DNA of 64,000 bases from Octopus vulgaris (taxonomy: Eukaryota), in NCBI GenBank assembly GCA_951406725.2, contig OX597814.1, positions 1,736,001 to 1,800,000 of the forward strand. Reading direction: 5' to 3'. Both the position numbers and the translations under genes were made by a program. Within the stretch, counting starts at the first letter, position 1, and the number at the start of each line of letters is the position of its first letter. Positions 1-64,000 of this stretch are shown here, piece after piece. The notes under the pieces are model-generated. The model saw only the letters and a program-made list of their open reading frames with translations. It was not told the DNA's origin and searched no databases.

Positions 1-405
1 ACACACACACACACAGTCACTGTCGACATGCACTCTACTAAAACGCACAGAGGAGTCCATCAGTTTAATGCAAAGTTGTTTTGATATTTAACTTGAAATA
101 ACACGATTAATGCGTGTGCGCGTATATGTATATGTGTGTGTGTGTGTGTGCGTGCTTCTGTATGTGCGTTTATGTATATATGCGTGTGTGTGAGTGTGTG
201 TGCGTGCGTATGCATACGATGAGCTTTCACATAATTTCCAGCGGCCAAATTCCGACTGAAGCAGAATGGTCAACTCCAGGCTATAACTGAAGGCATCAGA
301 CATAGGATTCTCATCCGAAATTCTTTCAGCGATTATACATATATACATATGATGTGTATATATATGTGTGTGTATGCATATATATGTATATGTAATATGT
401 GTGAA

Positions 406-780
406 TATATATATATATATATACGTATATGTGTATATACATATATATATATATTGTATATATAGATGCATATATATATATCTGTATGTATCTATATAAA
501 TATATATATATATATATACGTATATGTGTATATACGTATATATATATATTGTATATATAGATGCATATATATATCTGTATGTATCTATATAAATATATAT
601 ATATATATACGTATATGTGTATATACATATATATATTGTATATATAGATGCATATATATATTTGTATGTATCTATATAAATATATATATATATATACGTA
701 TATGTGTATATACATATATATATTGTATATATAGATGCATATATATATTTGTATGTATCTATATAAATATATATATAATA
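406..780. repeat. Higher-order minisatellite (~86-95 bp unit, ~4 copies) built from TA microsatellite
   Basis: Anchors tacgtatatgtgtatatac, atagatgcat and gtatgtatctatataaat recur in the same order four times, separated by variable (TA)n. Confidence 0.8.
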
Positions 781-1778
781 ATGTATATATATATGTATAT
801 ACATGTATAGATACATACATATATCTGTATGTATATATATGCATGTATATATATAAATATCTATACATGTATAATTTTTATACATATATACATGCATACA
901 TACATACGCATATATATAATATATATATATGAGTGCAAACGTACAGGTAATGTAATACATGTAAACGCATGTGCGTCTGTATTTGTATAAAAGTGTTTTT
1001 CTTCTGAACATGAACATTGTAACAAGATTATATAATTAAGTGTGAGGGGAGAGAGTAAGGAAGAAGGGAGTGTGAAAGAGGAGGAAGAGGAGGTGGTGAA
1101 TAAAAACACATCTTAAATATATTGTATATCGCCATCTTTGGTGAAGTGCTGAAAATTGTCATTAAATTGAATTAAATTAAGAAAAAAAAAACAAGACGAT
1201 AGATGTTCCATGTATGTATGCATGTATGTAAATGAATATACACTTTTATATACGAATATATATATATACGTATAAATGTGTATTTTTGTACTTATGTATC
1301 TATATACGTTTGCATATGTATATACATGTGCGTGTGTGTGAGTGTGTGTGCGTTTATATGTGCATATGTATACACACTTGCATGTATGTATGTATGTATG
1401 TATGTATGTATGTATGTATACATGCATGTTTACATGTATGCGTGTGTATATATATATATATATATGCATGTATCAACGTTTCGAATATGCGTGCTTGTGT
1501 ATACGTAGTTTTATATATATATTTCTTTACGTTTATTTATTTTCTCCCTTTTTTTTTTTGCCAAGACAAATTCCTTTTTAATTTGGCAAGTGATTCCGTG
1601 AAAGTGGAAGAAAGGAGATAAAATGAATGATGAATATATATGTACATCACTAAAGAGACAGATAAATAAACATGTAAGGAATCAAATACATCTATATAAA
1701 AAAAAAAAACATGTATATATATTTAAAAAAATAATTTATGTATGTATGTATGTATATAACAACCCCACTATTTATTGA

Positions 1779-1821
<43 letters not shown>

Positions 1822-1833
1822 GTAGATAGATAG

Positions 1834-1882
<49 letters not shown>

Positions 1883-2018
1883 TAGATAGATAGATATAAC
1901 TATAGATGTATATATATATGTATATATATATATAAAATTTTATATATATATATAACAGTATATGTATATAGATAGATAGACTGATAGAAATATATATATA
2001 TATATATACATATATATA

Positions 2019-2060
<42 letters not shown>

Positions 2061-2141
2061 TAGATAGATATAAAGAATATATATGTATGTATATATATAT
2101 ATATACATATATATAAATATATACATATATATACATATAAT

Positions 2142-2180
<39 letters not shown>

Positions 2181-2220
2181 CATACACCCACATATATATG
2201 CCCACACAGATAGACACACT

Positions 2221-2266
<46 letters not shown>

Positions 2267-2585
2267 CATGAGCATAGATTGAATGAGACAAGCAAATTGA
2301 TAAATGGAAAACAGAAAGACGAAAACTAAGGAGTCCTCTCAAAGAAAAAAAAAAAAAGAGGGAGCCCGAACGCCGCCATGAGTAAGTAAAAGAGAATAAA
2401 ATATCTGAAAAAAAAAAAAATTCCAATAAATAGTAATAAAAATGATATAAGCCTGAAGATAGATATATCAAAGCAATTCAATTAATTGCTTGTTTTTTTT
2501 TTTGTCTGCCTTCACATCACATTGGTGAGGGTGGAGATGGTGTACATGTGTGAGGAAGGCTTATGAGGGCGGTGGGGACATTGGT

Positions 2586-2831
2586 GATGCTGCTGCTGCT
2601 GATGATGATGATGGTGGTTTGTAGTAGTTGTGGTGGTGGTGGTGATGCTGCTAATTATGACGGTGTGAACGACGACGACGACGATGGCTACGGCGATGAT
2701 GATGATGATGTCGATGATGATGATGACGATAGTGATGATGATGATGATGATGTCGATGATGATGATGATGATGATGACAACGACGACGAGGATGATGATG
2801 ATGTTGATGATGATGATGATGATGATGATGT

Positions 2832-2869
<38 letters not shown>

Positions 2870-2870
2870 T

Positions 2871-2942
<72 letters not shown>

Positions 2943-3020
2943 CGATAGTGATGATGATGATGATGATGATGATAATGATGATGACAACGACGACGAGAAT
3001 GATGATGACGTTGATGATGT

Positions 3021-3059
<39 letters not shown>

Positions 3060-3131
3060 CGACGACGATGACGATGACGATGATGATGTTGATCATGATG
3101 ACAGTGATGATGACGGTGATGATGGTGGTGG

Positions 3132-3166
<35 letters not shown>

Positions 3167-3505
3167 GTGATGACGACGATGACGACGATGATAGTAATGA
3201 TGATGAAGATGATGATGATGATGGGTGATACATGGTAGTGATGTTGACACTAGTGTTGATGCTGGTTCTGGTCGTAGTGGGAGTGATGGTGATGATGATG
3301 ATGATGATGATGATGGTGTTGCTAGTAGTGATGATGCTGATGAAGATGAAAAACAACGACGATGATGGTGACGGCGATGATGCTGTTGTTGGTAACTAAT
3401 GATGATAGTCATAACGATGACAAAGATGATGATGATGTTGTTGATAATGATGATGATGATGATGATAATGACGACGACGAGAATGATGACGTTGATGATG
3501 ATAGT
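2586..3505. repeat. Compound (GAT/GAC/GGT)n trinucleotide array
   Basis: About 900 bp of GAT with GAC/GTT/GGT interruptions; source of the poly-D/M/I/H pseudo-ORFs. Confidence 0.95.
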
Positions 3506-3863
3506 GGTACAGACTTTATAACTTTTCAAACACTATTTTTTTGTTTGTTCTTCAATTTTTTTCCCCTTTTCGTTAAAGCGCTTTTGGCTTCAAAGTAGGA
3601 CATACTATACCTACCTACCTACCTACCTACCTACCTACCTACCTACCTACCTACCTACCTACCTACCTACATACATACATATGAACGTATATACATATAC
3701 ATATATATATAATATTTATATATATACATACACATACATATGTACCAACATTCATTTATGTACATGTATGCATATATATATATACATATATATATTTGTG
3801 TTCCATACGTAACCTTCTCATTCAACCACCTTCCCTATTTATATGCGCGTGTGTGGGTGTGTG

Positions 3864-3897
<34 letters not shown>

Positions 3898-4570
3898 TAA
3901 TAATTATTTATCTATGTATAACATAATTATTTATATATCTTTTCGCACACACACACGTATTTAAAAATGGCTCCCATGTAATTGATATTACATATAATTT
4001 CTAAGAAACATGTGTGTATATGTATGTCTGTGTATTCACATACAGACATATAAGAATATATATATTTGTGTGTGTGTGTGTGTGTATACATATATATGTT
4101 TATGTGCGTGTACATATATGTATATATATATATATGAATATGTATATACATGTGTATGTATATGTACATACAAACATACATACATACATACATATATATA
4201 TAAAAGAATATGTTCTTATATATGTGTGTTTCGTGTATGTATATACATAGATATTGCACGAATATGTGTATATACACTAAGCACTACGCCATGTGTATGC
4301 CCATAGATGTACTTCATAGATAGCATATACGAAAATAAACACTTATCTACCAAATCCACATATTAGAAATATCCCATAATGCTACTTCATCTCTCTACGT
4401 TCAAACTCACGTTCATCCAGCTAAATAACCATGTTGTACACGATAATTCATGTTTTACATTCATCGACTGCGCTACATTTACAAATTCGTTATAATGTTA
4501 AAATCGCGAATTACGACTCTGTGTAAGATAATATTTTAAAGTATTTTATTCTATATTTCTCCTCATATTT

Positions 4571-4664
<94 letters not shown>

Positions 4665-4680
4665 ATATATATATATATAT

Positions 4681-4869
4681 ATTTGCCATGATAGATCACC
4701 AGCCACAAAATCTTTTCTATTTTCTCTCCCTGTTTATTTCCGTGTTCTTTTCTGTCGAAGAGCATAGGCGCGAAATGTAAAAGACTTTCTCACTTCCCGA
4801 GCGTTAAACTACTACACCTTCTTGTTGTTTACACACTCTTTCTCGTCTTTTGTTTTTTCTAAATTTTCA

Positions 4870-4872
<3 letters not shown>
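4681..4872 (+). mobile_element. Short dispersed repeat family C (~190 bp) with HHR-like motif at ~4747-4784
   Basis: Homologous to 9741-9936, 22318-22481(-) and 35555-35762; motif ttt-CTGTCGA-A-GAGCataggCGC-GAAA-TG-TA-aaaga; TA microsatellite on both sides. Confidence 0.7.
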
Positions 4873-4900
<28 letters not shown>

Positions 4901-4904
4901 CTAG

Positions 4905-5233
4905 GTAGGAGCTCTCCATCCTTTATGATGACGAGGGTCCCCGTTGATCCGATCAATGGAACACCTTGCTCGTGAAATTAACGTGCAAGTGGCTGAGCAC
5001 TCCACAGACACGTGTACCCTTAACATAGCTCTCAGGGAGATTCAGCGTGACACAGTGTGTGACAAGGCTGGCCCCTTTGAATTACAGGTGCTATTCAATT
5101 TTGCCAACTGAGTGGACTGGAGCAAGGTGAAATAAAGTGTCTTGCTCAAGGACACAACGCGTCACCGGGAATTGAATTCACGACCTTATGATTGCGAGCC
5201 GAATGCCCTAACCACTAAGCCACGCGCCTTCAC
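4905..5233 (-). mobile_element. tRNA-derived SINE with CORE-like segment (octopus OR/OK-type)
   Basis: Minus strand: A box TGGCTTAGTGG, B box GAATTCAATTCC, then gtgtccttgagcaagacact; 3' tail shared with 6057-6441. Confidence 0.85.
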
Positions 5234-5257
5234 ATATATATACACATATGTATAATT

Positions 5258-5433
5258 ATTTCTTTATTGCCCACAAGTGGCTAAACATAGAGGGGACAAA
5301 CAAAGACAGACAAAGGGATTAAGTCGATTACATCGACTCCAATGCCCAAGGTGCCACGCAGTGGGACTGAGACTGAACCCGGAACCATGAGGTTGGTAAG
5401 CAAGCTACTTACCACACAGCCACGCTTGCGCCT
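5258..5433 (-). mobile_element. Fused SINE fragments (family B tail plus family A head)
   Basis: 5258-5341 matches the family B tail and 5346-5433 the family A head, both reversed. Confidence 0.75.
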
Positions 5434-6056
5434 ATGAATGTGTTCCATATGAATGTATTCCATATGAATGTATTCCGAAAAGTTTCACCACCATGTTTTT
5501 ATCAATGTTTGTGCTGATAAGAGCACAAAGAGGGAGAGGGAGAGAGAGAGAGAGGGGGAGAGAGAGAGAGAAAGAGAGCGGGAGAGAGGGCGGGGAGTGG
5601 GAACATAACATATTTAATCCTCCGCTCAGTCAAAACCAAAATGTCGTACACGGTTTAGAAGCAAATTATAGATCTTACCCAATGCCATAGCCAATGCTTT
5701 TCAATTAAATACTATGATTAATTAATTGTTGTAACCGAAACTTATTAATTAATTACAAGCATAATGAGATTCTTAAATCTATCAGTAGCTACGGGAATAG
5801 TTTGAGATGTGTGACAGAGGTGATCGTTTGGTTTCGTAACATTCTTACATAACATTCAAGGATCACAAGGCAATTGTTTTATTGACTTAGCGGATTGCTT
5901 ATATCATCGACTAAATGCGAGATAAGTACGGTTCATAGCACCATCTCAGACGCTATTCTTCTAAGAATTCATACAGAAACTTATTAAATATTCTAACAGT
6001 AGCGAATATTTGTAATAAGCATTTATATACATTTACGCATTTTTATATAATTGTAT

Positions 6057-6441
6057 GTGGAGGCGCAATGGCCCAGTGGTTAGGGCAGCGGACTTACAGT
6101 CGTAGGATCGCAGTTTCGATTCCAAGACCGGGCGTTGTGAGTGTTTATTGAGCGGAAACACCTAAAGCTCCACGAGGCTCCGGCAGGGGGTGGTGGCGAA
6201 CCCTGCTGTACTATTTCACCACAACTTTCTCTCACTCTTTTTTTCCTGTTTCTGTTGTACTTGTATTTCAAATTGGCCAGCCTTGTCACATTCTGTGTCA
6301 CGCTGAATCTCCCCTCACCCCCGAGAACTACATTGAGTGTACACGTGTGTGTGGAATGTTCAGTCACGCTAATTTCACGAGCAGGCTGTTCCGTTGAACG
6401 AATCAACTGGGACCCTCGTCGTCGCAACCGACGGAGTGCCA
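6057..6441 (+). mobile_element. tRNA-derived SINE, full length
   Basis: A box TGGCCCAGTGG, B box GTTTCGATTCC; head/body shared with 37308-37620 and tail shared with 4905-5233. Confidence 0.85.
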
Positions 6442-6957
6442 AATTTAATTGTATTTTATCCATCGATAAGTTACTCTTTCCTTCAAAATACATTTTTATC
6501 GAGAAGATTTACACATCAGCCAATAATTCAGGTGTCCAAGTGGTCATGCATACCAGAATACCATTACGGTTTTTCTTATCATGCCTACAGGTAAAAGAAT
6601 GACGGTAATTCTTTTGAGTTGGTGATGGGTGCCTGAGTTTCTGCAGAACTTGGTTGTGAATTTATTGGTCTCTACATTTACTTCTATCGTGTAATAAGTT
6701 TAATTTTTGCAGTTTGGTTTTATTTCAAGACGATGGAATTATTAACATATAGGATTCGATTTGATAACGGTTAGAATCAGAAGAGATCTTTATGGGTCAC
6801 TTAAAGACTTATTCAGAAGAATTACATTTGACACAAACTTACATACATCTATCCACTCAGGTTCTTTGGAAGAATATCAAAAAGCTGTGGGCCCTTGAAA
6901 CAGGTTGTTGCAGTAATGAAGTAATGAATGAATATATATATAGATATACACATACAT

Positions 6958-7044
<87 letters not shown>

Positions 7045-7178
7045 AGTGTGAGTGTGTATATATATATATATACATATATATAGTGACCACTAGGGATCGA
7101 TATATTCGACTTTCTCCTCCCCGAACTTGCTGGTCAATATTATAACTAATATCTCTAACGTAATATTTGCGACTCATA

Positions 7179-7355
7179 AGGCGGCGAGCTGGCAGAAACG
7201 CCGGGCTAAATTAGTTCAAATTCCGCCGATGTCGTCTTTGCCTTTCATCCTTTCGGGGTCGATAAATTAAGTACCAGTTGCGTACTGGTGTCGATCTAAT
7301 TGTTTGCCCCCACCCCTCCCCACCAAAAATTTCGGACTCTGTGCCTAGATTAGAA
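7179..7355 (+). mobile_element. SINE family B (central domain gcctttcatcctttcggggtcgataaa, Meta-domain-like)
   Basis: Head aggcggcgagctggcagaaacg, B box agttcaaattcc, conserved central domain. Confidence 0.85.
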
Positions 7356-7434
7356 AAACAAATAATTTACATGTATTTAACGTTTTAGACATCAAGGTGA
7401 AGTTATAAAAATAATTGATATTACTTTAAATCTG

Positions 7435-7636
7435 TTCTACTCTAGGCACAAGGGCCCAACATTCGGGAGAAGGGACCAGTCGATTAGATCGACCTCAGTA
7501 CGCAACTGGTACTTAATTTATCGACCCCGAAAGGATGAAAGGCAAAGTCGACCAGGGCGGAATTTGAACTCAGAACGTAATGACAGACGAAATACCGCTA
7601 AGAATTTAGCCCGGCGTTTCTGCCAGCTCGCCGCCT
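7435..7636 (-). mobile_element. SINE family B
   Basis: Reverse complement of the family B sequence seen at 8131-8388. Confidence 0.85.
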
Positions 7637-7738
7637 TATGAGTCGCAAATATTACGTTAGAGAAATTAGTAATAATATTGACCAGCAAGTTCGGGGAGGA
7701 GGAAAGTCGAATATATCGATCCCTAGTGGTCAGCTATA

Positions 7739-7840
<102 letters not shown>

Positions 7841-7884
7841 ATGTATGTGTATATCTATATATATATATATATTCATTACTTCAT

Positions 7885-8435
7885 TACTGCAACAACCTGG
7901 GTTTCAAGGGCCCACAGCTTTCTGATATTCTTCCAAAGAACCTGAGTGGATATAGATGTAGGTGTTTTCAAAACAAACTGGACCTCTTTCTGTCGAAAGT
8001 CCCAGATGAACCTCCTTTGCGGCAGGACGTGCAAATGTGAGCAGCAACATTAAACTCCCTTATTCACCAAATGCCACATATCAGAGGAGGCTCTCAATAA
8101 TAGCAGGGTAGTAAAACGATAGTGCCCCAGGCGAGCTGGCAGGCGGCGAGCTAGCAGGCGGCGAGCTGGCAGAAACGTTAGCAGGCCGGGCGAAATGCTT
8201 AGCGGTATTTCGTCTGCGTTACGTTGTGAGTTCAAATTCCGCCGAGGTCGACTTTGCCTTTCATCCTTTCGGGGTCGATAAATTAAGTACCAGTTACGCA
8301 CTGGGGTCGATGTAATCGACTTAATACCTATGTCTGTCCTTGTTTGCCCCCTCTGTGTTTAGCCCCTTGTGGGTAATAAAGAAATAGGTAGTGCCCCAGC
8401 ATGGCCGCAGCTTTGAGCTGAATCCGATAAAAGAG
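7885..8435 (+). mobile_element. 3' end of CR1/L2-group LINE (ORF2 C-terminus plus 3' UTR), interrupted by a SINE
   Basis: Translates YCNNLGFKGPQL..ILPKNL..KLDLFLSKVPDEP; 3' UTR ends gtgccccagcatggccgcagc...ataaaagag; related copy at 25960-26166(-). Confidence 0.75.
8131..8388 (+). mobile_element. SINE family B, full length, with 11-bp target site duplication
   Basis: tagtgccccag at 8120-8130 and 8389-8399; head motif ggcgagct(g/a)gcag present three times. Confidence 0.9.
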
Positions 8436-8953
8436 TATATGGATCTAGTTAAATTGATTCGCAAAATCACCCCCCTTTAATTTTGCTCAGATCGCTTTTA
8501 ATTTTGGCGTATCGATGCAACTCTGAATTTTTATTACGATCAATCAGTTACTTTATCTCGTAAATTAAAGAATCTGATGTTATTGGGAAATTTGCGTAAA
8601 TTTTAGCCAATCAACAGATAGCGGGGCATTAATAGCTTGTTACCATGACAACCGCACGTTTTGATGTGTTTCACTTCACCCACGTCAGTGCCACACGTTA
8701 AACTGTGTTGATTCATCATACCACGGGATTCATTTCACCCGCGTGTTTTGTTTTAATTTTTCTGTGGGGTGATATCAAATAATTTGACACCATTTTTGAA
8801 TTCTGCATGCAAAAACATATAAGATACAGGTATTCTCTGTCTTGAGACAGATTCTTTGTTAACCAGTGGTATTCTTATCGTAGTTTACAAATCTAAGCAT
8901 GAAAACGTTACTCAGCTTTGGAGCTTCGGAGACGGATACCCCCTTGACACACA

Positions 8954-8987
<34 letters not shown>

Positions 8988-9477
8988 AAGAGACGAATGC
9001 ATAAATGTACATATAAACTTACATATGAATACATACATCCACATGCACTTATATATTAATGATGAACACAAATACATGACGGGTATACATAATACTGAAA
9101 TACGCATAAAGTAAACAGATGCAGACAAATACATTAATATAACAAAAAATAATAAAAACATACAAAACACTATTAATGAAAAGACAAAAGAAACAGTAAG
9201 AGGATACGTGTTGACTTAATTAGGTAACAGGTCAGTTCACAGACGCTAATCTATAAATTTCACAGGGTACAACCTTAAAGTTTACTCCGCTAAAACGCAG
9301 AAAATTTGTCTCAGTATTCGCGAAAAATACACTGCTTTTTTTTTCGATTTTCATGGGTTCACGCTATAAGAGTGGAAAACTACATCAATATAACCGATTT
9401 TCAGATTTTTTACTTCTTTTTAAGAAATGTAGATTCTGTGAATCAATTTAACTTCATCTGTATATGTATATATACAG

Positions 9478-9632
9478 TGTGTTTACGTCCACGTAACTTA
9501 GCGGTTCTACAAAAAGAGAACCGATAGAATAAGTACTAGGCTATAAGCAATAAGTCCTGGGGTCGATACGCTCGACTAAAGGCAGTGCTCTAGAATGGCC
9601 GCAGTCAAATGACTTGAAACAAATAAAAAGAA
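9478..9632 (+). mobile_element. SINE family A, 3' half
   Basis: gtgtttacgtccacgtaacttagcggtt...gaataagtactagg...gccgcagtcaaatgac matches 62389-62853. Confidence 0.85.
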
Positions 9633-9740
9633 TATATATAATATATTTATGTATGTATTGACGCAAAAATACGTAAAAATACACACTTGCTCACACAAGC
9701 ATTTATGAAAACACACACACTCACACACACACATATATAT

Positions 9741-9936
9741 ATTCGCCATGATGGATCGCTAGCCTCTACACATTCTTTATTTTCTCTCCTTGTTTCTTTC
9801 TGTGTTTCTTTCTGTGGAAGAGCGTAGACTCGAAACGTTAAAGACTTTTTCACTTCCCTAGCGTTATACTAATACATCTGTTTGTTGTCTACACCACCTG
9901 TCTTCGTCTTTTGGTTTCTTTGTGAATTCTCCCAAT
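9741..9936 (+). mobile_element. Family C repeat with HHR-like motif at 9807-9844
   Basis: TCTTT-CTGTGGA-A-GAGCgtagACTC-GAAA-CG-TT-AAAGA. Confidence 0.75.
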
Positions 9937-9947
9937 ATGCATACATA

Positions 9948-10023
<76 letters not shown>

Positions 10024-10084
10024 AATGTATGTATGTATGTATGTATGTATGTATGTATGTATGTATGTATGTATGTATGTATGC

Positions 10085-10135
<51 letters not shown>

Positions 10136-10229
10136 TCGTAAAATATAGGATAGCGAACTTTTATAGACATTTCACTACCAGTGGCCTAGCATGTATAAAA
10201 AGTCAATAGACAGCATATTCTCCAGATAA

Positions 10230-10386
10230 AATTAGTGTACATTTAAACACAAAAGAGGCGACCTTTAACAGGCAGTCTTGCAAAAAATTGCTCTCAAATG
10301 TGGTTTTGGTCGTTTTGACTGCTCCTTCTAGCGTGTAAGGTTGCCTGTTAAAGGTCGCCTCTTTTGTGTTTAAATGTACACAAATT
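10230..10386. mobile_element. PLE-type terminal fragment with ~45-bp inverted copy of its own end
   Basis: gtgtacatttaaacacaaaagaggcgacctttaacaggca is the exact reverse complement of ~10342-10381; 10286-10386 is homologous to 22772-22873. Confidence 0.7.
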
Positions 10387-10411
10387 CATATATATATATA
10401 TATCAAATTAA

Positions 10412-10461
<50 letters not shown>

Positions 10462-10972
10462 GTATGTATGTATACATGAATGTATATAATCTATGGCATT
10501 TATATTTATATATTTATGTGCGTGTGTGTGTGTGTGTGTGTATGTGTGTGTGTGTGGTGTGTGTGTGTATGTGGGTATCTTGTATTTATTTATTGATGAA
10601 TTTAAGATTTTCTATGAGCGATTTAATTTTAATGTCATTATGTTAAGAGGTGAAAATACATATATTTAAGATATTTGGAGATAAACGTATGGAATATAAG
10701 TTAACCCCAGAGGCATATAAACACCACACACAAACACACACGCGCGTGCACACCCACCCACACACAAACGCATACACACGCATACATTTCTCGCGCACAC
10801 ACTTAAAAATATGCTTACATTTGCATATGTACAAAGTTTTCGACGCACTTATAGAATTACATTTTTCGATCTCTCTCTCTTTTTCTCTCTGTATATGTGT
10901 GTGTAGCTGTGTGCATGTCTCACGTGTATATATATATATATGGGTGTGTATATATATATATGTGCATATATA

Positions 10973-11011
<39 letters not shown>

Positions 11012-11050
11012 GTATACATATATATAAATATGTGTATATATATCTATATA

Positions 11051-11087
<37 letters not shown>

Positions 11088-11183
11088 CATACTTAAATAA
11101 ATATTTATAAAATTATACATACGCATATGTGCTACAAATACATATAGATGTGTATGTACCATATATAATATAGGCGAGCTTAT

Positions 11184-11284
<101 letters not shown>

Positions 11285-11824
11285 TATCTATATACGTATA
11301 TATATACGTATATATATACATATATATATGTATGTATATATGTATGTATGTATGTATGTATACATATATGCAATTATAGACCTTACGTAGATACTTATAA
11401 ACGTACACCTTTACACATTGACACACATACTGTCAGGTGTATATGATGATTTAAGGCAGTAAATCTAATAATCATATCTATATATGCATTAGTGAGTGAA
11501 GCCCAGCTGAGCGATAGGTGCCTATCTGCAGACTACATTACATCTGCTGCACTCCGATGCGCACTAATACTGCACATGTTACAAGATTACTAATCATAAT
11601 TGGTTTATTATGATGGCAACTTTCGATAAATCCTAGGTGCTGATGGTGATCTTACCTGCGTAATGCCAAGCCTAATGTATGTGTGTGTGTGTGTGTGTGT
11701 GCGTGTGTGCGTGTATGTGTGTAAGTTTGTTTGTGTGTATGTGTGTGTATTAGACATAGCATTACTCAAGTAAGACAACCATGAGCATACGTGATTGTAT
11801 ATATATATATATATATACGTATAT

Positions 11825-11856
<32 letters not shown>

Positions 11857-11878
11857 GCACAGACACACACACACACAG

Positions 11879-11915
<37 letters not shown>

Positions 11916-12100
11916 CCTCTGTGTGTATGTCCATATATGTGTGTATGTCCATATGTGTGTGTGTGTTTGTATGTTTGTATGTTTGCCCCCATGTGTTTTT
12001 GTATATCTATATATTTAATTGTAGCTAGAGTCGAAATTATATAATATTATATAGTACGTACTCCGATATAAATTCATACATACATACATACATGCATCTT

Positions 12101-12147
<47 letters not shown>

Positions 12148-12155
12148 CTATACAT

Positions 12156-12207
<52 letters not shown>

Positions 12208-12285
12208 TATATATATGTATATATATATATATATATATATGCTAATTCATATATACATATATATATCTACACACACACACGCATA

Positions 12286-12316
<31 letters not shown>

Positions 12317-12486
12317 ATATAGATATATATCACATATATATATACATTATATCATATATATATATATATATATACACCTATATAAACTTTCACTTTAGCT
12401 GGAAGGTAGTGTTTTCCGAATGTTCTATTCTTTTATCTTCCGAATTATCGGAATAATGATTAAAGAAGACAAACATATCCCAGTGA

Positions 12487-12580
<94 letters not shown>

Positions 12581-13415
12581 GTGTGTATGTATGCATATCA
12601 CATACATATATACATATAATATACTTACACCCACACACGCACACACACAGACACACACATATATGTATATATAATTCGAAGAAATTTGGACGCATTTCAA
12701 TGAACAGATAGCGCTGTCCAAAAACTTGCTGATATTTTAGATAAACCACAAGTGAAAGCCAGTTTACCTCCACTAAATGTATTCCCATTAACAATTTTGA
12801 TATATATTATTATTTTATTGTAGAGATTTTACTGTAATATTATTGAAAGTTTCTTTTTTTTATAAAAAATGTACTGTTTTACCAGAGGTTTATCACTGAA
12901 ATCTAAAAATTTGCCGTTATTGGTAGAGATATGTGAATTATGATCTGTTAGTACCGTGTTCTATGTAAGAGTAAAACACTTGGTGTCTCCAGGTGGCCAG
13001 GTATTGTAAAGTATATTACTACATCTAGAAAATCTTGACAGATTATTCATAATTAATATTATTTTCTTACTCATTACAAAGAACTTAAAACTTCTAATCA
13101 TAGGTAATGATATACAGCACCATTTCATTCTTATTTGAAATCGTCAGTATGACATAATCCGTCGTAATAAATTACACTAAATTAAACATATCATTAAGCG
13201 AGGAATCTCTTGGAGATGGACCGTAATTACAGTTTAGAAGATACGCAATGTTTTCTCTTCCTTTCTTTGTTTTTCTTTTTTTTTCTTCATGGATCGATAA
13301 TAAAGAAGCAACTAGAAGAGACACGAGAGAAGTTATAATAAATACATAAGACACAATTTAAATGAATTACCACTAGATTTGGAAGTAATTTATAATTGAA
13401 CAAACTTACCATATA

Positions 13416-13576
13416 CCGTATTTTAACGTGTATAAGGAAGCCTCTAATTCTGGGGTCTTGAAATTTGAAAAAAAGGTTTTGTAAGGGATTATAATATTAT
13501 TCATGTATAAGAAACTCCAATATTTTTAAACCTAAATTTTGGTAGAAATGTGTTTCTTATACACGTTAAAATACGG
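13416..13576. mobile_element. MITE, pogo/Tc2-like (CCGTA termini)
   Basis: Perfect 21-bp TIR ccgtattttaacgtgtataag with TA on both sides. Confidence 0.85.
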
Positions 13577-13839
13577 TATTTCAACATTATTTTCATTCGA
13601 TCTTTAACAGCTAAACTGCAATTGTTTGTATGTGTCTTGTTGATTGGACTAATGTAACGGCAAAGTGTGCAAAAAGGGATTTAAATTATGTAAAAGTATG
13701 AGAGAACCTGATAAGAACAGTTGAGTTATCTGAATGATCGCACGAACTAAAATGAGGTTGGGGTAACATGTCGTAAAATATCTTGGATGATCTGATGATA
13801 AGAATTTAATACAGCAATAAAGTGAAATATGACAGAATA

Positions 13840-14113
13840 GTACATTATTTACATTATTTACATTATTTACATTTGACAGATATTTATCCTCATCTTGTTT
13901 GATGTTAACAAAACGTTTCGGCTGATGTACTCTCCAGCTTTCATCAGGTGTATTGGGGGAAATTTCGAAATTGGGTTCTCATTCCTAAGGTATTTTTCGA
14001 TGTTGTTGTTGTTATTGTTATTATTATTATTATTATTATTATTCGGGTCACTAGATCGAACTCAGAATCTTGGGGTTAGTAGGACGCGTTCTTAACCACT
14101 ACGCCATATGCCC
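13840..14113 (-). mobile_element. tRNA-headed SINE with HHR-like 3' region (HHR 13908-13951)
   Basis: Minus strand: A box TGGCGTAGTGG, B box GAGTTCGATC, (AAT/AAC)n spacer, then ACAC-CTGATGA-A-AGCTG..CAGCC-GAAA-CG-TT-TTGT and a (aataatgta)n tail. Confidence 0.75.
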
Positions 14114-14116
14114 GTG

Positions 14117-14233
14117 AGGTGGAAGGTGTATCAGCCGAAACTTGTTAACAACAAACATGATGAGGATAAATATCCGTCAAATGTAAATAATGTAAATAAT
14201 GTACATAATTCGTCATCTCTTAAAGACAGACTG
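14117..14233 (+). mobile_element. Inverted partial copy of the 3' end of the HHR-SINE, directly upstream of its head
   Basis: atcagccgaaac..tgttaacaacaaaca.gatgaggataaatatccgtcaaatgtaaataatgtaaataatgtac mirrors 13840-13935. Confidence 0.8.
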
Positions 14234-14370
14234 GGTTGTATGGAAGAGATATAAGTGCAATATTCCATAGATTAGAGTAAAAATAGGAATTATTTAAGCT
14301 TTCTGTTGCTTGATGGATTGACGTTGTTTATACTCCTGTTAGATATATTCTGTAGGAAATCCGTTAGAAT

Positions 14371-14421
<51 letters not shown>

Positions 14422-14547
14422 TGTGTGTGTGTGTGTGTGTGTGCATATCTATGAGCCACGATCGAGTTTCCCTGATGAATTTCCAAAAGAAACGCACAGA
14501 TTCTTTTCAAGCACGTGTTTTTAGTAGTAATTTGTATACATATAGCC

Positions 14548-15437
14548 GCAGGAGTGGCTGTGTGGTAAATAGCTTGCTACCTCATTGTGCATGTACGAAT
14601 TAGAGTTGTGTTTGACACCGAAGCTGTAAGACGTGTTTTTGAAGCCGTCTTAAGTTGAAGATATTTGAAACTCTGCTGTAAGGCAAAACTTTTTTCTGTC
14701 TGGTGGGGACCTGTTGTTTAGTGCAATTATTTTTTCAAAACAAGAAGTCCTCATTGGATCCTAGTCTGCCTGAGGCCGAGTGAAAATTTTTTGTTCACTT
14801 AATTGTGAAAATTATTGGTTTGGTGGGCGTATCCTGCCGCAAAATTTTGTTGGAAAATAGTTTGTCCAGGAATAACTCCGTGGGAATTTTTAGAAAAATT
14901 TCAACAATATTGTTCCTGTCAAGGAGTACCTATGAGAAGAAAATTGGAATGATTTTTTAACTGTTTAACAATTGCGTTAAAATTTTGGCCTGGAGTACCG
15001 AGTGGCCTTTGCTGTGTTTTGAACTGTTGCTCTCTCTTCATCTATCTTTTATTTTTTAAAAAATACTCTTTATTGAACTGTTAATTTTTTTTCTCTCCTT
15101 CCTTTTTGTTTGGACTTTTTTCTCTTCCTTCTTTTTCCTTAATTATTTTGTACTTTAAGAACTATATTTTTGGACATTTTTTATTTAAAAAAAACATGGC
15201 AAATAACAATGGAAAGTTGGTGAAGTGGGAAATTACAACACATGGCAAATCTTAATGAAATAATATAGCTTGCTTGCCAAGCACATAGTTCCATGTTCAG
15301 TCCCACTGCGTGGCACCTTGGGCAAGTGTATTCTACTATAGCCTCTGCCCGACCAAAGCCTTGTGAGTGAATTTGGTAAACTGAAAGAAGCCCGTCACAT
15401 ATATATATGTATATATATATATATGTGTGTGCATGTC

Positions 15438-15476
<39 letters not shown>

Positions 15477-15540
15477 CTGTGTTTGTCTCCTAACATCGCT
15501 TGAAACCGATGTTGGTGTGTTTACGTCCTCGTAACTTAAA
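14548..15540 (+). mobile_element. SINE family A split by a ~686-bp unclassified insert
   Basis: Head stops at 14578 and resumes at 15265; atagcttgct is duplicated at 14569-14578 and 15265-15274. Confidence 0.75.
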
Positions 15541-15544
15541 CACG

Positions 15545-17650
15545 TAACTTGGGCACGTATGGCTTGTAGTCCTAACTTCGGATAAATTCTGAAACTAATC
15601 TTGAGGTCGTTTGGGCGATGCTGGCGTTATATTCTCCACATTGTGAAAATGATGTATCACTTACGGCGGCGGTGGAGAGAATAGGGCTTCAATGCTTTAA
15701 GGTGGTCCCAATAATCGAGATCAGTTATGCCCTTAATTCTTTAAATGAATGCCGTCTGGGGTGATTCATTTTTCGCCATGTCTCGTTTTGTGTGGGAAGA
15801 CCATAGGGGCAAGACTATTTTAGGTTTGGCCGTACAAAGGAGGAGAAAAGAGGAATGATATCACCTTGTTCTCTGGACCGCAAGGTTCTTAGGATCCAGC
15901 AGCTCATCATATTAACCATATAAACTTTATTGTTGATGTGGGCACTGCAGCTAAGATTGTTGTCAACAATTAGTTCTAGATCTCTGATATTATTAGATGC
16001 TGTGAGTGGTTCCCCCGAAGGAAGAGAATATGGTCTTCCTAGCATAGTTTTTTTTCTCAAAATTGCATCAGTTCAAAATTTCCCTCGTTTAGTTGCATTT
16101 TGTTTTTATTTGCTCATTGACTTACAGCATGTAGATCAGACTGGAGTTCAGTTTCGTTTTCTTCTCCGTTGATAATTTTCCGGAGCTTGGAATCATCGAC
16201 GAATATTTTCACTTTGCTGTGTTTTATGACGCTGGAAAGGTCGTTTATATAGTGTATAAAGAGAAGCGGGTCCAGATTAGTCCCCTGAGGGTGACGTTTG
16301 CTGGGATTGAGTGGATTCCACCAATCACATGTTGTGTTCTGTTCTTTAGGAAATACTCAATCCAGTGTAAAAGATTTCCAAGGATTCCAACATTTGACAA
16401 TTTTGACAGTAGGACAACTCAGTATGGTCAACTCTGTCGAACCCTTAACTGAAGTCAAGATATATGACATCAGAGTTCGAACCTGATCCCAAGGCATTAA
16501 GAACACCATCGATGTGGTGTAAGAGCTGTGTTAGACAGTTCCTGCCTCAGCGGAAGCCATGCTGGTTTGAATTTAGGAGATGGTGGCTCTCCAGGAAGCC
16601 AGCCATCCTTGATCTCACCACACTTTCAAATACTTTCATGATATGGAAGGTGAGTGAGATTGGGCGATAGTTGACTGCGAGGGATCTGTTTCCTTGTTTG
16701 AAATCCGGGATGACAGACTGCAGTAAGAGCTGTTTCAATATATAACCTGAGTCTAAAGAATTTCTCCACAGGTTGGTCAGAGGGATTGCAAGTTGGTGTC
16801 TACATTCCTTCAGGAAACCAGCGGGGAATCTACCAGGGCCAACAACAGAATAGTATTTGATCTCATTTATTGCTACTATGATGTCTGAGGCAGTGAAGGT
16901 TATGTTCGAGATTTTATGTTGGGAATCAACTTCGTCAATATCAGTGGGATCACTAAAGACAGAGCAGTATTATTTCTGCAGTACTTCTACCATTTCTTTA
17001 GTATCATGTTGGAGAATGCTGTTATTATCGATCAATGGATCAACGGGTGAGACAACGGTCCTATATTTATTTGCATGTGAATAGAACACTTTTAGGTTCT
17101 GTTTGATTTTCTTTTGGTTACCTACTTTTCAGGTTTTCATGTTGGTCTGCAAATGAAGTTTTTTCCAACTGAAGCCTTTTCATTGTTGTTGAATGTGGAT
17201 ACTGTTTGTCGGAGTATTTTCATTGGTTGATTTTTATTGTCTTTTGATGCTTCTGATGAAGGTTTTTTTTTCTCACTAGGGAGCCTGTTTCTGTTCGTGC
17301 TTGTGAATTTCGTAGGAGAGAGTTTTAAGCCTGTATAGGTAACAATGTCCTCACAGCGCTGCCGTGTGATTTCTATGTCAGTGGAACTGTGAGTGAAGTA
17401 CCCAGTCGATAAAGAACAGATCCTTTCTGATTGTTCCCCAGTCTGCTTTGTGAAAATTTATATTGTCAAATAGGTGCAAAGGAGTGGAAGTGACTAGTTT
17501 GGGTTTGGTATGCCAGAAATTAAAGCTGTAGAGAATCATGCCGTGGTCCTAGGGGAGAGTCTTTTCGGCTAAAATGCTATGGATGGAACCAGAGTGGCTT
17601 GTTAATATCAGATCCAGGATCGTTCTATTTTGTCTTGTTGGTTCAACGGA
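15545..17650 (-). mobile_element. Decayed CR1/L2-group LINE ORF2 (APE C-terminus through reverse transcriptase)
   Basis: [16 protein letters not shown]...DH near 17640-17545; NYRPISLTFHIMKVFE...LLNSNQHGFR at 16547-16675; IRDLELIVDNNLS...SFVRPNL at 15815-16000; many stops and frameshifts. Confidence 0.9.
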
Positions 17651-17733
17651 CTTGTGTTATATATGTATATATATAAAATGCATACATATGTACAGCTGTG
17701 TGTGTTAAACATATCTTTAGATTGTACACACGT

Positions 17734-17779
<46 letters not shown>

Positions 17780-18537
17780 GTATGTATATAAATATATATG
17801 CATATACATTCATACAAGCATATAAATGTATATCTTTGTATGTGTGTGTTTTATATTAGTATGTATTAATAAATATAAATTATATATATATGTATATATA
17901 CATACATGCATACACACATATATCTATATCTACATAAGACATACATACATATGTATACATATACATACATACACGCGCACACGCACACATATATATATAT
18001 ATACATATATATATACATATATATACATATACATATACATATAGATATGTACATATCTACACACATACATATCTATATGGATTACATTCTTCTTTGTTAT
18101 ATTTCTTTGTCTTTTCTAAATCCCCAACCAACATTTAAAGAAGTCTTCTTAATTCCATCTATTTCTCTCTCTCTCTCTCCTCCCCTCCCCCTCTCTCTCT
18201 TCTCCTTCTTACAATTATAACACGATAACATAATATAACTTATAGATGTGGAAGTTCTAGAAATTTAAAAATTTTTAATTTTAAGCTGATCTTTGTATAT
18301 ATATATATATGAGGTTCCGAATTCCTTGTTATCTCTCTCTCTCTCTCTCTCTCTTTTTCGCGTTCTCTTTTGCCTTTGGTGTTAAGAGAAATCTCCATCG
18401 TTTTGGTTTTTGTTTCACCGCTTTGCGCATTCTTTTATAATCTTGTCAGGAATTAACAGCTAAGATTTTCAATGTGAAATAATAACAGCAACAACGATGA
18501 TAACGACGACGACGACAACAACAACAATAATAATAAA

Positions 18538-18765
18538 GTATCAGGCACCGACTCTCATGGTTTCTGATCTTAACTGATTGGAAGTGTTATCATGAACATT
18601 GTTTCGTCTTGGGCTACAGCAAATATTCTGCTCAATACCACAGATTTGTTTTTTCAGTTGCTTGACCATAACCAGTTGAGCATGTCCCTTAGCGGCTAAC
18701 GACATGTGTATCTCTGATCACGAGCAGAAGTGCGGGAGCATCATAGCCATCTGTTGAGATGAGGT
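18538..18765 (-). mobile_element. Partial copy of the non-autonomous element at 31321-31879
   Basis: ctgatcttaactgattggaagtgttatcatg...gctacagcaaatattctgctcaataccacagatttg is shared between the two. Confidence 0.75.
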
Positions 18766-18769
18766 CTTT

Positions 18770-19120
18770 GTATCATAGATATAGCATGCCCAGCTGACAA
18801 CAAGGTATGCGATAAGGAAGAAAAATATTCGATAGATATGACAGGTTAGCTTTGGAGGTTAAGCAGTTGTGGTCGATGAACAAGGTGGCAGTAGCACCAA
18901 TAATTGTTGGTGCCCTGGGAACAGTGAGTAAAATTCTCGAGACGTACATGGAACAAAAAGGGGCTGCAATAAGGGTGGAACACTTGCAGAAAACAGCACT
19001 GCTTGTAACCGCTCGAATACCCCGGAAGGTGCTCGAAAAATAAGAGGTGTTACCTTAGTTCACTGGTAGTGAACAGCTGACACTAATACATCTCCAGCGA
19101 TAAAAGCTGTACAAAGGCAA
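18770..19120 (+). mobile_element. R4/Dong-type LINE 3' fragment (RLE domain plus 3' UTR)
   Basis: IIDIACPADNKV..EVKQLWSMNKVAVAPIIVGALGTVSK..LQKTALL; tail runs into (TAC/TAA)n; same subfamily as 55149-55645. Confidence 0.85.
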
Positions 19121-19149
19121 TACTACTACTACTACTACTAGTAATAATA

Positions 19150-19330
19150 ATTCTTTCTACGATAAGTACAAAGCTTGAAATTTGGGTGGGTGGGGGGTTT
19201 GTCGATAACATCAACCCCCACCCCCTAATACTTCAGTGGTATTTATTTTATTGGTCGCACGAGGATGTTCTTGGTGGAATTTGAACGTAAAAGCGGACGA
19301 AATGCCGCTAAGCATTGTGCTCGAAGTGAA
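19150..19330 (-). mobile_element. Degenerate SINE family B
   Basis: ggaatttgaacgtaaaagcggacgaaatgccgctaagcatt. Confidence 0.6.
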
Positions 19331-19389
19331 AAGGATTCTGCTAGTCGCCCCTTTTAATAATGGGTTCAAATTGTACAAATACATACATA

Positions 19390-19514
<125 letters not shown>

Positions 19515-19542
19515 GCATATATATATACATATAAACACACAC

Positions 19543-19575
<33 letters not shown>

Positions 19576-19621
19576 CACACACACACAAACACACACACAC
19601 ATGTATATATACATATACCTA

Positions 19622-20729
19622 CAGGGTGTAACAGGTAAATTGGGACAAATTTCAAATGGGTATATTTCTAATTGTATAGATTTTGCTGGAGTCTAAATTT
19701 TAAACATTACCAGCTTGAATAATCACTTGTACTATTTTATATTTCAGATTGAACAAACTATGGATGTTAATAAAGAATTAAACCGTAGAAGTGTATTTGC
19801 CGAATTATTCCGCGCCGGTAAATGTGCTGGGGAGATTGTTAGGGCCACAAGGTATGCCAAACCTGGTGTTTTTTGAGTTGTAACCATTTTTGAAGAAAGC
19901 AGTCAGCATGTTCAGAAAAAGCCTCACCACCTTAAATAAATCGACCCCAGGACTTATTCTTTGTAAGCCTAGTACTTATTCTGTCGGATCTTTTTTGCCG
20001 AACCGCTAAGTCACGGTAACGTAAACACACCAATATCGGTTGTCAAGCAATGTTGGGGAGACAGACACAGACACAAACAACACACACACACACACACACC
20101 AACACACACAAGCACACACAAACACACATACGTGTTATATATAGGACTGGCTTCTTTCAGTTTCCGTCTACCAAATCCACTCACAAAGCTTTGGTCGGCC
20201 CAAGGTGTCACGCAGTGGGACTGAACCCGGAGCCATGTGACTGGGAAGCAAGCTTCTTACCACACAGCCACTCTTGCAGTGTGATGCAGGTCGAGTCATG
20301 TGCGTACATGACTCTGCGCCAGCCCATTCTTCGAAAAGGGTGCAAGAATTTTTGAAGAAGGAATTGCCTATGTTTGTCCCTAAAGATAACTGACCCTCTA
20401 GCTTGCCAGGTTTGAATCCGTGTGATTTTTGGCTAAGGGACTCAGCTGAAGCAATATCCAATACAACTTCTCACAACTGTGTGTCCTCACTTAAGGCTTC
20501 GATCGAGTGAGGATTCAGTGAAATGTAAAGGAAGAAATAGTTAACGCATGCGCATCATTTCATAAACGGAATGAACTGGTAAAAAAAGCAAATGGCGGTC
20601 ACATCGAACTGAATTAAGTGCTAAACCCTTCACGGCATAAACATAAAACTTGCAGTGTTTGATTTTTCCGAATAATACCAGTTCTACTAAAGATATTTAA
20701 AATGGACCCAATTTACCGGTTGCGCTCTT
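19622..20729 (+). mobile_element. Tc1/mariner superfamily remnant, DD37D (maT) type, internally deleted
   Basis: Degenerate TIRs cagggtgtaacaggtaaattgggac / gacccaatttaccggttgcgctct with TA flanks; N-terminus MDVNKELNRRSVFAELFRAGK at 19760; HDSAPAH..*PSSLPGLNPCDFW with 37 residues between the two Asp; C-terminus ANGGHIE. Confidence 0.85.
19940..20272 (-). mobile_element. SINE family A nested in the maT remnant
   Basis: Reverse complement of family A head, CA spacer and tail. Confidence 0.85.
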
Positions 20730-21311
20730 TACATATATACACAGATGCCTGGTGCCTGTCACTGAAGAGGAGATAACTACTCTGAAATGCTGGCATCTCT
20801 CTGTCGGGGTAGGTGGCGCTGTGATCTGATCCAGGTGTATACACACCATCTGTCAACAAACGGATATATTTTCCGTGACAAAACGCAATGAGTAGCTTGT
20901 TCACCGGTTCGAATGTAGAACAAGCATATTCGGGGACACACCCGCACACACACATACACACACACGCATACACACACAACGCACACACATACATACACAC
21001 ACACTCTTATACACACCACAAACACACGCACATACATGAACACACACACATACACACACGCACACACACACACACACCACGCACACAAACAAAAATCCAT
21101 ACCACACTCGCATCCATACACACACGCCAAATTTATTTAAAAATTAAATCTGTATCACTTTTAGCTGGTGTGAGTTGTCTTAGATATCAATTGTCTTGGT
21201 AACAGTTGCCCTAGAATCATATATGTGTGTGTGAGTGTGTGTGTGTTTGTGTGTGTATATGTGTGTATGTATATATCTATATATATATATATATATATAT
21301 ATACGCCTGCT

Positions 21312-21600
21312 AAGCTAAGTTGAACTGTCTAAAGTCGTAAGACACCCGCTGTTTTTGTCCTGTTATTACTATTATTTGTCCTGTTATTACTATTGTTTTT
21401 TGTATTTATATTCGTGTGGCATCGTCCGTTTTTCTGTCCTTGTTTCGTATACATTCGATCCTTTTTCAAGAAATCTAATGCTCGTAGCTTAGTTTTCCCT
21501 TGGGGCTGGCCGGATTGGAGCGATCTCAAAATTAATCAGCCGAAATTGCGAGGATGATCCGGTTCTAAATGTTTTGCGTTCTTGTCCCAGTTTGTATTTT
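21312..21600 (+). mobile_element. Dispersed repeat family D (unclassified, TA-flanked)
   Basis: Homologous to 24690-25066(-): ttggggctggcc.gattggagc.atctcaa.attaatcagccgaaattgcgaggatgatccggttct. Confidence 0.7.
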
Positions 21601-21642
21601 TTTACATATACATATACATACATACATATATATATATATATG

Positions 21643-21838
21643 TAGGTCCCGGGTTGAGTCGGGGTTAACCACAGTAAATAAGGTACTAATACATAGCAGA
21701 GTAAATTAATTTATTTTATAGAAGGAGTTTTACAGGAAGAACTGTTTCATTCAAAAGAAATCATCAGGAAGCTTATTTCCTGATGATTTCTTTTGAATGA
21801 AACAGTTCTAGTCCTGTAGAACTCCTTCTATAAAATAA

Positions 21839-21840
<2 letters not shown>
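21643..21840. mobile_element. Fold-back repeat (62-bp arms, 6-nt loop) with HHR-like core next to the centre
   Basis: 21709-21770 is the near-perfect reverse complement of 21777-21840; right arm reads CTGATGA-tttcttttgaat-GAAA-C-agttcta-G-TC. Confidence 0.7.
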
Positions 21841-21881
<41 letters not shown>

Positions 21882-21943
21882 TTGAATAAAGTTAAAACAT
21901 GGTCTTGTTTTCACGTTTTTAATTATAGTATTAAAAATATTTT

Positions 21944-22009
<66 letters not shown>

Positions 22010-22317
22010 GTATATATATATATATATAGAGAACATTGGTGATAGAACACACATCAAATTCGAGTCAACGACTTTATATATAACCCCACACCCCAGACAT
22101 TTAATCATATATAAATATTACCATGGTTCTTAAACATATAAAAATATAGATATACATAAAAAGGTAGAAGGTAAAAATATATATGCGAATAAAATACGTA
22201 TATAGAACGGCATATGAAAATGGTAAATATAAACGGCTAAACATTCATAAAAATAAAAATGCTATAAGCGTGTCCTATAAACCCTTTTGTTTCCATATGC
22301 ATATAATATATAAGACA

Positions 22318-22481
22318 CGAAGACAGGTGGTGTCGACAACAAACAGATGTATTAGTGTAACGCTCAGGAATTGAAAAAGTCTTTAACGTTTTGAGCCTAC
22401 GCTCTTCCACAGAAAGGAACACAGGAAGAAACAAGGAGAGAAGATAAAGAATGTGTAGTGGCTAGCGATCTATCATGGTGA
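22318..22481 (-). mobile_element. Family C repeat with HHR-like motif at 22380-22417
   Basis: Minus strand: cCTTT-CTGTGGA-A-GAGCgtagGCTC-aAAA-CG-TT-AAAGa. Confidence 0.75.
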
Positions 22482-22499
22482 AAAAAACCCAGATATATA

Positions 22500-22873
22500 T
22501 TAATTTTAAGAAATGATTTCAGCAATTTCTGAAGTTTAATCGGAAACTTTACTTACTTCCAATTGAAACTGCGCTTGCGCAGTGGATTTGAAAAATTATA
22601 ATATATAAGGATGAGAACGTGTTGTTTTGTCTCTAATTTATGTGTTAATGTTTGGCGTATCCGCTGATGAGAACTTCGCCTTGAAAATTATTTTATTTGC
22701 TAATTCAAGTTCGAAACCTAAAGTCCAGCTGTAAAACATGGTAAATGTTTTAAATTCTTCATTCCCTTCGAAATTGCTCTTAACTGTGGTTTGGACTTTT
22801 TGACAGTTCCTTCCAGTATGTAAGGCGACCTGTTATGGCTCACCTCCTTTGTGTTTAAATGTACACTAATTTA
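22500..22873 (+). mobile_element. PLE pseudo-LTR-like segment with HHR-like motif at 22659-22730
   Basis: CTGATGA-GAACTT...AAGTTC-GAAA-C-ctaaa-G-TC; upstream TATA-like tatataa; 3' end shared with 10286-10386. Confidence 0.6.
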
Positions 22874-23229
22874 CATATATATAATAAAAAAAAACGTGAA
22901 CTAGATAAACAGGTGAACATATACTAAATACAGAGACGAATGGATAGCATAGAAAGTGACCAACTCCTCTTCAGTTATCGGCCAGAGGGTCAAGCGCAAT
23001 TTCGTCCATTATCGATAATATTGCTTCCACTCTGGAGGAACTGGCAAGCAAAGAGGCTAGTTCTGAAAACTCTGTAAGAGTTGATGCAGTTATTATATTG
23101 GCAAGAAATGTTTGTCGCCACTTCAACATGGCTGTTCCTTTGGAACAGATGTTACTGCGATTATTTAACCCCAAGAGGGCATTTCCTCTAGCTGGTTAAC
23201 GATGCAACCTGCATCCAACACACACACGC

Positions 23230-23299
<70 letters not shown>

Positions 23300-24047
23300 A
23301 CATATATATATATATATATAAAGAGAGAGAGGGAGAGAGCCTGAGATTGCTTGGAGATACGTGACACGTTATAAAAATCTGCCTCGCCATGTGTCTCATA
23401 TCGTCATACTGTATACATCAAATATTTATCTCTCACTGGATGGTGTAGTCTTTTTATTGAATGAATCGACCCTAATGCTTACTTTTTAAAGCTTGGTACT
23501 TATTATGTTGGCCTCTTTTGTTAAACTGCTAGGTTATGCGGAGGTAAGCACTAATACAAACACAAGGACACACAGACATATATATATATATATATATATA
23601 TACGAATTGTACAGCCATGAAACGATCGTAGTGTTTTACTCTTTATCTTTTATTAAACTTTTAATACTTTTGATATATATTTAAAATAATATAAATTAAT
23701 TAATTTTATGTATTGGCTTATGTTTTTCATTGTTTGATTTGCCTAATAGTGGTTTTATCTCATTGCCTCTTATCGACGTATGGTAAGTACCGATCTTCGA
23801 TGAAGGATTCCCTCTACAAACAACATATATAAGGTTTTTCACAGTAACCACTGTCACTGATGTAGAAACTAGTCCAAACAAACAAGGACACTGAGATGGT
23901 GTCAGTCCTTCTGGTGACGTTGGTCGCCTGGGGCTAAAAGCATCAGTAACACCCCCACCACCCCGCCCTGTCCCTAGCCACATTCAGATGGCTGATCCCC
24001 CTTACGTTGTCGAGCAGTTACTGTTTATATCTCGTTCAGAGGTTTAT

Positions 24048-24095
<48 letters not shown>

Positions 24096-24096
24096 T

Positions 24097-24158
<62 letters not shown>

Positions 24159-24400
24159 ATTGTTAAAGAGAATAACAAACATTACGGCAATGCAAACATC
24201 TTAAGTCCTTTCCAATAATAATATTAAGATGTTTGTCTTGCCCTAATATCTGTTGTTCTCTTTATCAATTATATATCTGCTGCATTGGAGATCTGCAATG
24301 GGTCCATAACTATTGCCTCGGCTATAAACTTGGAGCCTCAGTAATCCGTTACAGCACTTACATAGCGTACCTAATCGCTTAGATTACCTGCGAATTAAAA

Positions 24401-24477
<77 letters not shown>

Positions 24478-24544
24478 TACTATGCAAATATTCTTTTAAA
24501 ATACTTTTCATTTAACTTTTTCAAAATTTAATTGTTTTCCATAC

Positions 24545-24586
24545 TTACAGTTGAAAAAGTCTCAATGACCGAAAACGGTACTGAAT
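24545..24586 (+). ncRNA. Degenerate minimal hammerhead-like motif in a ~155-bp TA-flanked island
   Basis: CAG-TTGAAAA-aGTCtcaatGACc-GAAA-aCGG-TA-CTG. Confidence 0.55.
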
Positions 24587-24632
24587 TGTCTTTTATAAAA
24601 TTAATTTAGCATTTTCTACCTTGACTTTTTTT

Positions 24633-24689
<57 letters not shown>

Positions 24690-24690
<1 letters not shown>

Positions 24691-25065
24691 CAAAATGTGA
24701 CAAGCACGCAAAACATCCAAATAGACGATACAAAAAATCTGGACGGGTCATTCGAAGCCTTTAATCTTCAGTCAAGAACCGGATCATCCTCGCAATTTCG
24801 GCTGATTAATCTTGAGATTGCTCCAATCTGGCCAGCCCCAAGGTAAAATAAAGCTAAGAGCATTAGATTCCTTGGAAAAAGGATCGAATGTATACGAAAC
24901 AGGGACAGAAAAACGGACGATGTTACACGAATATAAATACAACCCCCCCCCCCAAAAAAAAAAGAAAAAATAATACGAATATAAATAAAAAAAACAATAA
25001 TAATAATAATGATAACAGGACATAACAACAGGCGTCTTTCGACTGGAGACGAATTGAATTCAGCT

Positions 25066-25066
<1 letters not shown>
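24690..25066 (-). mobile_element. Dispersed repeat family D, longer copy
   Basis: Reverse homology to 21312-21600; TA tracts on both sides. Confidence 0.7.
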
Positions 25067-25100
<34 letters not shown>

Positions 25101-25266
25101 CGTCGTGTGTAAACAAGCATAGTTTTGTTTTTGAAGTGTTGAAATGTATTCTAGAACTAGTAGAAAGATAAATTTTATTCAACGCGTAAATACTGAACAG
25201 TATATATAAACGATAAAATCCTTTTTAAAACAAGAGAAATTTGCCGGCAAATTTTTCTGCTTTTTT

Positions 25267-25349
<83 letters not shown>

Positions 25350-25959
25350 CACATATATATACGATCGCGCTTCTTTCAGTTTCCGTCCATTCATCAAGTC
25401 CACTTGACCCGAGGCTATAGTAGGAGACACTTCAATGCCACATCCTGGGGACCATATGGGTGGGAATCAAGCTTCTAACCACATAGGCACGCTGGTGGTG
25501 TCTATTTTCTTTGAAATTGTTTCAGTTCTTCTTAACGGAGTTCCAACCGGATGCTAACAAAGCGAAAATGTATGTTGAGTTAAAACAGCTTCCGGAATTT
25601 GTAAATGTGTAGGTGAGTTGGAGCGTGCACATATATGGCGGTGTGTGCCCCTGCTCTTAAGTTGTGTGTGAACATTTCTCTTTAATTTTAAGTCCGTGTA
25701 TTTTTTTCCCCTTTCTCTCGTTTTTAAGCAGAGGAAGCCATTGAAAACTTGTGCGAAGGAGATGGGAAAGTGTCCATTGCTTAGAGATATGGCCATTTTG
25801 TAATGGAATGAACTCCGCTAAAGTTACCCGAGGTATCAGGCGGTGATATCAAATTTGCTTAGGCGGGATTTAGACACGGAATTAAAAAAAGCTGGAACAA
25901 ATACCCTGTCTGATAGTCTTACAGTTCTATAGGTGCGTTTCTGTTTGTGTCTTTGCCCC

Positions 25960-26166
25960 AGCTGTTGGCCCATTTGGTGTATAAGGGAGTTTGATTCCGC
26001 TGCCCTCGTCTGCACCTCATGTCGGGCTGTTGGTTCATCCGCTATTGTGGAGAGAAAGATGTCTAGTTCCTTTTTGAAAACATTTACCTCCACCTTATGC
26101 AGATTTCTTAATTTTTGTGGTAGGGTATTGAAAGGCTGCGGGCCTTTGGACCCTAGACTATTGCAG
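25960..26166 (-). mobile_element. CR1/L2-group LINE ORF2 C-terminal fragment
   Basis: YCNSLGSKGPQPFNTLPQKLRNLHKVEVNVFKKELDIFLSTIADEP..RAAESNSLIHQ. Confidence 0.75.
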
Positions 26167-26523
<357 letters not shown>

Positions 26524-26524
26524 C

Positions 26525-26620
<96 letters not shown>

Positions 26621-26624
26621 AGGA

Positions 26625-26765
26625 TGAACTTCTTTCAGTTTCCGTCTACGAAATCCACACACAAGGATTTGGTCGGCCCGCGGCTGTTGTAGAAGACATT
26701 TACTCAAGGTGCCACACAGTGAGACTGAACTCGGAACAATTTGGTTCGGATGCAAACTTCTTAAT
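26625..26765 (-). mobile_element. Degenerate SINE family A head
   Basis: cttctttcagtttccgtctac.aaatccac...caaggtgccacacagtg; similar remnant at 25365-25490. Confidence 0.7.
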
Positions 26766-26874
26766 CGTACATACACATATAAACACGCATAAATGCGCAT
26801 ATATATGTGTGTGTGTGTGTGTGCCCGTGATACATACATACATACATATATATATATATATATGTGTATGTGTA

Positions 26875-26919
<45 letters not shown>

Positions 26920-27366
26920 ATATATAAATGTATGTATATATTTATATGCACACACACATATATAAATACACTGATATATACGCATACACATACACACATT
27001 CTCTCTCTCTTCTCCTCTCTCTCTCTCTCTCTCATTAGTAGACACAAAAGATGATTATCTTCTGTCCTGTGTCGAGAAGGTCACTAGGTTCCTGTTTATT
27101 GCTCTTCGTATTCCTGTTGACCGTATCTTGCACGTTTGGCCTATGTATATTTTAACTGCCTATCGATATTGGTAGCATTGATCTCCAGCTAAGATGTTAC
27201 CAGTTAATTTCACAGCCTCAAACAGCTTCGCTTTTCTCTTACAACAATATCGGACCAACTTTATCTGATTCTCGAAAATACCAATGGATCGCTATAGAAT
27301 AAATTTCCATTATTTCGTGCTTGAATGTCAACTTTTAAGGTCACCTGATTTATGAAAACAAAGAAC

Positions 27367-27915
27367 GCAGGAGTGGCTGTGTGGTAAGTAGCTTGCTAAC
27401 CAACCACATGGTTCCGGGTTCAGTCCCACTGCGTGGCACCTTGGGCAAGTGTCTTCTGCTATAGCCCCGGGCCGACCAATGCCTTGTGAGTGGATTTGGT
27501 AGACGGAAACTGAAAGAAGCCTGTCGTATATATGTATATATATATAATTTCAACAATTGAGGGTAAAATTAATTAATTATTAATCAATTTCACCAAGTGT
27601 TCAGTATGCAAAGGGACCATTTAAGATGCGGCGAAGTAATTTATTTTACTAAGCCCTTTTATATAATGTATATATATATATATATATATAAGTGTGTGTG
27701 TATATGTTTGTCTGTCTGTGTTTGTCCCCCTAGCATTGCTTGACAACCGATGCTGGTGTGTTTACGTCCCCGTCACTTAGCGGTTCGGCAAAAGAGACCA
27801 ATAGAATAAGTACTGGGCTTACAAAGAATAAGTCCCGGGGTCGATTTGCTCGACTAAAAGGCGGTGCTCCAGCATGGCCGCAGTCAAAGGACTGAAACAA
27901 GTAAAAGAGTAAAAG
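27367..27915 (+). mobile_element. SINE family A with ~120-bp AT-rich insert in its microsatellite spacer
   Basis: Head 27367-27527, foreign 27545-27665, tail 27715-27915. Confidence 0.85.
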
Positions 27916-28264
27916 AGTAAAGAGTAACGAAAAGAAGAAAGAAGGTAACAAAGAAAGAAGGAAACAAAGAAAGAAAGAAAGGAAGAAAGGAAGAAAGAAA
28001 TGGTACGACCATCGCCATTACTGGTACCATCGAACCCCACCCTCAACTCGCACCACGCATATTCCTTACCATCGCCATTACCAGGACCAGCTTTGCCATC
28101 CACTGCCATCGTCACGAACCAATGAAGTGGTTACGCGGTCGATGGAAATGCGAGAAATAACAGCCTAATGCTCTAGTATCGTACCCTGCAATATTACAGA
28201 GAACGCCACGTTATGTAGTCTTAGATAGACTGTGCCTGGAAAGCCGTGAGAAACTATCTTTTTC

Positions 28265-28381
28265 TCATCATCATCATCATCATCGTCGTCGTCATCATCA
28301 TCATCATCATCATCGTCGTCGTCATCCTCATCATCATCATCATCATCGTCATCATCATCATCATCATCGTCATCATCGTCG

Positions 28382-28425
<44 letters not shown>

Positions 28426-28675
28426 GTCGTCGTCATCATCATCATCATCGTCGTCATCATCATCATCATCATCTTCATCATCATCATCATCGTCGTCGTC
28501 GTCGTCGTCAGTATTATCAAAAACAACAAGAGTACTATAAACGTCATGGTGATAATGATGATGGTGCTGATGATGATGATGATGCTGGTGGTGGTGGTGA
28601 TGATGATGATGGTGGTGGTACTGATGATGATGATGATGATGATGATGGTGGTGGTGATGATGATGATGATGGTGG

Positions 28676-28761
<86 letters not shown>

Positions 28762-28765
28762 CTGC

Positions 28766-28806
<41 letters not shown>

Positions 28807-28807
28807 T

Positions 28808-28838
<31 letters not shown>

Positions 28839-29130
28839 GATGATGATGATGTTAATGGCGGTGGTGATGATTAAAATTGACGACTGCGATGATGACGACG
28901 GCGACGACGCCGAAGATGATAATAAAGATGATGACAATGGTAATGGGGATGACGATGACGATGACGATGCTGGTGATGACAAATATGACGATGACGACCA
29001 CGAAGATTGTGACGACGACGCCGCCGCCGCTGCCGACGATGACGATGATGATGATAATGGCGATGATTATAAATTGATGATGACTTCGCCGTCGTCGTCG
29101 GTGACGATGATCATGACGCCGCCGCCGCCG
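28265..29130. repeat. Opposed (CAT/CGT)n and (GAT/GGT)n arrays followed by degenerate GAC/GAT
   Basis: CAT tract 28265-28510, ~40-bp spacer, GAT tract 28545-28870. Confidence 0.9.
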
Positions 29131-29541
29131 ACCCCCGACGATATATCATCGCCCATTCTGCCCCATTGCATATCCATCTGATATACAATATACGACAATA
29201 CAATAACACTTTATTAAGTTCTCCGCCTTCAGTCCGTTTGATCGCGTTGATCCCCGATCTAATCCACAGCCGACTTCCACATAATAATCCTGACATTTCC
29301 TGACAACTCTTCTTCTCTCTCTTTGTTCTTCTTCTTCTTCTCATTGTTGCTGTTGTGGTACGGCCGGGGTGGGGCGGTGGTGGTGGTGGTGGTGGTGGTC
29401 CTATTTTCTCTTCTGTTTTCACTTATTGTTGTTGCTGTCGTTGTTGTTGTAGCAGTGGTTATATTTTGGCTCTATTCACTGTGTATGCATGGATGTACAG
29501 TCCAAATTATATATACGTGGGTGTGTGTATAACATATATAC

Positions 29542-29573
<32 letters not shown>

Positions 29574-29808
29574 ATGTGAGTGAGTATATGTGTACATACA
29601 CATATATATATGCATGTATATATATATATATATATGTTCATATATGTATATATGTACGCACACGCATACATACATACACACTCACTCACTCACACATACA
29701 CGCACTATCTCTGCGGTTGTTGCTATTTTTTGCTTCTTTTTGTTATTAGAATTAACGTCATTGAATTTGTTTATGTAGACGTGTTCATCGACTTCGCTTT
29801 AGGGTTTA

Positions 29809-29872
<64 letters not shown>

Positions 29873-30228
29873 ATATATATAAATACGTATAAATGTGTGT
29901 GTTTGTGTTTGTGTGTGTATACATAAGTATATATTTAAACCTACATAAGTAAATGAGTGTGTGTATATATACACACCCGCACATATATATATATACATAC
30001 ACACACACACACACACATATATATATCCATGCCCGTGTAGCTATATATACATATAGGCGTCCATACATAACTCATATACATACACACACGCACGAATATA
30101 TAATCTCGTGAGTATATACACATAATTTAGGATTATACGCTTTTGTTGTCACAAAATAAAAAGTTGTAATGAATTACATTTAAGCTTGTTTGTTCTATAT
30201 ATCATTATTATTATTATTATTATTATCA

Positions 30229-30317
<89 letters not shown>

Positions 30318-30853
30318 GCTATTATTACGCTCACTGTAGTTCTGCATCTCATTGTTGTTCTCTCTGATATTACTGCTTGCTTTTGTTTTGCCATTGTTAT
30401 TCATTTATACTTATTTGATGGAAGACTTTGACAAAATGTTAGCCAAAGAATATATATGCATCTCATACAAGCTGGCTTCCTTTTGACAGCTGAGTCAAAA
30501 GCGTAGAGCAGAAGTACGGATTTTGACTTTAATAAATTCACAATGGGTTCTTTCCCGTAATCCGTTCATACATCACGCAGCTAAATGTACCAGAATGTAT
30601 TTTACTGCGATGCTATTACTGATATATTCATATCTATTAAGCATCAATTACTTAGATATAAAGTTTTAGTGTTTAATACCGATAAATACGAAAAAGGTTG
30701 ATTGACAAAATCGTGAGATCTGCTGAGGAGGAAGTTTCTGCGTTCGGCTTTATATAAAAAGAGTGGATGGTCACGGCTATGAGGATTTGATTGATATGGT
30801 CTGTTCAGGCAGAGCTGACTTGGGGCTAAATATTATCAATAACAAAAGACAAA

Positions 30854-30970
<117 letters not shown>

Positions 30971-30971
30971 G

Positions 30972-31295
30972 GTAGGAGCACTAGGAATGATCAAGAAGGG
31001 AACCGAAAATTATATGAGAATGATCCCTGGCTTACCATCCCTGCAAGAAGTGCAAAAGATTGTCTTAACTGGTACATCACACGTATTGAGAAGAGCATTG
31101 TCGATGTGAGAACTGTTGCTGCTCATGTATTTTAATTTAACTTTAAAAAAAAAATAATAAATAAAAAAATAAAAAAATAAACGAACTACTGAGTTTGGTT
31201 TAATGGCCTACCAATATACACTATGAGTTTCTTTGCCCTAGGAGTCGGGAAGACACTCGGCAAGAAATGGAAGAAAATTTGAAAGAAGAAAAAAA
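30972..31295 (+). mobile_element. R4/Dong-type LINE extreme 3' fragment within (TAA)n
   Basis: VGALGMIKKGTENYMRMIPGLPSLQEVQKIVLTGTSHVLRRALSM*; (TAA)n on both sides. Confidence 0.8.
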
Positions 31296-31320
31296 ATAAT
31301 AATAATAATAATAATAATAA

Positions 31321-31878
31321 ATGCCCTGATGCAGTACCAGGCACTGGTTCTCATGGCTTCTGATCTTAACTGATTGGAAGTGTTATCATGTACATTGTTT
31401 TATCTTGGTATAAAAGACGGGCTACAGCAAATATTCTGCTCAATACCACAGATTTGCCTGTCTGTCGTTTGACCTTAAACATTTGAGCATGTTCCTTGGT
31501 GGCTGAAAATATGTGCATCTCTGATCACATGCAGAAGGAGTGGGGGAGCATCATAGTCATGTGTTGAGAGGAATCCTTTGGGGATTGGAAAATTTCACCT
31601 CTGGAAACATGGGTGTTTTGTTCAGCATCCTTAAACAACTCTTATTCAGGGAACTTTTGAGCGGGATGGGCTACTCGGCCAGAAGAAAATTCTAACTGGA
31701 CCCCAACTGCGAGGTCATGTGCTGTTTATCTTGACATGAGGTCACCATGTCGCGCACATATGGTTGTGATGCATGTGCCTAGTGTAACCTTATCAGGGGG
31801 GTAGATATGATGGGTATAATGGGCTTCGTATATTTTACCCCAGTGTTACTTTGATCGCATGCACTGCTCTTTCACTCA

Positions 31879-31879
<1 letters not shown>
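31321..31879 (-). mobile_element. Non-autonomous ~560-bp retroelement (possibly RTE-UTR-derived) within (TAA)n
   Basis: No ORF or clear Pol III boxes; sharp boundaries against (TAA)n; second copy at 18538-18765; strand and origin are inferred. Confidence 0.6.
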
Positions 31880-31976
<97 letters not shown>

Positions 31977-32143
31977 TAAACGGCCCAAATATATGTTTAT
32001 TAAACAAGCATCTTTTTCTATACATGCACAGACACACGCACACGTGTGCGTGTGTTTATGTGAATGTATAAATGTAGATAAATACCCTTTATATATATTA
32101 TACATATTTTTATATGTATTTACATATATATGCATATATAAAG

Positions 32144-32174
<31 letters not shown>

Positions 32175-32273
32175 AACACACACGTACACATGTACATTAT
32201 GAATTACCATACACAAGCATGTATGTATGTATGTATGTATGTATGTATGTATGTATGTATGTATGTATGAATG

Positions 32274-32330
<57 letters not shown>

Positions 32331-33894
32331 GTCTGTCTGTCTATCTGTCTGACTGTCTCTTTCTGTTTGTCTCTCTCCCCCTCTCCCCCCTATCTATCTA
32401 TCTATCTATGGATATGAACACTATAGCTAAAAATTTCAACACTCCCTCCGACCTTAATCTCGTCGCCTCCAGTATAAAATTTGTTAATAAAAACGTGGTT
32501 ATTCATTATCTTATGCATCTTTGTGAGTTATAGCTTACACTTAGTGTCAGGGCTTGTTGTATGCTTTCGCACTCGTGGCTAATTTCATGGTAGAGTCCCT
32601 TAATTCTTTTTGTCTTTTAGATGCCTAAAGAATGTTTGTTAATGCGAAATGTTTTTGCTTCTATATATCTGAACATATGCGTATGTTGTGTTAATCAGGT
32701 TTTGAATGAATTTACAGTTAATGCAGTAAGCTATTTTATAACACCACAAGCATTGTGTATTAAGACTAAATTAACTACAGTGAGTTAACTATATTAGTTG
32801 TTTTATTGTCATCGAGACAGAAACTGACTCAGTGTTTTACTAAGTGGCTCAATTAAATGCTGACGAAGAAGAGAATCACCCATTCACTTGTTAGATTTTG
32901 TTGATAAAAATACAATAAATTTCGTTTTTCGATTTGGTTTGCAAGATTCTTTATGTGAGTTCGTGTTTTAAAACATAATTTGTTAGAATGACTCTCCCCA
33001 GACACAACAAAAAAAAAAATGCAATAAATAATTCATAAAAACCATCTTATTTTAAACTAAAATTTGAATTCACGGTCTGCATTTGCAATCACCAGTCAGG
33101 TTCGGTTCTGCTTTTCAATCATTTTTACACCCAAATATTTAAACCCACAAGATTGAAATTTCCTGACTGTAAACTGCAGGATTTAAGCAAACCGCTATAT
33201 TCAATAAACGTATTATTGATTTTTTAAGTAAATGTGTTTCTGCGATGGACACCTTTTAACTTCAAGTCTCTATTATAATTTCACTGAGACCCTTAAACTT
33301 ATAAACTCCTCCCTTGGTTAGTTTCCCGAAGGATTTTCCTTTGTTTATTTTGTAACATTTAAAGCCATTTCCTGTCACTACTTTAATTACATTAATTATT
33401 TAAGTTATCTTAATTATTTTTCTCATTTATCTCTCTTCTAAATTATCTCCATATTTCACTCATATATTTTAAACATTATCATTCAGTTCATTTTTCCCTT
33501 GCGATTGTCTCTGACGAAGCTAACGGGATTTTGCATGAATTCACTTTTAATAATTCTAACTGTCATTCAAGTTATCTCTGACTTTAATTATTTCGCTTCA
33601 ATTTTTATTTAAAATCCCCTTTAATATTCATAAATTCTTTGTTAACTGTTCCCCTCGCCTCATTTACTATATACTACCGAATCCATATGTTAATCAGGTC
33701 TGACCTGGTTTAGCAAGCGATCATAAGAAAGCAGAGTTTGCATATTCTGCTTTTCCTTCATCCTGTAAAGTCTTTCCCAATACTTTCACCAGCGGAAAAC
33801 CCAGACATCAATCCTGGTTATAGTTTATATCGTCAATTTTTCACTGTAGATGCTTCAACAGACTTCCAAGCAATGACAATACAGTAAATCCTTT

Positions 33895-34205
33895 ATCTTT
33901 TACTTGTTTCAGTCAGTAGACTGCGGCCATGCTGGGGTATCGCCTTGAAGAAGCTAGACGAACCGACTCCAGTACTTTCGTTTTAAAAGCCTGGTACTTA
34001 TCCTATCGGATCCTTTGCAGGGACGTAAATACAGCAACACCAGTTGCCAAACGGCGGTGGGGACAAGCACACACACACACTCTCTCTCTCACACACACAT
34101 ACACACACACACACACGTATGTACACACATACGACTAGCTTCTTTCAGTTTCCGTCTACCGAATCCACTCACAAGGCTTTGGTCGGCCCGAGGCTATAGT
34201 AGAAG
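33895..34205 (-). mobile_element. SINE family A, head truncated at a PLE fragment
   Basis: Tail and body in reverse; homology stops at gaggctatagtagaag. Confidence 0.8.
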
Positions 34206-34800
34206 GAATCCTTGCAAGAAGGATTTGCACCATAGTCCGAAAAAAGGGTCTAAGATTGCAAGAACTTAAAAACGTACCCCAGGACAGGCACTGCCTCACT
34301 CAACTCATAAATGAAGGAATTAAACGTACGAAATCGATTGATATTAAAACATTAAGAAAAGCCAAACACAACAACGGACCAACTTAAAACACTAACTTAT
34401 GTCTCCACAGACAACCCCAGGAACAAAAAAGCACGTAATATCATCGTCCAAAATCTCCCAATATTCCATAAGGGCCCCAAACATCAGGAAATTCTACATA
34501 ACCATAAAATCATTAAGAGCAGCAAGCAACCTAAGACATCAAAGAAGATCTCCACAAATGCCAAAATAAAAGACTTACCCCTTCTTTTGTAAGATATATG
34601 CCAGAACAAAATACAGACCGAAAATTAAATTACAGATTTACCTCCCCTTTACTGCAAAATAAATGACTAAACAATTGTCTCACCTAGTAATAAATCTTCT
34701 CCCAAGTAATGTCTATTTGTCAACCCTTAGCTGGATGAGCAATGCGAAACCGGTTCTTTATGTTGGAAAAACAAAATCTTATTTTGTACAAAATTGCATT
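34206..34800 (+). mobile_element. Decayed Penelope-like element fragment with HHR-like motif at 34721-34765
   Basis: KIIKSSKQPKTSKKISTNAK (~34507-34566) resembles the PLE RT-endonuclease linker; CTGgATGA-GCaatGC-GAAA-CCGG-TT with partial stem I caac..ag/ct..gttg. Confidence 0.65.
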
Positions 34801-34959
34801 ATTATCTTTATTATTATGACTCTAATATTGTGACTCTAATATTATGACTCTAATATTATGACTCTAATATGACTCTAATATGCTCCTTAACCCTGTAACA
34901 CAAATCTCCTGTCTCTTTTCATCTTTTCTCTTTCTCTTTCACACACATTATGTATATAG

Positions 34960-35068
34960 GTGTAGGAGTGGCTGAGTGGTAAGAAGCTTGTTTACGAACC
35001 ACATGGTTCTAGGTTCAGTCCCACTGCGTGGCACCTTGGGCAAGTGTCTTCTACTATAGTCTCGGGCC
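34960..35068 (+). mobile_element. SINE family A head
   Basis: gtaggagtggctgagtggtaagaagcttg...ggttcagtcccactgcgtggcaccttgggcaagtgtctt. Confidence 0.85.
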
Positions 35069-35214
35069 TTCCTTCTCCCCCTCCTCTCTCTCCCCCTCTC
35101 CCCCTCTCCCCCTCTCCTCCCCCTCTTCTCCTCTCTCCACACTACACCACACGACTTTACACATCACATCATATATGATGTGCCATACTAATACATACAC
35201 CAACTAATACATAC

Positions 35215-35450
35215 TGATACGTACTAATACATACTAATACATACTAATACATACACCAACCCTATACATACACACGTCCAGACCCCTCATACGCACTTAT
35301 ACTCTCTCATACACACACACACACACTTATACATACTAATACGTACTAATACATACTAATACATACTAATACATACACCAACCCTATACATACACACGTC
35401 CAGACCTCTCATACGCACTAATACTCTCTCATACACACACACACACACCC
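35215..35450. repeat. ~120-bp tandem duplication of CA-rich sequence
   Basis: caaccctatacatacacacgtccagacc.ctcatacgcact.atactctctcatacac occurs twice. Confidence 0.8.
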
Positions 35451-35554
35451 TCATGTTGGAGCTGGTCATTCAACCCTATTATCAACCCTATTATCTCCCC
35501 TTATTTCGCTCTCGCGTCTCATGTTTGATCTTTGACCTCCGGCCGAAATCAGAT

Positions 35555-35762
35555 CGCCATGTTGATTCGTTAGTTACTGCACGCATTTTTTTCTCTCCTT
35601 CTTTCTGTGTTTTTTCTCTCTGTGTATCTTTCTGTTGAAGAGCGTAGGCTCGAAACGTTAAAGACTTGTTTTATTTATATTTCCTGAGCGCCATACTAAT
35701 ACAATTGTTTGTTTGTTTCCCACCTGCCTTCGTCTTTTGTCTATTTTCATAAAGCTTCCCGT
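35555..35762 (+). mobile_element. Family C repeat with the best-preserved HHR-like motif (35627-35664)
   Basis: TCTTT-CTGTTGA-A-GAGCgtagGCTC-GAAA-CG-TT-AAAGA: perfect 5-bp stem I and 4-bp stem II. Confidence 0.8.
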
Positions 35763-36331
35763 TATATATATATATATACCATAGTTACACACACACAAGC
35801 ACACACTCAGGCACTCACACACACACACACACACACTCACACACACACATCAGCACACGATTCGCCCGGCGTCATTTCTACTTCTAGAATGAATTTTCAC
35901 ATGGAGGCTTCTTTACGTAATGTGACAAAAACGTGTGTGTGTGTGTACATGTGTGTGACTGCATGTATGCATTTGTATCGCAGAAAGACGAGAAACTGAT
36001 GAAATTCAAAAATTCGTACAGAAATATGAACGTCCATTAAGTGGAGTAGGTGGAGAGTGATTAACGACATGGTTTAAACGATAATCTAGCGATAAAAACA
36101 GCGTCTACGAAAACACTGAAATCTCTCGCTGATGAATTCTATATAAGGTAGAAAACCCTAAACTTAGTGCTGGGTGTAGAGTACCATTTATATTTCATTA
36201 TTTATTGCTTCAATTGTGTCCTAATGCTTATATGACTTACCTTGTATATATATATATATATTATGATTTAATTGAGATCTATCGCAAATAGAAGCATAAA
36301 AACGCAGTGATTTTTTTGCAGTATATATTGT

Positions 36332-36375
<44 letters not shown>

Positions 36376-37307
36376 GAGAAGTATTTTCATTGTGATGAGC
36401 TAGCAAAATCACATATATGAGTGTATGGGTGCATATAATGTCTGTGTGTTTGTTCAATATATATATATGTGTATGTATGTGTGTTGGTATATATTTGTAT
36501 GTGTATAAATTATTTATATACCCTTAAACGAAAGGGTACTTAATACAGTATGTAGAGCTTATACTTATATGTCAACCATTACACCCTGAAGCATTAAGTC
36601 ACACATACACAAATGCACACACACACATACACACACACATACGCACGCACACATACTCGTACGCACACACACACGCACACACTCGCAAACACACTCACAT
36701 ACACATGCACACACACATTCACACACGTGCACACACACACTTACACACACACACTCACACATACATACACGCAAACACACTCACATACAAACGCTCACAT
36801 ACACACGCACACACATTCGCAAACACACACGCACACGCACATTGACGCACACACACACGCACACATACACGTACGCACAGACACACGCAAACACACGCAA
36901 ACACACTCACATACACACGCACACACACACTCGCAAAAACACATACACGCACACACACACTCACACACGCACACACGCACACACACACAGACACACACAC
37001 TCACATACACACATACTGCATGTTGTGATTCATGAATTACACCTCCGACTTCACAACCGTAAAAAATCGATAAACAACTGGACGGTCACGGATAGAACGG
37101 CATTACCCTACCGGCATTGAACTCGAAATAAGCAACAAAAACAAAAACCAAACGAAAATATCAATATTTTAACTGAAAAACGCCAACGACGAAATCAACC
37201 AAGTTTTGTCTCAATCTGCTAAAATTGGGAGCTAAATTCCTCTCTGAGATCACAATTTTCTACCTTTAAAAATGAGCGATGGTTAAAGATGTCCCTAAGA
37301 TGTTTTG

Positions 37308-37620
37308 TTTTTTGTAGTTTGTTCCTTCTCAAGCCATGCCTGGCTCATAAGGGCTGGTTTCCCGGTTTCCTTGGCGTATAGGTCCCCCAGCTGGACGGGA
37401 CACCGGTCCGTCGCAGGTGAGCTGCAAGATGCAGGAGGAAAGAGTGAGAGAAAGTTTTGGCGAAAAAGTCAGCAGAACTTCGCCATTACCTTCTGCCGGA
37501 GCCGCGTAGAGCTTATGTGTTTCGCTCATAAGCACACACATCGCCCCGTCTGAGATTCGAACCTGCGATCCCTGGACCGCGAGACCGCTGTTCAAACCAC
37601 TAAGCCTTGTGCCTCTACAT
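37308..37620 (-). mobile_element. tRNA-derived SINE with V-domain-like 3' part
   Basis: Minus strand: A box AGGCTTAGTGG, B box GGTTCGAATCT, body as 6057-6250, then cctgcgacggaccggtgtcccgtccag. Confidence 0.8.
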
Positions 37621-37654
37621 GGCTAAGATGCAACGTTATCTAAAATAATATATA

Positions 37655-37888
37655 CCTATTTCTTTATTACCCACAAAGGGGCTAAACACAGAGAGGACAA
37701 ACAAGGACAGATAAACGGATTAAGTCGATTATATCGACCCCAGTGCGTAACTGGTACTTAATTTATCGACTCCGAAAGGATGAAAGGCAAAGTCGACCCT
37801 GGCGGAATTTGAACTCAGAACGTATCGGCAGACGAAATACTGCTACGCATTTCGTCCGGCGTGCTAACGATTCTGCCAGATCGCCGCC
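37655..37888 (-). mobile_element. SINE family B, full length
   Basis: Reverse complement of 8131-8388. Confidence 0.9.
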
Positions 37889-38287
37889 ATACATACCTTG
37901 CTTGGGATGGAACACGTTAATGAAGAATTTGTTTAATTACCAAGGTCTTGGCTACAACAAACACACACCAGCATTATCATCAACAACAACAGTGACGATA
38001 ACAACAACAAAAGCAATGAACTTCGTTTGACAGACATTTTGAACCGATGTCTTTGTTGTTGTTTTATCAAGTGTGGCCTCCATAAACTCTGTGAATGTGG
38101 ATCACATTTAGGATTCCGTTTTATCTATTGTTATTAGGAATCTATAATGAAATAGATGAGTAATTATATATATATATATATACAAACACAGACCGTCCCC
38201 CCATACACACATCTATATGTATGTATATATGTGTGTGTGTGTATATAGACTTATATATATATATATGTGTATATATATATATGTATG

Positions 38288-38409
<122 letters not shown>

Positions 38410-38484
38410 ATTCATTCACACAAACTTCTTTGTCTTGATAAATATCTTTCTATGCATACGTAAATGTTATAATATAAGTACAAT

Positions 38485-38515
<31 letters not shown>

Positions 38516-38949
38516 ATATATATAATTGTACTTATATTATAACATTTACGTAGGTTCAAGCAGATATCTATCGCGTACGATAACTTCAGACAGAAATACA
38601 CATACATATACATATATCTAAGATCTAAGCATATTTTTTTTTATTATTGGTGTGTGTGTGTGTGTGTAAGTGACTTAGTGTATGTGTGTGCGTGTGTGTG
38701 TGTGTGTGTGACCTACACAGACATATATATATAAAAATGAGCGAGTGTATACGTTTAATTGAGGTGAAAAGGTTAAATGTTGGTTTATCTCGAATTCCCT
38801 GCTGAATTAATGGCAAGCTCCATATGACGGTCCCGAGAGGGACTGGAAATATGGAGTTCATTCTACTTTTTATTCCTCATTACTGCAACATTTTAATGAT
38901 ATGATAATTAACAAATAATAGTCACAATTACTATTATTATATATTCACT

Positions 38950-39678
38950 ATTTCGGCTTTACGATCTGAGTTCAAACTCCGCCGAGGTCGACTTTGCCTT
39001 TCATCCTTTCGGGGTCGATTAAACAAGTACCAGTTACGCACTAGCGTCGATGTAATCGACTTAATCCGTTTGTCTGTCCTTGTTTGTCCTCTCTGTGTTT
39101 AGCCCCTTGTGGGTAGTAAAGAAATAGGTATTTCGTCTGTCTTAACGTTCTGAGTTCAAATTCCGCTGAGGTCGACTTTGCCTTTCATCCTTTCGGGGTC
39201 GATAAATTAAGTACCAGTTACGCACTGGGGTCGATATAATCGACTTAATCCGTTTGTCTGTCCTTGTTTGTCCTCTCTGTGTTTAGCCCCTTGTGGGTAG
39301 TAAAGAAATAGGTATTTCGTCTGTCTTAACGTTCTGAGTTCAAATTCCGCTGAGGTCGACTTTGCCTTTCATCCTTTCGGGGTCGATAAATTAAGTACCA
39401 GTTACGCACTGGGGTCGATATAATCGACTTAATCCGTTTGTCTGTCCTTGTTTGTCCTCTCTGTGTTTAGCCCCTTGTGGGTAGTAAAGAAATAGGTATT
39501 TCGTCTGTTTTAACGTTCTGAGTTCAAATTCCGCTGAGGTCGACTTTGCCTTTCATCCTTCGGGGTCGATAAATTACGTACCAATTACGCACTGGGGTCG
39601 ATATAATCGACTTAATCCGTGTGTCCGTCCTTATTTGTCCTCTCTGTGTTAAGCCCGCTGTGGGTAGTAAAGAAATAG
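38950..39678 (+). repeat. Tandem tetramer of A-box-less SINE family B (184-bp period)
   Basis: Junction aagaaataGGTAtttcgtctg at 39127, 39311 and 39495. Confidence 0.95.
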
Positions 39679-40079
39679 ATATGATAATTTACAAAAATAG
39701 TCACAATTAGTATTATTATATATTCACTATTTCGGCTTTACGATCTGAGTTCAAATAGTGCCGAAGACAACTCTGTCTTTCATGTTCTCGGGTTCGATAA
39801 AATAAGTACCAAGTGCTCACTGAGATCAACCTAATTGATTAACCTTCGGCTCTAAAGTTACTAGATTTGGGTCCAGATTTGAAACCATTCTGCATTTACT
39901 ATGGTGAGATGAGGCAGAGTGCAAGTGGTACATTCGTTACCTAAGGATTACGAGAACAAATTTTAGTCCAAGATCGTGAATACATTTAAGGAGATGAATG
40001 TCTCAACCTCTCATTTCTGGTGCAACTTTATAAACATTTTTCTTATATTTATTTACATAAATATATACATGTGTGTGTA

Positions 40080-40187
<108 letters not shown>

Positions 40188-40213
40188 CATCCGTCCGTCC
40201 GTCCGTCTGTCTG

Positions 40214-40374
<161 letters not shown>

Positions 40375-40524
40375 AAACATTGAATATTTGTGCGCGCGTG
40401 TGTGTCTCTACGTGTGCGCGCGTGTCTATTATGCAATTGTGCGTGTATGTGTGTTTCTACGCTTGTGTGAATGTTCGTGACCGGGAGTGCACACCCCTCT
40501 CCGTTAACCTGTATTCGGAGGATG

Positions 40525-41085
40525 CGTTAAATCAATTATATCGACCCAAAGATGCAAGTGGCACTTATTTCATCGAGCTCGAAAGGATGAAAGGCAAAGT
40601 CGACCTTGGCAGAATTTGAACTCAGAACGTGCAGACGGACGAAATGCTGCTAAGCATTTAGTCCGGTGTTCTAACAATTCTGCCTTAATGACAATAATAA
40701 TAATCCTTTCTACAAAGTCTGAAATTTTGGGGGAGGGTACTAGTCGATTACATCGACCCCAGTATTTCATTGGTACTTAATTTATCGACTCTGAAAGGAT
40801 GAAAGCAAAGTCGATGTCAGCGGAATTTGAAATCCGAACGTAAAGGCGGACGAAATGCCGCCAAACATTTTGTCCGGCATGCTCCGCCTGATGACAAGAA
40901 GCCTTTCTGTTATAAGCACAAGGGCTGAAATTTGGAGGCGGGTTAGTAAGTCGATTACAACGAACCCCCTCGCCCTTCATTTATCGGCCCCGAAAGAGTG
41001 AAATGCAAAGACAACCTCGGCGGAATTTGAACTCTGAAGACGAAGACGGACGAAATGTCGCTAAGTATTTTGTCCGGCATAGTAA
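40525..41085 (-). mobile_element. Three consecutive diverged SINE family B copies
   Basis: gaaaggatgaaa..caaagtcga..cggaatttgaa..ggacgaaatg recurs at ~40580, ~40795 and ~40995. Confidence 0.8.
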
Positions 41086-41517
41086 GACGATGACGATGAT
41101 GATGATATTGATACCCGTGATTGATTTGTTCGAACTATTTTCAATTCTGTAATCATACCAGTAATTACCGAGGGTTGGAATAAGGTTACCTCATGTTTGT
41201 TGTGAAGTTGTGTTGACGTAGAGACAATTGCAGTGGTTTAAATAATGGTCGGGTGGGGTGGGGGTAGTATAAGGTGCGTTTAGTATTAGGTGGGTGGTAG
41301 GGGTGGTGGTGGTAGGGGTGGTGATTGTGGTGGTGGTGGGTGGGGGATGAGACCTCCTTAACAAGTGACTGAGGTGGTATTGATGCAAGAAATTGATGTT
41401 GACGTAGCCGGTAGTGGTAACATCTGGGGGTAGCAGTGGTGTTGGAGTGTCGGTGGAGTGGAAGGCTTCTGCTGGAGGTGATGACAATAGTGGTGGTGGT
41501 GGTGGTGGTGGTGGCCA

Positions 41518-41896
41518 AAGAAGAAGAAGAAGAAGAAGAAGAAGAAGAAGAAGAAGAAGAAGAAGAAGAAGAAGAAGAAGAAGAAGAAGAAGAAGAAGAA
41601 GAAGAAGAAGAAGAAGAAGAAGAAGAAGAAGAAGAAGAAGAAGAAGAAGAAGAAGAAGAAGAAGAAGAAGAAGAAGAAGAAGAAGAAGAAGAAGAAGAAG
41701 AAGAAGAAGAAGAAGAAGAAGAAGAAGAAGAAGAAGAAGAAGAAGAAGAAGAAGAAGAAGAAGAAGAAGAAGAAGAAGAAGAAGAAGAAGAAGAAGAAGA
41801 AGAAGAAGAAGAAGAAGAAGAAGAAGAAGAAGAAGAAGAAGAAGAAGAAGAAGAAGAAGAAGAAGAAGAAGAAGAAGAAGAAGAAGAAGAAGAAGA
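41518..41896. repeat. Pure (GAA)n microsatellite, ~125 units
   Basis: Uninterrupted GAA. Confidence 0.98.
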
Positions 41897-42107
41897 CCAC
41901 TCTATCAGAATCAATGATCTGCCGTAAACAGTGATAGAAGATTACAATGAAGTTAGTAAAAACTTGGCAAATTTTAGCTTATCTCCAGATCTGGTGAAAC
42001 ATCTGGTGATGTCTGTAGACTTTTGTCAAACACAAGCACGCATACACACACATATGCAGACTGTTAGATACACGCACGCACACAAACATACACATACATA
42101 CACACGT

Positions 42108-42141
<34 letters not shown>

Positions 42142-42265
42142 TATCTATCTATATATATGTGCATATATATACACACGAACGCATATACACTCTCACATGC
42201 AGACACACACAAGCAAAAAGAGAGAACATGCACACACATATATGTTTTTGTTATTGTCGTATATG

Positions 42266-42408
<143 letters not shown>

Positions 42409-42769
42409 ACACACATATACATATTACAAAGATGCGTGTACACATACATATATGCCTGTATATATATATGTACATATATGTGTATATATATATATATACA
42501 TACATATGTGTGTGCATGTGTGTGTGTGCTTGTGTGCGAGTGCTTGTGTGTGCGTGTGCAGGCAAGCATGACTGAGTGATTAACTTCACTTCATAGCCCT
42601 GAAGCTCCAGGTTCAACTCGAGTCTTGTGCAGGAAACCGAGTTGAGGGACGACTGTCGGAGTGACTGTACTTGTATTCAAACGTCACTATCAACGCGTGA
42701 GTCCGTCACACAAACACAAACACGCTCGCACACGCACAGACATGGCCTGGCCCTACGTCAGTTGCAAGG

Positions 42770-42955
42770 ACGAGCTTGCAGCTGGTTCAGTCAACGAAAC
42801 AGACTTCTCGCAGAAATTAACCTAAGTGGCTGAGCACTCCACAGACACACATGCAACCCTAAAGCAATTCACAGGGTGATTCAGAGAGACACAGGAAGCG
42901 ACAGGGCCGCCACTTGGTGTTACACGTGCTTCACATGTTTGCCAGTTGAGTGGAG
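42770..42955 (-). mobile_element. Diverged SINE tail (family of 4905-5233)
   Basis: gaaattaacctaagtggctgagcactccacagacac...gccagttgagtgga. Confidence 0.7.
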
Positions 42956-43026
42956 CCTCGAGAAACCTATATATGTATATATATAGGTATACGTGTACAA
43001 GGGTGTGTATATATATATATATATAT

Positions 43027-43240
43027 TCTTTTATTCTTTAATTTGTTTGTCATTTGAATGCGGCCATGCTTGAGCACCGCTTTTAGTCGAACAAATCGAC
43101 TCCAGGACTTACACTTTGTAAATTTAGTACTTATTCTAACGGTGTCTTTTGCCGAACCGCTAGGTTACGGGGACGTAAACACACTAACATCCGTTGTCAA
43201 ACAATGGTGGGGGAGGACAAGCACAAACAGACACATGCAC

Positions 43241-43286
<46 letters not shown>

Positions 43287-43523
43287 GAAATGAAGAAAAT
43301 GCTGACAAATAATTGAAGTAATTTAAGTAATTTAATTAGGTGAAAGTTCTTTTTACCGGTTGCGCATTTGTTATGCTTATCAAAATATATTTTGATAAGC
43401 ATAACAAATGCGCAACCGTAAAAAGAACTTTCACCTAATTAAATTACTTAAATTACTTCAATTATTTGTCAGCATTTTCTTCATTTCCTTTTTTATATAT
43501 CACCACTCGTGTTCGACATCTCC

Positions 43524-43571
<48 letters not shown>

Positions 43572-43740
43572 ACGTGCTTTTAGTTTCCGTCTACCAAATC
43601 CACTCACATGGCTTTGGTCAGCCCCAGGCTATAGTAGAAGACACTTGACCAAGATGCCACGCGGTGAGACTCAACCTGGAAACCCGGAACCATGTGGTCC
43701 GGAAGCAAGCTACTTACCATACAGCCACCTCTGCGCCTAT
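43027..43740 (-). mobile_element. SINE family A with a palindromic insert in its spacer
   Basis: Tail 43027-43225 and head 43575-43740, both reversed. Confidence 0.85.
43283..43491. repeat. Near-perfect loopless palindrome (~105-bp arms) centred on an HHR-like core
   Basis: Centre caaaata|tattttg at 43387/43388; each arm reads TTGATAA-GCATaacaaATGC-GcAA-CCG(G)-TA outward. Confidence 0.9.
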
Positions 43741-43777
43741 GCATATATATATATATATATATGCTTATATATGTATA

Positions 43778-43814
<37 letters not shown>

Positions 43815-43860
43815 TTATATATGTATATGTATATATATATATGCTATATATATATATGCT

Positions 43861-43960
<100 letters not shown>

Positions 43961-44294
43961 TTGAGCGCGCACGCACGTGTGAGTGCGCTTGTGTGTTTCT
44001 GGTTGAGATGGTGGTGATGGTGGTAGTGGTGGTTTATTATATCAAAAGTTGACAATCTGCTCACAGATTGGCCTCAGGCTGTTGTGCAATGGCGAACAAT
44101 GGCCCAGCCTGGGGCGCATCTATGGATGGGATTTTGATATAGAAACATCTCTCAACTCTTGCCTTCATATTGAGTTCTATATCAGATAACGTTTGGCCTT
44201 CAACGTGGAATATATTTTAATATTGTTCATAGCACCTACCTAACCATATCTTTCTCGCTCTCATTTTAGACATGCATGCATGCATACAAGCGCA

Positions 44295-44342
<48 letters not shown>

Positions 44343-44383
44343 CACTTGTATGTATGCTTGTGTGTCTATATGTGTATATTACA

Positions 44384-44416
<33 letters not shown>

Positions 44417-44499
44417 CTCAACCACATATATTATATAGACATACACATACATTATGGAGGAAGTCTCAGAATAGCAGATGCATGGTACTGCATCAAGTC

Positions 44500-44779
<280 letters not shown>

Positions 44780-44981
44780 CGCTACCTTTCAAGTTCGAAT
44801 AGTTCTTTCCCCAAAATTTCAGGCCTTGTGCCTATAGTAGAAAGCGTTATTGTTGTTGTTGTTGTTGTTCTTCTTCTTCTTCTTCTTCTTCTTCTTCTTC
44901 TTCTTCTTCTTCTTCTCCTCCTCCTCCTCCTCCTCCTCCTCCTCCTCCTTCTTCTTCTTCTTCTTCTTCTTCTTATTATTG

Positions 44982-45054
<73 letters not shown>

Positions 45055-45656
45055 CATCATCATTACCATTCAGAAGGTGAGCTGGCAGAATCGTTAGCAC
45101 GACGTTCTGCGCTACGTTCTGAGTTCAAATTCCGTCGAGATCGACTTTGCTTTTTATTCTTTCTTGGTCGATAAATCGACTTATCACTTCTCCCCACAAA
45201 ATCCAGGCGTTGTGCTTATTTTAGAAAGTATTATTTATGTTCATAACGTGTTTCCTATAATGAAAGACGTATAACATTGAATTAAAAATATACACTTCCT
45301 AGTTTCTTTTTTTAAACACACACACACACGCACAACTCACCCTCATACACACACACTCACACACACACACATTCGTGCACGTACGCACACACACCCACCG
45401 ACACACACCCACCGACACACACACGCACAAACTTACACACATACACACCATCACACGCACCCCTTCACGCGCGCACGCACACACACACACACACACATAC
45501 ACACCCTCACACACACATACACGCGCGCGCGCACGCACCCACACACCGACGACACACACACACGCACACACTCACACACATACACACACTCACACACACA
45601 CACACTCACGCACGCACGCAGACACACACTCACGCACACACACACGCACACACTCA

Positions 45657-45688
<32 letters not shown>

Positions 45689-45864
45689 TACACTCACACA
45701 CGCACGCACATATGTAACGATTCTCAGTCGTTTACGACAACAAAAGTTCCCGTTGATTCCATGAAATTAACGCGCAAGTAGTTGAGTACACCGTGGTTCT
45801 CCCGGAAGCGAATGTATATATATATGTGTGTATCATGACATGATATACAAAATTTGCTGATTCA

Positions 45865-46245
45865 GCCCCTTCTTCTGTTCCATGAGACTGCGGTCATTCT
45901 GGGGCATCGTCTTAAAGAATCTGTGGTTGAATGAATCGATTCCAGCACTTATTTTCTTAAAGCCCGTTACATATTCTATCGGTGACCTTGGCCGAACCAC
46001 AAACCTACGGGGACGTAAACACACCAACACCGGATGTCGAGCGATGGTGGGGGGACAAATACACACACACATACACGCGTACACACATGCACATACACCC
46101 ACACCCACACACACACACACACACGACGGGCTTCTTTCAGTTTTTGTCTACGAAATCTACTCTGAAGGCTTTGATCGGCCCGAGGCTATAACAGTGAGAC
46201 TGAACCCGGAACCATATGGCTGGAAAATAAACTTCTTACCACATA
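45865..46245 (-). mobile_element. Diverged SINE family A
   Basis: cggggacgtaaacacaccaacac...gacgggcttctttcagttt...gaacccggaaccat. Confidence 0.75.
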
Positions 46246-46684
46246 ACAAATGTTGGAACAAACCTTTGATTGTCTGGAGAATTTATTTCTCATAATAAAT
46301 ATCAGCTTGTCACCTGACTACTTCATTTAACAATGTGATGAACATCTTACCTTTGTCGATTGCTTGCAATTGTTTGACCTTGAAATAAACCTTAAAATGC
46401 TAATTTGGTCCATCCATAAGAAGATTTCAATCATTACAATTCACTTGTATACTTTCATCGCCATTTTGTTCACACACACACACACACACGCACACGTATA
46501 TATACATATTTTAAAAATTATTTTACTTGTGTCAGTCATTTGATTGCGGCCATGCTGGAGCACTAATGGTTAGGATCATATTTAAGGTCTAAAAATGGAA
46601 TGGTCATTGTTGGAACTTGTTTGGTCATGCCATAGTTCTGCTTGATCAGATAAAAATTTGAAGTGAAATAACGTCGGCTTTTCT

Positions 46685-47058
46685 TTCCTACTCTAGGCAC
46701 AATGCCCAAAATTTTGTGGGAGGGGGCCAGTCGATTAGATCGACTCCAGTGCGTAACTGGTACTTATTTAATCGACCCCGAAAGGATGAAAAGCAAAGTC
46801 AACCTCGGCGGAATTTGAACTCAGAACGTAGCGGCAGACGAAATACCTATTCTTTACTACCCACAAGGGGCTAAACACAGAGAGGACAAAAAGGACAGAC
46901 AGACGGATTAAGTCGATTATATCGACCCCAGTGCGTAACTGGTACTTAATTTATCAACCCCGAAATGATTAAAGGCAAAGTCGACCTCGGCGGAATTTGA
47001 ACTCAGAACGTAGCAGCAGACGAAATACCGCAAAGCATTTAGCCCGGCGCGCTAACGT
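46685..47058 (-). mobile_element. SINE family B head-to-tail dimer
   Basis: Junction cagacgaaatacctattctttactacccac at ~46835-46865, equivalent to the junction in the tetramer. Confidence 0.9.
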
Positions 47059-48136
47059 CTGCCTTTCTGTCATATCGATGACCTCCCTCTTTCTTCACCT
47101 CCATCTCTCTCTCTCCCTTACTTGACAAACACTTCCTCTTGCTCCTTCCATCATCGCTTCTACCTTTTCTCTGTTACCTTGACAAACTCTTCTCGGAAAT
47201 CACTTATCTCTCCGTTATCTTAATAAACAGCCCCTGCTCCTTCTTACGACTCCTCTCCTCTATTTACGCCTCAGCATTATCTCTCTTGCTCTCTCTCTCT
47301 CTCTCTCTCTCTTTCCTCCTTTCTCTCTCTCTGTCTCCCTCGTTGTCTCTATCTCTTTATCTCGTTCATCCTCTTCTTAAACCTTTACAGTAAATATTTA
47401 CAATTACACTGCATGAAGCTATTTCTCACCCTAATCTTTCTCCTCCTCACATCTCCCCTTCTATTTCTCTCTCTCTCAATGTATATCTCTCACCCATTCT
47501 CATTCTCTGTGTCCATGTCTGTCTATCTGTCTCTCTTGCTCTCTCTCCTTTTCCGTGCATTTTCCCCTCGAGTTATTTACCCTCTCGTTTTACAATCACC
47601 GTTAATTCCCCGTATGTTTGTTATTCAGTACTTTTGTTTGCATCGAGATCAACGCTGAAGCCTTTTCGAGTTAATTTCACCTGGAGTCATCTAGAGTCAC
47701 ACTTCACCTCTCCTCCGCCGCCACCTTGCGACATTTGCGAAAGAAAAAGATTCAGTCACAAAATCGCAGTTTCTGCAATAGAATCAAATTCTACACAAAA
47801 TTCAGGCTAAGGAAAAATTGTTGTTTAATCCGGTGTCAGTGAGAATGCAATTGGCCCATGATAAAAAAAATTATGTGCTATTCGTTACCAAGGGCTAGAT
47901 TGTCTAAAGCGTCTTTCCTTCCATTATATTTTTCATATGAAAGGGTGTGATTTATTAGTAATAGCAGCTAAAGCCTGCATCAAATCAAATCACACACACT
48001 CTACCATCAGGAAAAAAGGGAGGGAGCATCATATTGAAGGTCCAAATATGCTACGTTTAAAGACAGGATAGTCCTAATTGGAATGTCTTTGGTCATAGCT
48101 TATGTGTTCGACAGTTATTTTTAGTAACATGAAAGA

Positions 48137-48194
<58 letters not shown>

Positions 48195-48377
48195 GTTGAA
48201 AGAATGAGAAAAGATGTGGAAATATCAAAAAATATATGCACGGTAATCAAGAGCTCACTTGGTATTAGACCGTAAAATTATAACACTTTATAATTAATGA
48301 TGTTGATTCCTAATGAAACAGCTGTTGATCGTAATTAAATTATGAACAGTATGTGAAATTCATTCTGATTTTATTCA

Positions 48378-48415
<38 letters not shown>

Positions 48416-50391
48416 GCACACAGAGATAAGTATAGATACACAGAGACCAGTAGAAATGTAGATAGATATTTCTTGGCTCGTAAACGTGTATATTTCTTCA
48501 TTGGCGGCAAGGAGAATTTAAGGTTTAAGGAAGTGATAGCTTTCAGACAGTAAGTTCAATGGAGCGGAAGCCACTGCAGTAGAAGTTGAAGAGTGAGAAG
48601 GAGGGGACATGACTTTGTGGTGGGGAAGATGTTGAGGAGTTTTCGGTGGCAAGTGACTCACTTGTCTGGTGAATTGTCTCCATACTTTATTATGTGGGCT
48701 TAAATTCCATCGATTTCGACTTTGCCTTTTATCCTTTCGGGATCGATAAAATAAGAACCAATTGAGCAGTGAGATCAATGTAATCGATAAGTTTCCTTCC
48801 TTCAAATTCCAGACCTTGTGTCCATAGCAGAACGGGTTATGCGTGTTTGAAATAGCTTTCTAGAATGTTCTTTTACATAGTGGAGCACCAGTTATCACCA
48901 CCCTTGTAAACAAATATTGATATCTTAAATTTTTTAGAAAAGGAGCATTGTGCTGTCGTGGAGTTTATATCTTTAATCCGGGATGAGACGGCTGGGCGCT
49001 GACATTGCAAATTGGCTATTCGGCCTATTTTAAAAACAGTGTTTTTTGGTACTGGATGCAAACACGAGCAACACACGCGCGCACAGAAATATACGCATAC
49101 AGATAGAGAGAGAAGAGAGAGAGAGAGAGAGAGGAGAGAGAGAAGAGAGAGAAGAGAGAGAAGAGAGAGAAGAGAGAGAAGAGAGAGAAGAGAGAGAGAG
49201 AGAGATTACGATTTAATAATTGGACGTGATTGACTTCATACAAGTAGAGAAATATGCTCTCTTTCACATATACACACGCACGCGCACGCGTACACACGCG
49301 CGCGCACGGAAGCACACGCACACGCGCACGCACAGATGTAGATGGAGAAAGAGAGAGAACGAACGAGTGAAACATTAAAACGTCTTATGTCAAATAAGTC
49401 AGCATCGAATGAACGACGCGAAGTAAGCGGCGTGAAAACAGCTGCGCTACAGAGTCGTCTCATACCCGTTTCTCACATCCCCCGGGTGCATTTTTCAAGC
49501 GAAAGCCGTCAACAGTCACAGCCAACCATAAGCTAAAACATTACAACTAAAAATTCCATACAACAAATGATGGCAGATGACAGAAAAGTTTAAAGTGCTG
49601 GTCTATTTAGTGATGTCAGCGGTCTCGACTTCGTCATGTATTCCTACGCGGTCCACATAATATGTTCGACGTGTATAGCGAAGCTTATTCGTTCAGCAAT
49701 ATCTACTTCGTTTGCAGCTTTAGTGACTGCGTTATTAATCAATCAATACCTCACAACAGTCAGTACAGGTGGCGCTTTCATTTGTTAGTGAAATTTCAAT
49801 AGAATTGTTTACACTATATCAGGTGCCGGTAACAATGTGCTGTCTAATCTTGATTTATGTATAATAGATAATTACTGTTTTATCTTTGTTAAATGTTAAA
49901 TTAGTTAAAATAAAGTCACTAAGAACTAAAATGTAGTAAGCAATATTAGCGATGATTTATGGCGGACATTTTGTGGTGTGTCATGGAGCTTCGAATAAAA
50001 TAACTCATGATATTCAGGTTCTTATTTCGAATCCAGAAGAGATCAAGTACTTTCCTTTCATTTACCCCAGATAAGTTTTAATGCCATAGCTTTGTGACAC
50101 ATAGGGTCATGTATAGTGCAAATTAGAAGCAGTGATTCTCAAGCTTTTTAATATCCGGGTCAGATCCAAAACCTGGATGTTTTTAGAGGTGCAGCACCCT
50201 AATGTAAAAGTTAAAACACAAGTAAATTAAAGAAAAATTTGAATGGCTGTGTGGTAAGTTGCTTGCTTACCAACCACATATTTTCGGGTTCATTCCCACT
50301 GCGTGGCACCTTAGGCAAGTGTCTTCTACTATAGCCTCGGGCCAACCAAAGCCTTGTGAGTGGATTTGGTAGACAGAAACTGAAAAAAGAG

Positions 50392-50769
50392 GGACAGAAA
50401 TTCAAGATCAAATCTAATTTCACTTGTGCCTCTGAAAACATAATTTATGTCATAAAATGCTCGGGCTGCCACCAAGACTACGTGGGATCCACGGGACTAT
50501 CACTCAGACGTAGATGCACACTGCATCGACAACAGATTGCATTCCCAGAATACAGAATGATACCCTTTAGTGAGCACATTGAGAAATGCGCAAAGCAACT
50601 ACTACCACAATTTTTAATCTTTCCATTTTACCAATGTGCTATCGGATCATCAACACAAATTAGACTAAACAAGGAAACATTCTTCATTGAAAAGTACAAG
50701 CCCAGACTTAACCATTCCAACATACTTATACAGAGAAATTCACTCCAAAGGAAACACAAAAAATTTTAA
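50392..50769 (+). mobile_element. Penelope-like element GIY-YIG endonuclease domain (5'-truncated ORF end)
   Basis: FTCASENIIYVIKCSGCHQDYVGSTG.SLRRR..LH..FSEH..RLNKETFFIEKYKPRLN: IIY/YVG, catalytic R, E and N, and the PLE CxxC..H..H motif. Confidence 0.92.
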
Positions 50770-50851
50770 GCGATTATCTCCCTTACACCGGAAGAAATCA
50801 CTTATTACCTTCCCTTATTTGGAACTCTTTTCAACATAAACATAACGATGC

Positions 50852-50891
50852 AAGAAATTTGAAAAGCTGAACGCGAAACCGGTCATTTCTT
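50852..50891 (+). ncRNA. Minimal type-I hammerhead ribozyme motif in the PLE 3' pseudo-LTR
   Basis: AAGAAAT-TTGAAAA-GCtgaacGC-GAAA-CCGG-TC-ATTTCTT: 7-bp stem I, U3-A8 core, palindromic stem III, GUC triplet; ~80 bp after the GIY-YIG stop. Confidence 0.8.
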
Positions 50892-51050
50892 CTAAACTAT
50901 GTCATTGTAAGAAAAAAATTTATAACATTCTTCAGACATATTGACTCAAATATATTTTTTTAAGCTTTTAAAACATGCCTTTTGTAGTTTTTTCACTTTT
51001 TACTATTTTCTATATATTCAACCACGTGCTTTCACAAACCAACTTTCTCA

Positions 51051-51167
<117 letters not shown>

Positions 51168-51399
51168 ATGCCTGTGTATATGTTTGTGTGTTTGTGTTTG
51201 TCTCCCCAACATCGTTTGACAACCGATGGTGGTGTGTTTACGTACTCGTAACTTAGCGGTTCGGCAAAAGCGACCGATAGAATAAGTACTAGGCATCCAA
51301 AGAATATCTCCTGGGGTCGATTTGCTCGACTAAAGGCGGAGCTCCAGCATGGCCGCAGTCAAATGACTGAAACAAGTAAAAGAGAGTATATTTGTAGAG

Positions 51400-51495
51400 G
51401 GAAGCTCGCAGAGGGCCACTGGAAGAACGCTTGAGGGTCGCATGCGGACCGGAGGGTCGCATGCGGACCGGAGGGCCGCGGCTGGGAACCGTTGA
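51400..51495. mobile_element. Probable hAT/Charlie-type MITE end with 20-bp tandem duplication
   Basis: gagggtcgcatgcggaccgg x2 then agggccgcggctgggaaccgttg resembles gggccgcatgcggccc subterminal motifs. Confidence 0.45.
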
Positions 51496-51972
51496 CTCCC
51501 TTCCATGTTATACTGCGTTTCAACGTGGGAGATCAATCGGTGCACTCCGGTTTGCAAAGGCAACAAACTATGCACTGCATCTTGCAGTTGCCATACACTA
51601 TACACCTCATGGATCCGTATCATTTTCCCTCGCTGGTTATTGTTTTAGTTTAATCCCACGGCAACCGTGACCATCCTACCAGATTATCGAAATTAGAATA
51701 CCACTGAATGCATTAGCTGATGTATCAGTAATAAAGGGAGATCTAATTGTTGAAATTTTTGATGATGTTATTTAGCCCAAGGTCAGTACTGATAGAACAG
51801 ACCTATGATCAAATACATTCTGGCCGTGATCATTTCATCTTTCTTTCAGACTGTATAATGCCTTCAATTTTGAAGCCTGCAGGTGTAGTTTAAGGGACGT
51901 TTGGCTGCTATTTTTAGCAGGTGGAGACTCAACCGTGACATCTGGCGCATCTCTTGAAGCTGTTCAATCAAT

Positions 51973-52007
<35 letters not shown>

Positions 52008-52380
52008 GTAGTAGTAGTAGTAGTAGTAAGAGGAGGAGGAAGAGGATGGGCAGTAGTAGTAGCAGCAGCATTAGTAGTAGTAGTAGTAGTAGTAGTAGTA
52101 ATAAAAGTAGTAGTAGTTGTAGGGGCAGGAGGAGGAGGAGCAGTAGTAGTAGTAGGAGGAGGTGGAGGAGGAGGGACAGTAGTAGTGGTAGTAGTAATAG
52201 GAGGAGGGGGAGAGGCAGTAGTAGTAGCAGCAGCAGCAGTAGTAGTAGTAGGAGGAGGAGGAGGGGCAGTAGTAGTGGTAGCAGCCGCAGCAGTAGTAGG
52301 AGGAGGAGGAGGAGGGGCAGTAGTAGTGGTAGCAGCAGCAGTAGTAATGGCTGTAGCAGTAGTAGTAGTAGTAGTAGTAA
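51973..52380. repeat. Compound (TAC)/(TAG/AGC/AGG)n array
   Basis: Low-complexity trinucleotides; source of poly-S/R/V/L pseudo-ORFs. Confidence 0.9.
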
Positions 52381-53429
52381 CGCTATTAGCAGAAGTCCTT
52401 CAAACAGCACTTTTCGAATGAACAAAGCGTCCCCTCCCCCGCCACACACAGAACAGACACCCACCACAATATATTTCAAGACGGCGTTAACTAATTCTGA
52501 CCCCTTTTCACCTCATTTGTCTGGGAATAAATAAGGAAAACTACTATTTATGGCACACATCTCTGACAAACAGAAGCCTCCTACCTTCAGCAACCCTTTC
52601 TCACCAATCGTCACCTTCCTTCGCTTCCACCCACCAAGGGCAGGCGGGCCTTCAGATAAGGGCCAGTCTAAAATGTTGGCCCTATTTTACAATGTTATCT
52701 TTAACTGTGGTTTAGTAGCAATTTATAGAGACAAGCGAAATAACAGATTTATTTCTTACGTATGTATGTGTGTACGTACGTTGGTATGTATGTATATATG
52801 TACGTGCATATATGTGTGCATATATGTTTGAATATGAATGTGTGTGGTGTGTGTGTGTGTGTGTGTGTGTGTGTACACGCGTAGTTATGTATGGTGCATT
52901 CAAACTGATATTTGCTTTTGTCGAACAAATAAAAATGAGAAAACTCAAATAGTTTTCGAATGCGAACTTCATCGACGTCAGCTGGATTCCTTTTCTCGCA
53001 TCTCACGTTTCATGCCTCTGTCATCGCCAGGCATGAACACCACACACACGGTTGGATGGATGTGTGTATGTTTGACCCTTTACAACCGTTTCTGGTTTGT
53101 TTACGTTCCTGTAGTTTGCTTGATCGGAAAATGCCATGGTTGTGCTTTATCATTAACCGTTTCGTTTCGCTGTTGCAGTGAACAGTCTCTGTATTGAATT
53201 TGGTGTAGCAGTAAACTTCGCCATCTTATGCCACCTATTGTCAGCTAATAAAACAGAACGTAGCAATAGATTGCTGACTCCCACTGCACCTATTTACGGC
53301 CACGTCGACTGTGTCTGCTTTATATCACTATTTACATCCAGCTAAAATAGTAGGTCACATATATTGGTTACCAGAACCACGTCATTCTGAAACAGCTTTC
53401 AAATGGACGCCACCGGAAAGGGAAAATAA

Positions 53430-53570
53430 TGATTCTGTTCCCAAGGACCCAACAATGATTGCCACCATCTCCACTTTCTTCATTTTCCATAGCTGGGCTA
53501 TTTCGTACTTAAGATGGTTGTATTTATCTATCTTTTCGCCTTCCTTCTTGACTATTCGTGAGTCAAAGGG
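53430..53570 (-). mobile_element. R4/Dong-type RLE fragment
   Basis: PFDSRIVKKEGEKIDKYNHLKYEIAQLWKMKKVEMVAIIVGSLGT. Confidence 0.75.
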
Positions 53571-53808
53571 CGAAATGCTTTCCGGTATTTCACCCGTCGC
53601 TTCGTTCCGAGTTCAAATTCCGCTGCGGTCAACTTTGCCTTTCATCCTTTCAGGGTCAATAAAATAAGTACCAGTTGAACACTGGAATCAGTGTAATCGG
53701 CTCATCCCCCACACCAAATTGCTGCCCTTGTGACGAAATTTGAAACCATTATTGTTATTATTATTATTATTATTATTCTTATTATTATTGTTGCTGTTGT
53801 TATTATTA

Positions 53809-53855
<47 letters not shown>

Positions 53856-53963
53856 GTTGTTGTTGTTGTTATTATTATTATCATTATTATTATTATTATT
53901 ATTATTGTTGTTGTTGTTGTTGTTATTATTATTGTTATTATTATTATTATTATTATTATTCAG

Positions 53964-54786
53964 TAGTTTTATTTTTATAGCGTGCTTTCACTTCACTACC
54001 GAGCGCAGCTCTGTGTGCCTTGGGTATGTGCTGTGATTTGTTGTGATGCTCTGATGGTTATTGTATGGAAAGTGTTCTGCGTAGGATGTGTGCAGTGCCT
54101 AGTAGTGCAATTTTCTGTATGTTATATGTGTTTGTAAGTCCTGGTGTTTTTGTTATGTATTTGTCTGAATATTTTTTTATCATGCCTAATGCACCTACTA
54201 TGATAGGAATTGTTTCTGTTTTCAGATTCCACATTCTAGTTACCTCTATTTCCAGGTCTTTGTATTTTGAGAGTTTCTCCATTTCTTTTAGAGACACGTT
54301 GTCATCTGCCGGTATTGATACTTCAATTAGAAAGCATTTTTGTTCTTCATGGTCTCTGACAACCATATCTGGTCTGTTGGCCTTAATTTCTCTGTCTGTG
54401 TGTATCGGCATATCCCAGAGTATGGTTGCTTTCTCGTTTTCTGTGACCTTTTCTGGTGTGTGCCTATACCATCTTTTTTCTGTTGTTATTCCATAATGTT
54501 GGCATAGCTTCCAATGTATGTAGGTTCCAACTCTGTCATGTCTGTGAATATATTCCTTCTTAGCCAAGGACTGGGCAGCTAGAGATAATATGATTTATTG
54601 TTTCTTGTCCATCTCCACATATTCTGCAGTTACTTGTAATATTTCTTTTCATTACATGTTTTTGGTAATTTCTGGTGGGGAGGCTTTGGTCTTGTGCTGC
54701 AATTAAAAATCCCTCTGTTTCTGCTTTGAGTCCTGAGCTTCTCAACCATTGCTGGGATTTTTCTTTGTCTATTTCTTTTGCGTTTA

Positions 54787-54787
<1 letters not shown>
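53964..54787 (-). mobile_element. R4/Dong-type LINE 3' end (zinc knuckle, RLE, 3' UTR), one frameshift, within (TAA/CAA)n
   Basis: LKAETEGFLIAAQDQSL..CRICG..ETINHIISSC / YIHRHDRV..WDMPIHTDREIKANRPD..IEVSIP..EKLSKYKDL..IVGALG. Confidence 0.93.
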
Positions 54788-54843
<56 letters not shown>

Positions 54844-54898
54844 GTTGTTGTTGTTGTTATTATTATTATTATTATTATTGTTGTTGTTGTTGTTGTTG

Positions 54899-54975
<77 letters not shown>

Positions 54976-54996
54976 ATTATTATTATTATTATTATT

Positions 54997-55029
<33 letters not shown>

Positions 55030-55078
55030 ATTATTATTATTATTATTATTATTGTTGTTGTTGTTGTTATTATTATTG

Positions 55079-55148
<70 letters not shown>

Positions 55149-55152
<4 letters not shown>

Positions 55153-55645
55153 TGGCTTTGCACAGCTTCTAACGCTGGAGATGTACTACAGTGTCAGCTA
55201 TTTACTACCAGTGAACTAAGGTAACACCTCTTATTTTTTGATCACCTTCCGGAGTATTCAAGTGGTTCCAAACAGTGATCTTTTCTGCAAGTGCTCTTCC
55301 CTTATTGCAGTCCCCATTTTTTCCTTCTCGAGATTTTTACTCACTGTTCCCAGGGCTCCGACAATTATTGGTACTACTACTACCTTTTTCATTGACCACA
55401 ACTGCTTAACTTCCCAAGCTAACCTGTCATATCTATCGACTTTTCTTTCTTCCTTATCGCATACCTTGTTGTCAGCTGGGCATGCTATATCTATGATCCA
55501 GCATAGTTTGTTTTCTTTCTCAATTAAGACTATGTCTGGCTTCCTATTCTCTATCTCATGGTCGCACTGAATCATAAAATCCCATAGGATCTTTGCATTA
55601 TCATTTTCGATGATGCCTTCGGGTTTGTGGTCGTATCAATTTTTT
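55149..55645 (-). mobile_element. R4/Dong-type LINE 3' end, second subfamily, within (TAA)n
   Basis: KILWDFMIQCDHEIENRKPDIVLI..IIDIACPAD..KVDRYDRL..IVGALG. Confidence 0.9.
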
Positions 55646-55649
55646 GCTC

Positions 55650-55716
<67 letters not shown>

Positions 55717-56686
55717 GAGATAGTACATCTATCTCCATACTATTCAATGTATCTTTCCTTATATATGATGAAACATGATTTAAGAGGAATTTGGTTGCTA
55801 TTTTTAGCGAGTAGGCTATCACTTAGAGGTTACATCGTCAACTCGATTGTACTTCTCTGTGGTACCTATTGATAGCAATGTAGATCGGATCATTTAAAAA
55901 GATGTCTTCATCATACGACTACAAATGCACAGCCACGTCTCTCTCCCCTTCTCTCTATTCTCTTACTCGTTCTTTTTTGTCCCTTCGCTATCTTTCTCTT
56001 TGTCTCTTTTCTTACACAGACTTATCTGCCTCCCTCCTCCCCCTCTTCCATCATCAACTACTCACACTTCTCCTCGTTAACACATCTGTTTCTCCCCCGT
56101 CCACAACATTCTATTATATCACCTCCTACTCCCTTCTTCTACATTTTCCTCCTACCACCATTTATTCTTTTATTGTTTCTTTCTTTTTTCCTTTATTCTA
56201 CTTCTTTTCCTTCACCACCACCACCACTACCACTACCACCACCACCACCATCACCATCATCGCCTACATTTCCATCACAACTACAAAAAACAACAGCAAC
56301 CACCACCACCACCACCGTTACTGCTTCACTTAGTCTCTCCACTGTCCTCCTTCTTTTCCTCTCTCTCTCTCTCTCCTTCCCTCTTTCATATCTTCCTCAC
56401 ACCGTCTCTTCCACCATCTCTCTCTCAATTTTCTCCCCTCTCCCTCTCCCCCTTCGATTCAACACCCCCTCTTCCTTCCGCTTCTCCTCTCGCTATTTCA
56501 GCACCCCTTACTCTCACTACTACTCCCTCCTCCATCCCCCCACCCGCACCCCACCAACCAACGCGCCATTCCTTCTTCATACAGCATCATTCACAAACGA
56601 AGACAGGAAAGGCAAAATCCAAAGAGAAGACGAAAGACTAATGGACGCCCTCAAAGATGGTGGTGGTGGTGGTGGTGGTAGGGCTA

Positions 56687-56754
<68 letters not shown>

Positions 56755-57082
56755 AATGACTCCAAACGTCACAAATCACTAACAGTAAATCTATCAGCAC
56801 AAAAATCTTCTACATCTACCCTGTTACGACTCGACACACATGTGTGCGTGAGTGTGAGTGTGAGTGTGTGTATATATGTATGTATATATGTGTATGTATG
56901 TATGTATGTATGAATGTATGTATGTGTTTATATATATGTATACGTATATATGTGCATATATATACGTATATATATGTATATATGTATACATATATTATCC
57001 GTATATATATATATATATGTATATATGTGTGTATTATATATGTATGTTTATATACACATATATATGTGTATGTATGTATATA

Positions 57083-57240
57083 TGGCTGTGTGGTAAGAAG
57101 CTTGTTTGCCTCCTAACCGCATGGTTCCAGGTTCAGTCCCACTGCATGGCACCTTGGGCAAGTGTCTTCTATTAGAGCCTAGGACCAACTAACGCCTTGT
57201 GAGTGGATTTGGTAGACGGAAACTGAAAGAAGCCCATCGT
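57083..57240 (+). mobile_element. SINE family A head/body
   Basis: Matches 62395-62550. Confidence 0.85.
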
Positions 57241-57611
57241 ACACACACACACACACACAATATATATATATATGTGCATAAATGCGCATATATAAATCTG
57301 TATATAAATACGTACATACATAGTTATTTATGTATGTATGTATATATATATATATATATATATAAAACATACAAATATATACATACATCTCACACACACA
57401 CACACAGACCCACACTCACACATACATGTTACTTTGAAGGAATGTCGTGGCTTATTATACCGTCATCCGTGGAATGGTTGGTATTATAAAGCTGGTCAAT
57501 GGTGGCGATGGTAGTGATGAGAGGTGGTGAGGCTGGTGGCTTTTGTTGTAGTGTTAGTGCGTTGTCTTTATTTAATTAGCAAGACAGGCTTGTGATCTGG
57601 CAGTCAGAACA

Positions 57612-57665
<54 letters not shown>

Positions 57666-57808
57666 GGGGGAGAGAACAGGGGTGGAACGAAAAAGTATCC
57701 TCGAAGAAGATGAAAGGAAAAAGACAGCGAAAGAAATACCGAAAAGTCCGATCAATTGAGAGCCAATTAATGCATACATATGTCTATACACGCGCACACA
57801 CGCAGGCC

Positions 57809-57850
<42 letters not shown>

Positions 57851-58224
57851 TATGCAAACACACACACACATATATAAATATATCCAGGCGTTTTTATCTT
57901 TCAATCTATCTATCTGTCTATCTGTCTGTCTGTGTGTGTTATATCTATCTATATCAATATCTACATTTATATGTATGTATGTGTGTATGTATGTATGTAT
58001 GTATGTATGTATGTATGTATGTATGTATGTATGTATGTATGTATGTATGTATGTATGTATGTATGTATGTATGTGTGTGTATGTGTGTGTGTGTGCGCGT
58101 ATGCATGCGTGCGTGGGTACTGCTATTTATGTATTGATAAATGAATAGATACATAAAATGACAGACAGATAGAAGTGAAGATAGACATACAAATAGGGAG
58201 ATAGAGAACAGATAGATAAAATAC

Positions 58225-58272
<48 letters not shown>

Positions 58273-58479
58273 AGCAAATAGAAAATAAATACAAATATAA
58301 AGGAATATGTAAAAGAATAAAAGAATTCCTCGTAAAGAATTAGTTCGAGGAAGAAGAAGCGAAAGACATTTATTAAAATTTGATGACAAGAGACTTGTAT
58401 GTATAGAGGAGGATGATGATGAGGATAAATGAGCGAGAAGAGGAGATATATGATTACATAAATGTGTCAAGGCTAATTT

Positions 58480-58820
58480 GAATTTATATAAAAACAGAGA
58501 CAAAGAAAGGGAAAAGTCTCTACTGGAAACTCCCCCCTACAATGTTACATTAAATACAGACACATCCACGAAGGAATTAGAACAAAATCGCTCATGGAAA
58601 TATTGCGATAAAAGAGATAACGTGAAGTACAGAGCAGAAATAAAAGAACTATTTGTGAAGAATATTACAAGAGGATTAAATTAATTCTAAAATATAAATA
58701 ATAGGTATAAAAGCTATCAGCTGTCTCTTCGATAAATTATTGCTTTAATAAAATAAACTGAGAAGCAAGTGAATTGAAAAGCCTAGATAGAAAACAAGAT
58801 AATGTTGAGATAATGGTAGG
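58480..58820 (+). mobile_element. Highly decayed R4/Dong-type RT C-terminal region
   Basis: Broken frames give KELEQNRSWKY / EEYYKRIKLILK / IKAI / IN*EASELKSLDRK. Confidence 0.5.
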
Positions 58821-59023
58821 GTTGGAATCAAGATGGGAAAGGTCTTAACCAATTAGAGAAACATTGGAAGATATCTACAGAGAGTTAGCAGAAATACTTG
58901 GAAACATCTTCTCAAATATTAAATAAAGAAGGAATGGAAGTATATTTTTGTGTTTTGTTGTTGCGATGTTTATAAACTGGAATAAAACAGAATTTAAGCG
59001 GAAAGTGAAAACAAGTAAACCAA

Positions 59024-59058
<35 letters not shown>

Positions 59059-59424
59059 CTCTGAACAGATTAAACGGTAAATGAGAATTAGGAATAAAAG
59101 AGGAGATGAGAAATATGGTATTGATCTGTGATAATCCATGACCAGTATAAAATATATTTGGTAGGACAGAATTACGGTAAATTAAATGAAGATAAATTAA
59201 TTATATAAAAAAGAATCTAAAATATTTTTTCTTGGTATAAATCAAAATAATTTCTCACAACAAAGTAATTTTTTTCTCGCCTATGAAATCCCGCATATGA
59301 AGGAAATCTCACACTTTAACGTGGACTCTCATACTGAGATAATTCCCCGCTAAGTAGTGCCACATACCGAGATTATCCTGCACAACACGATAATCCTATA
59401 CACACCGAGACAACACTACACTAT

Positions 59425-59650
59425 ATTCTTTTAATTGTTTCAGTCATATAAACTGTGGCCATGCTGGAGCACCGCCTTCAGTCGAGAAAATCGACCCCAG
59501 GACTTATTCTTTGTAAGCCTAGTACTTATTCTACCGGTCTCTTTTTGCCGAACCGCTAAGTTACGGGGACGTAAACACACTAGCATCGGTTGTCAAACAA
59601 CGTTGTGGGGACAAACACACACACACACAAATACACACACACACACACAT

Positions 59651-59683
<33 letters not shown>

Positions 59684-59852
59684 CATATATATGACGGGCT
59701 TCTTTCAGTTTCCGTCTACCAAATCTACTCACAAGGCTTTGGTCGGCCCAAGGCTATAGTAGAAGACACTTGCCCAAGATGCCACGCAGTAGGAATGAAC
59801 CCGGAACCATGTGGTTGGTAAGCAAGCTACTTACCACACAGCTACTCCTGCG
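59425..59852 (-). mobile_element. SINE family A, full length
   Basis: Complete reverse complement of 62389-62853. Confidence 0.92.
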
Positions 59853-60711
59853 TCTATGGTGGGTTTTTTTTTCAACATGGGGTTTCAAAACATGACAATC
59901 CTACAGGCTTAGCTAATTTTAACAACATGGCAGTTCTATGAAATATGGTTACCCAACAACAAACAATCCTACAAGCCAAGATGTTTCTACATAACAAGGC
60001 TCTCCAATACACGTGGCCATTTCACGCTACAAGACAACCCCTCGGGCCTACACAACATGGCCATTCTATACATGCCAATCTTACCAACCAAGACATTTCT
60101 ACACGACAAAGTTGTTCCAGAAGTTACAGGACGCAGGATACTCCAACAGACCCAAATACTTCTACACAACAGGTTATACTCAATAACAGAGTTACCCCGG
60201 ATCTCAGCGGCCAAAAACGGGTCATCCTACGACGGACAGGTGTCCCTTCCAGTCGGGAATTATATAACACTAGAGAATCTAGGAAACCGGATTTAGGAGC
60301 CTAAGGCCTGTGGAGGGGTCTAGTTATCTATCAGATTTCTGAGGCAGGATCAGTGTGACGATCTGGAACTTGTGAATTACGTAGAGTCGACTCAACGCAT
60401 TTTTCACAGTTTCCATTCTCCCTATTTCAGATCAGTCTATGGCCACCAAAGACAATCCTCAACACGAAATCTACGTATATTGAGGGTAAACACTCGTGTG
60501 CTAAGGGTGCTGACTATTCTTTGTTTACTGGAGTCTGTGTTTCACCAAGCGGCGAGACAGTTCTGCTTGTATTTCAATCACTTCCAGCGCAACACCAGAA
60601 CTGCCCGAGGCCACCCACCGATGTGGCAAAACTCCTGCACAACATCACGAGCTTTAGAAAATTACTATTTTTAAGTCTCACAACGAAAGATATTCAGCAA
60701 CAGTACTTTGG

Positions 60712-60906
60712 AGTAAAGACTGTTTGCCAATATAACATGGCAGTCCTGGTTTAGGACTAATGTTGCTGTAATTTACCCCCAGGACACAGCTAAGGACACA
60801 GATCGTGTCGTATAGCCAGCTGGAGATGATGTCTCCTGGGGCTAAATTACAGCAACATTCCTCCTAAACCAGGACTGCGATGTTATGTTGGCAAACAATC
60901 TTTACT
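60712..60906. mobile_element. Fold-back element / MITE-like with ~73-bp imperfect inverted arms
   Basis: agtaaagactgtttgccaatataacatggcagtcctggtttagga..tgttgctgtaattta.cccagga is mirrored at 60834-60906; diverged single-arm relative at ~23103-23205. Confidence 0.75.
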
Positions 60907-60924
60907 ACATCACGAGATTTGTTC

Positions 60925-61195
60925 AGTGAAATGTTTGGACTCTGGGCCAGAGGTTTCTGTCATCCTCACTGCTCATACTTGCCGTACTACACGTCCTCTT
61001 GGAACGGATGTAACGGCTTACTTTCTCAGCAGCTACCAACAATTTTCTGGAAGCGTCTTTCTCTCCTTCGCAACTAATCTGAGACTCCTGAGCACCAAGT
61101 GAACTCTGGTTCCAACAAACCCTCTCTCGTTCCAATAAATCTATACAAGAAGGCATATTGCCTTGTGCCAAAATTTGCTGGCCTTGTACCAATAT
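60925..61195 (-). mobile_element. HERO/NeSL-like RLE LINE C-terminal remnant
   Basis: Frameshifted ERGFVGTRVHLVLRSL.. / RKLLVAAEKVSRYIRSKR resembles the RGF...AAE.AS..W.KR end of such ORFs. Confidence 0.5.
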
Positions 61196-61539
61196 TTGAA
61201 ATCTATATTATCATTGTCGGAAGATAGATTCGTCGAATCATTAGCGCGTCGGACAAAATGTTTTGCGGCATTCCTTCCAGTTTTACATTTTGAGTTCAAA
61301 TGCCGCTGAGGTCGACTTTGTCTTTCATCCTTTCGAGGTCGATGAAATAAGTACCAGTCATGTACCAGGGTCGATTTAATCGACTAATTCCCACCTCATA
61401 CAAAACCTCAGGACCCTGAGTCAATACAAGAAAAGATTCTTCTTATTCCTCCTCCTCCCCCTCCTCCCCCTCCTCCTCCTCCTCCTTCTTCTTCTTCTTC
61501 TTCTTCTTCTTCTTCTTCTTCTTCTTCTTCTTCTTCTTC

Positions 61540-62068
61540 CTTCATAACACAGTGTAGGTAAAAATGCATCGGCGTCTTTAGTCACCTGTCAAGTCACAAC
61601 AAAGACCTCAGACAGTTAATACTTTCCTTAAGATGTGCGTTGTGCCCAGGAAGGCTGCAAGACGGGATTTCCAGTTGCCTTAAGAAACCTTGAAGTTTCA
61701 ATGGGAATTGAGCCCAAACGCTCCGATCACCACCTGGCATCACTTTTATATTAAACTCTCGCATTCCACACAGTCTTACCATTTCCACTTCAAATTCAGA
61801 GTACTTGGTGATTTTTTCAACCTCTTTACTCACAACATTGATGTCATTTGGTATGGCTACATCAGTGGTCTGACCGTATTGGTCTCTCTTATTCAATATG
61901 ACAATTTCCGGCCGACGGTATTCGATTACACGATCCGTCTGAAAAATCATAGTCCCAGAGTATCGTTACTTTTCCATCCTCCTGCACAACTTTTCTTGGT
62001 ACATACTCATACCAGTTCTCTGTTACTTCATATTGGTATTCACGGCATAAGAGCCAATGAAGCTACAT
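61540..62068 (-). mobile_element. R4/Dong-type LINE 3' fragment, further subfamily
   Basis: TLGL/IFQTDRVIEYRRPEIVI..DVAIPND..EVEKITKYSE; flanked by (TTC)n and (TTA)n. Confidence 0.8.
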
Positions 62069-62088
62069 AATCATCATCGTCGTCGTCG

Positions 62089-62123
<35 letters not shown>

Positions 62124-62388
62124 GTTATTGTTATTAATATTGTTATTGTTATTGTTGTTGTTGTTGTTATTATCGTCGGAAGATAGATTTCCAGAACCGC
62201 CAAGTGCGTCAGAGAATCTGCTTATCGGTATCTCTTCTGGCTCTCTACGTCCTGAGTTGATATTCTGTCAATACCAAAGTTAACTTTACCGTTCATCCTT
62301 TTGGGATCGATAAAATATGTACCAGATGAGGAACACTTGAGTCAGTGAAATCGACTTAAGACCCAAATTCCAGGCCTTGTGCCTCTTG

Positions 62389-62551
62389 TGCAGGAGTGGC
62401 TCTGTGGTAAGTAGCTTGCTTTCCAACCACATGGTTCCAGGTTCATTCCCACTGCGTGGCACCTTGGGCAAGTGTCTTCTGCTATAGCCTCGAGCCGACC
62501 AAAGTCTTGTGAGTGGATTTGGTAGACAGAAACTGAAAGAAGCCTGACGTA

Positions 62552-62646
<95 letters not shown>

Positions 62647-62853
62647 TTGTGTCTCTGTGTTTGTCCCCTCAACATCGCTTGACAACCGATGGTGGTGTGT
62701 TTACGCCCCCGTAACTTAGCGGTTCGGCAAAAGAGACCGATAGAATAAGTACTAGGCTTCCAAAGAGTAAGTCCTGGGGTCGATTTGCTCGACTAAAAAA
62801 AAAGGCGGTGCTCCAGCATGGCCGTAGTCAAATGACTGAAACAAATAAAAAGA
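62389..62853 (+). mobile_element. SINE family A, full length (tRNA head, CORE-like segment, TA/TG spacer, LINE-like tail)
   Basis: A box TGGCTCTGTGG, B box GGTTCATTCCC, ccttgggcaagtgtctt, tail gcggtgctccagcatggccg...gactgaaacaaataaaagag. Confidence 0.92.
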
Positions 62854-62891
62854 GAGTAATTAATCTTATTCGGGTGAAGAGGAAGATTTAC

Positions 62892-62986
62892 GCGATGCGA
62901 GTGTGTGGCGTTGATGCGTTTCTCAGTAACCAGACAGACGTAAATGAAACTGCTAGGAAATGGAAACGAAACCGCCATACGTCCAT
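62892..62986 (-). CDS. Speculative first coding exon (signal-peptide-like) of a minus-strand gene
   Basis: gtgATGG after an in-frame TAA; MDVWRFRFHFLAVSFTSVWLLRNASTPHTRI followed by GC|GTAAAT; lies at the end of a ~900-bp unique CpG-rich block; no homology recognised. Confidence 0.22.
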
Positions 62987-64000
62987 CACAAGTCTTCGTA
63001 TTCTATATCGACACAGTTCTGCCGTTGCTAATGCCAGTAACGATGCTTAATTAAAGATTTCTCTGGAATATCATCTGTGATTCGCTACTTTAATTCTTCA
63101 CATCATAACTTGCAGATAGAGATTGCTTTGGCCAGTTTAACCTCTGACATCCTGACATCTCTGTCACGCTGACAATTACATCAAAAGCAATAAACATGAG
63201 ATGCTTTCTGACTTTCGGTTCCAACGTCCTCCACCCCCGACCCGTTACTCTATCTTCTCCCCAGTCCACCCCACCCCTAAACACACTTTCAACGGTTTCT
63301 CAGTATCACCATTTTTTTCTTTTTCTCTCGCTCTCTCTCTTGTTTTTTTTTTTTTCGTTTTTCTAGCTCTAGCCGCAACTCTCGCTGTTCTCGTTGACAA
63401 CTTCTTTAAAACCAATTCCATTCCGAATAAGCGGCAAAATGGCACCGATCCGTATTTCGGAGTCGTCGGCAAGCGAGAGAGTGTTTCTGATTAAAGAACT
63501 GGCATTGGCCGTGTCTTCTTCCGTGCTGACTTGCTTGCGTTGAACGTAATTCCGTTTGGCGGACGATAAGCAGCGAGCGAGATGAAATGGGGAGCGGGAC
63601 GTAATGAGTCTGAGGGAGGCGAGTGTCGTCTGCTCAGTAATGTCGTCTGACAAATACAAATGAAACATCGCTAAAACATTGACACGTTCACTAATCGATG
63701 GAAACACTCGCAATCAGTGTTTGGCAAGGAACAAACGCCCTCCTGGGTTCGGGGCAAACAACAACGCTACCAGCCTCGTCGCTGCTGCTGCTGTTGCTGT
63801 TGTTGCCGCTGCTGCTGTTGCTGCTGTTGCTGCTGCTGTTGTTTGGTCGTGCTGCCATTTTGCTTTTTAAAATAAATATTGTTTGTTTTTTCCTTCTCTA
63901 TTTTTGCCTTGTTTGTCTGTTTGCTTGTTTTTTTTTATCTTTGTTGATATTTTGTATTTTAAAACTTTGCTTCTTGTTGTTGCTGTTGTTGTTGTTGTTG

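What the first reader, a model, noticed from the sequence alone, without database searches (positions are those of the whole stretch)
35627..35664. Family C hammerhead has a fixed A6U core change while position 7 varies
Seen: the four copies (4747, 9807, 22380-, 35627) read CTG-T-N-GA with N = C, G, G, T, followed by an extra A, a GAGC/GCTC-type stem II, GAAA-CG-TT-type stem III (AACGTT palindrome in three copies) and a CTTT/AAAG-type stem I. Established: position 7 is the free core position and A6 is almost invariant. Inference: variation at N7 with U6 retained hints at a natural core variant or a repurposed protein-binding fold. Four copies are too few to prove selection.
Basis: partly seen in the sequence, partly recalled or inferred. 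Interest (0 to 1): 0.75.

Follow-up and report, generated by a model that had tools for sequence, protein, structure and literature searches.

The report
Retrotransposon hammerhead with a detuned core
The motif is a small hammerhead-type RNA at the end of a recently copied Penelope-like jumping gene with over 20,000 copies in this animal genome; it carries U where hammerheads almost always carry A, which likely slows rather than abolishes self-cutting, but cutting has not been tested.

Summary
The four copies are 5'-truncated ends of a Penelope-like retroelement (RT plus C-terminal GIY-YIG), and the motif is the minimal type I hammerhead of its terminal repeat. U6 is fixed: 4,704 of 4,801 exact genomic matches, and both repeats of 10 of 12 long-ORF copies. 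The rare A6 copies match the neutral back-mutation rate. U6 is derived: three sister families keep A6 (83 of 84), and the oldest subfamily mixes A6, C6 and U6. Across seven subfamily consensuses only N7 and H17 changed among the motif's 28 positions, against 44 of 104 flank columns, so the motif stayed constrained after U6 arose. Retention of U6 itself proves nothing, since 58% of flank columns are also unchanged. Two sister families mostly carry another core change, U4C. Best reading: an attenuated, dimer- and protein-dependent ribozyme (0.5); main rival: a non-cutting fold kept for protein binding (0.3). Insertions do not start at the cut site, in U6 or A6 families. I found no natural A6U in print, but a key 2017 paper was unavailable. 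A sequence look-up of earlier scan notes found nothing; other hammerhead families in this genome were noted before.

The parts
35627..35664 (+). Intact minimal type I hammerhead of the youngest subfamily (S1): stem I 35627-31/35660-64, C3-A9 35632-38 with U6 at 35635 and N7 at 35636, extra A 35639, stem II 35640-43/35648-51 with GTAG loop, G12-A14 35652-54, palindromic ACGT 35655-58, H17 35659; predicted cut 35659|35660
   Evidence: sequence; fold and constrained structure; subfamily assignment
35067..35773 (+). 5'-truncated copy of the terminal repeat (pLTR) of the S1 Penelope-like element, followed by (TA)n
   Evidence: local alignment to the pLTR of full-length locus L063
4683..4872 (+). 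About 190-nt truncated copy, subfamily S5 (C7, H17=A); decayed hammerhead at 4747-4784
9742..9933 (+). About 190-nt truncated copy, subfamily S4 (G7, H17=T); hammerhead at 9807-9844 with a stem II mismatch
22317..22482 (-). Truncated copy, subfamily S4; hammerhead at 22380-22417 with G12A

Best explanation
The motif is the minimal type I hammerhead in the terminal repeat of a Penelope-like retrotransposon whose lineage replaced A6 by U, and it likely still cuts its RNA, slowly and only as a dimer with help from the element's protein. Shown: the host element, two U6 motifs about 4.5 kb apart in long-ORF copies, U6 derived from A6 and then kept through six subfamilies, and constraint on the rest of the motif in the copying lineage only. 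Inferred: two motifs pair through the ACGU palindrome to form stem III; G8 and G12 act as in other hammerheads and cut after H17; U6 weakens the uridine turn and lowers the rate; a low rate is tolerated or favoured because reverse transcription uses uncut RNA.
For: Host: L063 has pLTR / 969-aa ORF (RVT_1 E 1.4e-7; GIY-YIG E 0.0065, below cut-off) / pLTR at 99.5% identity. 10 of 12 long-ORF loci have two U6 motifs 4.4-4.6 kb apart. Fixation: U6 4,704, A6 28, C6 or G6 69; 154 of 157 sampled S1-S5 copies. Polarity: sister families X, Y, Z have A6 in 83 of 84, as do the 56 rows of Cervera 2014 fig. S3 (their search required A6). Constraint: 0 of 16 core columns against 44 of 104 flank columns vary, Fisher p=5e-4. 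The only two of 28 motif columns that changed are N7 (all four bases) and H17 (A or T; C in a sister; never G), the two free core positions. The fourth pair of stem I is C-G in S1-S6 (187 of 229) and G-C in X and Y (41 of 54). Precedent: natural A6C cuts at under 0.1/min (Perreault 2011), 0.004-0.05/min in Mg2+ and 0.3/min in Mn2+ (PMC7151607 Table 1). An anole PLE hammerhead cuts only with the element's protein, and uncut RNA is the main insertion template (PMC11167929).
Against: No cleavage was observed. Only 1 of 92 anchor-selected copies starts at the predicted cut site and 72 run through the whole motif; genome-wide, S1 starts at the cut site are no more common than at a control site with the same TA microhomology. 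A6 sister X shows none either (0 of 24), so this does not single out U6. A pairwise mutant scan found low activity, and no rescue, for CUGA-turn changes other than the C3-G8 swap (PMC9901934). Stem II, its loop and a 19-nt block downstream are also nearly invariant, which catalysis does not need, so binding alone could explain conservation. In Z the fourth stem I position is a C-A mismatch (19 of 30); the C-G/G-C swap is one event. Flank variability is inflated by pyrimidine-run indels.
Confidence: 0.5

Rival explanations
1. U6 stopped catalysis, and the hammerhead-shaped fold or its sequence is kept as a binding or positioning site for the element's protein near the point where reverse transcription starts.
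For: Catalytic mutants of the anole PLE hammerhead still support insertion in vitro. Most Naiad PLEs lack canonical hammerheads and still spread (PMC8557442). Insertions come from uncut templates. The loop of stem II is invariant in S1-S6. Two sister families mostly carry U4C (73 of the first 100 of 9,045 matches in X).
Against: The columns that changed are exactly N7 and H17, with H17 never G. My arithmetic gives 0.003 for hitting those two of 28 by chance, and 0.04-0.06 if the loop and extra A are counted as free. G8, G12 and the C3-G8 pair are kept in all 10 consensuses.
Confidence: 0.3
2. The motif is no longer used at all; U6 drifted into a successful master copy and the apparent conservation reflects short divergence, my way of finding copies and inflated flank rates.
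For: 60 of 104 flank columns are also unchanged. Sites were found by a pattern allowing at most 4 changes in the motif arms, so subfamilies that lost it would be missed. Inserted copies decay neutrally: in the G7 class, 58 changes at position 6, 45 at position 4 and 44 at a loop T. A, C and U at position 6 do not cluster on a tree of 73 S6 copies (21 changes, shuffle median 22).
Against: p=5e-4 for core against flanks. Copies chosen by a downstream anchor alone still carry the motif when they reach it (72 of 92 span it). The core is kept even between families whose flanks differ at 77 of 105 columns.
Confidence: 0.12
3. U6 is compensated, for example by the GUAG tetraloop of this lineage or by another metal ion, and the motif cuts as well as its A6 sisters.
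For: The 4-nt loop marks the whole U6 lineage while A6 sisters have 3-nt loops. A6C is largely rescued by Mn2+.
Against: The 4-nt loop is already present in A6 copies of the oldest subfamily, so it predates U6. No second mutation rescued CUGA-turn changes in the mutant scan.
Confidence: 0.08

Closest known systems
Minimal type I hammerheads (min-HHR) of metazoan Penelope-like elements (Cervera and De la Pena 2014, PMC4209133; main text parts 1-2 of 4 and supplement parts 1-2 of 3 read)
   Same: Sits in both pLTRs; extra nucleotide between A9 and G10.1; G10.1-C11.1 pair; no true stem III but a palindromic 15.2-16.2; short stem I; mostly solo truncated copies.
   Different: U at position 6. Their consensus is CUGANGAH, all 56 listed rows have A6, and the core variant they report is U3-A8. 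Stem II here is 4 bp.
Bcep176 A6C hammerhead (Perreault 2011, PMC3088659, section 8 and passages read; PMC7151607, passages and Table 1 read)
   Same: Natural substitution at position 6 in an otherwise complete core.
   Different: C rather than U; a single phage motif with a real stem III that was shown to cut. Here the change is fixed in a high-copy animal retroelement and is untested. C6 also occurs here in the oldest subfamily.
Poseidon PLE hammerhead of the green anole (PMC11167929; passages read)
   Same: PLE pLTR hammerhead; insertion from uncut RNA; no sign of ends at the cut site.
   Different: Conserved C3/G8 core overlapping the ORF start, and shown to cut with protein. Here the motif lies about 750 nt before the ORF start and about 820 nt after its end, so it is non-coding.
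Neptune/Nematis clades of EN+ Penelope-like elements (PMC8557442; passages read)
   Same: [quoted passage not shown]
   Different: The clade was not resolved by a tree with named references.

Membership tests
EN+ Penelope-like element | Single ORF with RT and C-terminal GIY-YIG endonuclease | tested here: met
   L063 ORF: RVT_1 E 1.4e-7 above cut-off, GIY-YIG E 0.0065 below cut-off; 1,485 relatives at E<=1e-20 among 7,986 candidates scored, many carrying PF00078 and some PF01541
EN+ Penelope-like element | Direct terminal repeats from partial tandems; many 5'-truncated copies | tested here: met
   pLTR pairs 99% identical or more in 6 of 11 loci examined; truncation map of 91 copies
Neptune or Nematis clade | CX2-5CxxC linker before the endonuclease; (TA)n target bias | tested here: met
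   CSRPRCRTC in the ORF; copies flanked by (TA)n
Neptune or Nematis clade | Placement on an RT tree with named members | not tested
   No named reference sequences were at hand
PLE minimal type I hammerhead | Stem I, stem II with G10.1-C11.1, extra nucleotide after A9, GAAA, palindromic stem III stub, UH | tested here: met
   stem I fourth pair C-G against G-C between lineages, mismatch in family Z
PLE minimal type I hammerhead | Located in both pLTRs | tested here: met
   10 of 12 long-ORF loci
Hammerhead ribozyme (consensus core) | C3 U4 G5 A6 N7 G8 A9 / G12 A13 A14 | tested here: not met
   U6 in 4,704 of 4,801 exact matches; every other core position met in all seven U6-lineage consensuses
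Hammerhead ribozyme (consensus core) | Self-cleavage after H17 | not testable with these tools
   No raw reads or runs on record as RNA; insertion ends give no signal in U6 or A6 families
Rfam hammerhead families | Covariance-model match | tested here: inconclusive
   No match at E<=10, but a canonical A6 sister copy also matched no hammerhead family
Non-LTR retrozyme | Short non-coding tandem repeats each with a hammerhead | tested here: not met
   Copies are dispersed truncated ends of a coding element of about 4.5 kb

The most novel reading that the evidence does not exclude
Successful Penelope-like lineages in this genome have repeatedly tuned down their ribozyme through the uridine turn (A6 to C to U in one lineage, U4C in two others, rapid turnover at N7) while keeping the catalytic guanines, because a slow, protein-gated cut balances RNA processing against the need for uncut template. 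The genome would then hold a dated natural series of rate variants, and A6-requiring searches would be missing a class of active hammerheads.
Probability: 0.25. Interest if true: 0.75.

Novelty: new variant of a known kind. Interest (0 to 1): 0.52.

Why it matters
The role of hammerheads in Penelope-like elements is open: they cut poorly in vitro and one was dispensable for insertion. Here a near-invariant core base changed in a lineage that went on to make over 20,000 copies and still has near-identical terminal repeats. Natural A6, C6 and U6 forms in one backbone, plus C4 sisters, allow a direct test of whether cutting matters. If U6 cuts, descriptors that demand CUGA miss real ribozymes. 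If it does not, this is a documented case of a ribozyme fold kept after loss of catalysis.

Tried and rejected
Rfam: no hammerhead match at the motif or at an A6 control; the whole-window scan listed only microsatellite-driven hits among the 150 shown of 549. Coding constraint on U6: rejected, the motif lies outside the ORF. A6 revertant subfamily within S4: not supported; T>A at position 6 (24) is like two control T sites (20, 16), and A6 copies are not clearly one clade (11 changes, shuffles 10-15). A self-inhibitory pairing created by U6 (UGU with ACG): predicted with probability 0.85-0.98 in S1, S3 and S6 but 0.2-0.44 in S2, S4 and S5; U6 raised the cost of the active dimer in four consensuses and lowered it in three, and A6 sisters have their own competing folds, so it is not kept as a mechanism. 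An A>C>U order in S6: suggested by flank markers (A6 7 of 17 with the oldest marker, C6 7 of 19 with the middle one, U6 20 of 24 with the latest) but not shown on a tree, and part of that sample was fetched with an A6 query. Cut-site starts of insertions: none in excess; the pattern for family Y matched nothing. Expression: no RNA holder listed; contigs only, no end pile-ups; the short lay listed no letter differences at any position, even N7, so it says nothing about position 6 in other organisms. Metagenome scan: one distant locus of 554 candidates, no hammerhead found beside it. Per-copy core-against-flank decay (5 of 645 against 253 of 5,361) is not used as evidence because detection and within-subfamily structure bias it.

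Full report
Observation. The four copies read as described. In the copy under study C3 is at 35632, U6 at 35635, N7 at 35636, the extra A at 35639, stem II is GAGC/GCTC around GTAG, G12 is at 35652, the ACGT palindrome at 35655-58 and H17 at 35659. Only this copy is intact. The 4747 copy has a broken stem II and stem III, the 9807 copy a stem II mismatch, and the minus-strand copy G12A. The four copies belong to three subfamilies.

Host element. The genome is 2.8 Gb in 227 contigs. Longer copies led upstream into RT and endonuclease sequence. A search with the RT piece gave many loci with long open frames, of which I fetched 20. L063 has a 1.36-kb repeat, a 969-codon ORF region with RVT_1 (E 1.4e-7) and a weak GIY-YIG hit (E 0.0065, under the curated cut-off), and a second repeat 99.5% identical. 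A CSRPRCRTC linker precedes the endonuclease, the mark of the Neptune and Nematis clades in PMC8557442 (passages). Ten of 12 loci chosen for the longest frames carry two U6 motifs 4.4-4.6 kb apart; of the other 8 loci, one has two, three have one and four have none. Repeat pairs are at least 99% identical in 6 of 11 loci examined, so the U6 form was copied recently. The motif lies outside the ORF. A 19-nt anchor downstream of it has 20,661 exact matches, a lower bound on copy number.

Fixation of U6. With the other positions of a 32-mer held exact, position 6 is T in 4,704, A in 28 and C or G in 69 matches (62 C and 7 G by my tally). In the G7 class, changes at position 6 (24 A, 31 C, 3 G) resemble those at U4 (20 A, 20 C, 5 G) and at a loop T (16 A, 22 C, 6 G) (tallies mine). 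Inserted copies therefore decay neutrally and A6 copies are ordinary back-mutations; any constraint acts on the copies that retrotranspose.

Subfamilies. From all fetched loci I collected 454 pattern hits and kept 361 with family-like flanks. They were sorted by flank markers alone; 44 stayed unassigned, and the copies fetched because they carry A6 were left out of the counts. Seven groups form the U6 lineage, from S1 (median divergence 1.1%) to S6 (7.5-9%). U6 is present in 154 of 157 S1-S5 copies, 27 of 31 S6b and 14 of 31 S6a (10 A, 7 C). In an S6 pattern search with positions 6 and 7 free, the first 100 of 271 matches gave 86 T, 8 C and 6 A (tally mine). Three sister families with the same stem II keep A6 in 83 of 84 copies and sit apart on a flank-only tree with full support. 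ORF remains lie upstream of some copies in every S group but of only 1 of 21 X, 1 of 33 Y and no Z copies, so the sisters' link to a PLE ORF rests mostly on flank similarity. U6 is thus derived and arose around S6. An A>C>U order is suggested by flank markers but is not resolved on a tree (21 changes, shuffle median 22), and 27 of the 62 S6a/S6b copies came from a search with an A6 query.

Constraint. Across the seven consensuses, 0 of 16 core columns vary against 44 of 104 flank columns (p=5e-4); across all ten, 2 of 16 (positions 4 and 6) against 77 of 105. One apparent loop change in S5 came from my query: genome-wide the base is G in 84 of the first 100 of 333 matches. So of 28 columns from C3 to H17 only N7 (all four bases) and H17 (A or T, C in family Z, never G) changed. 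No flank column shows four bases in the U6 lineage. The fourth pair of stem I is C-G in 187 of 229 S copies and G-C in 41 of 54 X and Y copies, but C-A in 19 of 30 Z copies. For U6 alone there is no signal, since 60 of 104 flank columns are also unchanged. Limits: detection used the motif arms, flank rates include pyrimidine-run indels, and other short blocks near the element's end are also conserved.

A second core change. Family X has 9,045 exact matches; 73 of the first 100 have C4, 25 T4, and 99 have A6 (tally mine). Z has C4 in 20 of 30. U4C is known from a viroid, where it lowers activity but allows infection (Perreault 2011), and one recent descriptor already allows it (PMC13481778, passages). 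An earlier scan note (e1-8666756, unchecked) reports a CCGA core in a different repeat of this genome.

Is the RNA cut? Among 92 copies chosen by the downstream anchor, 1 begins there and 72 run through the motif; 43 of 91 begin 81-120 nt upstream. Genome-wide, 16 S1 copies follow (TA)n at the cut site; among the 32 loci listed, 4 to 7 start there and 7 start at a control site with the same TA microhomology. Family X shows 0 of 24, Y 0 of 6, Z 0 of 3. Templates are mostly uncut in both kinds of family, as reported for the anole element. The element is held in runs under four organism labels, as contigs only, none on record as RNA.

Mechanism. Published PLE minimal hammerheads cut weakly and only as dimers or with an extended stem III (PMC4209133; review PMC6765202), and the anole one needs the element's protein. 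A6C lowers the rate without abolishing it, while a pairwise scan found low activity for CUGA-turn changes (I saw no value for A6U). I commit to an attenuated, dimer- and protein-assisted ribozyme at 0.5, a non-cutting binding fold at 0.3, no function at 0.12 and full compensation at 0.08. That the motif is a PLE minimal hammerhead with a derived, fixed U6 is about 0.95.

Novelty. Searches for A6U with hammerhead, for CUGUNGA spellings, for worded forms, for hammerhead with Penelope and a guessed animal group and general searches listed no natural A6U hammerhead; I read listings and the passages named, not every hit. Lunse et al. 2017 (about 150,000 PLE-linked variants, recalled) is not held, and I did not see fig. 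S7 of Perreault 2011, part 3 of the Cervera supplement, or the supplements of the bioRxiv preprint (part 1 of 5 read); any of these could already record U6. PMC7229834 passages mention atypical PLE variants without naming position 6. Scan notes gave nothing by sequence or by these words. Verdict: a new variant of a known kind, interest 0.52.

Noticed in passing
L152:9415-9441 (+) and family X genome-wide: Sister family with a CCGACGA core (U4C) in 73 of the first 100 of 9,045 exact matches; family Z has C4 in 20 of 30.
   Followed up: partly
window 9742 and 4683; 91 anchor-selected loci: 5' ends of insertions cluster 81-120 nt upstream of the predicted cut site (43 of 91), near CGCCATG; family X ends look similar. 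Possibly the transcription start of the repeat's promoter or a reverse-transcription stop.
   Followed up: partly
core position 7 (window 35636): N7 shows all four bases across seven subfamily consensuses while no flank column does; it changes faster than the flanks, which is unexplained.
   Followed up: partly
window 35685-35705: GAGCG and CTAATAC motifs downstream of the hammerhead are kept in all ten families; CTAATAC also recurs many times in the S1 repeat upstream (about 35180-35420).
   Followed up: no
L073-L076 (G000:C31): Four loci on one small contig have RT and endonuclease remains but no hammerhead; downstream lies another repeat whose translation resembles a mariner transposase motif (recalled, not tested).
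   Followed up: no
L060:2369-2614 and 6749-6993: A long-ORF element whose two terminal repeats are only 85% alike and belong to different subfamilies (S1 and S2), suggesting template switching or tandem insertion.
   Followed up: no
window, throughout: Very dense (TA)n, (CA)n and (TTA)n microsatellites; they drive the Rfam microRNA hits and the repeat families listed.
   Followed up: no

What the first reader, a model, noticed from the sequence alone, without database searches (positions are those of the whole stretch)
50852..50891. Recurrent compensatory U3-A8 pair in three unrelated hammerhead motifs
Seen: cores TTGAAAA (50859), TTGAAAA (24551) and TTGATAA (43392) each replace both C3 and G8, in families with different stems. 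Established: positions 3 and 8 form a Watson-Crick pair in the active fold and U3-A8 is a tolerated variant. Inference: the paired double change argues for functional ribozymes in the source elements. The 50852 copy looks intact and lies just downstream of the GIY-YIG ORF. Independent C>T and G>A decay in AT-rich DNA is the alternative.
Basis: partly seen in the sequence, partly recalled or inferred. Interest (0 to 1): 0.7.

Follow-up and report, generated by a model that had tools for sequence, protein, structure and literature searches.

The report
Inherited U-A hammerhead in Penelope transposons
The three motifs are real hammerhead-ribozyme sequences in the ends of three related families of Penelope-type jumping genes, which likely inherited the U-A core swap once from a common ancestor; the swap is already published, so this is a new example of a known thing.

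Summary
Each is the normal state of a repeat family with hundreds of copies, so copy-by-copy decay is refuted: U3-A8 in 98 and 95 of the first 100 listed F1 and F2 copies, no C3-G8. The same genome holds about 20,700 matches with C3-G8 and a shorter palindrome.

The families are not unrelated. They are the end repeats of one clade of Neptune-like Penelope elements (about 50-63% protein identity, clade support 100/99). Seven sampled outside relatives carry C3-G8; three carry U3-A8. One inherited change is likelier than three independent ones.

Only the 50852 copy is intact; it is predicted to fold as a dimeric hammerhead, but it sits alone in a 5'-truncated copy. Cleavage is not shown. Lineages with U3-G8, and F3 with A13C and a broken stem I (1,877 near-identical copies), also spread.

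U3-A8 in such elements was published in 2014, with the same UUGAAAA and UUGAUAA cores. This scan has reported it before on other DNA.

The parts
50852..50891 (+). F1 minimal type I hammerhead: stem I 50852-58/50885-91, core 50859-65 (U3 50859, A8 50864), 2-bp stem II, GAAA 50875-78, CCGG palindrome 50879-82, predicted cleavage after C17 (50884)
   Evidence: dimer minimum-energy fold is the double hammerhead, -13.3 kcal/mol; monomer hammerhead fold +3.5
50386..51051 (+). 5'-truncated copy of Penelope-like family F1: endonuclease C-terminus, end repeat (pLTR), tail of about 40 nt (about 51010-51051), then (TC)n(TA)n
   Evidence: 89-92% identity to longer family members from 50386; ends read; tail seen in many family copies
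50335..50769 (+). stop-to-stop frame; codons from 50386 on encode the GIY-YIG domain, no RT
24546..24585 (+). F2 hammerhead motif, core 24551-57; this copy has C>A at 24575 in the CCGG palindrome
24470..24637 (+). solo 3' end of the F2 end repeat between (TA)n tracts
43392..43420 (+). F3 motif, + arm: TTGATAA core, 4-bp stem II, GCAA (A13C), CCG (one G lost)
43354..43383 (-). F3 motif, - arm: same core with intact CCGG
   Evidence: G000:C1:1779356-1779382
43283..43529 (.). F3 insertion: two inverted end-repeat 3' ends forming a hairpin of about 215 nt, tail on the right arm only, (TA)n on both sides
34210..34565 (+). F4 ORF fragment (RT thumb/linker region), 69-71% DNA identity to F1
13912..13947 (-). 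minimal hammerhead with canonical C3-G8 core and CG palindrome, from another very abundant family (internal control)

Best explanation
The motifs are minimal type I hammerheads in the end repeats of three families of one Penelope-like retrotransposon clade, whose ancestor likely switched the core pair from C3-G8 to U3-A8 once, and whose RNA is predicted to self-cleave only weakly, as a dimer joined through the CCGG palindrome. Shown: family membership, the clade, the haplotype counts, and stem I arms that match within but not between families. Inferred: selection on the hammerhead fold kept the core and palindrome while stems, loops and 3' spacing diverged; position 8 has since moved between A and G against a fixed U3 in some lineages. 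The window copies are truncated fossils: 50852 is intact but has no partner nearby, 24551 and 43392 are damaged, so none is likely to cleave where it sits.
For: Haplotypes with 3 and 8 left free: F1 98 UA, 2 GA, 0 CG/UG/CA of the first 100 of 868 listed; F2 95 UA, 1 UG, 4 other, 0 CG/CA of the first 100 of 749; F3 99 of 100 A8 and U3 in all 48 aligned rows with a letter there, some duplicated. Decay control: CG-palindrome hammerheads stay C3-G8 (20,717 v. control 1,228) and their UA form is near background (3,271 v. 2,901). Clade: RT-endonuclease identity F1-F3 50%, F1-F2a 55%, F2a-F3 63%; own-genome families form one clade at 100/99, 100/100, 100/99. Seven close outside loci (L226, L228, L231-234, L236) have C3-G8, five of them with the same CCGG. 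Stem I arms of 12 loci pair 4.1 bp on average with their own partner and 1.2 with others' (6 of 12 v. 10 of 132 reach 4 bp). Dimer fold. A 359-nt retrozyme family in the same genome has amplified U3-A8 and C3-G8 subfamilies on one tree. Literature: PMC4209133, PMC3088659.
Against: No cleavage data. Position 8 needs 2-3 changes within the clade: F4, sister to F1, is U3-G8 in 19 of 24 copies, F1b/F1c are U3-G8, and in the endonuclease-only tree a U3-G8 copy (L356) branches first with weak support (80/80), so A8 may have been gained more than once. One outside UA locus (L311) has an unsettled position (sister to the clade plus its CG relatives, elsewhere), so the switch may be older than the clade. 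The F1 pattern excluded the F1b/F1c loop variants, and the genome-wide UG pattern excluded F4 (7-nt stem-loop II), so UG is undercounted. F3 lacks A13 and stem I. Several of the 12 loci in the stem I test are near relatives (two are the same family), so they are not independent. In a lizard Penelope-like element, hammerhead mutants did not affect insertion in vitro (PMC11167929).
Confidence: 0.78

Rival explanations
1. Cleavage is no longer under selection in this clade: the motif is kept mainly as an RNA-RNA pairing or protein-binding site (CCGG palindrome, stem II), and the U3-A8 core is an attenuated or vestigial state.
For: F3 (A13C in 98 of the first 100 of 1,877, none with A13) is the youngest family (0.2% mismatch among best hits v. 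2.9% and 4.2%) and keeps CCGG. U3-G8 subfamily F1b has a copy with an open 775-aa frame and two copies 97% identical; 59 of the first 100 UG hits are F1b/F1c. One base at the stem I junction is missing in 7 of 38 F1 rows that reach it. PMC11167929: mutants insert normally in vitro; no RNA-seq reads ended at the site.
Against: U4, G5, A6, A9, G12, A14, A15.1 and U16.1 are kept across families about 50% apart in protein (partly by construction of the search pattern), and stem I covaries. No sampled Penelope family has the non-pairing C3-A8 as its norm. The F3 divergence figure comes from best hits and is biased low.
Confidence: 0.3
2. One reading: three independent compensatory double changes in unrelated families.
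For: Across Penelope-like elements at large U3-A8 has recurred: L240, L287 and L311 carry it and a single UA clade is rejected (AU p 5e-39); Schistosoma has it too (PMC4209133). Position 8 changes more than once inside the clade.
Against: The three families are one clade and position 3 needs one change.
Confidence: 0.07
3. Independent C>T and G>A decay in AT-rich DNA.
For: The genome is AT-rich; single changes do occur in copies (UG and CA hits of F1/F2 type).
Against: 0 C3-G8 among the 200 listed F1 and F2 copies; 20,717 canonical matches persist in the same genome, one inside the window.
Confidence: 0.02

Closest known systems
U3-A8 minimal hammerheads in pLTRs of Schistosoma mansoni Cercyon Penelope-like elements (Cervera & De la Pena 2014, PMC4209133; read parts 1-2 of 4 of the text and passages of one supplement; one supplement file could not be searched)
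   Same: Type I minimal hammerhead in the pLTR, U3-A8 covariation (about 1,300 hits there), palindromic positions 15.2-16.2, mostly solo truncated copies and opposite-strand pairs; the supplement lists UUGAUAAA and UUGAAAAA cores.
   Different: Different host and clade; here a 4-nt CCGG palindrome and stems II as short as 2 bp; U3-A8 marks a whole sampled clade; U3-G8 and A13C families amplified.
Natural U3-A8 hammerheads (Perreault et al. 2011, PMC3088659; passages seen)
   Same: Same covariation, stated there to be active in vitro (citing Przybilski & Hammann 2007, which was not held).
   Different: Rare variants of full hammerheads, not retrotransposon end repeats.
Neptune/Nematis-type Penelope-like elements (Craig et al. 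2021, bioRxiv 10.1101/2021.04.23.441226; passages seen)
   Same: RT then C-terminal GIY-YIG with CCHH, CX2-5CxxC linker, (TA)n targets, inverted 5'-truncated copies, one-sided 30-40 bp tail.
   Different: Neptune versus Nematis not separated here; no labelled references were available.
PAc Poseidon element hammerhead of Anolis (Frangieh et al. 2024, PMC11167929; passages and second half of the main text seen)
   Same: pLTR hammerhead, tail signature, AT-rich targets.
   Different: Canonical C3-G8; cleavage there needed the element's protein and was not needed for insertion in vitro.
Animal non-LTR retrozymes (PMC7229834, passages; bioRxiv 10.64898/2026.07.22.740005, part 1 of 5)
   Same: A 359-nt tandem family in this genome shares the CCGG loop and has U3-A8 subfamilies.
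   Different: The three motifs of the finding are in ORF-bearing elements, not tandem non-coding repeats.

Membership tests
Minimal type I hammerhead (PLE type) | Core N3 UGA N N8 A ... GAAA ... UH with a Watson-Crick 3-8 pair | tested here: met
   F1 and F2 families
Minimal type I hammerhead (PLE type) | A13 in the GAAA box, family F3 | tested here: not met
   C13 in 98, T13 in 2, A13 in 0 of 100 listed; F3 is a hammerhead-derived motif, not filed as an intact member
Minimal type I hammerhead (PLE type) | Stem I closing the core | tested here: met
   F1 7 bp, F2 3 bp plus further pairs after a mismatch; F3 only 2 bp, not met for F3
Minimal type I hammerhead (PLE type) | Palindromic loop III allowing a dimeric helix III | tested here: met
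   CCGG; F1 dimer fold. Damaged in the window's 24551 copy and 43392 + arm. The F2 dimer's minimum-energy fold is an alternative register
Minimal type I hammerhead (PLE type) | Self-cleavage after position 17 | not testable with these tools
   Needs a bench assay; only contig-level runs were offered
Rfam hammerhead families | Score above a gathering threshold | tested here: not met
   0 hits in the window, including for the canonical C3-G8 minimal motif at 13912-13947
Penelope-like element, EN+ C-terminal | Single ORF, RT followed by GIY-YIG | tested here: met
   Open frames of 775 aa (L154) and 736 aa (L152); close homologues hit RVT_1 and GIY-YIG. The window copies are truncated
Penelope-like element, EN+ C-terminal | Inverted truncated copies and one-sided tail | tested here: met
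   13 of 30 unbiased F1 loci have an inverted copy upstream within 1.5 kb; tails
Neptune/Nematis clades | CX2-5CxxC linker and CCHH motif | tested here: met
   CX4CxxC linker plus CxxC and two His in F1, F2, F3 translations
Neptune clade specifically | Groups with named Neptune elements in an RT tree | not tested
   No labelled Neptune or Nematis sequences were returned by the tools

The most novel reading that the evidence does not exclude
This clade is a natural series in which the pLTR hammerhead has stopped working as a ribozyme in some lineages (U3-G8; A13C with no stem I) while they kept transposing and kept the CCGG palindrome. The element would then need the motif for RNA dimerisation or protein binding, not cleavage, which would answer the open question of what these hammerheads do.
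Probability: 0.22. Interest if true: 0.55.

Novelty: new member of a known kind. Interest (0 to 1): 0.24.

Why it matters
The variant itself is ordinary. What is useful is the allelic series in one genome: U3-A8, U3-G8 and A13C element families with known relationships and ages, next to canonical C3-G8 families. Craig et al. 2021 state that hammerhead function in these elements is still unclear; this series gives matched natural constructs to test whether cleavage is needed. Practically, hammerhead surveys that fix C3-G8 miss over 11,000 motifs here.

Tried and rejected
Rfam scan: no hit. Whole-window repeat search was swamped by microsatellites. One search timed out. First retrozyme tree was discarded because unmasked flanks grouped rows by truncation; it was redone on 70 of 83 trimmed monomers. 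Expression: no RNA holder listed on record and only contigs were offered, so RNA ends at the cleavage site could not be examined; no variant at 50859 or 50864 appeared in the 40 rows shown, 29 rows were not shown, and I draw nothing from it. Monomer folding gives no signal (z +0.75 and +0.32), as expected of a dimer-only motif. Heterodimer folds share the CCGG helix but were not full hammerheads except F1 with F1b. 26 of the first 100 CA hits are one repeat with no stem II, probably not a hammerhead. One F2-type copy with C3-G8 appears (C5:30322882); one such copy is about what chance double mutation would give (rough estimate). Of 20 further loci fetched only 3 had 90 or more aligned ORF residues; 2 were used. 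Papers not held: Lunse et al. 2016/2017 on PLE hammerhead variants, Przybilski & Hammann 2007, Nelson & Uhlenbeck 2008; they may already cover U3-G8 or A13C, so I do not claim these are unpublished. Searches 'hammerhead A13C', 'hammerhead C3U G8A' gave 0 papers, 'hammerhead ribozyme octopus' nothing relevant.

Full report
Setting. The window is G000:C1:1736001-1800000 of a 2.8-Gb, 227-contig genome, AT-rich and full of microsatellites. The nearest named homologue of the element protein is from Argonauta, then bivalves, so the host is probably a cephalopod (inference).

Observation. The three cores are at the stated places. The 50852-50891 motif has a 7-bp stem I, a 2-bp stem II, GAAA, a CCGG palindrome and UC. 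It was the best hit of my descriptor in the window and no hit as good arose in 20 shuffled windows. Its hammerhead fold is unfavourable as a monomer (+3.5 kcal/mol), but the minimum-energy structure of two copies is exactly the double hammerhead (-13.3). The other two are not intact. At 24551 the palindrome carries a C>A change that is rare in the family. At 43392 the box reads GCAA, the + arm lacks one G, stem I has two pairs, and the motif sits at the centre of a long hairpin made of two inverted copies.

Not decay. Each motif belongs to a large family. With positions 3 and 8 left free, F1 gave 868 matches (first 100 listed: 98 UA, 2 GA) and F2 749 (95 UA, 1 UG, 4 other). F3 gave 1,877 (99 of 100 A8; position 3 not displayed), with U3 in all 48 aligned rows that have a letter there. 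Controls were 0. A general CCGG-type pattern gave 11,401 UA, 363 UG, 285 CA and 174 CG (controls 56, 33, 44, 27). The mirror case settles it: minimal hammerheads with a 2-nt CG palindrome number 20,717 with C3-G8 (control 1,228) and are near background with U3-A8 (3,271 v. 2,901). One lies in the window at 13912-13947. These counts are exact-match counts conditional on the patterns; UG is undercounted because F4's stem-loop is shorter than the pattern allowed.

Not unrelated. Longer copies link each motif to an RT-GIY-YIG ORF ending about 90, 600-650 and 730 nt upstream, with the CX4CxxC linker and CCHH residues of Neptune/Nematis-type elements (features from Craig et al.). Identities are 50-63% between well-preserved representatives (41-45% to one degraded F2 copy), and the own-genome families form one clade against named bivalve proteins and against loci from other animals caught in metagenomes and bacterial bins. 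Seven close outside loci carry C3-G8, five with the same CCGG; eight others gave no usable motif. Position 3 needs one change. U3-A8 does recur elsewhere among Penelope-like elements (L240, L287, L311; single clade rejected), so 'recurrent' is true of the superfamily but not of these three.

Position 8 is less tidy. A fourth family, present in the window at 34732, is U3-G8 in 19 of 24 copies and is sister to F1. Subfamilies F1b and F1c, 87-92% identical to F1 in protein, are U3-G8 too and make up 59 of the first 100 UG hits. The trees need 2-3 changes at position 8. A8 at the root with later A>G changes is the simplest reading, but repeated gains of A8 from a U-G wobble are not excluded.

Does it work? 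For: the core and palindrome persist while stems, loops and spacing differ, and stem I arms pair within families far better than between them (4.1 v. 1.2 bp; 12 loci, not all independent). U3-A8 is described as active in vitro (PMC3088659). A 359-nt retrozyme family in the same genome has U3-A8 subfamilies at its base, and a nested clade (100/100) split into C3-A8 (9 monomers) and C3-G8 (23), one change at position 8 (I chose the loci by variant, so these are not frequencies). Against: the non-pairing C3-A8 subfamily also spread, in tandem. F1b has an open 775-aa frame with U3-G8. F3, with no A13 and almost no stem I, has the least divergent copies (best hits only). That A13 matters for catalysis is recalled and implied by the consensus used in PMC3088659; the mutational papers were not held. 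Published minimal hammerheads cleave weakly even as dimers (PMC4209133), and in one element cleavage needed the protein and was not needed for insertion (PMC11167929). I conclude that the clade's ancestral motif was likely a working, weak, dimer-dependent ribozyme and that selection on cleavage is now uneven. The 50852 copy is a 666-nt 5'-truncated insertion without RT and has no intact same-strand partner in the window.

Known or new. U3-A8 in Penelope-element hammerheads was reported in 2014 with about 1,300 hits in Schistosoma, and its supplement lists the same two cores. It was the only paper holding 'U3-A8' in the library searched. Earlier notes of this scan describe the same variant in other genomes and the retrozyme family in this genome; I saw them after my own analyses.

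Noticed in passing
window 34732-34755 (+); L312-L336: Fourth CCGG-type motif, from an old family (10.7% mismatch among copies) whose core is U3-G8; sister to F1.
   Followed up: yes
window 13912-13947 (-): Canonical C3-G8 minimal hammerhead from a family that dominates 20,717 genome-wide matches; an inverted partial copy lies near 14130-14190. Its ORF was not identified.
   Followed up: partly
window 23883-24051; L124-L150, L158, L159, L186-L225: Fragment (no hammerhead) of a 359-nt tandem retrozyme family; its tree runs from U3-A8 to a clade with C3-A8 and C3-G8 subfamilies, a return to the canonical pair. Already noted by this scan.
   Followed up: yes
L154, L155, L169 (G000:C1:90096300-90101800 and others): U3-G8 subfamily of F1 that also lacks one base at the stem I junction; one copy has an open 775-aa ORF.
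   Followed up: partly
L061-L090: Many F3 insertions are short hairpins whose inversion point lies a few bases 5' of the core, with different centres, suggesting a hotspot for truncation and inversion; my query favoured such copies. In F1, 8 of 30 unbiased loci also break within 36 nt upstream of the core.
   Followed up: no
L025 / L180: A different GIY-YIG domain without the CCHH pattern (possibly Hydra-type, recalled from Craig et al.) beside an F1 copy.
   Followed up: no
L306-L311: Animal Penelope-like elements sit on short contigs of bacterial genome bins, probably host contamination.
   Followed up: no
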